From Marsupella aquatica (lineage: Eukaryota; Plantae; Marchantiophyta), in NCBI GenBank assembly GCA_973895155.1, contig OZ316891.1:10107875-10171874 (forward strand): a stretch of DNA of 64,000 nucleotides, written 5' to 3'. Shown here one piece after another: positions 1-64,000 of the stretch (the first letter of the stretch is position 1; every line of letters begins with the position of its first letter). The notes under the pieces were generated by a model. It did no database searches. It was not told the origin of the DNA and saw only the letters and a program-made list of their open reading frames with translations. The translations under genes and the position numbers were made by a program.

Positions 1-529
1 TTTCAATTGGTGGAACTTGGAAACTACGTTGGAGCTCCTAGCTGGCACGGATTGGGCGAAACGTGGCAAAGTGGAGAAAGATTGTAGCCAACCTTACCAA
101 TCCGTGTGGGCATCATTGCAGAGTAAACTTACAGAAATTGGCCGACACAAACGGGCCGGTTAGAACTTGAAATTCAGCAGAATCTATATGGCTAAGAGAA
201 GATTTGTGAAGGCTACAAAGCTTTGAGGTCGAAATAGCCATACTCATGGCCTCTTAATTTTTACTGAATGGACTGTAGATGGCCATCAACAAGCTCTTGT
301 AGGGAAAAACATAATGTGGGCGAATGCTACTGCTCCACAGGGCCCACGTTCTGATCCAGAGGTTTGATAGGTTTATGATCTAGCTTTACAAGGAAGAAGT
401 CGATTGGAATTCAGCACCGTTTTGCTATCATGTGAAGAATGAAATAAAGGCCTTTGCAGGCATTTGCACTGGTTGCTCTATTTGACAGGATAGCAGGCCC
501 GTCAATCTGGCATAGGTCCAAGACATGAG

Positions 530-3500
530 GATACATCACAGGCCCCAGATGCGGTTGCATCTCATAAGCTGCTGCTCTTTTGTGGAAACGATTATCTGGG
601 CCTGTCTGCTCATCCTGCAGTTTGTACTGCGGCGGCCAAGGTGAGTGTCAGAGTGAGAGTATGCAAACATAGGGATATATTGCTCTTCCGTTGTCCCAAC
701 TTCAGCTTGATGGTATATGCAGACTTAGCTATGATTCAATCTAGTGCAATGGATGTTGAAATAAATTAGATTCTTCTTTGTTGGACCTGGTTCGTCTTTT
801 GGATTAGTGTTTTGCCGGTGATAAGACATTTGGTATTCTGACACAAGAATGGCTGTCTTGTCCTACGTCTTTATACCGTTATTGAATGGGCAGTACTGGA
901 ATGTGGAATGGGACCGAGGGCTGCTGCACTTGTTTGTGGCTATACCCATCACCATTGTAATTAAGCTGGAGTCCGCCCTCGCAGAATTAAAACATACAGA
1001 AGTAAGTGCCTTAAGTAAATGGAAGAATGGTACATTTCAGTTCTTTTAGTAATAAACTGACTAAAGTCTGATCAGGGGGACAAATTCTGGGCCTTACCTG
1101 TTATCTTGTTTAGATTGAAGTGACTTGTGAGTAGAAACTAGTGTTGGAAGTTGGAAAAGAGAAGCCAATATTTGTGGGGGAGGAAAGAGAGAGCCTATGC
1201 ACAGAAAGACAATAATTAAAATTATAAAAGACAAAACCTTCTATATGATCCGCGAAGTAATTCATTGATGTTTGACAACGAGTTACATAACAGTATCTCA
1301 TTTACAAAGTATGCTCAACGTTCTTGTCATCGCAGAAGTGTTTATTATGTCCTACTGGCTTTGCCGCAAACATGGCAGTGATGACAGCCCTTGCTAGTGT
1401 CATAAAAGGAGGAATCACCGAAAAGGAGGGTTCTTTTGCTATCTTCTCAGATGCGTTGAATCATGCATCGATCATCAATGGTGTGCATCTTGCACAAAAG
1501 ACTGGTCGAGCTCAAGTCTACCTATACAGACACTCCGATATGGACCATTTGGAACAGCTTCTGTGAGTTTGGCTTTGCTATTCCTATCAGACCTATATGA
1601 GTAGTTTTGGAACCATGATAGCTGCAAGGGCACTTGAATCTTTTGGCTTTCACCATGGCCAAAGTCTCTCAACTGCCTGCTCTGAATTGGATAGGCTATT
1701 CCGGTTTGTTGGATTAACTTTTCAGGTCTAAACATAATTTTTTTAGATTCAACTCCTAAAACCTTCATCTTTGGACATGACAGGCTGCAGTGCAAGGAGG
1801 GTGGTCGTCACAGAAAGGTAGCATTTTTTTTTGCCTCATCTTGGAATCACAAGTCCAGGGCTTGTTGATCAGGGTACCTCAAGCAATGATTATTGTACAA
1901 CAAAAAAAACATCACTGAGCAAATTAGTAGTCAACTGGCTACCTCTCGCCATAAATGTACGCGGAGCTTCTTAGCGATTCATCAATCATAAGAAAAGGAG
2001 AGGGGCAAAGCAGCTATTTGGAATGGTGATGCGGAAAATGCAATGGTCTAGCAAATCCTTGAGGGGCTTACAGATTCAGTCGTGTTGGTCAGGGTAGCTC
2101 AAGTGGTGACTATTGAATAATTATGAATAAAATGCCCCTACTTTACAAAATGCATTTCTTCCAAATGAGCATTCCTACCGTAATTGATGAAGCTGAGAAG
2201 AGGAGAAACACATGTCTAAGCAATCAGCCTGGTATGACACCATTGGATGAAAAGTTCATTGAATTGATGGACATAATTTGGATGTTGCAGCCTCTTTAGG
2301 ATGGATGGAGACTTTGCCAAAATGACGGAGCTGGTTGTGCTCCGAAAAAAGTACAGCTTTTTACTAGTTGTTGATGACATAAGTATATATCATTCTCGAA
2401 TGGCATATTGAGATAGTGGTACGAATTTAGTAACTTTGAAATGACCTTGGTAGTCCACATAAAACAATCGTCTAAGAATTGTTTAGAACCTTCAAATTCA
2501 CTCTACATTTTTGCTTGCTGGATTCAATCACTTTATTTAAGACGTTTCATATCAATTGAAGACAATATCAGCTTTGTGTCGACACCACTAAACTAATACT
2601 CCGACCAAATTACTTGAAGTTTATCCTTTGTGTTGAAAGGTCCTTGCCAATAAGTACTTTCTCAATTCAGTGGTTGGTTGATCCTTTTGGAATCCAGGCA
2701 CATGGTACTTTGGTTTGTGGAGACAATGGGGGAGGTGTAGCTGAGGCATTTGGTGTTGAAAAGGACATTGATATTTGTGTGGGGCACCCTAAGCAAGGCT
2801 ATCGGCTGTCTAGGAGGCTTTATTGCCACAAGGTTCCCCTCTTTCTCATCCTGTCTTCTGTTGCAAGGGTTCTCAAAAGGGAAACTTCAACTTCACTTCG
2901 TAGCCATTGATAGTCTCTCAGTGAAACTTTCCATCAGCATGAGAATCAAAACCATTTATACTAAACCGTCTGAATTTTTTGTCCAGCCGACAGTGGAAAA
3001 AGTGGATTCAGTCGAGAGGTCGCTCATTCATATTCTCAACTGCCCTTCCAATACCAGTAGTTGCTGGTGCACATGGTAATCCTTATGACCTCTTCCACTT
3101 CCTTGCATAATGGTCGCCTCGGGCTGCTGTGAGACATTGCTTCTAAGACTTGCAGATGCTTCGTCATTACTCATAGACCGAACTTTAATTTTCCATTCTT
3201 CTGTTTCAGCGGCAACATTAGTTGCACAGGCAGAAAAATGGAGGCGCCTGGCTGTTTGGGACAAAGTTCAACAACTATCAATCGGACTTGGAGTGAAGTT
3301 CGTCAGCCCCAGTATTCCCATTGTCATTGGAGGCGCAGATGAATCTGATTTTGCCAGCAGGTGGAGTGTTTGTTTGCCTCTCTTGTGTTAGAAATCATTT
3401 CTCACATTGAGGTGAGGATGTTTTATTTTCGTGGTTTGCCCCTTTACCAGCCACTGAGGTTATGCATTGCATTTATTGCAGGGAGCTACTGAAGTCTGGG

Positions 3501-3783
3501 TTCCATGTCTTTGCTATCCGTCATCCGACTGTCAAGGAAGGTGCCTCAAGGTACTGGCACACCAGATAGTGGAATGGAAGATTTTATCCAATTTCATGGT
3601 TACTGTTTCTCGAGAACAGATGATGACTAACAATGAAATTCACTGTACTCCAGAACTAACTTCCCGTATCTTCTTGCAGACTTCGAATAACAGTATCAGC
3701 GGTTCACACAAAAGCAGACGTTGATGCTTTACTATCTGCGCTTCCCCTTTGGAGAAAGGAAAATCTCAATTTTTTCTAAATGA
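530..3783 (+). pseudogene. BIOF: 8-amino-7-oxononanoate synthase (BioF/KAPA synthase), multi-exon, apparently disabled; 5' end uncertain
   Basis: Exons read LLLFCGNDYLGLSAHP (to 640), GMGPRAAALVCGYT (~890-1000), CPTGFAANMAVM..FSDALNHASII (1336-1562), MDGDFA..LVVDD (2291-2378), AHGTLVCG..GTLSKAIGCLGGF (2698-2831), IQSRGRSFIFSTALP (2986-3075), and AIRHPTV/LRITVS (3482-3783). Frameshifts near 958 and 2782; the donor after VVDD reads ATAAGT instead of GTAAGT. Confidence 0.88.
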
Positions 3784-5061
3784 TGCGCCTTTACAATGGC
3801 TGGCTGCCCTCTTATTCACGTAAAAAGAATGCAGCAGGCGATAAGTTACAAGTTTTTTTGTCCCCAAAGCTCTAACTATTATTATTGTCACCGAGCGTTC
3901 ATCAGAAACCCAGGATGTACGACACGCAGAAGATCAACGCCTTGCGACTTCAATACGGTGCGGCACACAAAGGTTGTTGAGGGTGACGCAGCAAACTAGC
4001 CTGGCCACCTGAGGATATGTACATCTTTCGTCCAACACATGGGTGTTCATCTTTCTCTTATTTTTGACCAAAGACTCAGGAACATACCTTAAGCTAAATC
4101 TACATAGCCATACAACCAGAACATAAACAAAGACACATATAGTTCAAATCACCTGGTTTGTAGATCATAAATATATTGGTTTATGTTCTGGTCCGGAGCA
4201 CATTAACTGTAGATTTAACACACAATCAGGAACATTGTACATTGTGAGTGTAGACTAATTTCGAGGTGGGCAACTTTTCTACAATTTTTAGGTGTTCAAA
4301 ATCTCAGACCCCTTCTCAAAGAATATCCGATGCTCCGGTATCTTTTGGACATCTTCATACTTTCAATTGCATCACATATTGAAATGCAATTATCAAGCTT
4401 GACCGTTTGTAAGTAGAACATCGGCACTTAAATTCACCTTGTGTGTAAATTCACTTAAAATTCGTGTGTTACACTTGTCGTTTCTTTTGCATGTAGAACA
4501 GTCCGTGTTCAGAATTTGTTCACTAAATTGAGTCGTTGTGGGCGACAGTGCAGTGGGATCATCACCAAAACGATCTGTACAGTGAATGAAATATTTACAA
4601 GCATTGGCCTTATATTACAGTGGAGACTGCCTTATTGTCTGTACATCAAAGGGATGCATGGATTGGATGGAAGGGTGCCTGGAGTCCCCGTTGATGAAAC
4701 GAAAGTGAAGAAATTCCTCACTCTTCCCCTAGAAATTCTCCATACCGAGAGCACAATTCTCTACTATACCAATCTACGTTCTACTTACTACATTCCTCCA
4801 AAAAGAAACACTCATGAATGCTCAGCCTCCTAACACCGTCTGAAAGGGTGTCGTGCTCAGAGCCTCGGCATTCTAACAAAACTCCTAGGCTGCCCGGTTG
4901 AGCGATGGAGCACGGGCATTACCAGAAACTCCAATCAATGCTACTAACTGAGAGGTGGATGGCGTTTTTGATTTACCTTGTGGCCATCAATCCGTGTCCC
5001 TGTGAAGGCCGGCAGCAGGAGGGTAACAACCTTCCAAAAGAATTAGAAAAAATGGAAACAC

Positions 5062-5526
5062 TCACGCAGTAGTGCTGGACAAGTTGAAGCAGAGCTGTCT
5101 GGCCCCAAATTCGTTCTCAACCTCTCCCACGGTCCAGTTGCTGAAGAGATCTCTGCGCACCGCATGGCAGCGAGTCAGCCGAGGCTCAGTAAACACCATC
5201 CGATCCAATGAAACTTCTGGTTGTTGTCTCCCGAACGACGCCATTGATCCTCCTCTGTGCGACACTTTTGCTGACCGTGCAGCCGAATTCCTGAAGGTTC
5301 TTCCCCTCTCAACGCCATCAGGTGTGTGGTGCCGCTGACCGTCATTGTGTGAAGTGGTCTTGTTGTTGTGCTTCGAGAAGCACGCCGAGGCACCCCCGCA
5401 CCCTTCTTGCCCATCATCAGAGTGGACGGACCTCACAGACATGTTCTGCGTGCGGAACGAGTTGTCCATCCGAAATGAGTCAGTCGAATTATCCAATGCG
5501 TGACACGCCAGGCATGCCAAAGCCAT
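5062..5526 (-). CDS. Small single-exon plant protein of unknown function (154 aa)
   Basis: Intact ORF. N-terminal MxLACLxCH..SFR and C-terminal PRLxRxxAVRRDLxxNW resemble a conserved uncharacterised land-plant family (from recall). A GA-rich leader lies upstream. Confidence 0.7.
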   Translation of the reverse strand: MALACLACHALDNSTDSFRMDNSFRTQNMSVRSVHSDDGQEGCGGASACFSKHNNKTTSHNDGQRHHTPDGVERGRTFRNSAARSAKVSHRGGSMASFGRQQPEVSLDRMVFTEPRLTRCHAVRRDLFSNWTVGEVENEFGARQLCFNLSSTTA

Positions 5527-5809
5527 GATTGCGGATCGAAGAAGAGAAGGTCAGCTCAGCTCAGCTCAACTTCCAACGCACCCAACTCTTATCTGCAATC
5601 AACCGCAAGAGAAATCTTGAGATAAGCCATCCTCCAAAACATTCCGCATCCCAAATTCGCAGCACCCGTGTACCCAAAATGCCTACCCATCCCACCAAAA
5701 GGATCCCAAAAGCGAAAGAGAAGCTTTCAACAGAAAACGACGATACCCCATCCGCATCCCAACTTTGAGACACACATGTGACTTAAACCGCCACTGAAGT
5801 GTCCAACAA

Positions 5810-6012
5810 TTCTCCCTTTTTCACTTTCCTTAATTCTTCTCATTCTTCTCCTCTCCTCTTTGCATATGGCTCCTTTTTCACTTTCCTCTCCCTTTTTCAC
5901 TTTCCTCTCATTCTCTCACTTTCCTCTCCCTTTTTCACTTTCTTCTCATTCTCCATGTTACATATTGCTCCTTTTTTACTTTCTCATTCTCTCTCATTCT
6001 CCTTCTCTCCTG
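5810..6012. repeat. CT-rich degenerate tandem repeat (CCTTTTCACTTTCCTC-like units) upstream of the minus-strand gene
   Basis: At least 5 copies of ctttttcactttc visible. Confidence 0.75.
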
Positions 6013-6199
6013 TTCCATAATGCTGCTCCACAAATTCAGGAAAGGATACTATTTATGGTGTAACCAGGTCTTTGTCATGGCTAGTGGTGGGTTAAGAGAA
6101 AAGATGTTCCTACAAGCGATAGCTCCAATAATAAGTCTTGTCACCTTGTTCACTATGCCTGCTTCTTTGGACTACTGTAGCGGGTTTATAGAACTAGAT

Positions 6200-6330
6200 A
6201 TTAGGTGAGTTGGCTAGGGGATGAGCCTGGAACTCGAAGGTCGAGGTTCAATCCCCTCTCCACACACACACAGGGGTGTGGAGGGTATATGTGTGTGGTG
6301 GGATGAGTTTTGTGGATAGTGGATGGGAGT
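6200..6330 (+). mobile_element. Possible decayed tRNA-derived SINE head
   Basis: Box A-like GAGTTGG and box B-like GGTTCAATCCC followed by a CA/GT-rich body; no cloverleaf. Confidence 0.3.
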
Positions 6331-6639
6331 TCTGATTTTCTACTCGGCCCCTTGTTGTCTACTTTGTGGCCCTTCTTTAATCCTCTCTCCCTCCTGGTGT
6401 GGGTCCCTGTTGAATCGTGGGGGCTCACCCTGAAATGAGTTCCCTAAAATGAATGTAAGTCACTATTGGGGTGGGGAGAGATTACTAAGTGTTCTTCCCC
6501 ATTCCCGTTCAAGACAAAAACAAAAAAAAACTAATTATTAGAACATCCATCTTCCAGCCCATGCGAGTCTCTGAACCAGCTCAGCCTCAACTCCTGGTCC
6601 TCTGACAAAAATTGGTATGTAAGGTCACTAATGTGAATT

Positions 6640-7110
6640 CTCTCTAAGTGCATGCTCTTGGTAAGCCGGATCCGGCATGCACTAAACCGGAGTTGCATTC
6701 CTTGATAAGTGCACCCCCTCAAATGTGCACTTAACAATAAGTGTGCTTGATTTGAATTCCTTTGGTTAATTTAGAGCCCCTCTGGTAGTGAGTAGTCACC
6801 CTCATACCTGCCCTGATTCTGTGCCCGCCCTCCTTAATAAGTGCCTTCTATACTCTACTAAGAAGGGGCATGCATTTATCCGTAAATGCAATTTCATGAT
6901 TTTGTGCATTTACTGATAAGAGCATAGAGACACTTATCAAGGGTCAGCACTTGTAAAGTTGTTGTTTAGCGAATTAATTTTATCCCTGTGTGCGCTTACA
7001 AAAATAGTTTATCCGTAAGAAAAAAGGGAAGAACAAAAGAACAGGATAACCTGCACTAATCGAGGGTATGTAGTTTGGAGTGTGTGCTAAGAGAGAGCCT
7101 TCTGTACCTT
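6640..7110. repeat. MITE-like relic with dispersed TAAGTGCAC/GTGCACTTA motifs
   Basis: Many short motifs in both orientations (taagtgca, tgcactta, cttatc, gataag). Confidence 0.4.
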
Positions 7111-7409
7111 ATAACCTCATCCACACCCCTTGAAGGTTAAAGGCCTCTATCTGCAATAAGGACGACCCTCATGGAATCATAGCTTTTGTCAGAGAACAGT
7201 ATGTTGTCGGTGAATTCTGCATTCCACACTTACCTCCACTGGCTGAATGTTGTTGGCTCATGCTGATACGACCATGAAGCAAGCTTTCATAACGTTCAAG
7301 AGGCTCTCACAATTTTCTTCTTGACATTCTGCTCCTAATGCTATGAAACTGACCCCGTTCCATAAGAGTAACATGGTATGGGCATAAGGTTACACCCTCG
7401 GCCGCAATC

Positions 7410-7910
7410 ATCAATTTAGGGCGTCTCAAGGCTTTGAAATTATGGATGATGGCATTTGGCCATAGAGGAATGATAGTAAATTTTTCACAAGGTAATTTAT
7501 TACTTTGTTTTAATGGCATAAGATCAATACTTATGGACTATGAATTTGGTTAGTCCATAATTGATACGCCCTAAATTGGACTACTACTAAATTGGTACGC
7601 CCTAAATTGATAGTACATAATTTGATTACTAATTTGGTATGCCCTTATCTAACCCAATGAGATGGACCTTAACTCTCTAGTTATGGACACCCTAAATTGG
7701 ATGCCCTAAATTTAGTCCATATTTAGGACGTCCTAAATTGGTACACCCTAAATTACGGATTATCAATTTAGGTTATGAACACCCTAAATTATGAACTATC
7801 AATATAGGGTTATGGATGCTCTAAATGACTAAATTGGTACGCCGTAATCAAATTGGTAGTTTACATTTTTTGCGTCTATAACTTATAACTGGTAACTACA
7901 GTAGGGACTT
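7410..7910. repeat. Degenerate short tandem and inverted repeats (CCCTAAATT(G)G / AATTTAGGG), transposon subterminal-like
   Basis: More than 10 copies of the ccctaaatt core in both orientations. Confidence 0.65.
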
Positions 7911-9479
7911 AATTAAGGTACATCAAATCGTTAGCTGTGAGACACCCTTTTAATTAAATGGGGAAGTTGAGATTTCAGCGAATCATTCTTCAGCGCGCCC
8001 CTACCGGTCTCTACCACAGTGTCATCATCCTTCACGCACGGTGCCACCGACTCCCCGCCCACTGACGGTGCAAGAAAATATACGGCCAAGATGTACTCCT
8101 CAACTCAGCAGCAGAGAAGAGGCCGTTCGATTGGGCGCTTTGTCCTGTATCTGTTGCTTCAGAAACTGAATCTGCCCCGAGGACACGTGCCAATCCCAGA
8201 CAGATCACAGCTGATTGCTGAAGAGTGCGGTCCCGATGCCCCCCCTAGTTCGGTGGCTAACAGGGGCCGTGGGATTCCCCGGCCCACCGGATCTTTCTTC
8301 GAACTTCTGCAGCGCGGATTTGCATGTGGTGCGAGAGAGACCGTTTCCGTACACTGTACTGGGGTGACCTGGCGGGCCCAACTGCCCCAGAAAGAAAGCG
8401 TTTGAGAGCGTGCGTTTTTTCCTCCGTTGGCTAAATCTACATCTACACTAGAGATATTAATTTGGAATGACTGTAATGAACTCTTGCCAGCTTTTGACAC
8501 TAAAAGAAACGTTGAGATTTGGAATTGAACGAAACATATTTACTTTTTCCACTAAAACAAACAGGCCAACATATTTACTTTTTCCACTAAAACAAACGTT
8601 GGCCTGTTATCTTCTTATCTGAAATTTATTGTCACTGGCAAAATTTTGCTAGTTTTTTGGACTTCCATTAGGGCGATCCAAACCTGCCCAACACTGTTTT
8701 TGGTGGTGTCCACAGAGTGAGAAGTGCGACTCACTGGAATGAGTGTGTGGGGGGTGGGCATGGGAAACTAGCTTTGGTGGGTTCCTTGCTTTGACTGGGG
8801 GTTGGAAGACTCAAATGTGGGTGAATAGCGTGAACTGACTTGGTTACCAGTGAGTTATGGTTAGTGGCTGAGTGTTGATACCAAGAATGGTCACTTTACT
8901 GCCTGAAGACACTATGGGAACCAAAAATATCGCCCAACAAGCTCTCCATCATGGCCCTCATTGCCGAGTTTTGGCTGCTGGGAAAAGGGCCAGTTGGGCA
9001 GGTTTGAGATGCCCTATGAGGATGTGTGAAAGCAATGCCACTCTTATTTTCCCTTCCAACACTTTTTGGTCTGGTCCTGGTTTCAAAACTCAGTGCTATG
9101 CATCCTGGACCCCTACAAGGAGCTGCAAATGTTTATTTCCATATAGTATTGTCTCTAAACCCTCAAAAGATTGAAATGGATGCAACTAATAATTGACTTT
9201 AAAACAACTCAGGGGTAGTTCATGTATGGTGACTACTGATCCTACATCGTGGCAAGCAGTGGGCCGAAGCAAATGCTGATTGGAGTGCTTATTTTGTCTA
9301 TAATTTTAGATCACCTCTACAGGTGGTCTAAAATTTCTTAAACTTTGGTTCTTCCATTCAAGGGATTTGCATGTATTGATCTTCATGTGTGGTCCCGAAT
9401 CCATATTTAGAACAAGAAGCGGTCCTCCAGTCTGTTTGTTTTGGTGAAAAAAGTCACAAGGCCCCCCCAGTCCCCCACG

Positions 9480-10620
9480 TCTTGTAAAGCCACCATGACT
9501 TGCAGATGGGTGACCCAAGAACAACATGGAGAAGAATAAATTAGGGAATGACAAACCTGAAATTGATGCAAAAATCACACCTATAGAAAACAGTTGTTGT
9601 GAGCTGTTTGCCGGAAGGCCCGTGTAGGGGAGTATGGATCCTTGAACAAAGCATCGACAGTGAAGCGTGGTTAGATATGTGTTGTGCTTTGTTTGGTCAT
9701 AGATATATTTGACAAACTTTGATGAATCAAGCACTTCTTTGCTCGTTTGAAAGCTGATTAGTTTGTGCTTCAAATAAGAGCCATAGCTGGTAGTCAGAGA
9801 TTCAGCATTTGCATAGAATTTGTCATTGCAAGCTGCTCTCAGGAAACCTGCACTAGATGTTTGTGTGACAGGTTTCATTGACGGAACTCAGATTCAAGCT
9901 TTCTGAAGACATAAATTTTTCCCATCACTTTGCTCGATGGGTTTTCCATCCAGGCTTGACATGCATAGCTTTAACATGCCATAATTAATTGTAGTTGTGT
10001 CCCGGACCCCAAAAAGTTTGGGCACTTGAAACTTTTTTGCATCAAAGACAATTCTTGTAGTAAGAATCTGGACCAAAGATCTTTAAATTGGAACTTTAAT
10101 AAATGCTAACCTCTTTGAATGAAAGAGTCAAAGTTTGGAAATGTTTGGACCACCATCCTGAGGTGTTCCAAGATTCATTCAGGTACACGGTTTCAAGGAA
10201 CTTATCTTTATTGGTCCCTTGGGTCCCACCTTTAGATATTGCCGACCTGCCTATCTCCATTTAGGTGAAGAGAGGGTGGCCTCCAATTTTTTCAAGTACA
10301 GTCTTTTCTGTGCAAACTACTTTGTGAACCCCACCTAGAGATAGGGGTGTCTGCAAAAGTTGAAGCTTGTACTCAGAACTTAATTTTTGTTGGACTACGC
10401 TTGCTTGAACCACTAATGTTGAGCAAACTCTGTACTTATGTGGATCCACACACCGTAGGTAGCATTCGGAAATGTTAACTAAGACAAACACCCTTATGTC
10501 TTCACATTTGGTGTGAGATGGGCAGTGCAAAATAATGGGTTGCATTATATGGTAGGATCCAATCAGCAGCAATAAAAGAGTTTCTTAGAAACTCTCATCT
10601 AGAATTTGAATTCTAGACAG
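9480..10620 (-). mobile_element. Highly decayed Ty3/gypsy pol remnant (RT-RNase H)
   Basis: Minus strand near 10130-10230 reads T.KDKF....(L)..G...F..L, resembling gypsy RT 'TxKDKFPxPxIDELLDxLxGAxxFSKLDL'. The 9700-9878 segment resembles RNase H 'PVA..S..L...Y...E.L...YL'. Confidence 0.4.
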
Positions 10621-11199
10621 AATAAGCACTCCCTATATTGGTACTTAACTCTAGCACCTGGCTATGTTAACTAGGGCACAGACCCACAGATTAAACACAG
10701 TTAAGAGTTGGTGAGGTTAGACTAGTGGAGAGGGGGGTATAACTTTGTGAGAGCACTTCATTGTGCTCATACTCGGAGAGAGAGAGATTTAATATCCATA
10801 TGAGGATACAGATAAACACCCCGAGATAAGTCAAGACTTATTGTAACCCATCTGACATTTCATAGATAAACTCAGGCATATCAGATTTCTCACAGCAGTG
10901 TATACCTTATTGTGCACATCGATGATATGTGAAAAATAGTACAGTCCTTAGCACACTGCTACCGCAGGTTTACTATAACCAGATCAATTGCATAACGGAT
11001 ACGATGAAGCATAGTGATACCTTTCAATCATCAATCCATAGACCAGTTCAAAAGTTTATTCATGACATCACTTAGCATTAGGCAAGCATCGATCGTGCAT
11101 AGACTGCATAAATATCACATATAAATAGCATATAATAGAAGCAACATCAATCCAGGAAATCTAAGTTTCGCTTATGGCATATGTTCCGTGGCTGTTATC

Positions 11200-11584
11200 T
11201 GTTGAGCATAGACGACAATCGCAACGGCAAGCCCATGAACCATCCAACGCACAATAGTCGACACAAGAGATACGTGGTTCACCTCCTTGAGGCTACGTCC
11301 ACGGGAACACACAAGAGAGCTTTACTGAACTCTAAGCCCGTCGGCTATACCGAGTCTCCACAGTGTAAGCTCTCCCTATCTCTCAAGTGGCTCCATAACA
11401 ATGAGCCTTGGTTCTACCTCTCCAAGCACACATGCCTCTTATGATATAGTGTGCAATTTAGTTGTACCTAACCACATAGTTGTACCTAATCACGTAGTTG
11501 TACCTAACCAAATAGTTGTACCAACCCACGTTGTTGTACCAACCACGTCATACCTAACCTAGACGTAAGAGTAAATACCCAACA
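11200..11584 (-). repeat. 3' LTR of the copia element (385 bp)
   Basis: Near-identical to 17222-17624; contains an 18-bp tandem array (TAGTTGTACCTAACCACA-like). Confidence 0.97.
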
Positions 11585-11595
11585 ATCTTCCCCTT
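11585..11595 (-). other. Polypurine tract
   Basis: AAGGGGAAGAT on the minus strand abuts the 3' LTR. Confidence 0.85.
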
Positions 11596-11774
11596 GACTC
11601 TGGTCTAGGGGAGAGTAATACTGCCAATGTATATGATCCCTCAGCGGGAAGTTCTGGACAAAAACCAAACCGGTTTCCCTCTCTAACTAGAGCAAACCAG
11701 AACTAAGTCGTAGCCTAATACATAGGAATGAGGAAGAGCATATATCAGTAATTACAATGAATGTTAAGAAAACT

Positions 11775-14700
11775 CTACTTGTGATGCAATTGCAAAACCT
11801 GCAATACGTCACGGTGTCTAGAGAAACTCTCCAAAGGAATCACTTTGGTAAATGCGTCAGTCGGGTTGAGTTTACCATCAATCTTGACTAGCTCAAACAA
11901 ATTATCAAACACAGCCTGCCTGATAAAATGGTACCTGACGTCAATGTGTTTCACTCTGTTGTCCATCACCTGGTTCACAGCAAGGTGGAGCACACTTTGA
12001 CTATCACAATGGAGCTTCACATTCCCCTGTGGCAATCCCATTTCAGTGATAAGTCTATCCAACCAAATCGCTTCCTTTGCTGCTTCCGCAGCTGCAACAT
12101 ACTCCACTTCTGTAGTAGACTGAGCAATACACTTTTGCAAAGTAGACCTCCAACTTATGCATCCACCGCCAAGTGTGAACATGTAACCTGTTGTTGATCT
12201 CCTTCGGTCCAAATCTTGTCCATAGTCAGAATCAACATAGCCAATCAATGATTTAGCATTCTTTGCATTCGCATCAAATAAAAGACCATGATCCACGGTA
12301 CCCTTCAAGTACCTGATAATCCACTTCACTGCTTCCCAGTGTACCTTCCCTGGATTCGACATGTACCTGCTCACCTTGCCCATAGCCATGGCAAGATCAG
12401 GTCTAGTGCAAGTCATCAAATACATGAGACTCCCCACTGCCTTGTCATACGGAACCTTTGACATCAACCCCTTCTCTGTGTCATCCGTAGGACAGAACGC
12501 TGATGATAACTTGAAGTGTGGAGCCAACGGGGTACTTACTGGCTTGCTATTCCCCATGTTGAACCTTGCAATTACCTTCCTCGCATAACTGCTCTGCGTC
12601 AACCATAGCTTGCCAGCCTCCAAGTCCCTAGTGATCTCCATACCCAAAATCCTCTTAGCTGGCCCTAAGTCCTTCATCTTAAACTCTGCACTAAGCAGTG
12701 CCTTGAGCTTAACAATCTCTGACCTATCCTTGGCTGCAATTAGCATATCATCCACATAAAGTACTAAAACAATGAACCCAAAGACAACATTCTTTACCAG
12801 TTTCAAATACACACAAGGGTCAAATACACTTCTGTGAAAACCTTGTGACCGAATCCAATCGTCAAACCGCTTGTTCCACTGTCTTGGTGACTGCTTCAAC
12901 CCATACAAGGATTTCAGCAATCTGCAAACCAATTCCTCCTGTCCTCTCTTCACAAAACCTAGCGGTTGTCTCATGAAGATCACCTCTTCCAATGTGCCAT
13001 AGAGGAAAGCTGTGACAACATCCATCTGATTTAGCAGCAGACCAAATATTACAACAAGTACACACAATAGTCGTATTGTAGAGTACTTAGCAACTGGTGA
13101 GAAGACCTCATTGTAATCCACACCTTTCTCTTGTGTGAATCCCTTTGCTACCAACCTAGCCTTGTAGACCTTCGATCCACCTCCTATGGAATTATCCTTC
13201 AGCTTGTAAATCCACTTGCTGTCCACCACTTGCTGACCCTTAGGCAGCTTAACAAGCTCCCAAGTTTTGTTGTCCTTTAGTGACTGCATCTCCGTTTGCA
13301 TTGCTGCAGTCCACTTCTGCTTCTCCTTTGAAGCACTTGCCTCATGAAATGAAATTAACGCATCACCCTCATCATCAGCTGTAAAATTATCCTCTTGCAG
13401 TTGAGATGAATCAACCCACTGTCCATACCTTGGTGGAGCGCGTACAGTGCGACCAGATGTTCTTCTAGCCGATGACTCCGGTTGATCTGCGTGTGCTGGT
13501 ACAATTTGAAGCTCAACAGCATCCACTTGCTGCTCACCAGCATCCACAAACTCCTCTGGTTCCTCTAGCACAGGAACCAGCTCCATAATTGGAGCAACTC
13601 CTTCTCTCCGGTCATGCACCTCATAACCAATCTCCCCCTCAACGAGATCCGGGATAGGAGATTTTCCTTTGTCAATACGGGAGACCTGAGTATTCTCCCC
13701 CTCCTTCAATAATCTGGATTCATTGAAGGAAACATCCCTACTGACAACGAGCTTACAGGCAATAGGATCCCATAGCCTATAGGCTTTCACACCACTCTGG
13801 TACCCAAGAAAAACACATTTCTTGGAGGTAGGATCCAACTTGGTCCTATTCTGCTTCGGTGTGAGAGCATATGCATCACTTCCAAAAACTACCAAGCCAT
13901 GATAGTCTGCTTGCCGCTTATAGCGCATCTCAAACGGCGTTTTGAAATTGATAGCACTAGAAGGAGAAAGATTTACCAAATAAGTTGCGGTATTTACAGC
14001 TTCTGCCCAAAATTCTTGTGGTAAACCTGATTGGCTCAACATACTCCGTGACCGCTCCAACAGTGTCCGATTGAGCCTCTTAGTGACACCATTCTGCTGC
14101 GGAGTATAAACTGTGGTGAGATGGCGAGTTATCCCCTGTTCTGAACAGTACTCTTCAAATTCCATTGAAGTGTACTCCCCGCCGTTGTCTGACCTCAGAC
14201 TCTTCACCCTTGTATCCAAATACTTGATCGTGTTTCCAATCTGATTCTCCACCTGGGCCTTCCACTTCTTAAAAATGGACAAGACATCAGACTTATGCGT
14301 CATGAAATAAATCCACACAAATCTTGAGTAATCATCAATAAATGATACATAGTATAACTTTCCAGAGTGTGAGGGAGTCGGGGATGGACCCCACACGTCA
14401 CTATGTATGTACTCAAGAACCGCTTTGGAACGATGAGTTCTAACACCAAAAGCACGACGATGTTGCTTTCCAAGAATGCAATGCTCACAAAACTCTAATT
14501 TACAAGATTGCAAATCAGAAATGAGTCCATTCTTCCGCAAGATAGCCAAACCCTTCTCACTCATGTGGCCTAGCCGTGAATGCCACAGTTGAGTCATCTC
14601 CTCGTGAGACTTGGTTACATTGGCCTCTCCACATACAGTATTGCCCTGTAACACATACAAATTCTTTTGTCTACTCCCCTTCAAAATCACTGTCTCTCCC

Positions 14701-15026
14701 GACCTGACTTGAAGTTCACCATCAATAACGCTCCATTGATGACCATTTGAATCCAACACACCGAGTGAAATCAGATTCTTACGCATGGCAGGTACATACC
14801 TGACTCCGGACACTGTGCGCACAGCGCCATCAAACATTTGAATCTTCACAGACCCAATTCCCTCAATTTGACAAGAGTGATCATTTCCCATCAGAACTGA
14901 ACCGTTTGAAACAGAGTAAGAATTGAAAAACTCACGAATATAACAAATATGAAAAGAGCAAGCACAATCAAGAATTCACACATCATCTGCTCTCTTAGAT
15001 GACGTGCACAGGGCATACCCCCGGCT
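11775..15026 (-). CDS. pol: Copia Pol (protease, integrase, reverse transcriptase, RNase H); protease interrupted by a stop
   Basis: 1038-aa ORF 11775-14891 with LWHSRLGH..CEHC, IHSDVWGP, LRSDNGGEY, YKARLVAKGF, LYVDDML, GYVDSDY and KHIDVRYHF. Its in-frame upstream extension reads DDV*ILDCACSFHIC (protease site). Confidence 0.95.
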
Positions 15027-16067
15027 TCATAAAACATACTCATCATTGAGTAAATCAGCTTCTCCATCAGCCCTAGCCACATTTGCCGATGAAGTTTCCG
15101 CTGCCTTTCCCTTACAGTCTCGCTTGAAGTGTCCAACTTGGTTGCACTTCCAACATGTCACCTGCCTCCTCTGAGGGGATTTACCCTTGGACTTAGATCT
15201 GGATTTAGATCTAAACTGGGTTCTACGGTCCCCAGTTGGTCGCTGCATACTCCTCCCACGGTTAACATTGAGGGCAGCACCAGATGATGAAGGCTGTGAC
15301 GTGATGTGCATCTTTTGCTGAAGATCATCACTAAGCAGAGAACTTACCACGTCATTGTATGAAATGGTATCCCTATCACGATGCAACAACACTCGTGATA
15401 GGGACTGGTAAGATGGAGGCAATGAACTAAGAAGCTGCAGAGCCTTCGTCTCATCATTCAAAGTCTCCCCAAGGTTTTCCAAGTCAACGACCATGTCGTT
15501 GAAAGCATCCACATGGTCTTGCAACTTCGTACCGGATTCCTTCATCCTGAAACTCATCAGTTTGTAGGAAGTGTAGAGCCGGTTCGACAACCCCTTGCGG
15601 TGATACTTGCTCTGCAATTCCGCAAACAAGGACATGCAATCTTTATGTGCACCCAACTGCTTGATGATGGGAGGCATGAGATAGAGTGTAACACACCACA
15701 CTCCTTGCTCCTGCATGCGGTCCCATTTTTTCTCATCAACATCGTCTTCACGAGGGCTCAGCAGTTGGCCCATCCCTGACGCATAGAGCACTCCCTTCAC
15801 CTGCTTCTCCCATAGCAAGTAGTCAGAGCGCCCATCATACTTTGTCACTTCATACTTGGGTCCCCCAAGCTTGAAAGTCCCCATCTTCTTCTTTGGCACT
15901 ACCGTGAGCTCCGGTAGTAGTACTGCTTCCTCCACCACACGCTGCACCGATGATGGTATCGGTGTCACGTGCTCTTCCTTCTGCTCCTCTCTCTGCCCCT
16001 GAAACCTCCGCGGTGATCCTCGTGCTTCAAGTTCCACGTCTTCGAAAAACTCCTCCGAATCACTCAT
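15027..16067 (-). CDS. gag: Copia Gag with CCHC zinc knuckle
   Basis: KYDGRSDYLLW, LLSSLPPSY and CWKCNQVGHFKRDC. Confidence 0.93.
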   Translation of the reverse strand: MSDSEEFFEDVELEARGSPRRFQGQREEQKEEHVTPIPSSVQRVVEEAVLLPELTVVPKKKMGTFKLGGPKYEVTKYDGRSDYLLWEKQVKGVLYASGMGQLLSPREDDVDEKKWDRMQEQGVWCVTLYLMPPIIKQLGAHKDCMSLFAELQSKYHRKGLSNRLYTSYKLMSFRMKESGTKLQDHVDAFNDMVVDLENLGETLNDETKALQLLSSLPPSYQSLSRVLLHRDRDTISYNDVVSSLLSDDLQQKMHITSQPSSSGAALNVNRGRSMQRPTGDRRTQFRSKSRSKSKGKSPQRRQVTCWKCNQVGHFKRDCKGKAAETSSANVARADGEADLLNDEYVL

Positions 16068-17207
16068 ATGAGAAAATCACAAAAAATATTGTTTTTCACA
16101 ACTTCTCAAAAAACTCGAAACTCAACACCGCCGCGTAGCCCACAAAGCTAGGAGTCCAATACTGAAAACCGAAATCAAAATCAAAATTTGACAGAAAAGT
16201 TATTCAAATTTCAGTCGAGGTGGGTAAAACCTTAGGAAACTCCCCCGTTTTGACCACCTCAGGGAATAACCAAAATACCAAGTACAACCCGTTGTCGGAA
16301 TTGCGATGTGATTGGTGCGCCGCGTTGCCAACTTCAATGGCTACAACCTCGCCGAAAAATAACCAAAAAAGTTACCGTTCGGCGGATGAAATCTTTGTCG
16401 GACGGTCAAAAAATAGCTCTCTGGTTTTTTGGAATATTCTATGACCCTTGTACAGGCCCTGTGGGAATTTTGGAAGAACAATCGAGGGGCTGACATGTGT
16501 CCTCGAACCCCCAAAACCCCCTACCACCCTTCGTCGTCGAAATCTGGTCGCGCGCGCAGAAAATACACACGGCAGAATGTACCCCTCGACACCAAACGCA
16601 AGATATCTCACTCGGGTTTTGACGAAATCAAGATCTGATTTCAGATTTGGAAACTAGACTCCGAGGCGGTGAAGATCGATATAAGAAGCACCCAAAACGA
16701 GGAAAGAACGAGGAAGAAAAAAATTGGTAAAGATGACAGATTTCTCTCAATTGCCATAACCAATTTCGAATCAGTTTTTCAAAGAGAAAAAAATGGTACC
16801 TTGTCAACAAGGAATGTTGATCAATTGCACTTGGTGCCGTCACCAAGTCCAACAAGGTAATTGATTTTGCTTAGCCTTCCTCTTTGCATCAAAGAGCCAA
16901 TCCCGGACTCAAAACAATCGTCTTGCCTCAATCTCTCCGTTGAGTCAAAACACTTGACGCTTCTCCCTCCGAGTCGATTGCCAACTTTCTTCACAAAATC
17001 CAGAACGACAAAAACTTAGATCTCTATGCACCACGAGCTCCGTTCAATGATTTCTTCACACCGTTAGAAAGCTCTTGCCCTGATCTATCCGTTGAGCCCA
17101 TAAACTCCAAGTTCCATGCGACGGAACTCTGGGAAATCCACCGACACTCAACGCTGGAAAAAACCGTCATGAAATCCTGTCACGAACATACGTCACCTCC
17201 CAAGCAT

Positions 17208-17219
17208 GCTCTGATACCA
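17208..17219 (-). other. Primer binding site for initiator tRNA-Met
   Basis: TGGTATCAGAGC on the minus strand, 2 nt from the 5' LTR. Confidence 0.93.
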
Positions 17220-17221
17220 AT

Positions 17222-17624
17222 TGTTGAGCATAGACGATGATCGCAACGGCAAGCCAATGAACCATCCAACGCATAATAGTCGACACAAGAGATACGTGGT
17301 TCACCTCCTTGAGGCTACGTCCACGGGAACACACAAGAGAGCTTTACTGAACTCTAAGCCCGTCGGCTATACCGAGTCTCCACAGTGTAAGCTCTCCCTA
17401 TCTCTCAAGTGGCTCCATAACAATGAGCCTTGGTTCTACCTCTCCAAGCACACATGCCTCTTATGATATAGTGTGCAACTTAGTTGTACCTAACCACATA
17501 GTTGTACCTAATCACGTAGTTGTACCTAACCACATAGTTGTACCTAACCACGTAGTTGTACCAACCCACATTGTTGTACCAACCACGTCATACCTAACCT
17601 AGACGTAAGAGTGAATACCCAACA
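17222..17624 (-). repeat. 5' LTR of the copia element (403 bp)
   Basis: Matches 11200-11584 with a few substitutions and one extra 18-bp unit. Confidence 0.97.
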
Positions 17625-17746
17625 TTATCTAGACGTAAGCTTCGTTTGGTATGATTAGACATATTTTCAAGAAAAATAGAGTCACTCTATTTAGTATGCC
17701 CCGCAGCAGTAATACTCAGGTGGTGAGTCCACACCATCAAGCATAG

Positions 17747-17923
17747 ACCATCACCTTTCTCCAGGGATCGACAGACGATATCGATCCAAAACCTCAATGT
17801 CTTCGTTCAGCCCCCGCCATTGAGATGAAATCAAGTAATTATTCCACTTGACTTCTGATCCCACGTTTCTGCATCAATTTGTCCAGAGAGCTGCGGGGAG
17901 ACGTGGTCCGAAGAAAGGCTAGC
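17747..17923. ncRNA. Candidate structured RNA motif, copy A (unassigned family)
   Basis: ACCATCA...stems GGATCGA/TCGATCC, CTCAATG/CATTGAG, GAAATCAAGT/ACTTGACTTC, CCACGTTTC/GAGACGTGG; pseudoknot CCCCGC/GCGGGG; ends AGGCTAGC. Confidence 0.6.
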
Positions 17924-19079
17924 TGTGGCATTTAGGACTTAAGAACTATATTTTCAATTTTTAATGCATAAGGAAACAGCGTAAAGCAGAGAACAGAGGT
18001 GTTGAGATATAATAGTCTTTTTGCACCTGATCCTGGTTACCCATGTGCGTAGTCTCCTGGTGAGCAATTGGTCAGGACCTGAATGTTCGTGCACAATCCC
18101 ACAACGCTTTCTTGCTCCTTGTTTGTTCCTCTGGCTCCCCGCTTCCCAAGCATCGACAATCTACCGTGTGCTGCCAGTTTCAGTGGACGTCGTGCTTTGT
18201 GTGATCTTTAGTGGCAGTGCTATTGCTGGCGGCTTAGATGTATTTTTGGCCCACTTTTAGGTTTGCTGCAGTCCTTGGTATCCATGGACGGTGGTGATGT
18301 TTTTGATCTGATGGGTATCACCATTTTGTCTGTTAGCGACCAGAATGTATCGCATGGGATAGACTGTATTTATATGGGATACATATTGCCTGTGTATTTG
18401 GACTTATTTACTTGGGCCGTTCGTACTTGTTTGTGTATTGTCCCACGGGGTCATGGTCATTTTTCTCCTGTCCAGCCATTCCTGGGTATTCTCCCCATAA
18501 TCTTATGAGAGAGAGAGAGAGATAATTTCATAAGAAGAACACCCATTCAAGGATAATGTCAACTCTGGACTAAATCATAGCTAGCATAAGCGAAGTCTGG
18601 AAAGTGTCGAGCATGGTAACGAATAATATCTCTTTAAATACCCACATACCGAGTCATTCACATTATCTGGTTATACTATCGATAGACATTTTATCACGAA
18701 TTAGTCATGGATTGCAGTCATGAACAAATCCAAGTCTTGTCGCAGCACATTGTTACTAAAGATATGGTCAACACACATAAAGATATCGTAGGCTAGGTAG
18801 TGTTAAAATCAAAGTTAAAGTTGGTAGTCGAACCAGGACACAGTTGTGAATGAGAAAAAAACCCGTCATTGTAGCAGACATCTAGTTACTAGAAGTGCAT
18901 GTGTAGTTTGGCCTGTGCACAACATGTAAGGCTGCGATAATATGCTTATGTTGAGAGAGGTGAATAACGATGGGACTAGGCCGAGGGTATAATCCTTGCC
19001 AGACGCAGGGTGTGGAAAGTCGTATGCATAGTGTTGAGGGAAAAAACAATTTTTGTTGAATGTCGGCGATCGAGTGAGA

Positions 19080-19422
19080 TGTTGAGCACAGACAACACTC
19101 GTAACTGTAAGCACATGACACATCCACTGCGCAAGTAGTCGACACAAGAGATACGTGGTTCACCTCCTCGAGGCTACATCCACGGGAACACATAAGAGAG
19201 CTTTACTGAACTCTAAGCTCGTCGACCATACCAAGTCTCCACAATGTAAGCTCTCCTCATCTCTCAAGTGGCTCCATAACAATGAGCCTAAGTTCCATTT
19301 ATCCAAGCAAACACCGCTTGGCATATAGTGTGCATCCTAGTTAACCTAACCACGTCTCCGACTACGGTTAGTCTAATTACGGTTACATGTCGTAACCCTA
19401 GACCTTGAGTAAATACCTAACA
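19080..19422 (-). mobile_element. Solo LTR of a copia subfamily related to the 11.2-17.6 kb element
   Basis: TGTTGAGCA...AAATACCTAACA shares long blocks with the LTRs (TAGTCGACACAAGAGATACGTGGTTCACCTCCT); TSD TGAGA at 19075-19079 and 19423-19427. Confidence 0.93.
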
Positions 19423-19562
19423 TGAGAGTGATCACAGTAAAAGCCACGGTTAGTAATCGACATATATTGAGAAGGTAGCATTGCAAGGACTTGTGTAATC
19501 CGGGATGAATCCAGGATATCTATGCGGTACCTCATCACAGTCAGTCAATCTGCGTGAAGTTG

Positions 19563-19740
19563 ACCATCAACTAGGGTTGGGATGCAGGAGACATTATCTG
19601 CATTACATACCCCAGGGTCATCGTTCAGCCCCCGTCCTTGGGGCGGGATCAAAAATCATTTTCATTTAATCCCTGTCCCATGTTTCTACTACCTGTAGCC
19701 GTGGCGGTAACGGGGAGACATGGACCAACACTAGGCTAGC
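19563..19740. ncRNA. Candidate structured RNA motif, copy B
   Basis: ACCATCA...stems ATGCAG/CTGCAT, CCCCAGGG/CCTTGGGG, GGGATCAAA/TTTAATCCC, CCATGTTTC/GAGACATGG; pseudoknot CCCCGT/ACGGGG; ends AGGCTAGC. Confidence 0.6.
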
Positions 19741-20769
19741 CGGTATTGCATAATTGCTTGTGGAAATCATCAATTATTCATGTATGAAATAAGAAAATGT
19801 GGTCTGTTTACACATACCTATCCTGCACGTGCCATGTTGAGAGTATCTTCGATCGTTGTGGTAGGCAGCCTGCGTCTCTTGTCAGAAGGGTTTCACTGGT
19901 GTGTGTGTGTGCCACGATCCTCTGCAACATAGGCCTGGGCATGGCACTCGTGCTGCTAGCTGTGGGGTGATTGTCGTTCCTACTGCCCTTAGGAGATGGG
20001 GGTAGAGAGAGAGATATGTTAAAGAGACGACACCCATTCAAGGCCAAGTCAATACTTTACATTGACAAGTCACATAAAAAGTCACGGCATCATAGGTCAG
20101 GGCAGGGAGATAGCAACACATGGATGAGCACATACACCAAGTCCTTCGCAAGTAGATAGATTAACATAATAATACAGCCTGACCATTATGAGGGAGGAAA
20201 CAGGTCCGAGACTTGTTGAGGTCAATATTTACACTGTAGCTATATCCTAGCATGAGTCAAAGATCAGTAAACGCATAAGAACAGTATGTTACACTATAGC
20301 GTCCCCAGTCATGGGTGGAGCACAATAAAGTATGAAAGGAATCGGGTGAAAAAAGGAAGGGATTTAATAAGTACAAGGTCTAACAAAAAGACGCAGGAGT
20401 ATAGATCAAGGACTGAAAAGTCATAAAGCAGAAAAGCCTAGTAAGAAGCTGTCAGTACCTATATACATGAGCAGTATAGATAAAGCAACACTTATTGTAG
20501 ACAAAAAATTAGTGCAAAAAGGACAGGTTTTCAAAGAGGATATTTATAGGATATGGCATGGAACGCATAAAAAGTCAGAACACAGTATGGTAAAGTCGGA
20601 CATGTGCAAGGTAATAGGATTGATGATACTATTTTATAAAAAACATATATGAACAATTCCGGTGTCACAGCAAAGGTGCCATTAGATGGTGCAGGAAAAA
20701 ACCCTTAGTATAAAAAGGGAGATATACTAGGCGGTGCTTCATATAAGCTGGTCAGGCAAATTGAAGTAA

Positions 20770-20943
20770 ACCATCAACTGAAATTAAAGAGCAGTGGACA
20801 CAAACTGCAATACATCCCCGAGGTCGTCATTCAGCCCCCGTCCCCAGGGTGAATCAAGATTCTCAAAAAATGATTCTTGTTGTATGTTTCTGCTACCATT
20901 GAACCGGCGGTAACGGGGAGACGTACATTAATTTCAGGCTAGC
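20770..20943. ncRNA. Candidate structured RNA motif, copy C
   Basis: ACCATCA...stems GCAGT/ACTGC, imperfect CCCCGAGG/CCCCAGGG, GAATCA/TGATTC, TGTATGTTTC/GAGACGTACA; pseudoknot CCCCGT/ACGGGG; ends AGGCTAGC. Confidence 0.58.
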
Positions 20944-21084
20944 ACTATAGAGAAGAAAGGAGTAATAAACCAGGAAAAAGCATGAATCATATACCTAGAG
21001 AGACTTGAGCCATACCCGTGGTCCTCGTGCCATGCTGGTGGAGCCCGTGTGAAAAACAGACACAATAGTGCTCTGTGCAAAAGT

Positions 21085-21268
21085 CACTGCAATAGAGGAT
21101 CTAGAGTACTAAAGTAATGATACATAACAGCAAGCTAAACAGACGAGAGCTGACAGAGAAGGTGTGAGATTGTGAGAAGGTACTAATAGAGAATCTAGAG
21201 TACTGGAGCAATGATAGATAATGTCAAGCTAAACCAACGAGAGCTGACAGAAAAGGTGTGAGAATGTA
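21085..21268 (+). repeat. Direct duplication of ~95 bp
   Basis: aatagag.atctagagtact...caagctaaac..acgagagctgacaga.aaggtgtgaga occurs twice. Confidence 0.85.
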
Positions 21269-21682
21269 CTTGAGAAAAAGATCCTATCAGGAAAAAAAAG
21301 TCAGGAAGCAACTCGCTATCTCCAACGTAAACAGTTGTTAGGAAAGGACCTAGTCAGGAACAGTCATAGAGCAAGATGCGCCTAGAATGAACATAATGAA
21401 CAACTACAGTGCTTTTTAAGGTATGCAGGGAAACTAGGGGAGGCAGCTGCGTGACGGGATGAAATCGTGAGCGTTGTTAGGGCAGCCGCCAGGGGTGGTG
21501 GTTTACATTAGTAAAACCTAATACATGTAAGAAATATTTTTACATATTTAGTAAAGTATCTGTAATATAAGCCCCGGCATAGGGCAATTTTTTAATTTTT
21601 TACTAGTTGTATGTAAGATTTTCATCCTTTATAGATAACTTTAATTTTATTCAGTATTGTAGGTCAAATGCCACCATTTATC

Positions 21683-21686
<4 letters not shown>

Positions 21687-21722
<36 letters not shown>
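21687..21722. repeat. (GA)n microsatellite
   Basis: Pure GA run. Confidence 0.95.
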
Positions 21723-21724
<2 letters not shown>

Positions 21725-22469
21725 CACTCATACTTAGAGCAGCTTGTTAGCCTAGACTATGAGAGATGTATGGTGTTAGCGAGTGATTTATTTATTCTCT
21801 TGACAATGGATATAGCCTAGACAAGGTCATACACATGTCTTTGTGTTAGTGTCGATTGATATTATAAACCTGTTTGATTTGACGTTGTGCTGTCAAATAT
21901 TGTCTCAACACCTTGTAACATTTGCTTATGCCCACCATGTAGGATAGATACCCACCATATCTGAATGAGCCTGTCACACCATTCTAGACAGCATTAGAGT
22001 ATATCATGTTGTCTAGGTTTATATGTTTTGTATGTGTGTTATATGAGCCGATAGAGTTCAATTCATGTTTGAGAGAGATAGTTATCCCTTTGTTGTGGGT
22101 CAAAGGCCTCACTTCTTTGATGTTGAGCCTTTGAGCATGACCTCTGGCGGCTATGGTGTGGCTGACCAGTTTTGTGTATACGTAACGTAGATTCCTCAAA
22201 GTGCGAGGTGCATTTGGCTCGATATCTATATGTGATCGTTCCGGATGGGATTGGATGTTTGATTGGTGTCGATCGTGGTTTGGTTGTATTGAGATTATTG
22301 TGGGTTTTGGACATGTGTGGACATGAGTTCCACTTGCAGCCCATTCTCTTATGTTTGTTTGTGCTCATGTTTGTATATGTGTGACATGCGATGTATGTTG
22401 CGTAACGATGTGTATGCACATAACAAGCCTCAAGTTCTTGTATAGCCAACTCTAGCTGTTTTGATTCAT

Positions 22470-23220
22470 TATACGGCCCAGATTTAATTTAAGAGAATAC
22501 TAAGCCCAAAGTTCTTGTAAAATCAGCAACAGCCATTTCCATGCATTATAGAGTCTAGATTAATTTAATCTTAGAGGGAATAATTAGCTCTAGATCTCTT
22601 GAAAAACTAACTACAACCAGTTCCACTCATCATAGAGCATAGGTTTAATAGTAGTGGGAAGGAAAAGCCCCTTCCTTGTAAAGAAAACTGCACGGTCCAT
22701 TAACACTCATTATAGTGTCCAGATTTGAAGGGAGATGGAATTTAAAAACACATATCCTTGTAAAGCTGTTTGCACCATTTCCACTCATTGTAGTGTCCTT
22801 CTTAATCTTAGATGGAATGGAAAGGTAGAGTTCTTGTAAATCCACCCCGGGCCCTTGAATCTTCCACTCATTATCATTGAACACTATAATATTTGAGACC
22901 GCCCATTCAGGCCAATCCTCTGTTTACGAGATGTCAATGTCATTTGGGCGGGGAAGAAATCCTGGCCGTTCGCTGGAAAAATGTGTTTGTGGTTGCCATA
23001 GATCGACCGGCCAGAAACATTTCCCCACGTATCCTCGCCCTTTGCGACTTGCCTTACCATCCATACCTTACCCTAGCTAATTCTGCTACGCAAAGGCATT
23101 GGGCTAGTAAGATCCAATGGGCTTGTAAGAAGCAATTCAATCTAATTTAGAGGGATTAAAAACCTGAGTCCTTGTAAACTAATGGCAGCCGTTACCATTT
23201 AATCTTAGAGTAAATTAAAC
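22470..23220. repeat. Dispersed repeat family member (CCAGATTTAAT / GTTCTTGTAAA motifs), MITE-like
   Basis: The same motifs recur at 27600-29420 in both orientations. Confidence 0.5.
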
Positions 23221-23899
23221 GAAGAAAAAACAAAGCCACCCTAATTATTTCCCTCTCTCGTTCGTTCTCTCTTCTTTCTTCTCTCGTCTCTCTTCGTTCT
23301 TTCTTCGAAGGACACTCTTGCGACACTGTTGCCATGCGATTCGCTTGCATTTGCGTCGAACACATCTTCAAGTCAGATTGACAGACATCGGTGCAGACTG
23401 GAGACCTTGAATCGCATTCCCAGACTTGCGATACGATTTTACGAGGCGAAATAGGAGTTTCGGGAAAGGAGGTTGTTGAAGAGGAAACGCTTCGACGGAA
23501 GAGGCGGACGTGGGAAACGATGGAGCGGACAAGTTGGAGGAATTCGTGTTTCTGAGAGGAGGATGGTGATTGTTTGTTCTCCGTCGTCGTCGAGAAGGGG
23601 AGAAGCAAGGGGAGGGATGGACTGGGTGACAGATAGAGCCTGTCTAGAACCATAAAGGAATCAACAAAGGTAGTGAGGCCGACAGATAGAGCCTGGGTAG
23701 TAAGTGCCAAACAGAAATCGAGAAGAGTAGAAGTAGAGAAGGGGAAGAAGGGGTGGAGCGAGAGAGACAGAGAGAGAATAGTGATTGATCAGAAGAGCTG
23801 GCATTTATTCAGAAATCACTTCGCATGGCTATACCGGTGTACCTGCAAGTAGCAGTAGTGTTGGTTTGGCTGCAAACGCCCCTCTTGAAGCCTTTGAGC

Positions 23900-26800
23900 T
23901 ACTATCTCTGCTGGAGGAAGAACAACAGCAGATGTTTAGCGTCACTCGATCCCACCTTCTCGGCGGCAACAAGTCTCTCGACTGCTTGTTGGAACGCTTC
24001 GGATGGCTGTGAGCACCTTTCCAACGCCGTGTGCTGGTTCTTTGTCACGGGAGTCGTGCTCGTCGCAAACTGCAGACTTGTCCTCAGCCTCTACCTCCGG
24101 AAGCTGCACCTATAATGGACTTGATCGAGTCATCTGGGATTTCAATTTCATAAGTAAGTGGGCAGAGAAAGCTTTTTATGGACCAGCCTTCACGTTTGTA
24201 CCTTGAGGTCCTTCTGTGTCCTGTGAACGAGGTACTGGATGGGGCCCGGGGTAGAGTTTTGAATCTATTGGACTTCTGCAATGGCGTGGAATTACTGCCG
24301 ACTGTGAGGGTAATCAAAGCAGATCTGCAATTAGTTTTCTTGCGTTTGGACAACCTTCAACAATGTCGCAGCAGGGGCCTTTCGGTCGACAGTCTAAAAG
24401 TTCACGAGCAGCGAAATGAGAATAATCTGGGCGTGGAAGGAGCCACTAGTTTTGAAGTGGATTCTTGACATTTGATAGTGCTTGAAACCTTACAGAGGAA
24501 GAATTGCGATCAAGAGTCCAACAATTTTGCAAGTGCTGAATGAAAACAAATTTTACCACGAAGGAGCCACTCTCGTTTGTTCAAATTGCTTAGCAGAGCT
24601 ACCAAAGAGTAGCTTAGATTTGAGGTGGCATGTGAGAAGTCTTGCACCTGGGAAACTACAGTCCTTGTTCGGTCTGACAAAACTCACTTGAAGAAAGGGA
24701 GGTGGCAAGCCATGTATGTGTGCTTGTTTACTTGGGTGTAAATACATCACGATGGAGGGGGCGTCGTTCTGCTCATTTGAAATTCAAGATTATCCCACTC
24801 CGGTATTTTGCGCACAGCAATGCTTGCTGGTCTAAAATAATTTCATTTTCCTTGGGCAGTCTTCCATTCTGATTTGCAGTAACCCACTTATGGATGATGT
24901 TAAGCTTGGAAGCTTTAACAGTCGACAATGGATGTAAGCAACCTCGCTCCGTAATGTTGCACTCTTTGTTCTGAAAAGAGTTGGGATTGTAGTTGTCCTT
25001 GGTATGTAAATTCTTTCCAATCGTTCACTCACAGGCACCACCTCATGATTAGTGGTCGGCATGACCGCTGGATAAAGACCCTCCTGAGACCCTGTTTCGT
25101 GAATGCTCTCTTCTATCAACAGGAGCCGACGCTGCTGTCTTCTCCGCAACTCCTATGACCGCTAAAGATTACTTACTAGAAGAACGATTGTCATGTCTTG
25201 CCAGCACTTTCCAGTTATGAAGAGATGGATTTCAGTTTCCAAAGTGAACGGCCCCGTGTCCATGTTGCTTTCCTGTTCAGCATTCTACTTGGAAGGCTTC
25301 TTGTGTCCCCTAGTTGGGTATTCGAGGCTTTCGTGACTGGTGTATCTCTTCGATTTTCGTAGGTTTTCCATATATGTGCACTTCTCTCAGACAACAATAG
25401 GCTTTTCCCAGTATTCTTTCATTCCTTGGTCCGCACTTTTCTGAAAATGACAATGAGTGAGTGGTGCAGGCCAAAACGATTTCGAAAATATCCGAAAATC
25501 AATTTGCAATCCGAGTCCAATTGCACTGGAAAGAAGACGGTTCCCACAAATATGTGTCTTACTAAGATGATGCCCGCTCTTGACAAAAAATTGTGCCCCC
25601 ACATGTGAAGAAGAGTCCAATCGGGAGGTCGGTGAAGGATAGTTAAGTTGTAATAGTCTTTGCTTTTTTGTCAACTCTCTGTCCTGAGCAGCAAGAGAGT
25701 CGGAGCGAATGGTTGACGACAAAGATTTGTACGGAAGCTGTAGAAATGTGCCCACCAAACTGCTGCCCAGTCTGTTTGACCACCTACCCTAGATGAGGCC
25801 TGTGAAACAATCAATGACTCCTGACTAGAACGGTCAAGCAGAGGTGACTCGGTTGGACGATCGATTGATGCTCTCAATCTGCGCGCAGGGAAGAGGGCAG
25901 TTTTCTCTATCAACATGCTTCTGTGTCCACGATAGTTTCAGGACAAAGAGTACAACATATCCTAACGATAGCTGACAAGAAAACACACCAGATTCATGTT
26001 GTAGAATATCCGGGTGCAATATTGTCATGCGTATCATCTCCAGTTCTGTCGAGAGAAGAGAGACAGCCCTCCATCGTCAACCGAAGAATCTGCCCAGGAG
26101 TGCCTACCCTAGATTTGACCTAAGAAACAGCTGAATGGGTACGATCCGAGATTCAGAGCAGAGGTAACGTTGGATAATCGGGGATGCCGCAGAGGTAGGA
26201 AGGGAGTTTTTGACATGTTTTACCTCACTTTCCAAGATGCATTCAGGACAAACAGTACCGACACTTTAGAATGGGAGTTGCAAAGACAACGTAAGAGATG
26301 CATGTTCACTCCACTGGACAGATTCAGAATTTCCCCTCCACAATGTTATGGTGATTTCTCCCCTCTTTGAACCCAAACTACCTCCAATTTGGCCAGTTTT
26401 CTGCATACTTAGGGTATCTTTTGAAATTGGGCGTCTCTCACGGACTTCAAAGGTTTGCCATGGAGGTACTGTAGTTGTCCAAGAATCACATACTAATTGG
26501 AAGGTTTGGAAGAACCACCAGCTCTTAAAATTAGATACCAAGCGAGGGCCAAATGGAGGTCTAGTCGCATATTGCGACGAAAAACCTCAGAAATGGACGT
26601 CCTTTGTTGCAAAACAAAGGTGTCTTAGAGGGATTTCATGAAACAAGAAATTTCAGAAACAAGACTAAGTCTGTAACTCAGAAAGTATCAAGCAATTGGG
26701 GGATCGACCGTCTTATTTGAGAGCCCAACTGGAGGAAAGGAATTCTGAGAGTCGACGTTCATGAATCCGATTCCCCACCACCAAAGACTCCGGAACATCG

Positions 26801-26900
26801 GTGTCGTATGATCAATCATCTGTTACGGTTTAGGGTTTGTAAGCTCTCACCGAGTCACCAGTCTCGACTCTTGGAGGATATGATCAAATAATTAGATTTT
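23900..26900 (-). mobile_element. Decayed non-LTR retrotransposon (L1-like ORF2 remnant); boundaries approximate
   Basis: Minus-strand W.HNFLSRAG.ILVRHIF (25604-25540) and KPIVV*EKC (~25400) match plant L1 post-RT motifs 'W...LSxAGRxxLxKHVL' and 'PLVAWxKxC'; many stops and frameshifts. Confidence 0.5.
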
Positions 26901-27629
26901 GTACACCGACCACTGCAAACTGTCTCGTGACTGAAAGGCGATTAAAGCTTTGAAGCAGGGCTCAACTCAGTCGTCAATTCAAGTTTACGGTGAGGGCGGG
27001 AGGCAGCTGAGTTTCAGAGTACATCATTCTGTCTCTAACAGAAATGCAGCTGCAGAAGGAGGGCTCGAAGGACACGAAATTAACAAACAATCATGGACAG
27101 GACAGTCCAATCGATGTCTGGTGTTGTTGTGGAATGAATGAAATGAAATGGAAGAGAAGAGACACGTAAATTCTGTACAACATTCAATTGATTGTTTCAT
27201 TTGTTTGGTACTGTTGTCGAAATGAACGGGATGAGGGAGCAAGCTCACGTACACAGGGAGGATCCATATGAAATGCTGTTGTGGGTGGTGCATTCAATGT
27301 GCTTTGTGTGTTCCTGCCTGTACAGTACGATCAGATGATCATCCTTGTTCACTGAAGTCATTTTCGATTTCTCGTATTTGTAGGCTCAGCATTCAAGTTA
27401 CTCCAAAGGTGTCTGAATGTCCATTCTTTGAATGTTACTCAAAAGCAGTCTGAATGTTCGTAGAAATGATATCAAAATAATTTTGATATTTATAACATCC
27501 CATGGTTCTTTTCATCCACACATATTTGGTGGGGCCCTAGAGTCATTGCCTAGAAACATCTAGCTTCATTTGAGATTTATTAATAATATTTTTGGATCTA
27601 AAGTCACAGATCATGCTCCCATCTTCGTG

Positions 27630-28170
27630 ATTGTGTCACCTTTCTTTTATGGAAGTTAGGGTAGCTTTACAAGAAGTTTGGTCATTACTTTCATTTATTA
27701 GTGCTGAATTAAAATCTGGACAATATAATGAGTGTATGGGTTTGCCCATCCCTCAATCTACTTGACCAATTCAAAGCTTTAGCTGAGTAGAGCAAAGGTT
27801 GTTTTACGATAAATGTGTCACCTTTGTCTCTCCTCTGGAAGGTAGGGTGGCTTTACAAGAAGTCTGGTCATTGCTTCCTTTATTCAGGCTGGGATAAAAT
27901 CTGGACCTTAAACTGAGTATATGTGTTTGTCCATCCCTCAATCTACTTGGGCAAAATCATATCTTTAGCTCAATAGAGCTTTACAATCCATGGTCACCTT
28001 TTTCCTCTGGAAGTTAGGGTGCCTTACACTACATTTGGTCACTGCTTCCATTTTTATTCCCACTGAGAAATCTGGGCATTATAACGAGCATGTGTGTTTG
28101 CCCATCCCTCAATTACATTATACAAAATCAAATCTTTAGCTCAAGCAAGCAAAGGATGGCTTTAGGATAC
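27630..28170. repeat. Three tandem ~170-180 bp diverged repeats
   Basis: gtcacctt..tggaag.taggg..cttaca..tggtca..aaatctgg..tttgcccatccctcaat occurs three times. Confidence 0.85.
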
Positions 28171-28279
28171 AGTAATGTCGCTTTTGACTTCTTGTTCTAA
28201 CTATAACACTCTAGATCAAAAACCTTTTGAAATGAACTTCAATAAATACAAATACTTGAAAGGAGTAAAATTTTGGAAA

Positions 28280-29420
28280 TGTTTGTACCACCTGTTGTAG
28301 GTGGTCTAAAATTCTAAGCAGAATGGCATTTCCTTCCCACTGCTTGCCATGTAGGATGGGAGGATTGGAAGACACCATACCTGAATTGGCCTGCTCGTTA
28401 TTATCAAACCAACTTAAGCCTATCGCAGTTGTTGTCCAATCCAGATTTAATCATAGAGGGAATAAAACAAAGCAATTGGCATGTTGGATGAATTGAGCCC
28501 ATACCAGTAATGGCCCCAAATGCTTACCATATAGAATAGTAGGGAACACACCAGTATTGGCCCCCCAAAGCTTACATTTACTGAAAGGGCATGTAGAATG
28601 CCAGCTGGAGCCATTTCCACTCAATATAAAATCTAGGTTTAATCTCACAGAGAATAGAAAGAAACTCCAATTTCCCTGGGCCCACTACTGGCCAAGTAGG
28701 GTCCCATACACTAAGCCTGAATGGGCCCCATTTCCTTGGGCCCACTGCCTTCCACTTAGGATCGTTAGACACCATACTGGCATGGGCCCCAAATGCTTGC
28801 CAGGTAGGATTGGTAGAAACCATCTGATTGGGTATGCGCCTCAAGTACTTGTGAAGGCAGTTTCCATTAAAGAAATGGTCCAGATTTGGCGTCCGAGTGA
28901 ATAAAATGAAGCACCAATGAGCTCATTTTGGGCCCACTACTTGCCATGTAGGATCCATAGACACCATATCTCTATGCCCCCCTCCCCGCAAGTTCTTGTA
29001 AAACCAATTGGAGCCAATTCCACTCCATTATACCATCCAAGGTTTATGCCATCCGAGTTCAATCTCAGAGGGAAAGAAAAGAAGCAATGGGACCCTATTT
29101 TTTGGGGCACACCACTTACCATCAAGCATCTGTTTACACCATATCAATAGCGCTCCCCCCCCCCCCCCCCCCCCAATGTCTTGTATAGTCACTCTTAAAC
29201 CCTAACAAAATAAACCCTTCCATGTTAGCAATTACTTTATAATTTGGGCCCACTCCGCATTTTCTTGGGCCCACTTGCCATGCCTTACTTGGGCCCTCTG
29301 CTGGCCATGGAGGATGCTTAGACACCATACCGGTAAGTGCCCCCCTAGTTCCTGTAAAGCCTGGAGCCGTTTGCCCTCATTATACGGTCCAGATTTGATC
29401 TCAATGCCGGGTTCACTATT
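28280..29420. repeat. Array of diverged repeats rich in GGGCCCA / CCAGATTT motifs (same family as 22470-23220 and 9180-9340)
   Basis: Recurrent gggcccact(a/g)c..cca.gtaggat...gacaccata; the reverse complement matches 9225-9265. Confidence 0.6.
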
Positions 29421-30062
29421 GGAAATGAGCATCAAGAACGAAGAGATGCAAGTCCTGAATCGTCGATGAAAGAGGAACATTTCGTTCTCGGTTGACAGGT
29501 AAAGGAGGAGGAGGAGGAGGAGGAGGAGCAGCGATTTTGCCAACATTGCAGTGGTGGATGCGGGCGCGCAGTAGCGGTAGCGGCAATAGGAAGAGGAGGA
29601 GGAGGAGGCGGAGAAGCAGAGAAGGACGAGGAGGAGGAGCAGAGAAGCGTGATGATGAGAAGGAGGGCAACGAGGAACAGAGGATGCATATTGGTCGACG
29701 GACAACGAAGCTTGACAATGATGAAGAACAGGAGCAGTTCTGCTGATGGAGACTGTTGGGAACATGAGCAGCATGAGACGACGACGACGACGACAACAAT
29801 CATGAGGCGGTATTTGATTATCCACAGGGGAAGAACGAGAGGGTCAGGGGATCCAATGCGGTGGACATAAAAAGCTGGACATGTGGTCCATTCCTCCATG
29901 GGAAGATTTCCTGCGGCTCGTGCGCTCTGACGGCATGGTGCGATCGAGAGATGGAAGAGGCGGAAGACTTGTAGGCCGAATTGATAGCATGATAAAGAGC
30001 AGGTGCCCTTTGGCAGGACGGAGGAGGGAGGGTAGGCTTGAATTGTTGTTGTGTCTCAAAAA

Positions 30063-33000
30063 ATGTTGAATCCAGAGGCGGCAGGGGGAGGAGGAGGTGA
30101 AGGCGGAGGAACCCTGCCCCAGCTGAGTAGCGCTGGACAGGGAATATTTATATACAAGAAAGCGTGGAAAGACTGGTTCGCAAGCACGGCAGAGCTCGGA
30201 AACAAGACAAACTTGGCTACCGCTTCTTCTGCTGTTGCTGCTGCTGCTTCGGTAACTCACATTGTTGCACAAAGGGGGCCTACAAAGGACGTTGACCAGG
30301 ATCCCGTGCATTCTCGCATCTGTGGCGGCACCAACAGTATTAGTACAACGGGAAGGGCTTGTGCTGCTGGAGTGGTGGAGCCGCCGCTGGGAAAGACGGG
30401 CAAGGCTGTCACTGGGGCGGATAAGATCAATCGTTGGAATACTCACAAAAAGGATACCTGCAAGTGTGCCTTGTGCAAGCAATCGAGAGGAGAACAGAAG
30501 AGCTCTTGGTACAACCATGATCAGTTGAATTGCCCGTGCGCCGTCTGCAGACAATCCAGAGGAAAATCGAGGCTCAAAGGCAAAGTAGGAGTACGCAGAG
30601 TAGGAAATGTAGGAGGAGAGCCCATTTGTGGGAAGCACTCCACTCCTTCCATGCCTGCAACAAGGGCTTCCTGGCTGTCAAGTCCCGAGCCCAGTGTGGA
30701 ATGCTGGTCGTGCTCGAGGGAGCTTCCTCGTTGTGGAGGAGGTCAGCTAGAGAAACCATCACCATTCGCTCCTTCGCAGCAGCACGCATCATTTTCTTCT
30801 TGCAGCAATGTTCTCAATTCGAGTTTTGCAACTCTTCCTGTCCGTTCAGAGAGCTGCGCAACAACAGGGATACCGATACCGTGGCAGCAAAAGCTCGCCA
30901 ATCTTGCCAAAGGACACACAGACTTTTCTTCAGTGCATGGAATTTCTCCGACTTCGAGCTCGTTGCTTGCTCCAAGCGCGAAATGGGCGTCTGAAAAAAT
31001 CCGTGAAGGGCTCATATGTGAGCAGAAATTGGGTGAGTAAATCCCCTCAGTCTCATTTTGTGCCTTCTGGTCGTGAGCCCCTGCTTTTGACTTGGCGACA
31101 ATACCCACTAATAATGTCTTCCATCGAACACTTTTCGGACGAATTGTACTTAGGTACATTATTTTTGTAAACCTCGAGTACGTCGTAATTCTATTGTCAC
31201 ATCCCTGAACATTATGTTGTGTTTGATGTTCTTCAATCTCAATCTTGTATTGGGCTAGGGGTTTATTCATAAACCCTTACTTCCAGTACATGTCAACGGA
31301 AATAGTGAGATCATTGTTCACTAGGCTATCTGTAGTTCAGAATTCGAGGACATCTGCTCTCTACTTTCACGTTGTGTGTACCCAACGTGTCATGATTGGG
31401 AGCTGAGCAACTTTGTCATGAGCGTCCTTTCCTGCAGGTTGTTCCTACCATCCGGAAAGTATAGATGCTGAGCGAAAGGCGTTCCAAACGAATTTATTTA
31501 GCAAGCCAAGGTACTGTGTTACGGAAGTGTGCTTTCGTTCCATCTGAATTTGGGTTCGTTTAGATTCGATTTTTTTCAAGTGACTGTGCATGTGAGCGTT
31601 CAGATGATGCTTTCCAGACTTCGCACTAGAATGGCTGTCGATCTTTGACATTTTGGGTATGCACGGCAGGTGTTCAAGGTGGCCAAACACAGACCGCGCC
31701 TTTTCCACAAACTATACTGGGAGCAACTCTGATGGCGTTCAGCATTGCACAAGCGGTTGCGTTAATGTGCGGCGAAGTTGTGGGCACCCTGCAGTGTCGT
31801 CCAGCAATTGCAGCACTCGTCTTTCCTGGCAAAACACTGTGAACAGGCGTCAAGATGTAGTTGGAACTTCAACTGGGTTGTACAATGCTGAGTCGCCGCT
31901 ACTTGAAACGAAAAAGCTGAACGAACAATTTGCGCACTCATGGGAGTCAGTAAAAGAAACGTCACCTGCCGTTTCCTCTGTGACCGAAAGAGAGGGTCAC
32001 TGTAGTGCTTATCCCAACTTCGGTTTTATCGGTAAAACTGAGGCGAATGCAGTTGGGGTACTCCCAGACCGATTCCTTTCACTCGGACAGAGTACCTCCT
32101 TTTTTGGAAGACATGCTTCTTCAATGGCTTATGGGCAACCCGATGCTGCTTCTCACTCAACCATATATCCAGAAATGGACTTTAAACCAGCTTATGTGCC
32201 ACTCCAATCGTCCAACTCACCCCATGCTTTCTCTGGTAGATCCTCTTCAGTTGTCCAGTTCCCTTTCGGCCTTGAGGTGCAAGCAGAAGCTGAGCGTGAT
32301 ATATACCAACCCGATAGTCATCTTCAGGCACCGATTCATACTCGAAGTGTTTCATACAATTTTGATGAGGGAACCACGGAGTCTAGCTCACCTCCCTGTG
32401 AAACTACATCAACTACAAGCATATTGAACGAAAAGGACAATTGCTCTCCCGTCATGGACGTCGATTCGGGTGATATTCTTCGTTCTTCTTGCGCCATACC
32501 ACAAGGGAGCATAGAGAAACTGATGGCGCGTACTGGTGTAGGTGCTGGGGCGCAGGCTGTAGATCAACAAATGCAGTCCGTCTGTGACAAAGGAGGTAGT
32601 CCAGGTAAACCAGTACGGCAGAATTCCTCCAAACGCCGGGCTAACCCTGATGACAGCCATTTTACAGTGCGTCAGAAGCGAGCCAAGAGAGAGGGGCTCT
32701 CTCAAGCCGTACCGAGGTGGTGCCAGCTTATCCACTCTAAGTATGACCATGTCACCATTCTTCGAAAGATCTACATAAGGTCTAGGGTACCTAAGCGCTG
32801 TCCAGAGTCTCCTTCAACGAAAGGACTTGAGCCCAACGTAAGAAAAGATGATTGCAATGGAGGAACCCAGACTCTCGCAGCGCAAGGAAGCAATTTGGAA
32901 GGCAGATCTCCATTTGAGGAATCCGTTGCCCTTAGTAATTTGCACAGCGCAGGCCCAACTAACGTGAGGGAGTCCTCAAATTGGAACGAAGCTCTAGGCC

Positions 33001-36000
33001 TATTCATTCCTGCACGAAGAGAGGCATGTGTGGTGCCTGAAGATAATATTGAGGAGCAACGTGAGAGCATGCTCCATGAAGAGTGCACTCTGGACTCTCT
33101 AAACGGCAATAGCTGCTTTGAGACCAGTTCTGAAACCGAAGCTGAAGATAGTCCGAGGGACAAGAAAATCAGAAAGTTGAGTTGCGACGGAGAAATGCCT
33201 GAGCTTCTGGGGTTGCACTGCCCTGCATCAGTGGTACAACGCAATGGTAATATCCACGATGAATCTGACGCTAGAGAGTTAGAAATGCCTTCTTCACTCA
33301 GCGAGTCCCCTGACTGTGAAGAAAGGACTTCGATGATGGACCTTTCAAGTAAAGCTGGAAGTATTAAAACATCAGACGTATGTTGTATCGATGACCACTT
33401 GGGAAAGGCAGTACTGCTTGAAAATCCAGTGATTCAGAATGTTCTTGCCAAAGTTGGCCATGGGTTTCGAGGCACGAAGAGATCATGGACAGGGGTGGAG
33501 ATTTGCAGTGAAGGAAGACAGAGTCCGCTTGACCGTTTAAGACACTTGATCCCGCAATTAGAGGACAAATATATGTTGCAACCACTTAAGAAGCGCTGCA
33601 GTGATCATGGAGCTTCTGTGGGCACATCTGCGCTTTGCAATGATGTGCAACCCTTATTCAAAGTAGGGCCTGCAAAAACTACCAATTTCATGAGTAAAAC
33701 ATTAAAATTGACTATAGAGGTTCCCTTGCCAGAGTCGATGCAAGCCTATTATCTTACCAAGATACAAATGGCCAGGACACCTCAACTCACAGTTTGGTCA
33801 ATAGACCTAGTTAGATGCATGGCGAATCGATCTCGTTCAGTTTTTACGGTTCATTCTCATGCCTTGTTTCCAAAGGAACATTCTTCTTTGTGCGCAACGC
33901 CTCGGGTGTGCCCTGCTCCTTTATATAAGCTAAGTAGAGCAGTGATAGAATATCAGTGTCCGGAGATTACTGGCTTTGTGCCGAAGGTGCCCAGAGAGAC
34001 GAGGATTTACTGCCCAAGCAATATTGAAGAGGAGAAAAGATTGAATTCGTCAGAATTACGACTAGGTATACTGCAGGATGCTACCACTGGTCAGTCCTCC
34101 AAGGAATCCTTGAGACCAATTGTTTAATTTTGAGTCATTGATGGATATGTATAAACTTAAATCTAGCAGAAACCTTCTGCTACGACAGTTAGATTCAACT
34201 CTTAACAATCGTTGGAATGGCTTGACACCGCGAAATTTTGTTGCACGGGAATCTTTCCCTTTATCTGATGTGGTGATGGGGGCTTTCCGCAGTCCAGCTG
34301 TAGATGCTGGTGTTGTAATTGGATGTGTATCGTGTTTTGCAGAATCTTCGGGTGAAACCATCATTTTTGGGACAAGACCCAGGCTAGATGAAGAACTTCT
34401 CAGCAGGTCAGTTTCCTATGGCGCATATTTTTATGAGCTTTCCCTAAAACAGTTCCTGTGTTACCATTATTGTGCACGGTAAGTTTTTCTTTCGTTGAGT
34501 GTCATGCTCGATTTCTGGACCGCAATGTCTCAAAAAATCTGAAAGATCAGAGGAGTTCTGAAGAGAAGGACTCTGGATGATTCCCAAGAAGACAGCTTAA
34601 GTACTGGATTATTGATTGTGTACTTTCGTGATCCTTGTTCTCGTTTTTGACGTTCTGCGAACTTTAAGGTTCTGGTCTGGGTCTAAAATTTGAATTGACT
34701 CCTTCTACTTTTTTCTCGACACAAGAAAGCATCTCAAAGTTGTACCTCAAGACCATTTCTCAGCGAATTTCGAACAAATTTTGCAACTACTATAGGTGAA
34801 CAAATGATACTGTTCTGTTGTTGTCGATAAGAGTTTGGTGACCCAAGAATATTCTGTGTTGTGTGGTGCTCTTGCGGCAGGGTTTGGCATGTACTTTGCA
34901 CAAACAAGGGTTTCCTGCTCCCTCACGACAAATTCACTTTTTATACGGAGGATCTGCTCAGACACAAACTATTTGATGGTGTAATTGAGGGCGCTTCCAG
35001 CAGTTTACGTACATCTAGAAAGTACTGCGTTTATTCCCTCTTATGTGACATTGGTTTAAATGTAGATGTGGGTGGCACCAAATCTAAACAAGAGAAAATG
35101 ACTGCTTTTGAACAGCGTCAGCAGTCTCTTGTGCAGGAAACGAAGTTGATTCCACTAAGGAACATATTGTTTCCATATTGGATAGACAAACCTTTGAATG
35201 GCTACATTTGTTTAATCTTCCCCGGCATTCTATTGAAAAGGAGCCCACCCAGGTTACTTTCAAGTAGTGCAGCAGACATGTGCATCAACTCCAGGGAACA
35301 AGACCGAGCAGCCAAGACTCACTTTACAAAGCCAACTCAGTACTCTACTGGGGAAAATTTGGAGGATGATCTCAATACGAAAGGACGGCACAGAGAGCAG
35401 GTTCACGGTAATGGTGTTGTGCCACAAGGGTGTATTTCGCCTGCAGTGAATGATGTAAAAACTAGTGTTCACAACCTTAGGGGACATGACGAGACTCTAG
35501 CATCTTCTGAATGTCTTGATAAATACAGCACATCAACGAGGCCAAGATCGCTGCAGATGCCCTCAGCTAATTCATTTCAAGGCCTCCTGATATCAGTCGA
35601 TAACAATGCCTCCTCTCCCTTGTCTAACAATTCTAAATCTAGAACAGATCCCAGAGGCAGACCTCACCAGATTTGCTCGAGTGAATATTCAAGAGGCATT
35701 CCCGAGATGGATGTATTGGAACGTCAATCAGAGCTCAGAAACGATGGTCCAACTTCAGCTCCTCTGGCATCTCCACCTGATTCTATATCAATGCCTATTC
35801 GAAGGCGCGGTTGCCCAAAGGGCGGATGGCCTAAGAAGAAATTAGCGTCTTCAGCCAAGGACCCAGTGAACCGGGACAGGTACTCCTTAAGAAGCGTCCG
35901 CTGTAGCGTTGGGGCCGACCCCGTATCCTTCACGAATGGGGCTAAGGCAAGGAGTGGGATTACAAAAATGAACGGGGCAGAGAATCTGAGCCCGGCACCT

Positions 36001-37680
36001 CCAGTGGATCGTGATAATACAACCTCTCAACACAGAGCATATGTTGAGGCAGATTTTGAGGTGAGCTCTTGTTGTTCTTCAATTTCTTCTTGTAACTTTC
36101 GGCACGAAGGATAGGTACCATAAAATCTCCTGGTTGTGATGGATTTCATGGACCTATGCTACAACGTGTTCTTTTGTCAACACGTTCTTTTGTCAGAAGA
36201 ATGCTCCCAGAACCATGTATACCTACACAAATATAACAGCCTAACCATTTTTGGTCGGAATTTATGGAGAGAGATCTGGTAAATAATTATAAATTCCCCC
36301 AGTATTACAGATCTATCTCCTTTGTCGTGAGTCAAGTAATTATCAATGACCGTGTGATTTTAGTACTGACAAGTTATCCGGAAAATCAATTCAGGTTATT
36401 CACCCAACAAATATCAGCTCTTCAAAAAGGCGGGATAGTGAATTCAAAATAAAGTTGAATGCCTTTCTAGACGGGCCTTTTCAGCTGGAGGAACTCAAGG
36501 ACCTGGAGGAGCACGCTTTTGTCCGAAAACCACTCCTGCGGTTGAGGGAAACACGTCATCGGGTTCTCCATGTTGCCACAAAAAAAGAAGGCATGTCATA
36601 CTTGGACCATCATCCTGGTATGGTTCCTAACCCGCGTCAATTTCCATACGCCATGTAACCTTTCAAATGAGCAACGTTTTCACGTTCGTCGTCATAAATG
36701 CGAATCAATATGTTCTTGGTGAGACAGATCTCGCTAGAAAGGTGGCAGATGCCGCAGCCCCGGAGGAAAGGTTGAGACTTCTACGAGGTTTCTTCTTCTG
36801 GCTTCAGGTAAATGCAGACACAAACAGGGTCACAGTCTTAGTACCATATTCTCACATTCTATGCTTTAAAACGAGAGATGTGCTTTCTATTTTCTCCCAG
36901 ATGAATTGTGTTTCTCTCAAAAGAGAATCATTTAGAGTGAAGAGATGCAGCTCGCCAATAAAAACCCTTCTCAAGTTCTTCCAAAGAGAAATTCCGATTT
37001 CATTTCTTGGCGTACACTTTGAGTAAATTGTCAAGCATAAAGTCTCGGGGACACCTGATAAGTCTTTTTGGATACTCTCTGGGATTCGTCCTGCCATGTA
37101 GCTTGTGCTGTCGAAACCTCTTCGTCGGTCGGAAGAAGTGAGTGAAAGGCCAAGAAATCTGAGCACTCAAAGTGTGGCCCAGTGAGACGGACTGAAGTAT
37201 GTTCGTATGATGTTGTTTGCAGCATTCTTGTATATCTGGATCTTTTAAGCCCTGGGCGCCAGATGTTGACGAAGTGGAAGAAAGTGATGATGATTGTGTC
37301 GAGATCCCGAAGGTGTTTGTTTAAATTCTATTGATAGCACTCACAACTTCACGTTTTGTTTTGCAAGTCATAGCAACAGTGTTCGATTGGCACAATCAAC
37401 ATTGCAGTTGACAGTGAACGTCATTAACTCAGTGGCTTGCATTTTGTAGGAAAGATTTACAAATGATGTACAGGACATGGTCCCCGAAGCAAAGTCACAC
37501 GCAGAACTAAAAGCCCATCTACCTGACCAGACCAATGTGGGAAAGATAAACACAACATACCGGACGCCTAAGACACGGGGATGGAAGAGGAAGTCTGTTT
37601 CACAGCCAACTGAGTCAACGCATGTTTCAAAACAAATCAAATTCAAAATGGAGGCCACAGTCAAGAGAGAGAGGAGATAG
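30063..37680 (+). CDS. Large multi-exon gene of unknown function; exon structure and 3' end uncertain
   Basis: Long ORFs 30063-31032 (donor GTGAGT), a short exon ~31438-31510, ~31670-34127 (about 820 aa), ~35226-36060 and ~36485-36617. Ser/Pro-rich, with two HxxxCxCxxC repeats and a basic RRRGCPKGGWPKKK motif. Confidence 0.6.
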
Positions 37681-37749
37681 GCTACAAACTTTTGTGTTGA
37701 TTGCCCTTGGCGGGATCGAAGACTCAAAGGAGATCAACAGAGATTTACT

Positions 37750-38080
37750 ATGATGAAGCCCACTGAGCTGCAGAAGAAAAATGAGCTGAAGGTGGGAATC
37801 ATATGGTTCTGGAATGTTGGCCACTTTCTGGCGCAATACGTCGTCAAGCAGGGGCACCATGTCCTGTCCTATTGTCACTCCGATTATGGCGACCTTGTAA
37901 GGGAAACAAGGGGTCAGTTACCACAGGTATATGTTTATCTCTAGAGGAGGAGCTTTGCTTTGAGAATTTTTCTTTCTATTTGAGACCTCTTTCTCTATCT
38001 CAAGGCATGTTGATGGTGCTCGAAGGGTTTCTGATGGTATTCTTTGTTCAGAGATGCAGAGGATTTTTGTGAGGATATCT
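37750..38080 (+). pseudogene. Arogenate/prephenate dehydrogenase (TyrA) N-terminal fragment
   Basis: LKVGIIWFWNVGHFLAQYVVKQGHHVLSYCHSDY matches plant ADH 'LKIAIIGFGNFGQFLA..VxQGHxVLAHSRSDY' with the Rossmann glycines mutated; the next exon RDAEDFCED is followed by stops. Confidence 0.7.
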
Positions 38081-38354
38081 GAGGCTGAAGTTGGGGGCCT
38101 GTCGGAAATCCCTAATTGGAAAGGTCAGCAGACACAGAAGGTTGCACATACATAGAAGCCTGGGGATCTACAGTAAAAACTGAAGCCTGCATGAAGGGGT
38201 ACAAGGCACATTTCTCACATTTTATCTCCAGCCTCAGCTGCACGCTTTCCCAACATCGAAAAGCTGCAAAACCCCATTGGACAGCAATTAGTCAAACTTA
38301 TTATGTGACTCTGAGAGACGTAAATTTATGAACACGTGAATAGCTGCAGGCTGC

Positions 38355-38662
38355 AGAAGGGAATTTGATGGGAGCAAGAGTCAGAAATGAATTTTGGATG
38401 CGAAGTATGAATCCTTTATAGAAGTGATTGCAGGAGCTCGACTTGGCAGTCCAGAATGCATCGTCTGTTGTCTTGCCTTTGTGTACCCATGTTAACAATT
38501 TGAATTGGAGAAGGGAATTTGATGGGAGCAAGAGTCAGATATGAATTTTGGATGCGAAGTATGAATCCTTTATACATGTCGATTGCAGAGCTAGACTTAA
38601 GCAGTCCAGAGTGCATCGTCTGTTGTCTTGCCTTTGTGTACCGATGTTGACAATTTGAATTG
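38355..38662 (+). repeat. Tandem direct duplication of ~154 bp
   Basis: agaagggaatttgatgggagcaagagtcaga...caatttgaattg occurs twice. Confidence 0.9.
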
Positions 38663-41600
38663 AACTTGTTAACAAATTTGAGGAGATCAAATGCTACAGT
38701 TGTGAAGAACTCACAAATTTGTCTTCAGGTTGTAGTGCTTGTGTTGGTCTGTCCAAAGTGGTAGCCTCTGTTTCCGGAGTCTCAAGCCTACTGTTTCCCA
38801 TATGTTTTGGTCAGCCTGCTGTTTCCCATAGTTTTCTGGTCAGACGTCACAGCGGGAAATTTCTGTCCACAACCACAGGTACGCAATAGATGACGTGCTA
38901 GAGGAAACTCTGAACTCCTTAGTCATTTAGAAAAGCAAGGTACCTGTCATCCCCTTTAACCTTTTAAACTTCGTCACGGCACAGCACTGTATAGATCAAT
39001 CGTCAGGCTTTCAGCTCGAAGGCCCTATCACATATTTTAAAGCTATCCACCAAATTTTGTGCCTGCCCATCGTCGTTTCAATCCATGTTATACCACGTCG
39101 AAGGCACTTTGTAGCTTGTAGGAACTATTTGGAAAACCCAAAAATATAAATTGAAAGTTTTTCTCTCGACCAGTCCACTCCTTGAAGCTTCCCTTTTGTA
39201 AAGAGCTTGATGCCTTCCCCCAGTTTTTATTTGTGGCTTAGATGATCTTCATCCAACGCAATGTTTTGGAAGGGTGTGTGAACGCCCTGTCCAATGCATT
39301 CACAAGACAAAAAAATATACTCTTAGCTAGTCTATAGAAAAACAAACCTAAGAAAAACCATGTGTTTGGCTTGAAGCAATTTAAAGTCCTCGTGCAAGAG
39401 CATTGTCCCAAGAAAAACTACGAGTAAAATTCCTCCCACTAGGTATTATTATGAATAAAGCCAGAGGTGGGATTTGCACAAGGTGCATAAACCTTCCTCT
39501 TATTTTGTATTTTCATTGAATGTTATGGGCCATAACACTAAACTGGTGATTTTACAAGCTAGTAATCCACTGAGTAAAATCACTAGTTTATAAAATCACT
39601 ACTTTGCAAAATAGTGATGTCCGAGGATATAAGATTGAATGTTGAGATGTCCAGTAGCCGTAACTTGAATGCTGGAGATCACATCAAACAATTCTTAATC
39701 CAACAGAATTCAATTAGTCATCCAATAAATTATTGAGGTTTATGAAAATTAATAATTTGGCACATCGAGTTAAGTATGGCTCCCTGTGTAGTGGAGGCGG
39801 ACCGAAACTGCGGTGAACATCATGTATTTCTGACAACCAGCCATTCTAAGTGTCTGGTCAAGTCCTGAACCCATCCTTGTGATAGATCAAGTAAGATGTT
39901 AGAGGGGCCTTGGTTTAGTCCTTCCCTGCCGTCCAGCCAAGCTTAGATTTCTCATTTTTCTCTTCAATTTTGGCCCCAAACTGAAAACGGACCACTAAAT
40001 CCCAAGCAGGGAATAATTATGCATGCCAGCGTCCAACGTGCTCTTCAGGATTCTCCAAAGGACAGGCACGAAAGCAGATAAGCCGACCGCGACCGTCTGT
40101 CCATCCCCTGATCCAGTTTAAAAAACAACCATTAATCCAATCATAGTACAAAAGGACCGCGCGCTCCGTTTTGCCGGCCTTCTGCTAGACCAGCATGACG
40201 CCAAGGGCAGCGGACGGAATGACTTGCCGAGCTTCGAACTCGGAACCACCCAGCTCACGTGTAGCGATGGCCAATTGGGAAGCGTATCTCCGTGTCCTCC
40301 TGGAGCACCCTTTGCCACTGATCGACGGTTGAGATCCATGCGAGCGAGGGGCTAGCACCGTCGATCTCCGCCTGCCTCTTCTGAGGCCCGATAGGACAGA
40401 CGCCTGCAGTGGAAGTCAAGGAGAAAACTAATTTAGTAAAAGACCCTCACGAAGGGGCAAAGGACGCCTGGAGAGGCACTGGATACTCTACTAGTAATCA
40501 AGTTCAAGCATATATAATAATTGATAGTAAAATATATGGGCTCATAGTGCAATAATGGACGCCTGGAGAGGCACTCTATACTTCTTTTTTTCAAGAGAGG
40601 CACTATATACTCTAGTAGTAATCAAGTTCCATATATATATATATATATATATTGGTGCATAGTGCAATAAAGTGACAATCCAGAAATGCTGGGCCAGTAA
40701 AACATTTGGGTGGTTCAGGAAATGGAGAGGAAATTCACTTCCAGACCAGGCAACCCGAAAACAATCATTTAAGGCCAAATACTTTGCTGAAATACGTCAT
40801 GCACACTACCGTAGGTGTCCAGAAAATGCCAGGAAACTACACTCAAAATACTTGTTGGAAAAATTGTAACGGCCACTTACAATTCCAGGCCATTACAATT
40901 TTTCCAGGCCAACAAGTATCCTAGTATGACCACATTGACTAAGAACAAAAACATATCAAACAGGTATGCAATATCCCAAAGGCAGGAGAGAAGGGGGAGA
41001 ACACAAGGGAACAACCCAAGAGTCCACACCAGGGCAATGCAACTGAAGCTCGTTATTTTATTTAACTTTTTTAGGCAAAGCTCTACTCAGCACTTACTAG
41101 CTGAAAAGCTTGGTATAGCTAAAACATTGAAGGCCTATTTATACAATTTTTATAATCCTATGGTCGATCTGCATTGCTAGCATCAGATAGAATATCAATA
41201 GGGTCAATGTCAGCATGAAATATTATCTTGGATCTCAGCATCTCATCAAAGGAATCCAGGGTACTTGCTGCCTTGCTAACTTTGGGTGTAAGCTCCACCT
41301 CTTTTGTACAAACTCCAATGGAAATTGGAATTGCCTCCTTAGGTAACTTTCTTCCCAAATCTGTTGTAGACATATCCATCAAAATTTCAACAGGAGTATC
41401 AGATTGCCCTGCTTTAGGTGTAGCAATAGCGCGCTCATGGGGATTAGCCAATATACAGGTTTCATCAGACTAAATGAAGAAAAATCTACAATAGGGACAA
41501 CAGCTACAGGAGTTGAAGATGAAAGACCAATATCATCAACAACATTTTCAACAATGGAGAGGAAGGTGCAGTAAATGACAGAGTTCCCAACTCTGATCGG

Positions 41601-42749
41601 GTGATAGTTTCCTTCTTCAATCGTTTAGTCATTGGAAGGAGTTGATCTCGATCACAATGTAAGAGTTCAACTAACGCTTCAACAATGTCGTGGTCAAAGA
41701 GGTGGCACAGGCTGATGGTGAATGACATTCTTCCGGCATTGATTCTCTTCAATGCTCAAACAGCCAAAACAATGATAGATATGAAAGAGAAAATGAGTTA
41801 CAGACGTAAAACTAGGAACCTGAGATAGTTGCTAGACCTGAGTATAAGTTAGCTCTTGGAGAAAGTAAACCCAATCAACCTTTAACATTCTTTCAAATGA
41901 AGCCACAACTGTAAGTGCAATAGATAGAGTAATTTTTTCAGGACTTTCCAAATATAGAATTGGATTGAGAAACTCAAAAAGGTGCCTCACCTTGAATTAG
42001 TACAATGTGCAATCTTCCATCATTCTTTCAATCTCCTTGCTTTAGGTGCAAAGTACTTATTAGCTAGGATAGAGAAATTGTCATTTGGGTCACACATTCC
42101 TTCACCAGAAGCACGAATTGTATAAACTCTCCCAATCAAAGATACATAGCATATGGAACAAGGTCCCCTGCATCTTGAGGTTTTTATTGTATATTCCCAA
42201 ATCTTGAAGCTAGGACTTTTCTTCAGTCAAAATCCCAATTGAATGACAGAAGCTAGGACAAACTGCAATGTTTAACAAACAACTTGGTTTGACTAGTGTA
42301 AATGGCTGGGACCATTTTCAAACATCTCCCATGCTGATAGCTCTCCTTGCTAAAAAAAATAGTATAGTAAAGTTCTGCACAATAGTTTAGTTGCCAGCGC
42401 CTCCACTCCAGAAAGGTTCTACATATGTACATTGTCTGCTTGCCCTTCATCAGTAATTGAATTCTGTCTCATCCATATGGAGGGCTCAATCAATGGGCGC
42501 TTGCAGCACAAATTGCTGGACCAAAAACTGATAGACAAAGTGTCCAATTTATGTCCAAGCAATCTGAAAATACTTATGGAAGGAAGACATCTTACGTGTG
42601 TTGAATCTCCCATCAAAGGTTAAACTCTACAATGCCTTAATTATGAAATCCTGAAACAGATCGATACTCCCATTCCAATCATTCTCAATCTTGCACCATT
42701 GCTTGAAGACCTGTTGTACAACAATATACAATTGTGATCCATAGACAAG

Positions 42750-43080
42750 ATGGATTTTGCTGCATTCAACCAGTGGGTTGGAGATAGAGTAGATTCTGAC
42801 CATGAGATAAACAAAGTGCTTGCTGATCACATTCTTCAATTATTGGATGAACAAGAGGGCATGGAAGAAACACAGGAAGTTTCAAATCAAAAACATGGAG
42901 GCTCTAGGGAGGGCCGGTCTCCAAATTTATTTTGTGACCATGCTGCAGGCCATGCAAGGAGTTGGGATGACTACTTCAATCTCTGCTTTAGCAACTTATC
43001 CATCTCATTTGTTTCAACGTAGATTTTGCATAAGGAAAGAAGTCTTCCTCAAAATTCATAAAACTAGAGATATTCTATAA
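42750..43080 (+). mobile_element. PIF/Harbinger transposase N-terminal fragment
   Basis: GGSREGRSPN..DHAAGHARSWDDYF then, in a shifted frame, YPSHLFQRRFCIRKEVFLKI. This matches plant PIF 'GHxRLxxDYF...YPxxxFRRRFRMRRxxFxxI'. Confidence 0.75.
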
Positions 43081-44902
43081 AACTATTTTTAGTAAAGGTA
43101 GAGGAGAAGTTTCATGAAGCATGATCCAGATTTTTACTGGCCATTATTCTCCATAGATGCACTGAAAATGACAATGATAAAAATCATGAAGGGCATTAAG
43201 AAATACCACAGTGCCTGAAAGTTTCTTCCTGAGTTGTGCCAAATAGCCCTTTGGTCAGTGATAGCTCATTGCCTGACCTGACCAATTACTAACTCTCTGT
43301 AGCTCATGTGAGCCTGCTATTAGCTCTAGTGTAAACACTGCCTATAATCCAATGGAAAAAGGTAAAATGACTGAACTATTCGTATAAGTTATTCAAATGC
43401 CCAAAATGTTTATAAAGTTAGTAAATCACCAAAAAAACCTCTCCATGTGGTTTGGCAGACCAGATTGTATCTCATATTTAAGGCAATGCTCTCAAGCTGG
43501 TGCCAGTCCCCTTGCCAGTACCGGCTGCATGACTCTCTTTCACTGGATCTTGTTACCTTGTAGTTTTGGCTGCAGGTCAGTTTAGTATCCTATCTTTTAC
43601 TGACCTGCAGAGATAGGATAGTAAAAGATAGGATAGTAAAAACTGGTTAAGAAAAACCCTTAAAATTACGATGATTGATGGTACAACATCTCCAAGCTTC
43701 ATAGTTGCAGATGATGGCTTTTGACCATAAATAATTGGCCATAGCTTTTCCACAAGGCTATGCAAGTTTTCATTCTTTTCACTAGCCTCCAAAGTGAGTT
43801 ATGGTCATTGCATATGACCAATCTTTCTGGCAAAAAGTTATATATAACTATAACTTTTTGCCATAAAGGTTTGATCATATATATATATATATATCAATTA
43901 CTGCCAATGAACGAAAAGCGCCCATCTACAGTAGGGATCCGAAAGGCAAAAGACCCAATGAAGGAAAGGCAACAAAAAAAGCCAAAAAGGCCAGGTCGAG
44001 GGGACCAAGCAATGGCCAACCACAAAATTAACGAAACTAATTTGGTATTCCATCACTTTTTCTGTCCTTAACCGAACTTACTTATTTAAAGGTCCATCAA
44101 AATTAGAGGTTTCAGACCAGCCTATTTTTTAAGTGCTAAGTTTTGCCAAATTCCACCTCCCCCAAAAATGTTCCCTACTTTTGGCTAATATTCCCTATAT
44201 TGTTTTAACACCATTAGCCACTCTTCCACCAAATCATGGACCCCATTAGCCAGAATCTAACAGTCCTCCTTAAATCTAGAAATACACTACCGTCATAATT
44301 TAATTCAGTAAAATCTAATAACAAATATTCCTAGAGTCTCCTCCCTAAGAGTAATTGGCTAAAAATAAAAAACCTTAAAAAATAGCTATTTCAGACCTCC
44401 TAGAGGACCTACAGTAGACATCCTAGTAGAGAGACAAGACGGAAGTTCTTTGGGCGTGAAAGCTGGGGGTGGAATGGTGGGACCAGTCAGCGAGGGTCAG
44501 GCCAGTAGAGAGCCACAGAAGGAGGGGGCGGGGATGCGGGGACGGGGGCGGGGACGGGGGCGGGGGCGATGGCGATGAGCTGCAGCAGCTCGAGCTCGGC
44601 CGAAAGCAATTCACACACATGAATTATCTCATCTGCGTCGCTCTGTTTGTTTGGCGAGGAGGAGGTGTTATCCAATGCCGATGACCCTTCTCTTTCTTCT
44701 CTTTTCTCTTCAGATCGTTTGGACGCGGAGATCGAGGACGTGAGGAGGGGGATATAAGTGAACTGAGATTCGGCGAAGAGAGGAGGAGAAACGAGATAAC
44801 AAGTCACGGCATTTTTGCGGTTGAGGAAAGAAGACGGGAGAGAGGAGTAGTGGAACTGAGATTTCGTCGAGAGAGAGTGGAGTGGAGTGGAGTGGAGTGG
44901 CA

Positions 44903-47900
44903 ATGGCGTGTAAGATGACGACTATGAGTGCTTCTGCTGTTGCGTCCGGGCTGTCGAGCTCCGGCGTCGCTGCGCAGAGCCAGAGCAGCAGTAATGCATC
45001 ATCAGGGGCAGCTTTCGCGAAGAAGGCGTCGGTTACTCTCGGCAATGGATTGGTGAGCTCTCTCTCCGTCTGCCCATCTCTTCGTGGCGTAGTGGGTCTT
45101 AGGGGCCGTGCGTTAATTAAAGCTGAGCTGGTTGGAGCATTCTTGCGAGCAATGTGAGATGCTCGAGAGCGAGCTGGAGGCTTCGAGCTGAGCTGTGCAA
45201 GATTGCGTCAGCTGCAGTGGGTCATTACCGTCTGGGTTTTGTGTTCGAGCTATGTATTGTACTCCCGTAGTGGGTGTTTCTGAGATTGTTGGTGACTGCT
45301 TCACTCCAGTAGTGGAGCTGAGCGTCATTAGTCCTCGAGCATTCTACTGACGGAAATGCTGCACAGAGCTGGAGCAGTTCAGTTCTCCAGATTTACATTG
45401 CACTTGTTGCATTGGGTCTTGGTGGATGTGTCTGTGTTTTGCGAGAGAAGTCTGCGCGGCAACAATGTTGGGAGAGCTCCGTTTTTTTATGTCGTTCGTC
45501 GTATGACCTTGTTTACTGCAACCATAATGGTTTTGGTTTTCTTTGTGGGTGGTGTGTGGGTGGTGTGTGGGTCGTTCGGTCAGGTTTATGAAATTCTGAC
45601 GATGTTTTCCTTTTAGACGTTGTGGGGTGATGGAGCTGACTTGGGCAAGTCGTTATTTCTCATGGTCATCACAAGAAACAGTGCTTATCCAGGCTCTGAG
45701 TTCTAAAGCTTAGTTCCGTTGGTCTGTCTTGTCGGGTTGCTCTGACTAACGAGGTTTCTCTTCAGTTGCGTTCAATGGAAAGAAATGTTTTCGTTACCTT
45801 AGATTGTGTTATGGCGATAAGTGCTGGAGGTATGTTACTAATCGAATCTGTTTCAATATGTGATTCACTGGTCCTTGCAATGGTGCTGCACTGCTGTCTC
45901 ATTTGCCGGGGTCGACTTTCATTGAGAATGTTGTCCCAGGTTGTTCCGAATTTTCGTAATGGCTGTTGATCGCGAAATGTGCACATGTTATGCAGGTTGC
46001 TCGCGAGACAGTGGCTGGCTTCCATCAGAAGAATGAGCTCAGGAGCGCTCTCACAGCCTCAAGAGTGGTCTCCAGGAGACAGGTGAGTCACAATTTTGGA
46101 GTCACTTCATCGCGGTCTTTTCATTATGGTTATCGAGTGCGTGCTGGAAGCGATCAAGGGTGGGATCTGCGCTGGGAAAGACAGTGAGACGGTATCACGA
46201 GTAGTGTAGAAACAACGTCTGTGCCCTCTTGAGATTCGGGAACTTTGGCTATCGCCTTCTGCTCAGAGACAGCTTTTGAATTGGTTTGTTCAGGCAGGAG
46301 CAACTACCGCCGGATATGCCCAGAAAGCCGAGTACATCTGGATGGATGGTCTGGAAGGGCAGAAAGGAATCAAGTTCAATGAAATGCGGGCCAAGACCAA
46401 GGTGATGCAAAAGCCTTTGCCGGCAGGGTCGATCGACTTCCCCGAGTGGTCCTTCGATGGTTCCAGGTATTGTTTCACTTCGGAACCCATCAATTGATCA
46501 CCTCCATTCGATTCCATTATTGGACAAACTGGATATGGATAATTCTCAGGCCTGGCAGGGGTTGCGCAATTCTCGAAGAATCGAATTGCGCAATTCTTTA
46601 ATCCCATACTGACATGCTAGTACTTGAAAACTGTACTGGATGAATGTTGGCCATCGAAAGAAACTGCGTGTATCTTTCAGAATATTAGTGACGCCTTGCC
46701 CCCCGTGGGCGATGCTGTCGAGTCCTACAATTGCAAATCCTGAGAGATATCCGATTCTTTGGAATGTCCAGCGAGTAGGTCTCTGATCTTCATAGTTGAG
46801 AATCTTTCTAGGCGTACCTTCTTCTTGGGCAGCACCCCTTTTTTGGGGACATGACTTGTAACTAGATTCCTGAGAGAGTTCGAAATGAACGGACCCCACC
46901 AATTCCTGCCCGATAGAGGAGTACTTGTAGTAGTGCGAGTCGTGTGCAGTCTAATTCAACCTTCAAGAAAGGACGGACACAACGTCCAAATCTTCGCCTT
47001 GTTCATCGTCATCATTAAATCCCGTAGTGAAGGGTCGAGCAGTTGGTGATCCCGTAATAGTGCAGTGAAATGGTCGCGCATTGGATGATCCTGTGGTAAT
47101 TCCGTGAAAGGGTCAAGCACTGGGTGATCCCGGAATAAATGCAGTGATGGGTCGAATATCGGGTGATCAACGGGGACAGCAGGCTTTGGAATTGCCACCC
47201 ACCGTAGAAATACGTTTCTGAAATATTTTCATGTTCCGTTTCATCCCTCTGAATTTCAGCACACCAAGGGCATGTACAGACCGAATGACGCTTGGATTTG
47301 GCCTTGGGGTAAATTTACATGAGAATGTGAGAAACAGCTGATACAGAAATGGGTATGAGATTATGAGGAGCATTCGACCTAATCAGGGAGTCCTGTCGAA
47401 AGACTCAAACGTGGAGGGAGGAGTAAAGGATGCTTTATCGGAGGATTAGGCTGGGATCGGTGTCGGCCCTCATGTGGAATGTTTGAAGTAATATCGCCCA
47501 CATTCATGAAGGGTTTAGAATCTGTCCAAACTGTTTTGAGTCCCTGAGAGGACAGATGAAATTTGTATTTCACGGACCCAATCGGTGCATCGGAGAGAGA
47601 CCAGAAACATGTAGTAAAATCTTTTCAGGGATATGACTTCCTATAGTTCCCGCCAGAGCTTTGATCAGCCACAACTGCGAGTGAGGATTGAATTTGCAAA
47701 GCATTTTTGAAATATTATTTTTGATAATTTGAAAGTCCACAAATTATCAGCCGTGAAAGGGTACATTGAACGCATAACGATGAGGAGCATGGACGAACCA
47801 AAAGATTCAGCCTTGTTGTTGGCAAGGAGAGTTTTTGAGTAAGGAGGGAGCGTCTTGAATTTCCAGGAACAGTAGCTGAACTTTGCCGTGGTGATGATGA

Positions 47901-49051
47901 ATTGTGAAAAACAGCACAGGGCAGGCGGAAGGAAACAACTCAGACTGCATTCTCAAGCCAGTCTTCTCTTGCCCCGACCCAATTCGTGGTGGCGACAGCG
48001 TACTGGTCCTCTGCGAAGTTCTGACTCCGGATGGAAAGCCGCATCCCACCAACACACGGCGCAAGGTGGTGGACCTTCTGTCCGATGAGGTCTTGGCGCA
48101 AGAAACCTTGTTCGGGTTTGAGCAGGAATATACCATGTTCGCCAAGAGCGGCCAGCCTTACGGGTGGCCCGAGAGCGGCTACCCTGCTCCCCAAGGCCCT
48201 TTCTACTGCGGTGTTGGTCTGGAAGCTGTTTACGGTAGACCCGTCGTCGAAGCTCATTTGGATGCCTGCGTCAAGGTGAGCACTCCGCCCACTTCGCTGT
48301 CTGAATGACTATTTCATGACTGCTAAAAGCAAGGAATTTACTGATATTCAATTTTTTTCTGGTTTAAGTTTTTCCTTCTGTCATAACGGCTTCTATAAAA
48401 TTCCCAGTGCATTCTCCTGTTTTTGATTTGAGCAGTGAGGATTTGATGACTTTCTGTGTCTCATGCTTATGTCGCTTATTCTGGTTAGAAGACTAACAAT
48501 TATCCCGTGAGTGGGTGTGAACAACCAAACAGGCAGGGTTGATGATCAGCGGCATCAACGCAGAAGTGATGCCCGGGCAGTGGGAGTTCCAGATCGGCCC
48601 AGCAGGGCCTCTGCAGGTGGGGGATCATGTCATGATCGCCCGTTACCTGCTCCACCGGTTAGGTGAGGACTTTGGAATCATTTCCACATTTGAGCCAAAG
48701 CCCATGCAAGGAGACTGGAATGGAGCTGGTGCCCACACCAACTATTCCACCAAAGCTATGCGAGAGGAGGGTGGAATGGAGGCCATATTGGCGGCCATTA
48801 AGAAGCTATCTATGAAGCACCCAGAGCACATTGCTGAGTATGGTATTGGTAATGAGAAGCGTCTGACAGGTAAGCATGAGACGGCCAACATGAATACCTT
48901 CAAGTACGGTGTTGCGGATCGTGGTGCTTCCATCCGAATCCCCCTCCCCGTGCAACTGGCCAACAAAGGCTACTTGGAAGACCGAAGGCCTGCAGCCAAT
49001 GTAGACCCATATGTGGTTACTAGGATGCTCATCCAAACCACATTGTGCTAA
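44903..49051 (+). CDS. Plastid-targeted glutamine synthetase, eubacterial-type GSII (GSIIB); exons 44903-45052, 45996-46082, 46294-46466, 47915-48275, 48533-49051
   Basis: [83 protein letters not shown] and [15 protein letters not shown]; Ser/Ala-rich transit peptide; GT-AG introns keep the frame. Confidence 0.95.
47018..47170. repeat. 39-bp period tandem repeat (about 4 copies) inside GS intron 3
   Basis: Units of gtgatccc...gtga..ggtcg.gca..gg. Confidence 0.8.
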
Positions 49052-49961
49052 ACTAAAGATCTGTGCTCAACCAGCTTGCTTTGCTGCCTTCCTGGTTTGA
49101 CGTACTCAACACAGATGGACAGCAGACTGGATTTGGGCCACCGTCACGTGATCCAGAGATGATTCTCAATTATGTAAAATGATGCAATGGAGGACAGGCT
49201 GAACAACCTCTCGTGGTAGTCACACAGCAGATATTAGGCTTCACAGGCTTATCAAGCAACCATCCGGAGAGACATTGCTGAAGAAAGGTTCTGAGGCAGG
49301 ACGGTTGAAGAATTTTGGAATCGAGAATGGACTGATTTGATGCATAGATGGACATAACGCTACTGTAGTGTAGTACTCAATCATTGTAGTCAAGTATTTT
49401 TATGTAGTACTGCAGGTCAGCGAGAGACGTTTGGGGAGACTCCTTTGTTGCGTAGGCTTCATTTATCAATTATCTCGACCAGACCAGCTACCATGCATTG
49501 TGGAGCAGTAAACTGATTCTTTCGTCTCTTCCTTGCCTGTCCAGTGATTTTCTTCATTCTGCAGTAGTAGTAGGAGTAGTAGTAGTCTTAGAACAGTTTC
49601 TTGTCTCAACTAATCTTTTCGAAACTTCTAGGCATCATTTTCATTCATGGTCTATCACTACAGAAGTTAACTCAAACCAAATTTGAAATTCAGAGAGATT
49701 AAAGGAATCGAGAATAACTTAAGAGCCCCATGTCGTTCTTTTATTTCCTGTGAAACTTCTGTGCACATGAACATTTACAGTATCATGTCTGCCCCACTAC
49801 CTAGACGACCTGGTTGTCACCAAGCGGGCTTCAATCACAGGAGGAAATTAGGGAGCATCATCAAAGTGCCTGATTGTAACATTGTCGCTGAATTCTACTG
49901 GGAAGTTGCCATCAGGCAAGCCGATGTGGCTGGCAAAGAAGATTTTGGCCAGGGTTCCACC

Positions 49962-50133
49962 GTGTCTGGGAATGGGCTTAATTTTTTTGCCTATGTCCAC
50001 ATGTCCACATACTCGAAGTTGATTGGTTGCAGGTAGGAAGGCTAGAGGTGTCTGGGAATGGGCTTAGTTGTGTTCCCTATGTCCACATGTCCACATACTC
50101 GAAGTTGATTGGTTGCAGGTAGGAAGGCTAGAG
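49962..50133 (+). repeat. Tandem duplication of ~86 bp
   Basis: gtgtctgggaatgggctta...ggtaggaaggctagag occurs twice. Confidence 0.9.
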
Positions 50134-50504
50134 TGGTAGAGAGACTAATACTGAGATTGCCTACCCCATTGATCAACATTGCCGATCAGGGGCAGTCGTG
50201 ATTCCATGTCAAAGAAACTAGGCCCTGAGCCAATGGCACTATTCTACCAAGCCTTACACCACCTTCCCCTCCATTGTGTTCAAAGCAAACTTTGGTGGAT
50301 GCAGACACTAAAATGAGTGAATAATATTCTAAAGAAAGTTGCTTTTGGTGCAACTTTTGTAGAAGTAGAGAAAAAGAAATCACTAAACTTCTCTAACCAT
50401 GCATGAGTGTTGTCATTCTTTAAAATACTTTTAATTACTTTGTCATTAAAGATATTTCAATTGACAATGATGCCACAATTTTTTTGTAATTAAAAATATG
50501 CCAC

Positions 50505-50862
50505 GAGTTTATGTATGGACTGCAAGTGCACCAACGTAAGCAAAATAAACACATACGAGAACTTATGTATGGACTGCAACTGCACCAAAGGGAGCAAAAT
50601 AAACACATACAAAAACTTATGTATGGACTGCAAGTGCACCAACGTAAGCAAAATAAACATATACAAAAACTCTTACATCTTCCTAAATATAATAAAAACA
50701 CTGACAATATTTTCAATTAGAATATCTTTAGTGTGAATTTTATGTATGGACTGCAAGTGCAACATGGTAAGCAAAATAAACATATACAAAAACTCTGACA
50801 TCTTCCTAAATATACTAAAAAAACTAACAATATTGTCAATTATAACATCTTTAGTGTGAATG
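50505..50862 (+). repeat. Tandem repeat: three 54-bp units plus a nested ~120-bp duplication
   Basis: ttatgtatggactgcaagtgcaccaacgtaagcaaaataaaca repeated four times. Confidence 0.9.
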
Positions 50863-51539
50863 TAGGTCAAAGTTGTTCTTTAAAATAACCTTGCATGCCC
50901 TAGAAAAATCTAGATGTTCATCCTAGTCTTACAGTGATATGTTATTGACTGTTGCATAGTATTTGATAGGATTGAGTATGAAAAATTCAGCATATGTCAA
51001 ATAAAAGTACATGTAGCATAATGACTAGAAATTTAATACAAGTGCACAAGTTTTAAAAAGTTGTGCACTTAAGGTACAAATTTCACTTGCCTTAATGACA
51101 CTCAAATAAATAAAATTTGTGTACAGAAGATACTCTCTTGCCTAAAATTGTGTACCTTCATGCCTAAAACTGTGCAGGAAGGTAGAGAAGATCTTCTCTT
51201 GCCTTAGATAATGACAATAAAAACTATAAGCTTAGCAAATAAAAATATGAGGAGAATTTAAAGTAGTACACATATCAAAATATAAATTCTCTGTCATGCA
51301 TTAGAATGGGCAGAAATTCCATAAAATTTGCTAAAAGAGATGAAGTAACTATATTGAAAACTAAATGTAATGGGGAAAGAGAGCTCTAGCATAGCAAGAT
51401 AAACAACATTTAAGAGGGGTACCAAAATAATTTGAAATCTAAATCATACGAGTGATGCACCCTATTATGGCATTGCACATTGAAGTAAAATTACATTGAA
51501 AGGTGTATTGTCCATACAGTCAAAATATATACACAAAGA

Positions 51540-51663
51540 GACTCGGATTCAATCCTTCAGCAGCTACGTTTACAAGGTTTCGATGTAGATTGCATCATCC
51601 GGACTCGAATTCAATACTCCAGCAGCTACGTTTACGAGGTTTCGATGTAGATTGCATCATCCG
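51540..51663 (+). repeat. Tandem duplication of ~62 bp upstream of ORC2
   Basis: gactcg.attcaat.ct.cagcagctacgtttac.aggtttcgatgtagattgcatcatcc occurs twice. Confidence 0.9.
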
Positions 51664-51719
51664 AGGAACAACAGTGAAAATCTGGAAGAAGAGATGGCAG
51701 ATCTGCAAGGCCCAGACAT

Positions 51720-51728
51720 TTTCCCGCC
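51720..51728 (+). promoter_or_regulatory. E2F-binding element in the ORC2 promoter
   Basis: TTTCCCGCC matches the TTTSSCGS consensus and lies upstream of a replication-licensing gene. Confidence 0.65.
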
Positions 51729-52780
51729 AAATCGAAACACTGTCATATTCGATTCGTCTCGACTCTGCTTGTGCAAAACTCCTTAGTTGCCCCTCTGCTT
51801 TGTTGGATCTTGGCTAGTATTGAAGAATGAGACATTTGCGCATTTGCCACTGGAGCTCGATTGACGCTCCCTCGCTGTGCCAGGATTGCTCATTCCGGGT
51901 ATATTTCTTCGTCATGGCCGTCATTCTTTCTCTTGGAAAGCACATTCAGAAGTCCGAACAGCGCTAGTGATCCTCTCTCTTTCACAAGGAAAGAGCGCTT
52001 TCTTTTGGTTTTGTAACGGCAAGAGACAAAACTTCGTTATTGACTAGTTCTCCTGCTTTCTGTACTTAGCAGGTTCATCATCGGAATCCGAAGGCTGAGA
52101 AGAAGAATTCCAATCTCCAGACTACCATTTAGTGGGCTGGACTGCGGCTGAATTCCACCGCATTCGCAGCCTGCTTGGATTCATTCGTCGACTTTCATCG
52201 ACAATCCTCAACCTGGTTGGACAGAAATGTATCTCTGAGCCCATCATGCTGCTGCCAAGACGAGCCAGGAAATAATGTGCTTCCTGAGTCTAAACGTTTC
52301 CGTGGACTTCTCGAGGTCATCCTCTTGGTGCTCCGCTTTTGGGCTGCGAAAATTTGCGCAAAATGCACAATCTCGTAGGCAGCTTGCTTTATTCAAACTA
52401 GCTGCATCCGCCTCCAGAAGGGGAATTTTCAGCTTCCAAATGGACTACAAAGAAAATCTTTTTCTCCCCTTCGATTTATTGCCCCTTTAATTGCCTCAGA
52501 CCCCAGCCCATGTAATATTTCTTTACATGTGGCGCTTGTTTAGGGTTTGAGGGCTTCTTCAATAAAAGATTTCAAAATGCAATAAAACATGTCTATATTT
52601 GGTACAAGGCCAATTTTCTAGATGTTGGAGGATGTGTATATCTTCTTCGCTTGGATCTCAGACAACCCTCTGGACTCACTAAATTAGTTCCGACCCTTCT
52701 CCAGTAATGCAGTGTGTACTGTAATCTTAGGTATTTCGTCTGTGTCCTTGTGGCAGGTCAGGGACAACCTTAGTGTGAAA

Positions 52781-54783
52781 ATGCATAAGAGATCGACTGG
52801 CTCGACTGCTGTATGGCCCGACAACGATCTCGTAGGCGAGCTGGAGAAGCTGCCTCCGAAGCACAAGGAGGAGCAGGCAGCTCTGCTGGCGAGCTACAGG
52901 GAACATTACAGTCATTGGCATTTTCAGCTTAAGTAATAACTGAACCCTTCTCCTAAACCCATTTGGACATCTACTGCATCACCTATTACACACTTTGATC
53001 GGAATTTGAACTGAATTGGAAACCGTTGCTCTCTTATTTACGCAGGTGTGGGTTTGGTCTGTTGCTGTATGGGTTTGGGTCCAAAAAGGCCCTGCTGGAG
53101 GACTTTGCGTCATCGGCCCTCACTGATGGTCCAGCAGTGGTCGTCAATGGCTATCTTCCGACCGTAAAAGTCAAGCATGTATGTAGTATAGGATCTACAA
53201 TTGCTAATTCCAATTCCTTTTAAATTTCAGCTTACACGGATTTGGAGAAAGGATTTCTTGACTTGTGCATGCCCAGATAGTTCTCAAATTAAACCTCTTT
53301 ACGAATTCAATTTCCCTTAGACATTTCAAATTTTTCATACATTTCAGTTTCTGTTGCATTGTGCTTTTTAGGAATCCTCGAGTTCATAATTGAGGCTCAC
53401 GAGAGTTTCGGATGCTAATGAGTCTGCAACAATTGACCGAGAACTGGGTCAATCTTTGGGCAGGTAGTGTTCACGATTGCAAATGCTTTATGGGAAAGCA
53501 ATGCTGCTGCGAACGGAGGCTCCGCCAAGCGGAAGAAAATCCATGCCGGTCAACCTTTGAGTTCACAGAGTTTGGAAGATCTTCTCGTCTTTCTCCAGGG
53601 CCAATCTGAGAGTGAATTTGTGTATGTTCTGGTTCATAATATCGATGGACCAGGTGTTCGTGATGATGACATCCAACGTACACTAGCTGTTGTAGCAGCC
53701 TGCCCATGTGTTCGTTTTGTGGCATCAGTCGACAATGTGAACGCGCCTCTGTGTATGCTCCCTTCCTTGATAACTTAGAGACGAGATCTCTACGGAAATT
53801 GTAATTCATTAAAGTTTTGCATGAATGAATTTTATGATATGTGCGAGTTCATCTCTTGTGTGCTTCGGCAGTTCCCCTTTGCAATTATCAGTTGCTGCTG
53901 TCTCATTGACCTATTAGTCAGAACGCCAATTGTTTCTGTATTACCAGCTCACACCTCGGCCTCAGTTGGCTATTCAATCAGGAAGCCGCGGTATTGAGTG
54001 GTTCTGTTGCTGATCTGACCGTCTGGGCTTTGCCCTATACATGTTGTAACATCCAAAGCCTGACAGTTTTAAATCTTTGGTTTGAAGTATGGGACAAGCA
54101 GATGGCCAATGCTAAATTCAATTGGTGGTGGCATCACACTCCCACTTATTCTCATTATTCTCTTGAAGGGACTTACCTGCCGATACTATTAACAACTAGC
54201 GGCTCATTGGAGAGCGCCAGGAGTGCTGGGCTGGTCCTCAAAAGCTTAACGCCCAATGCTCAAAGCGTTTTTAAAACGTTAGCCGAATATCAACTTGCTC
54301 ATCCTGATGAAAGCGGTATTTACTTTAGCTCACATGACATCCTCTTTGCCTTTAATTATGTTAAATTGCACTTCACCTCTTTATTAATGTGTAGCACATG
54401 CTAGTTTGCTTTCCGAGCTCAGCTGACGTTGTTCCTTTGTCTGAACTTCTTGTGCCTTTTCTCGTGTCACTCATTTTGTTTTAGTTGCGTCGAACCAATT
54501 GAAAGCCAGACTTTCTAATAGTCGTTTCACATAATGTAGATTGCGTGCAATGTCTCACAACTTGTGCGTGTGATATACAGGATTGCCATTGCATCAACTA
54601 TACACGTCTTGCCGTGACCAATTTCTGGTGAGCAGTGAACTCACTCTTAGAGCACATTTGACAGAGTTCAAGGACCACGAGCTAGTTCGCTGGAGAAGAG
54701 GATCAGATGGTCAGGATTGCCTTCATATTCCATTGACAATAGATGCACTGACGAAACTTCTTCAAGATGTGTTTCCCTCGTAG
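52781..54783 (+). CDS. ORC2: Origin recognition complex subunit 2; exons ~52781-52932, 53046-53178, 53464-53752, 54088-54316, 54581-54783
   Basis: [74 protein letters not shown] and [14 protein letters not shown]; start codon tentative. Confidence 0.93.
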
Positions 54784-55370
54784 CCGTTCAATCATGAATA
54801 AGATCATGAGTCTCAATGGATAAGGCAAGATTCACCTAGTCGTCTTATCCGCTCTATTTGATTTCGTCGTTGTAAGATGTTGATGGCTGTCCATGTCATT
54901 TTATTATTGTTTGACTGAAACCACTTATAGTTACGGCAGCGGGGAAAATTTGGAACATTGAAGGGTACGGCAGATGTTTCAGAGTTTTAATACCTTACAC
55001 ATGCTTTTCCATTACAGTAGAAAATGGGGACGATTAAGTCAAACTAAACAGATGTTCACGAACCAAGCACTACCGAACGATAGTTGACTTCTCTTTTTAG
55101 AGTCTTTTATCATCAATCATCATTGGCATCTTGATATACAATCTAGAGCCCACTGTAGTCCTGAGAGGAAATATACATACTACCAAGCTAGAGTCAGGAA
55201 GGCTCTACTTTGATGAATCTCCAGAACAACCTTTGCCGCGCCGCGAGCTCTACCTCACTTCACAGTATTTCTATTCTTCACCTTCTGTTAATATCCGAGT
55301 CCTGCAAAACTTACTTCTATCCCGCTTGACTTGAGGGCTTTCACTTGTAACACAGGACTTGAAGATACAC

Positions 55371-57242
55371 TCAAGCGAGAAGCTCAAAAGAATTCAGAAC
55401 TTGATGTAAGGCGTCATTGAGTCCTTGTGATGCTGGAGCCACTGGACCATCCGTAAAAATAATGTTTAGGATGTATAACTTGTAACCAGCTATAGTTACT
55501 GATGTGAGAACTCTTTTGCTGCCTCTGGTTGTGTCGAGTGTATACTCCAATGAGTAGAGTGGGATATTGTCCCTTAGTTTCCTCTCAAGCACCGTGATAA
55601 TTTGTACATCCTTTGTACTAGGCTGCAACGACACGATTCACAATCTTAGTCTTTTTCCAACAATCTTTGCAATGACAGGATTTGGATCACCCATGCTTAT
55701 GAACTCTAAGGCTATCGGAGATCTAAATTGGATACCTTGTCTTGCTCGGCCTTGACAAGCTTCTTGACGATATCATCTACTGTACCAAAACCATCCAAAG
55801 ATGCAATGCGCACAGGAGCCACTGTCACTCCTATGTTGTTGCTTCTTGATGTGGGATCCTCAAAGAATATCGATGCACCTGGCTTGTCCACCTTCATCAC
55901 CCAGCCATCGCAAAGAAATGTTATTAACATTCCAAACCTCAGTAGCTCACATTGGTCTGTAAGGCCCATTCACTCTCTCGCGTCACTTGCTTACGTTAAG
56001 GTTGAGATTATACTTGCACAGGTTGTGATACAGGGAGCAAGGAGGAACCGGGGAATGCTACCCACTCACCTTGTTCCATGGAGCGGGACGCATCATTGTG
56101 AAACCATCCCTGCTGTCGCTGTAAAGCTCCAGGGGAACGTCCTTTATTGTATCTGCACACTGGGTCGACAGCTCTATCAGCGATTCCCTAAGTACCAAAT
56201 TTCTACGAAGCAAAATTCACACTTGCGATAGAGTCACATCACGTTACAAGCATAGTTCCTCTCCACAAAAAAAATTCAGGAAAGAGCTATTACTCAAACT
56301 TTCGTGTCACCATTGTTAAGGTCTGTTCATACGTGCTGTTAGGTCCAACATCACTCAAAACTCACAAAAAGTCCTCGCACTGCCATTGCTTTTCATCGAA
56401 TATTCTAATTTTTTTCCTAACATATACCCTCTTTATGGCATACTTTTGTCCCTTGCAGATACTGAGGATCGGGGGAATTTTTACTCATTGATTCTACAAT
56501 CGAATTCCCAAATTCTTCTCTCGGGCCGATTCATTACATGAAATTGCCCAATTTTTCCTGGAACCCATGTTACCCCACAACAGCTCTGTCTCAAACGTTT
56601 GTTCAAGGCTTTAAGTCTACTGAAGAGTTACTTTCTTTGCCTAATCCACTTAGCTATTTCCAGTTTCTTACTTGTAGCATTTTTGTCTTCAACTTTCTGC
56701 TGCCCAAACTGGGGATGTAGACTTTTCAAATCCATTCAATCTACACAATAGAATCTAAATCGCAGCATCATCCCCTCCAATGGCAAATACCAGGTAAACC
56801 CAGAAGGCTTCCTACAGGACAATCATCAACCGCTTCAATCACAACACGAAAATAACTCACCCTCGGCTGGAGCAGCAGCAGCAGCTGGTTCAACTGAAGT
56901 CCACGATGAATCGCAAGCACAGGAGAGAAAAAATGAAGACGCTATGAATTCTCGTCGTCCGCCTGACGAGCCCTCCTCTGTCCTCTCCAGTGCGAATCCC
57001 CCGGCTGGAAACATTCCTCTCTCAGGGCCATCCGAATCTGAACAACCAGAGAGAGATGGCATCTCTTGCAAATGCTGTTCTTGGAGGCTGGTTTCCTTGG
57101 ATAACCTCACACCCACGGGGCCCGGTTGTCTGGCAGCTATCCTGACTCCAAAAGGAGCCTGGTAGGCCAGTGTCCTCGAGACAGTGCCCCTCCATGCCGT
57201 GTCAATCGACGCAATGCTTCCAAAACTGCTTATCGTCGCCAT
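55371..57242 (-). CDS. PPD2: PsbP domain-containing protein 2 (thylakoid lumen); four exons ~57242-56861, 56154-56071, 55891-55736, 55622-55371
   Basis: Transit peptide with twin-Arg RRE and AxA; LYSDSRDGFTM..W.KVDKPGA..FED..SNNIGVTVAPVRI.SL..FG, and LEYTLDTTRGSKRV..KLYILNI..LHQVLNSF, matching PPD2 as recalled. Confidence 0.88.
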
Positions 57243-58289
57243 AGAGAAAGAAATCAGCACCTCTGGGAGCTCAGTCTGTGTGGTATTTCGGACAGCGGAC
57301 GACCAGTAATAAAGCGAGCTCTCCCTCCACGCAGTGATACGCCCTCTCACGCCATAACCATGCCCATGGTCCAAGCTCCCGTGCAAGAATGTGTGTCAAC
57401 AGGCTCACTTCTGCTGAATTTCGAGACACTCGTCCCTAATCTTTCCCTTGTGTTTCTCCTCTATTGTTTGTACGTGCTCCTCCTTGTGCACCATAGATTT
57501 GTTCTTCCAGCATTGATCTTTCCCCCTCTTCCGTCCCAAGCCCTCAAGCTTTTGAAATTCGAATGGGACTAGAAAAGCAATTTGGCCGAGGACGAGAGTG
57601 ATTCCACTTCTGGGTGTTGGAGGTGAGGCAGTTTTGATGGATGGGAAGTGCTCCCAAAAAGCTTACTCCCACTCCCACTCCCACTCCCAGGAGGCGGGAA
57701 TAAAGATGAAGAGTAGAGTTGAATACACCTCCAGGGGGTAGTTTTTTAGGCTTTCTCTTTTATTCCGGGTGGCCAATGTGAGCCTTCCAGGGAGAACATG
57801 CTGAGAATATTCCTTATCTAATTTTGCTAGGTTAGTTTTTGACCATTAGATCTCCCTAGATTTAAGAAGACTAGCCCCGACTACCCGTTCTTTGAACATG
57901 AATAGAGGAGATGACACCGTTCTTTGAAGATTAAAACAACCATCATGCCTGGCCCATCATTTTAACAATCATACATATCACAACATACTCTTTTCTATGC
58001 ACATAAATCATGGTGGGACCCTAGAGTCACGGTCTGGAGGCTTCACTCTAGAAGCCTAGACCTTAACTCTAGCTTCCCGTCGCACTTTATATATAAGATA
58101 TAAAAGAAAATGGCTAGTGAGGTTCTTGGCTAGGTGTGAAACTTGCTAATTAGAAGCAAAACGAGAATTGAATACTTGTCATTTAGGAGGAATTTGGTGA
58201 ATTTTTGCAACTTAACAAAAAAATCTGCATCTCATTGTGGTGTAGAGGGAGGGCTAGGCATTGATGTATTCAAGGGTCATGTTAGGGGA

Positions 58290-58560
58290 GGTTGGTTGGC
58301 TTTGACTTGAGGTACACCTTGGGTCTGGGCCATCTAGGCATGCCAGTTCATTAGCACCGATGGTGCTATCATTGTCACCCCAGGATGATAGACCGTAGCT
58401 TGATAACCACGGTTGATCTCAAGGAGCTAGTGGGTGTTTTATGAAGCACCCAATTGGGGCTGCGAGGGGAGTTGTTAGAGCTGGACAGCGGGTTGGGGTC
58501 AGGGCAAGACAATTGGTACGAGCATGTGAAGTATCTCATTAGGTGGAATCCAGGTGTGAT
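58290..58560 (+). mobile_element. Possible decayed gypsy integrase/chromodomain fragment
   Basis: Weak HP..D..T...N-like segment and EHVKYLIRW. Confidence 0.3.
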
Positions 58561-60564
58561 ATGGCACCTGTTCCCCATGACTGGAAGTGGGAGTGTCACG
58601 GGGAGTGTCAGGCTTCCACTACCTGCTTCTACATCATGCAAGGTACACACTTTCTGAAGGGGAAAAGGGAATTCTAGTGGCTTGATTTGGAGCCCTGCTG
58701 GGCAAGGAGGTGCAAGATGGGACATGATCCAACGGAGCAACTCACAATCAACCCAGAAGAGGGAGTGAGCAGTGTCAAAGTTCATGGGTTAAGGTGGGAC
58801 TGGGTGAACTGATGGAACCCTCTGGCTGGCCCCAATCAGTCCCCCCCCCCCCCACCCCCAATGCAAACAGAGGTGAGCCCAGCCTGTACCTGACCTCAGA
58901 TTTGCAACTCAATGCTCTCTCAACTCAATGCCTTTCAAGATTTTTCCCTTTGTATCTTTCAGGGCATTCTGGAGCATAACACCTGGTCAAGATTTGGATC
59001 ACCTCTTTAGAAAAGACTCTCCACAACGGTTACTAATGTTAGAGAAAACATAGTATGCCTTTTAAGTCCTGTTTGTGGAGCATTATGGGCAATAATTGTT
59101 CCTCAAAACTCAAGCTCTCAATTTTTTGGGGGCATAATATCCCATAATGCCCTCTAAACAGGACTCCAATGTATACGGAATATATTCAAACTGTCAACAA
59201 AGAAAAAGAGCTATAAAGGGAGATATGATCCCAAAGGTAGGGAATCAATGTACGATAGCCACATGTAGAATAAAATCTATTTTGTACTTGGACCACACGC
59301 AACAAATCCTACTATAGATTTTGCCTCAGGGATACCCGTCCCTGCTTTGTCACTAAATGCTCCTCGATTCCCCCCACACACCCAGGCACACACCCATTCG
59401 GAAGACTCCCCCCATTTTTGAGTCCTAGTTCAGTTGCAGGCCAGGACCGCTTTTGGTCCCCTTGCTGCCCTTTCCCATCACGTGCCTGGACTGCTCTTAA
59501 AACTTTCCATTACCTCTAACAGGGTTTTAGGACAATCTAACCCAAAACTCAATTTGAGGGAAACTTGATTCTCTCCTGTATCAGGTGCAAAGATACTCTG
59601 CATGCACATTCCACACGGCAGCCAGAATGAAAAGTGATGGCCAGAGAAACTGTGCATTTAGATTTTAAAAATAGAACAGGGCAAATCAACCCTAGGGGGT
59701 TAGTCTTAGCAGTCACCTCAAATCTATGATGGAGGTGCAAAAACCATCGAGCATAGCAAAGGGCATAATTTGGATTCATTGAGAAATCATTTTCCGGTGC
59801 ACGCTATTACATTCATTTGGCAGGGCCAAGGAATCATTTTATGGTGCATGCAATAGGATTCATCTGGCAGGAAGAAGGGATGATTTTCTGTTGCATGCAC
59901 AAGGATACGTTCATAGTAGTACAAGGCCGGTTACTCATTCCACTCCTACTCGTTGCAGTACATTTTGTACACAAATGTCAGGTTTTTTTTAGTTCTCTGG
60001 ACTTATCAATTTCAGATTTCAGTGGCAATGCCTTTTACATTCATTATGATAGTGATTCCAGCTGTCACACACTTCACAGATGCTATGTTCACACTTGGTA
60101 AGAAATAAACCTAGCTAACTCCTTGAATGTCAAGAGTAACTTTGCATCGTTCCTTCACATTCTTTGAATGTGACGAGTAACTTTGCATAATAGAAGAGAA
60201 TGACTTAGTAACTGCTTACAAATGTTTCTGAATGAAAAATGTAACTTGGCATACTCAACAAGAATGACTAAATTATCTGTCAAGTGAATGTCAGTGAATG
60301 AGAAAAATAAGCATGTTGAATGAGGACGATGGAATGTGAATGAGTGAGAACATAAACTATTTAAGGTACAGAATGAGACTGATTGACTGTCAGTGAATGA
60401 GAATAAAATTGCATATTGAATGAGGACGATTGATATCATGGCACATAAACTAAGAATAAAGAATGAAGTGACCGAATAAAAATCTTGAAGTGAAATTGTG
60501 TGTACTTAGTGAATGAGAATGCTTTATTTGTTTATGTTGTTTGGCTTCCAAAAATTACTCATTG

Positions 60565-60760
60565 CACTAGTAGAAAAGAGGGTTGATTATGACCCGACTA
60601 CTTAGGACTCAGGTGACCCCAATTATTTTCTATGACTCCAAATAGAATGGAGTATGTCATTACAACACTCCCTTAAATAATGACTAATGCCAGAGGAGTA
60701 AAGCTAAGTCAACAAGAATGACTTCAATCATTCATTTCTATGACTCAAGGTTTCTTGCCA
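60565..60760 (+). mobile_element. CACTA (En/Spm)-like terminus with subterminal repeats
   Basis: CACTAGTAGAAAA followed by repeated TATGAC(T/C)C motifs; partner end not found. Confidence 0.55.
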
Positions 60761-61707
60761 GGTTCTTGATTTGGATGACATTTGTGCATGTAGCTCTCAT
60801 AGTCCTAGATACAGATAAGCAATAAAGAGAAGTGAGGTGGCATCTAGGAGGGGCAAGGTGGCACCTAGGAAGGGCAATGTAGCATTCATTGGTTTTCTAA
60901 CCATTGAGTTGCGACCAAGTGTTGGGCTTCAAGGAAGTGAGCTTTGAGATTGAAGTTTGGAGAAACATAGAATAGAAGAAGAGAAGATGATTGTGGAAAG
61001 AGTATTGTGGAGTTGAAAGGGTATTTTGGAGTGGAAGAGTAGTGTGGAGAGAAAAGGGGAATTGTGAGAATGATTCATTGTTGAGTTGCTCTCTATATTT
61101 TTTGTGAGGGTTTGAGGGTGGAGAGCAATGGAGTCTGATGTCACGTTAGGAGAGGGAGAATAGAAGATGATGGGAGTGTAGAGAAGAGCCATAGCTCCTT
61201 TCTTATAGTGGCCTGATTGTAGAGAGAAAAGGGGAATTGTGAGAATGACTCCTTGTACAGTAGGGTGTCTCAAAGCAGCTCATTTCTGGAGGTACCAGGG
61301 ACATGACCTTCAGCAAATTGGGCTGTCAGCGAATTAAAAGTTGCCTCGCACAGTATGCGTCAGCGCCCTACAGGGATTGTCTGCGCGGATGCAAAATTCA
61401 TCAGCGCCCAGTTGATCCATGGGTACGTGTTGAAACCCGTCTCAAAGCAAAAATTCTTTGGATTAAGTACGTCTGAAAGTGGGTTTCAGGTCAGACATAG
61501 ATTTCTCAGAGCGGCTCAAGAAGAAGCAAACTGGAGCAGCAAGTTTGAGAATCCCTAATAGATTGGAGCACACCACCGAAGATCTGAGCGAGAGTGCAGG
61601 AGTAGTCTTGCTTGCCTTATGCATCAGTACCGAGGATCTGAGTAGATGAAGCAAAAAAATCTATATTGATTTTAGATATATATAAGCCAAAATTGGCAGT
61701 CAGCCTT

Positions 61708-61779
61708 GCCTCCGTAGCATAGTGGTATTGCGTTCCCTTCGTAAGGGAAAGGTCGAGAGTTCGATCCTCTCCGTGGGCT
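61708..61779 (+). tRNA. tRNA-Thr (anticodon CGT)
   Basis: 72-nt cloverleaf: anticodon arm TTCCC-TTCGTAA-GGGAA, T arm GAGAG-TTCGATC-CTCTC, D loop TAGTGGT; one acceptor-stem mismatch. Confidence 0.9.
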
Positions 61780-62032
61780 CTTCCTTTGCAATTAAGTATT
61801 TAAATTTGGATACTTTTTACTGGTTGCGAAGGGACTTTCTTCTCTTTCCGTTACATTCCTAGTAAAAGGCGATACGATTAAGTATGTAGGATTCTTCACG
61901 TTCGTCGGTGATGTGATCCCTTACGACGTACACTTTCTTCATATTCCTCTGGGTGGAGCTGAATCTAGGGAGAGACGAGCTCATTTTCGTTTTGGGTGCC
62001 GAACATATTTTCTGCGGGTGGGTTACTTCGAA

Positions 62033-62231
62033 CTTTTTGGAGAGTGTCCGCAGGACATTTGATCTCACCAGGTTTTGGCGACAAATCAGCATGTATCAAG
62101 TTCAGATTTAAGCCATACAACCTAGAGAAAAAGGAAATTTTTGGAGAGTGTCCGCAGGCCATTTGATCTCAACAGGCTTTGGCGAAAAATCAGGACGTAT
62201 CAAATTCAGATTTAAGCCATACAACCTAGAG
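62033..62231 (+). repeat. Tandem duplication of ~104 bp
   Basis: tttttggagagtgtccgcagg.catttgatctc...gatttaagccatacaacctagag occurs twice. Confidence 0.9.
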
Positions 62232-63426
62232 TGGATGGAATTGAACATACGCATAAGCAGGGGATTGCACACAACTGACCTCACTAATAACTAGATTTCC
62301 AGTGGATTTCATGTGCTAAATTTATCATCAATGGACCGTCTAATTCACCTATATTTGGGCTAAATCCTTTGCTCGAAGTCATTCTTCAGTACTGCAAGCA
62401 AAAGGCACAATTTAAGACACGCCTCAGTCAAACCCTGTTTCCCAACCAGTTCACTCATTCCGAATAGATTTACCACACCAGGAATCAAACCCATCGGAAT
62501 AACTCGGAAACCTAGTCAATACACAGGTCATCAGATCCTTGGTTGTCAGATCATTCACATGTGTGATTGAGACTGAATAACTTAGGTCAATGGTAAGATT
62601 TCCATGCTGACCGGACTTTCGATCTGCAGTTCTCAGCTTCTCTCTCCCTCAGAAGGTCGAATCTTGCAAGAACATGCAGATGAAATCCCCAGGTTATCGA
62701 GTCCGATTAACTGGCAAGCTTGCAAATCAAGTGTTCAGAATCTTCCTGCTTGCGTTGTTCAAACAACCGTGTGCTGCCAGCTTTCAGATAAGCAACGAGA
62801 CGTAGGTCATGGATGCGGGTGGCCATTGCAAAACCCAAGATCACGTAAACCTACAACTACGCTTGCCTCTAAAAGTCACGACACCACCATTTGAGCTGAG
62901 CATTCTTCAACCAGGTGCATGCCTGGCTCTGTTGCTGTATTAAAGCAGACGAGCTTTAAGGTGCGCATAAGGATCACAGAAAACCATCACACTGGGATTC
63001 GACGTTATCGCAGCTAGTTGGAGAATAGAGGACTCTTCAGTGACAACCCCAGTGCACCAACCAGGAATTTGTCAACTTACCCTCATGAAAAGTTTAGTCC
63101 AGAGCAGAGAATCAACGTAATCGGAAGATCAGTATTACAAGAAATACTGCTACTGTTCTGATTCAGTGCAAGGGAGTTAACCTTCTAATGTTTGCCCCAA
63201 AATGAATATGTAAAAATATTGCACAATCTCAAGATCAACCTTATGGCAGCACTAGGCATATTCAAAGGAATGAGGCTTATGCTGCAATAAATATTCCTAT
63301 CCTTATGGTACATTACTGTAACCCCGGGTGACATCAGACCGAGTCAAGAGTACCAAACATGAGAGTAATTTTGTTGACCATTGACAAGGAATGTTACAAT
63401 GAGTTAGAGCACCTGTCAATTACTTC

Positions 63427-63868
63427 TTAGAGAGTCCAACCTTGTTCAAGAAAGTTGACCACAAATATTATGATCTGTTGTGCACCGTCGTTCACAGCTC
63501 CCAGCAGAAGCTCCCAGAAATAAAGATCCACGGCTAAGGCTGCAGAGAGGAATAAGAGAGCCATTGTTTGATACCTATTCAGAGGCCACCCTGAAACTTT
63601 GGCCAAAGTACCAAGAATGTCACCAAGGGCGTCTTGTTGGATTTCTCTTCTTCTTTTGATGGACCATGCTGTCCGCCATTGTATGTCTGCTGGGTAAAGT
63701 CCAAATTCTCTACGAAGACGACTATCCATGTCAGGCAGGTGGCCACTCCCATAGAAAACAGCTACTTTGTTGCAGCCTTCGTGTAGAGCTTGATGGAGTT
63801 CATCCATGGCTACTCGGTTACGCTCTCCTATTATTACTGAATTTTCGACCAGGGAAGAGGCACCGTCT
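63427..63868 (-). CDS. Terminal exon of a conserved uncharacterised plant protein; gene continues beyond the window
   Basis: SVIIGERN..A..EL..AL..G..KVAVFYGSGHLPDM..RL..EFGL and a C-terminal hydrophobic helix (GWPLNRYQT.ALL..S..LAVDL.FWE); acceptor TTGACAG upstream. Confidence 0.75.
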
Positions 63869-64000
63869 GTCAAGCTGGCGGCAACAAAACATCATTGTAA
63901 GCTTACGATTAAGCGAATCATATGACACTGGATTATTCAACAGTTCCATTAACTGACGGGATAAATTCTCCATATAGATAGCAAGGCTAAACCCAAAGCA

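Follow-up and report, generated by a model that had tools for sequence, protein, structure and literature searches.

Structured RNA repeats of the liverwort Marsupella aquatica as a likely hammerhead ribozyme with a rewired core

Three repeat units bounded by (AG)n runs

The window, that is, the whole 64-kb stretch of DNA that was analysed, belongs to a leafy liverwort, Marsupella aquatica, and holds three repeats of a structured RNA (copies A, B and C) in an array with the following features:

17747..17923, minus strand: structured RNA, copy A; predicted cut 17900/17899, G12 at 17869, C3 at 17810
19563..19740, minus strand: structured RNA, copy B; predicted cut 19717/19716, G12 at 19686, C3 at 19628
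20770..20943, minus strand: structured RNA, copy C; predicted cut 20920/20919, G12 at 20890, C3 at 20834
10776..10865, plus strand: junction J0, (AG)6 and a diverged shared unit end; marks the left edge of the array
18507..18562, plus strand: junction J1, (AG)8 and the shared unit end (CACCCATTCAAGG box)
20004..20090, plus strand: junction J2, (AG)5 and the shared unit end
21686..21722, plus strand: junction J3, (AG)18, no shared end; marks the right edge of the array
11200..17624, minus strand: Ty1/Copia LTR retrotransposon inside unit A, target duplication TTATC
19080..19422, minus strand: solo LTR of a related Copia family inside unit B, target duplication TGAGA

Each copy lies within a head-to-tail unit of 1.1-1.7 kb that is bounded by (AG)n and has a shared end, and the three copies are bracketed by four of the window's five (AG)5+ runs, all on the same strand. 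At this one locus, the three units between four (AG)n runs have variable 5' parts of ~ 580, 260 and 740 nt. The end at J0, which the Copia insertion separates from copy A, resembles the end at J2 (z 4.5; 0 of 200 shuffles); the similarity of the J1 end was not significant. The Copia element is unrelated to the motif, and paralogous contigs are without the solo LTR of unit B. The spacers could not be aligned between units, and sliding-window folding revealed no second structured element in them. The unit between predicted cut sites (1203 nt) folded no better than its shuffles (-269 vs. -271 +/- 7 kcal/mol, eight shuffles), and an inverted repeat around J1 was not significant (z -1.3). Around the array, no protein family was found at the cut-off in 78 frames of at least 75 aa, nor was a reverse transcriptase or GIY-YIG endonuclease frame found near the units.

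A conserved fold in diverged copies

The coordinates of the copies, their lengths (177, 178 and 174 nt), the order of their parts and the stems quoted in the first-pass annotation were all found in the sequence. The loop word TCRTTCAGCCCCCG occurs exactly three times in the window, at copies A, B and C (shuffles gave 0.41 matches even with two mismatches allowed), and neither nhmmer nor a covariance model, whose best other match reached 8.6 bits, detected a fourth copy in the 64 kb. The palindrome GCUAGC opens each of the three copies, and per-column identity across them is ~ 74% outside the kept core letters.

The shared architecture is a five-helix junction with a pseudoknot. In the minus-strand alignment, 89.7% of 146 cells are paired and 18 of 50 pairs are changed on both sides; none of 500 shuffles matched either value, and registers slid along the alignment were only 38-52% paired, controls that are inflated by the small number of related sequences (n = 3) from which the structure itself was derived, although the gap is still large. 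The plus-strand alignment is 86.3% paired, with both-side changes in 19 of 50 pairs. The closing helix P0 (10 bp, seven pairs changed on both sides) had been missed by the first-pass annotation, as had an invariant 4-bp terminal helix that is possible on the minus strand. Covariation of the pseudoknot, which had also been claimed, holds for one of its six pairs, but the other five are invariant among the three copies. Fold-energy z values are modest (-2.9 for copy A on the minus strand, -2.5 for B and -2.1 for C on the plus strand). The RNA fold is almost certainly real, and the earlier suggestion of selection on a fold with conserved single-stranded cores, as in ribozymes, is supported.

Which of the two strands is functional? 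Among the pairs of the hand-drawn helices, with two invariant core contacts left out, 134 are Watson-Crick, eight are G-U on the minus strand, three are G-U on the plus strand and one is of another kind. Because of this ratio of 8 to 3, the functional strand is very probably the minus strand; the previous reading of G-U pairs in favour of the plus strand did not hold, and the plus strand, on which the motif was originally described, probably has no function. At 19667, 19677 and 19723, the states common among paralogs form wobble pairs on the minus strand only. Free energy prefers the plus strand in copies B and C, and the three G-U pairs also favour it. The idea of splice signals is weak, the would-be donors differing between copies (GTCTAT, GTCAAC and GTTTAC).

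A probable hammerhead core on the minus strand

On the minus strand, the RNA carries GUC^UCCCC, GAAAC and GGGGG-CUGAANGA together with hammerhead stems I and III. When tested against descriptions of type-SGC hammerheads, the core blocks follow the order S-G-C, with an interaction stem around block C. The corresponding parts of copy B, including two further hairpins that are discussed below, are as follows:

19710..19724, minus strand: block S; 5' strand of stem III, GUC triplet and UCCCC(GU) of stem I
19677..19687, minus strand: block G; extra A, GAAA and 3' strand of stem III
19610..19643, minus strand: hairpin P2; equivalent of the SGC interaction stem, with block C in its loop
19688..19711, minus strand: hairpin P4b; proposed stem II, which opens with G10.1-Y11.1 and runs straight on from stem I
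19582..19603, minus strand: hairpin P1; invariant loop GUC (19590-19592), a possible partner of the GAC after A9

Block C reads RC-GGGGG-CUGAANGA-N-GA. A relaxed hammerhead descriptor, allowing any block order on either strand, matched only copies A and B in the 64 kb, both in the order S-G-C on the minus strand; copy C, whose stem III has one A.C mismatch, was added if one stem III mismatch was allowed. In 40 shuffled windows, the same descriptor gave a mean of 0.575 matches, or 0.025 at the observed stem lengths. When only unpaired letters were shuffled and the helices were kept, the core arose anywhere in 524 (A), 14 (B) and 107 (C) of 150,000 trials, and the probability of the core letters at that exact junction is near 1e-6. 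GAAAC and GUC, with A15.1-U16.1 and an NUH cut site, are present in all three copies. Stem I has 5-7 bp and stem III 6-7 bp, three pairs of the latter being changed on both sides.

The core also departs from the known pattern. The place of CUGANGA after stem I is taken in all copies by CUGAANGA, one base longer owing to an extra A after A6, and an additional A precedes G12. No stem II links A9 to G12: the nucleotides following A9 form no pairs with those that precede G12. None of the three copies fits the published type-SGC descriptor (CGAAA, CUGAUGA(U)G, a linker no longer than 8 nt and, between blocks G and C, a stem II of 2-6 bp), from which they differ in CUGAANGA vs. CUGANGA, in AGAAA vs. 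CGAAA and in a linker of 22-23 nt vs. at most 8. An A6a insertion and a very short stem II are known in natural hammerheads, as the available text of Perreault et al. (2011, PMC3088659) describes. Cleavage does occur in natural hammerheads that carry an A6a insertion or whose stem II is a single pair, in the one A6a case slowly and with only low activity; for the extra base before G12, no precedent was met in the literature read on natural core variants.

Since all core words are present on one strand in scrambled order, the repeats are likely a rewired hammerhead ribozyme. Judged from the sequence, the core is very likely hammerhead-related, and measurable self-cleavage at the GUC site is predicted as somewhat more likely than not. 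Catalysis would most simply account for the joint retention of C17, A15.1-U16.1, G12 and CUGA across diverged copies.

Searches in databases and literature

The comparison with Rfam that the first-pass annotation had proposed gave the motif no match to any known family: with Rfam 15, only a tRNA-Thr was found in the window, and the best E-values at or near the copies were 1.1 and 2.6. The description of the motif as unassigned is correct in this respect but fails with regard to the hammerhead core blocks, stems I and III and the S-G-C order on the minus strand, the hammerhead being absent from the families that the annotation had considered. The core words of telomerase RNA, RNase P/MRP, the twister, HDV, hairpin and VS ribozymes, the cobalamin and ZTP riboswitches and C/D snoRNA are absent, in agreement with Rfam.

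Pattern scans returned 0 and 29 loci in viral contigs, three in metagenomes and two in prokaryote genomes, with no homolog among them: none of the 34 loci outside plants passed the core descriptor, and a covariance model matched only the search word of 17-20 nt. Nothing was found in two whole genomes behind these loci or in phage records; the viral, metagenome, prokaryote and phage collections scanned hold almost no bryophyte DNA. In the open literature, we found no paper on this motif or on an SGC hammerhead in a plant genome, and the term 'type-SGC' occurs in one paper only.

Paralogs in the host

Public DNA runs contain tens of further copies. In all four paralogous contigs compared, divergence is lower in the motif than in the flank (7.9 vs. 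15.8, 9.0 vs. 19.4, 10.8 vs. 14.8 and 13.5 vs. 16.9%, by subtraction). Among the variants listed for B-like paralogs (40 of 57), 20 of 26 core or kiss positions are without a variant, and none was found at A13-C15.2 or G16.2-C17 among those listed. Within the P2 loop, these paralogs vary most at N7 and N9a. Paired, although unphased, changes occur at 19645/19673, 19678/19723 and 19634/19711. Changes at G8 (7-14% of paralog depth), G10.1 (up to 36%) and G12 (4-13%) were also found, and the paralogs that carry them may be dead copies. Copy B has private transitions at 19638, 19688 and 19702 relative to most B-like paralogs; at 19702, T>C in 74-93% of B-like depth makes the P4b loop of most of them the self-complementary GCCGCGGC. 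There is no step in the summed depth of contigs at the predicted cut (19716/19717), and none of the loose ends listed lies there. A few contigs have A-rich loose ends after GCTAGC.

Discussion

Comparison with known hammerheads

Non-circularly permuted type-SGC hammerheads were described in 2023 from metatranscriptomes only, in no genome of a known organism, and according to the available text (Eckert, Friedrich, Weinberg and Weinberg 2023, PMC10085705) they have an optional hairpin after stem III and an interaction stem enclosing block C, often with CUGAUGA-U-GAC. As in the HRIMA-1 and SGC variants presented there, the liverwort motif has the S-G-C order, a pseudoknot stem I, stem III around the S-to-G segment, the optional hairpin and interaction stem, stem I letters invariant within the family and, as in many variants, an extra base after A9 followed by GAC. 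Unlike the SGC forms in that text, it has an extra A after A6 and before G12, no stem II between blocks C and G, a hairpin of 22-23 nt where the SGC linker has 1-3 nt, the additional P0, P1 and terminal helix (175 nt vs. at most 104) and the nature of a multicopy nuclear repeat. Six words of the motif were sought in the supplement of PMC10085705, and none is present there. With the canonical hammerheads I-III, as far as the text of PMC3088659 describes them, the motif shares CUGA..GA, GAAA, the GUC triplet, A15.1-U16.1 and a variable N7, whereas its non-circular order, its block C off stem II and the lack of any score by an Rfam hammerhead model set it apart.

A possible wiring of the core

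We propose that the minus-strand fold is a hammerhead-type self-cleaving ribozyme with a rewired core, which would cut 24 nt into the motif, just after GUC. Stem III (P4a) and the pseudoknot (stem I) would unite C17, G12 and the CUGA turn, and P4b would replace stem II, with a G-C opening right after stem I and an end one base before GAAA. P4b was returned unprompted by RNAalifold on the minus strand; 88.9% of the cells of its six pairs are paired, with one both-side and two one-side changes. Block C, detached from stem II, would be held by P2 and perhaps also by a short kissing contact (GAC/GUC) with the P1 loop, whose GUC is the only one common to the three copies besides the cut site and is retained in a paralog with a different P1 stem (loose end at 19601). 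P0 could clamp both cleavage products. As stem II, P4b competes with a 7-bp stem I because G10.1 and position 10.2 also pair, and covary, in the pseudoknot; a five-way-junction switch may exist in which the 7-bp stem I is the off state and a 5-bp stem I with stem II the on state. This full model, an active hammerhead of new topology with a stem II hairpin from the substrate strand, a free CUGA fourth block clamped by P2 and the loop-loop kiss, and the switch, is put forward tentatively.

The carrier element

Chlamys/Naiad Penelope-like elements, as described in the available text of Craig et al. (2021, PMC8557442), are biased towards microsatellites, show 5' truncation and form non-autonomous arrays of head-to-tail copies; they are without canonical hammerheads, and some have half cores. 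Like non-autonomous Chlamys such as MRC1 in that text, the units studied here lie head to tail between microsatellites, share a 3' end and vary in 5' length. Their target is (AG)n/(CT)n vs. the (CA)n, (C)n and (TA)n named there, and, unlike Chlamys/Naiad elements, they have no reverse transcriptase or endonuclease frame. The main text of PMC8557442 makes no mention of liverworts, and the motif shares no words with its consensuses except three chance GTCTCCCCG matches.

Plant LTR and animal non-LTR retrozymes are likewise non-coding hammerhead repeats in tandems of two to four, at distances of several hundred to a thousand bases. According to the available text of PMC4918200 and PMC7761336, they combine type III or I ribozymes and near-identical repeats with a primer site, 4-bp target duplications and circles that are strongly self-paired; in contrast, the spacers here are unalignable and the 1203-nt unit folds as shuffles do. 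A plant LTR retrozyme, which would have direct repeats of 300-400 bp with a primer site and a 4-bp target duplication, was rejected: the spacers of the units do not align with each other, and the bases after TGGT differ in all three copies. A retrozyme of either type was rejected for want of a strongly self-paired monomer in the one unit folded. By analogy, a Penelope-like element is a somewhat favoured candidate for the carrier. The combined model, a rewired minus-strand hammerhead carried by a non-autonomous, microsatellite-targeting Penelope-like retroelement, seems fairly plausible; its role would be to excise element RNA from read-through or tandem transcripts ahead of reverse transcription.

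Alternative explanations

The fold could derive from or mimic a hammerhead without cutting itself, serving as a scaffold for a protein or reverse transcriptase, or could cut as a dimer or with a helper protein. The two core insertions, the missing link between A9 and stem II and the predicted cut without a depth step are consistent with this. So are the palindromic start of all copies and the self-complementary P4b loop of most B-like paralogs, and minimal Penelope hammerheads are poor cleavers that act as dimers. We nevertheless consider this explanation unlikely, given that C17, A15.1-U16.1, G12 and CUGA are jointly kept in copies that are otherwise ~ 74% alike. Less probable again is a functional plus-strand RNA of a new riboswitch-like or small non-coding class, retroposed with A-rich tails, in which the hammerhead words of the minus strand would be due to chance. 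Copies B and C do fold better on the plus strand, P4 is extended there by GUUUC/GAGAC, and GCTAGC is followed by A-rich loose ends in a few contigs; however, the G-U tally and the wobble states of paralogs point to the minus strand, no more than 0.35% of the shuffles that keep the helices produce the core, and the letters of GUUUC/GAGAC never covary, as would be expected of core bases and not of a plain stem.

The CT runs 260-740 nt upstream of each copy on the minus strand, and the UAG before and GU after the motif, would suit tandem host non-coding genes with CT-rich promoters, in which host selection would maintain the motif as a structured cassette exon or as a processing signal. This is improbable: a shared box that is present after J0, J1 and J2 and missing after J3 suits the conserved 3' ends of three insertions and not promoters ahead of three genes, the donor sites are weak and unlike each other, and the private transitions of copy B are typical of a decaying repeat. 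The 3' end of a Helitron consists of a hairpin followed by CTAG, and on the plus strand the motif ends in CTAG ~ 10 nt past a hairpin arm. That the structure acts at the level of single-stranded DNA, for example as the 3' end of a Helitron, is nonetheless highly improbable, since C and not T follows CTAG in all three copies and the wobble asymmetry, pseudoknot and ribozyme core indicate RNA.

Implications

Even without cutting, the motif is a well-conserved, uncatalogued RNA fold, and it provides a directly testable construct of 175 nt with a predicted cut site. According to the available text of PMC10085705, the discoverers of SGC hammerheads, a form described solely in environmental RNA and DNA, assumed that CUGANGA stays joined to stem II and that the three core blocks are uninterrupted; a P4b that grows from stem I as stem II would be a new wiring. 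If a multicopy nuclear hammerhead of a plant does break this assumption, the scope of the best-studied small ribozyme would be widened, and the reports from descriptors and Rfam of no hammerhead in whole Penelope-like groups would be accounted for; the repeats would also mark an unannotated mobile family in liverworts. Under the tentative full model with its new topology, they would be the first case of a non-circularly permuted hammerhead in the nuclear genome of a land plant and would supply the ribozyme that is missing from plant Penelope-like elements.

Fold and conservation of the three motif copies

The three copies of the structured RNA motif lie in the sequence where the first-pass annotation had placed them:

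17747-17923, copy A
19563-19740, copy B
20770-20943, copy C

RNAalifold and pair counts across the three copies revealed a five-helix junction (closing helix P0 and helices P1, P2, P3 and P4) with a loop-loop pseudoknot. P0, the strongest helix, with 7 of its 10 pairs changed on both sides among the copies, had been overlooked in that annotation. In the three-copy alignment, both-side pair changes numbered 18 of 50 on the minus strand and 19 of 50 on the plus strand; none of 500 shuffles matched these counts, and slid registers were 32-52% paired, although these controls rest on three related sequences, so that significance is overstated, while related copies in public DNA runs (paralogs) add support. 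Searches of the window and the copies gave no Rfam match for the motif, and no fourth copy was detected in the 64-kb window with nhmmer and a covariance model. The motif fold is real, conserved and uncatalogued.

A multicopy family in public DNA

Between 62 and 68% of the region's words were present in each of four public sequencing runs, one of which may come from the same material as the window, and the summed contig depth (80% likeness) was highest on the three motifs and the box adjoining the AG runs. Alignment to copy B alone yielded 78, 82, 22 and 16 contigs in the four runs, with one variant letter common to up to 23 contigs. The motif family comprises tens of loci; no closer figure is given because summed depth does not count copies. 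The motif was less diverged than its flank, 1.25 to 2.2 fold, in all four contigs common to the region-wide and copy-B alignments; in one of them the two values were nearly equal (13.5% for the motif and 16.9% for the flank). This contig, together with the private transitions that copy B carries relative to most B-like paralogs, indicates that single copies also decay, like transposon copies. The motif ends GCUAGC and UGAUGGU (minus strand; 19563-19570 and 19735-19740 in copy B) are invariant in all three copies and can pair as a 4-bp helix including two G-U pairs; paralog similarity stops there.

A hammerhead-like core and the strand that carries it

On the minus strand, all three copies contain, in this order, GUC followed by UCCCC, then GAAAC, then GGGGG-CUGAANGA-N-GAC. 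In hammerhead numbering, P4a would then serve as stem III, carrying A15.1-U16.1, while stem I would be formed by the pseudoknot. In the window, a relaxed hammerhead descriptor permitting any block order matched copies A and B alone; these matches lie on the minus strand in the order S-G-C (the blocks with the predicted GUC cut site, GAAA and the CUGA strand), and copy C also matched once one mismatch was allowed. Helix-keeping shuffles contained the core anywhere in 524, 14 and 107 of 150,000 cases for copies A, B and C, a result that counts once, the copies being related. Among the paralogs, variation in the loop is concentrated at N7 and the extra base after A9; 20 of the 26 core or kiss positions are without a listed variant (40 of 57 rows), and G8, G10.1 and G12 vary in a minority. 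Several observations count against the ribozyme reading. The motif departs from the hammerhead core at three points; in the contigs aligned to copy B there was no depth step at the predicted cut, and none of the loose ends listed falls at it; and no homologs outside the liverwort lineage were found in viral, metagenome, prokaryote and phage collections, which hold almost no bryophyte DNA.

Is the motif functional on the minus or the plus strand? Hand-drawn helices, with two invariant core contacts omitted since they cancel, gave 134 Watson-Crick pairs, 8 G-U pairs on the minus strand, 3 on the plus strand and 1 other. At 19667, 19677 and 19723, letters frequent among the paralogs give wobble pairs on the minus strand only; those at 19638 and 19633 favour the plus strand. 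Folding z-scores were split, strongly minus for copy A and slightly plus for copies B and C, and the constrained-model energies (minus/plus) were -64.3/-46.6 kcal/mol for copy A, -54.0/-57.2 kcal/mol for copy B and -46.2/-45.8 kcal/mol for copy C. The functional strand is very probably the minus strand, a judgement that draws in part on the hammerhead-like core.

Proposed wiring of the core

The P4b hairpin (19688-19711 in copy B), was predicted unprompted on the minus strand by RNAalifold. Its first pair, G-C (G-U in copy B), directly adjoins the five-pair stem I, and a single base separates its end from GAAA; among the three copies, one of its pairs has changed on both sides, and two more have changed on one side. 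P4b would act as stem II, joined to the substrate strand rather than to A9. The GUC in the P1 loop is, the predicted cut site apart, the only invariant partner of the GAC after A9 in the three copies, and a paralog whose P1 stem differs has kept it too. These two triplets, whose letters never vary, may form a kissing contact. P4b can form its first two pairs only at the cost of the two outer pairs of the pseudoknot, which likewise covary, so the model makes switching between two states possible. In most B-like paralogs the P4b loop (19698-19705) contains GCCGCGGC, which is self-complementary, and in many C-like paralogs an inserted CG at 20904 creates CCGCGG; copy A has no such sequence. A loop of this kind could serve in dimerisation.

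Probable carrier element and neighbouring features

With the Copia insertion set aside, four of the five (AG)5+ runs in the 64 kb flank the three copies, on a single strand. Each of the first three runs is followed by a shared end that is missing after the last; of the three pairwise comparisons between these ends, two were significant (0 of 200 shuffles in both). The AG runs and the shared end thus delimit three units, arranged head to tail and about 1.29, 1.13 and 1.67 kb long; these boundaries, like the carrier reading, rest on one locus. Read on the putative ribozyme strand, the units have their conserved end at the 3' side and 5' parts of unequal length; no protein is encoded in them, as judged by the frames around the array. 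Chlamys and Naiad elements, which are described as being without canonical hammerheads, are reported to favour microsatellites, to be truncated at the 5' end and to form non-autonomous arrays in head-to-tail order (Craig et al. 2021, PMC8557442); LINEs targeting TC are also on record (PMC3812793). Unlike retrozyme circles as described in PMC4918200 and PMC7761336, the units are not self-paired (folding of one unit versus shuffles). An inverted repeat surrounds the J1 AG run (18480-18545); its folding is not significant.

Other elements in the window

11200-17624, minus strand, full Copia element whose gag and pol frames are open, beside copy A
19080-19422, minus strand, diverged solo LTR, beside copy B
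22400-22900 and 27640-29400, short tandem repeats that have diverged, with periods of about 77 and 171-190 nt
48539-49051, glutamine synthetase exon, closest to bryophyte and green-algal proteins
61708-61780, tRNA-Thr(CGU) gene

Measured to the minus-strand 3' end of the neighbouring motif copy (A and B, respectively), the Copia element and the solo LTR both lie ~120-140 nt away; their target duplications differ, and they are independent insertions. The similar distance may reflect target preference or chance. The tandem repeats look like one family. Frame identity of the glutamine synthetase is 96% with a Calypogeia fissa protein and 88% with Marchantia and Riccia, pointing to a leafy liverwort; this frame and the full Copia element place the window in a land plant.

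Comparison with known hammerheads

Type-SGC hammerheads were described and validated by Eckert et al. 2023 (PMC10085705), who found none in any genome from a known organism. The optional hairpin after stem III and the interaction stem around block C described there occupy exactly the places of liverwort P3 and P2. Against the SGC descriptor in that paper, the liverwort motif has an extra A after A6, AGAAA in place of CGAAA, and a 22-23 nt hairpin where the descriptor has a short linker; a stem II joining A9 to G12 is absent. For natural hammerheads, Perreault et al. 2011 (PMC3088659) report both low activity of an A6a insertion and one-pair stems II. Given the shared layout and the four descriptor failures, the motif is constructed like an SGC hammerhead, yet outside the published SGC definition. 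On balance, and with some reserve, we consider the motif most likely to be an SGC-like hammerhead with a rewired core, carried by a Penelope-like repeat that is non-autonomous and belongs to a liverwort.
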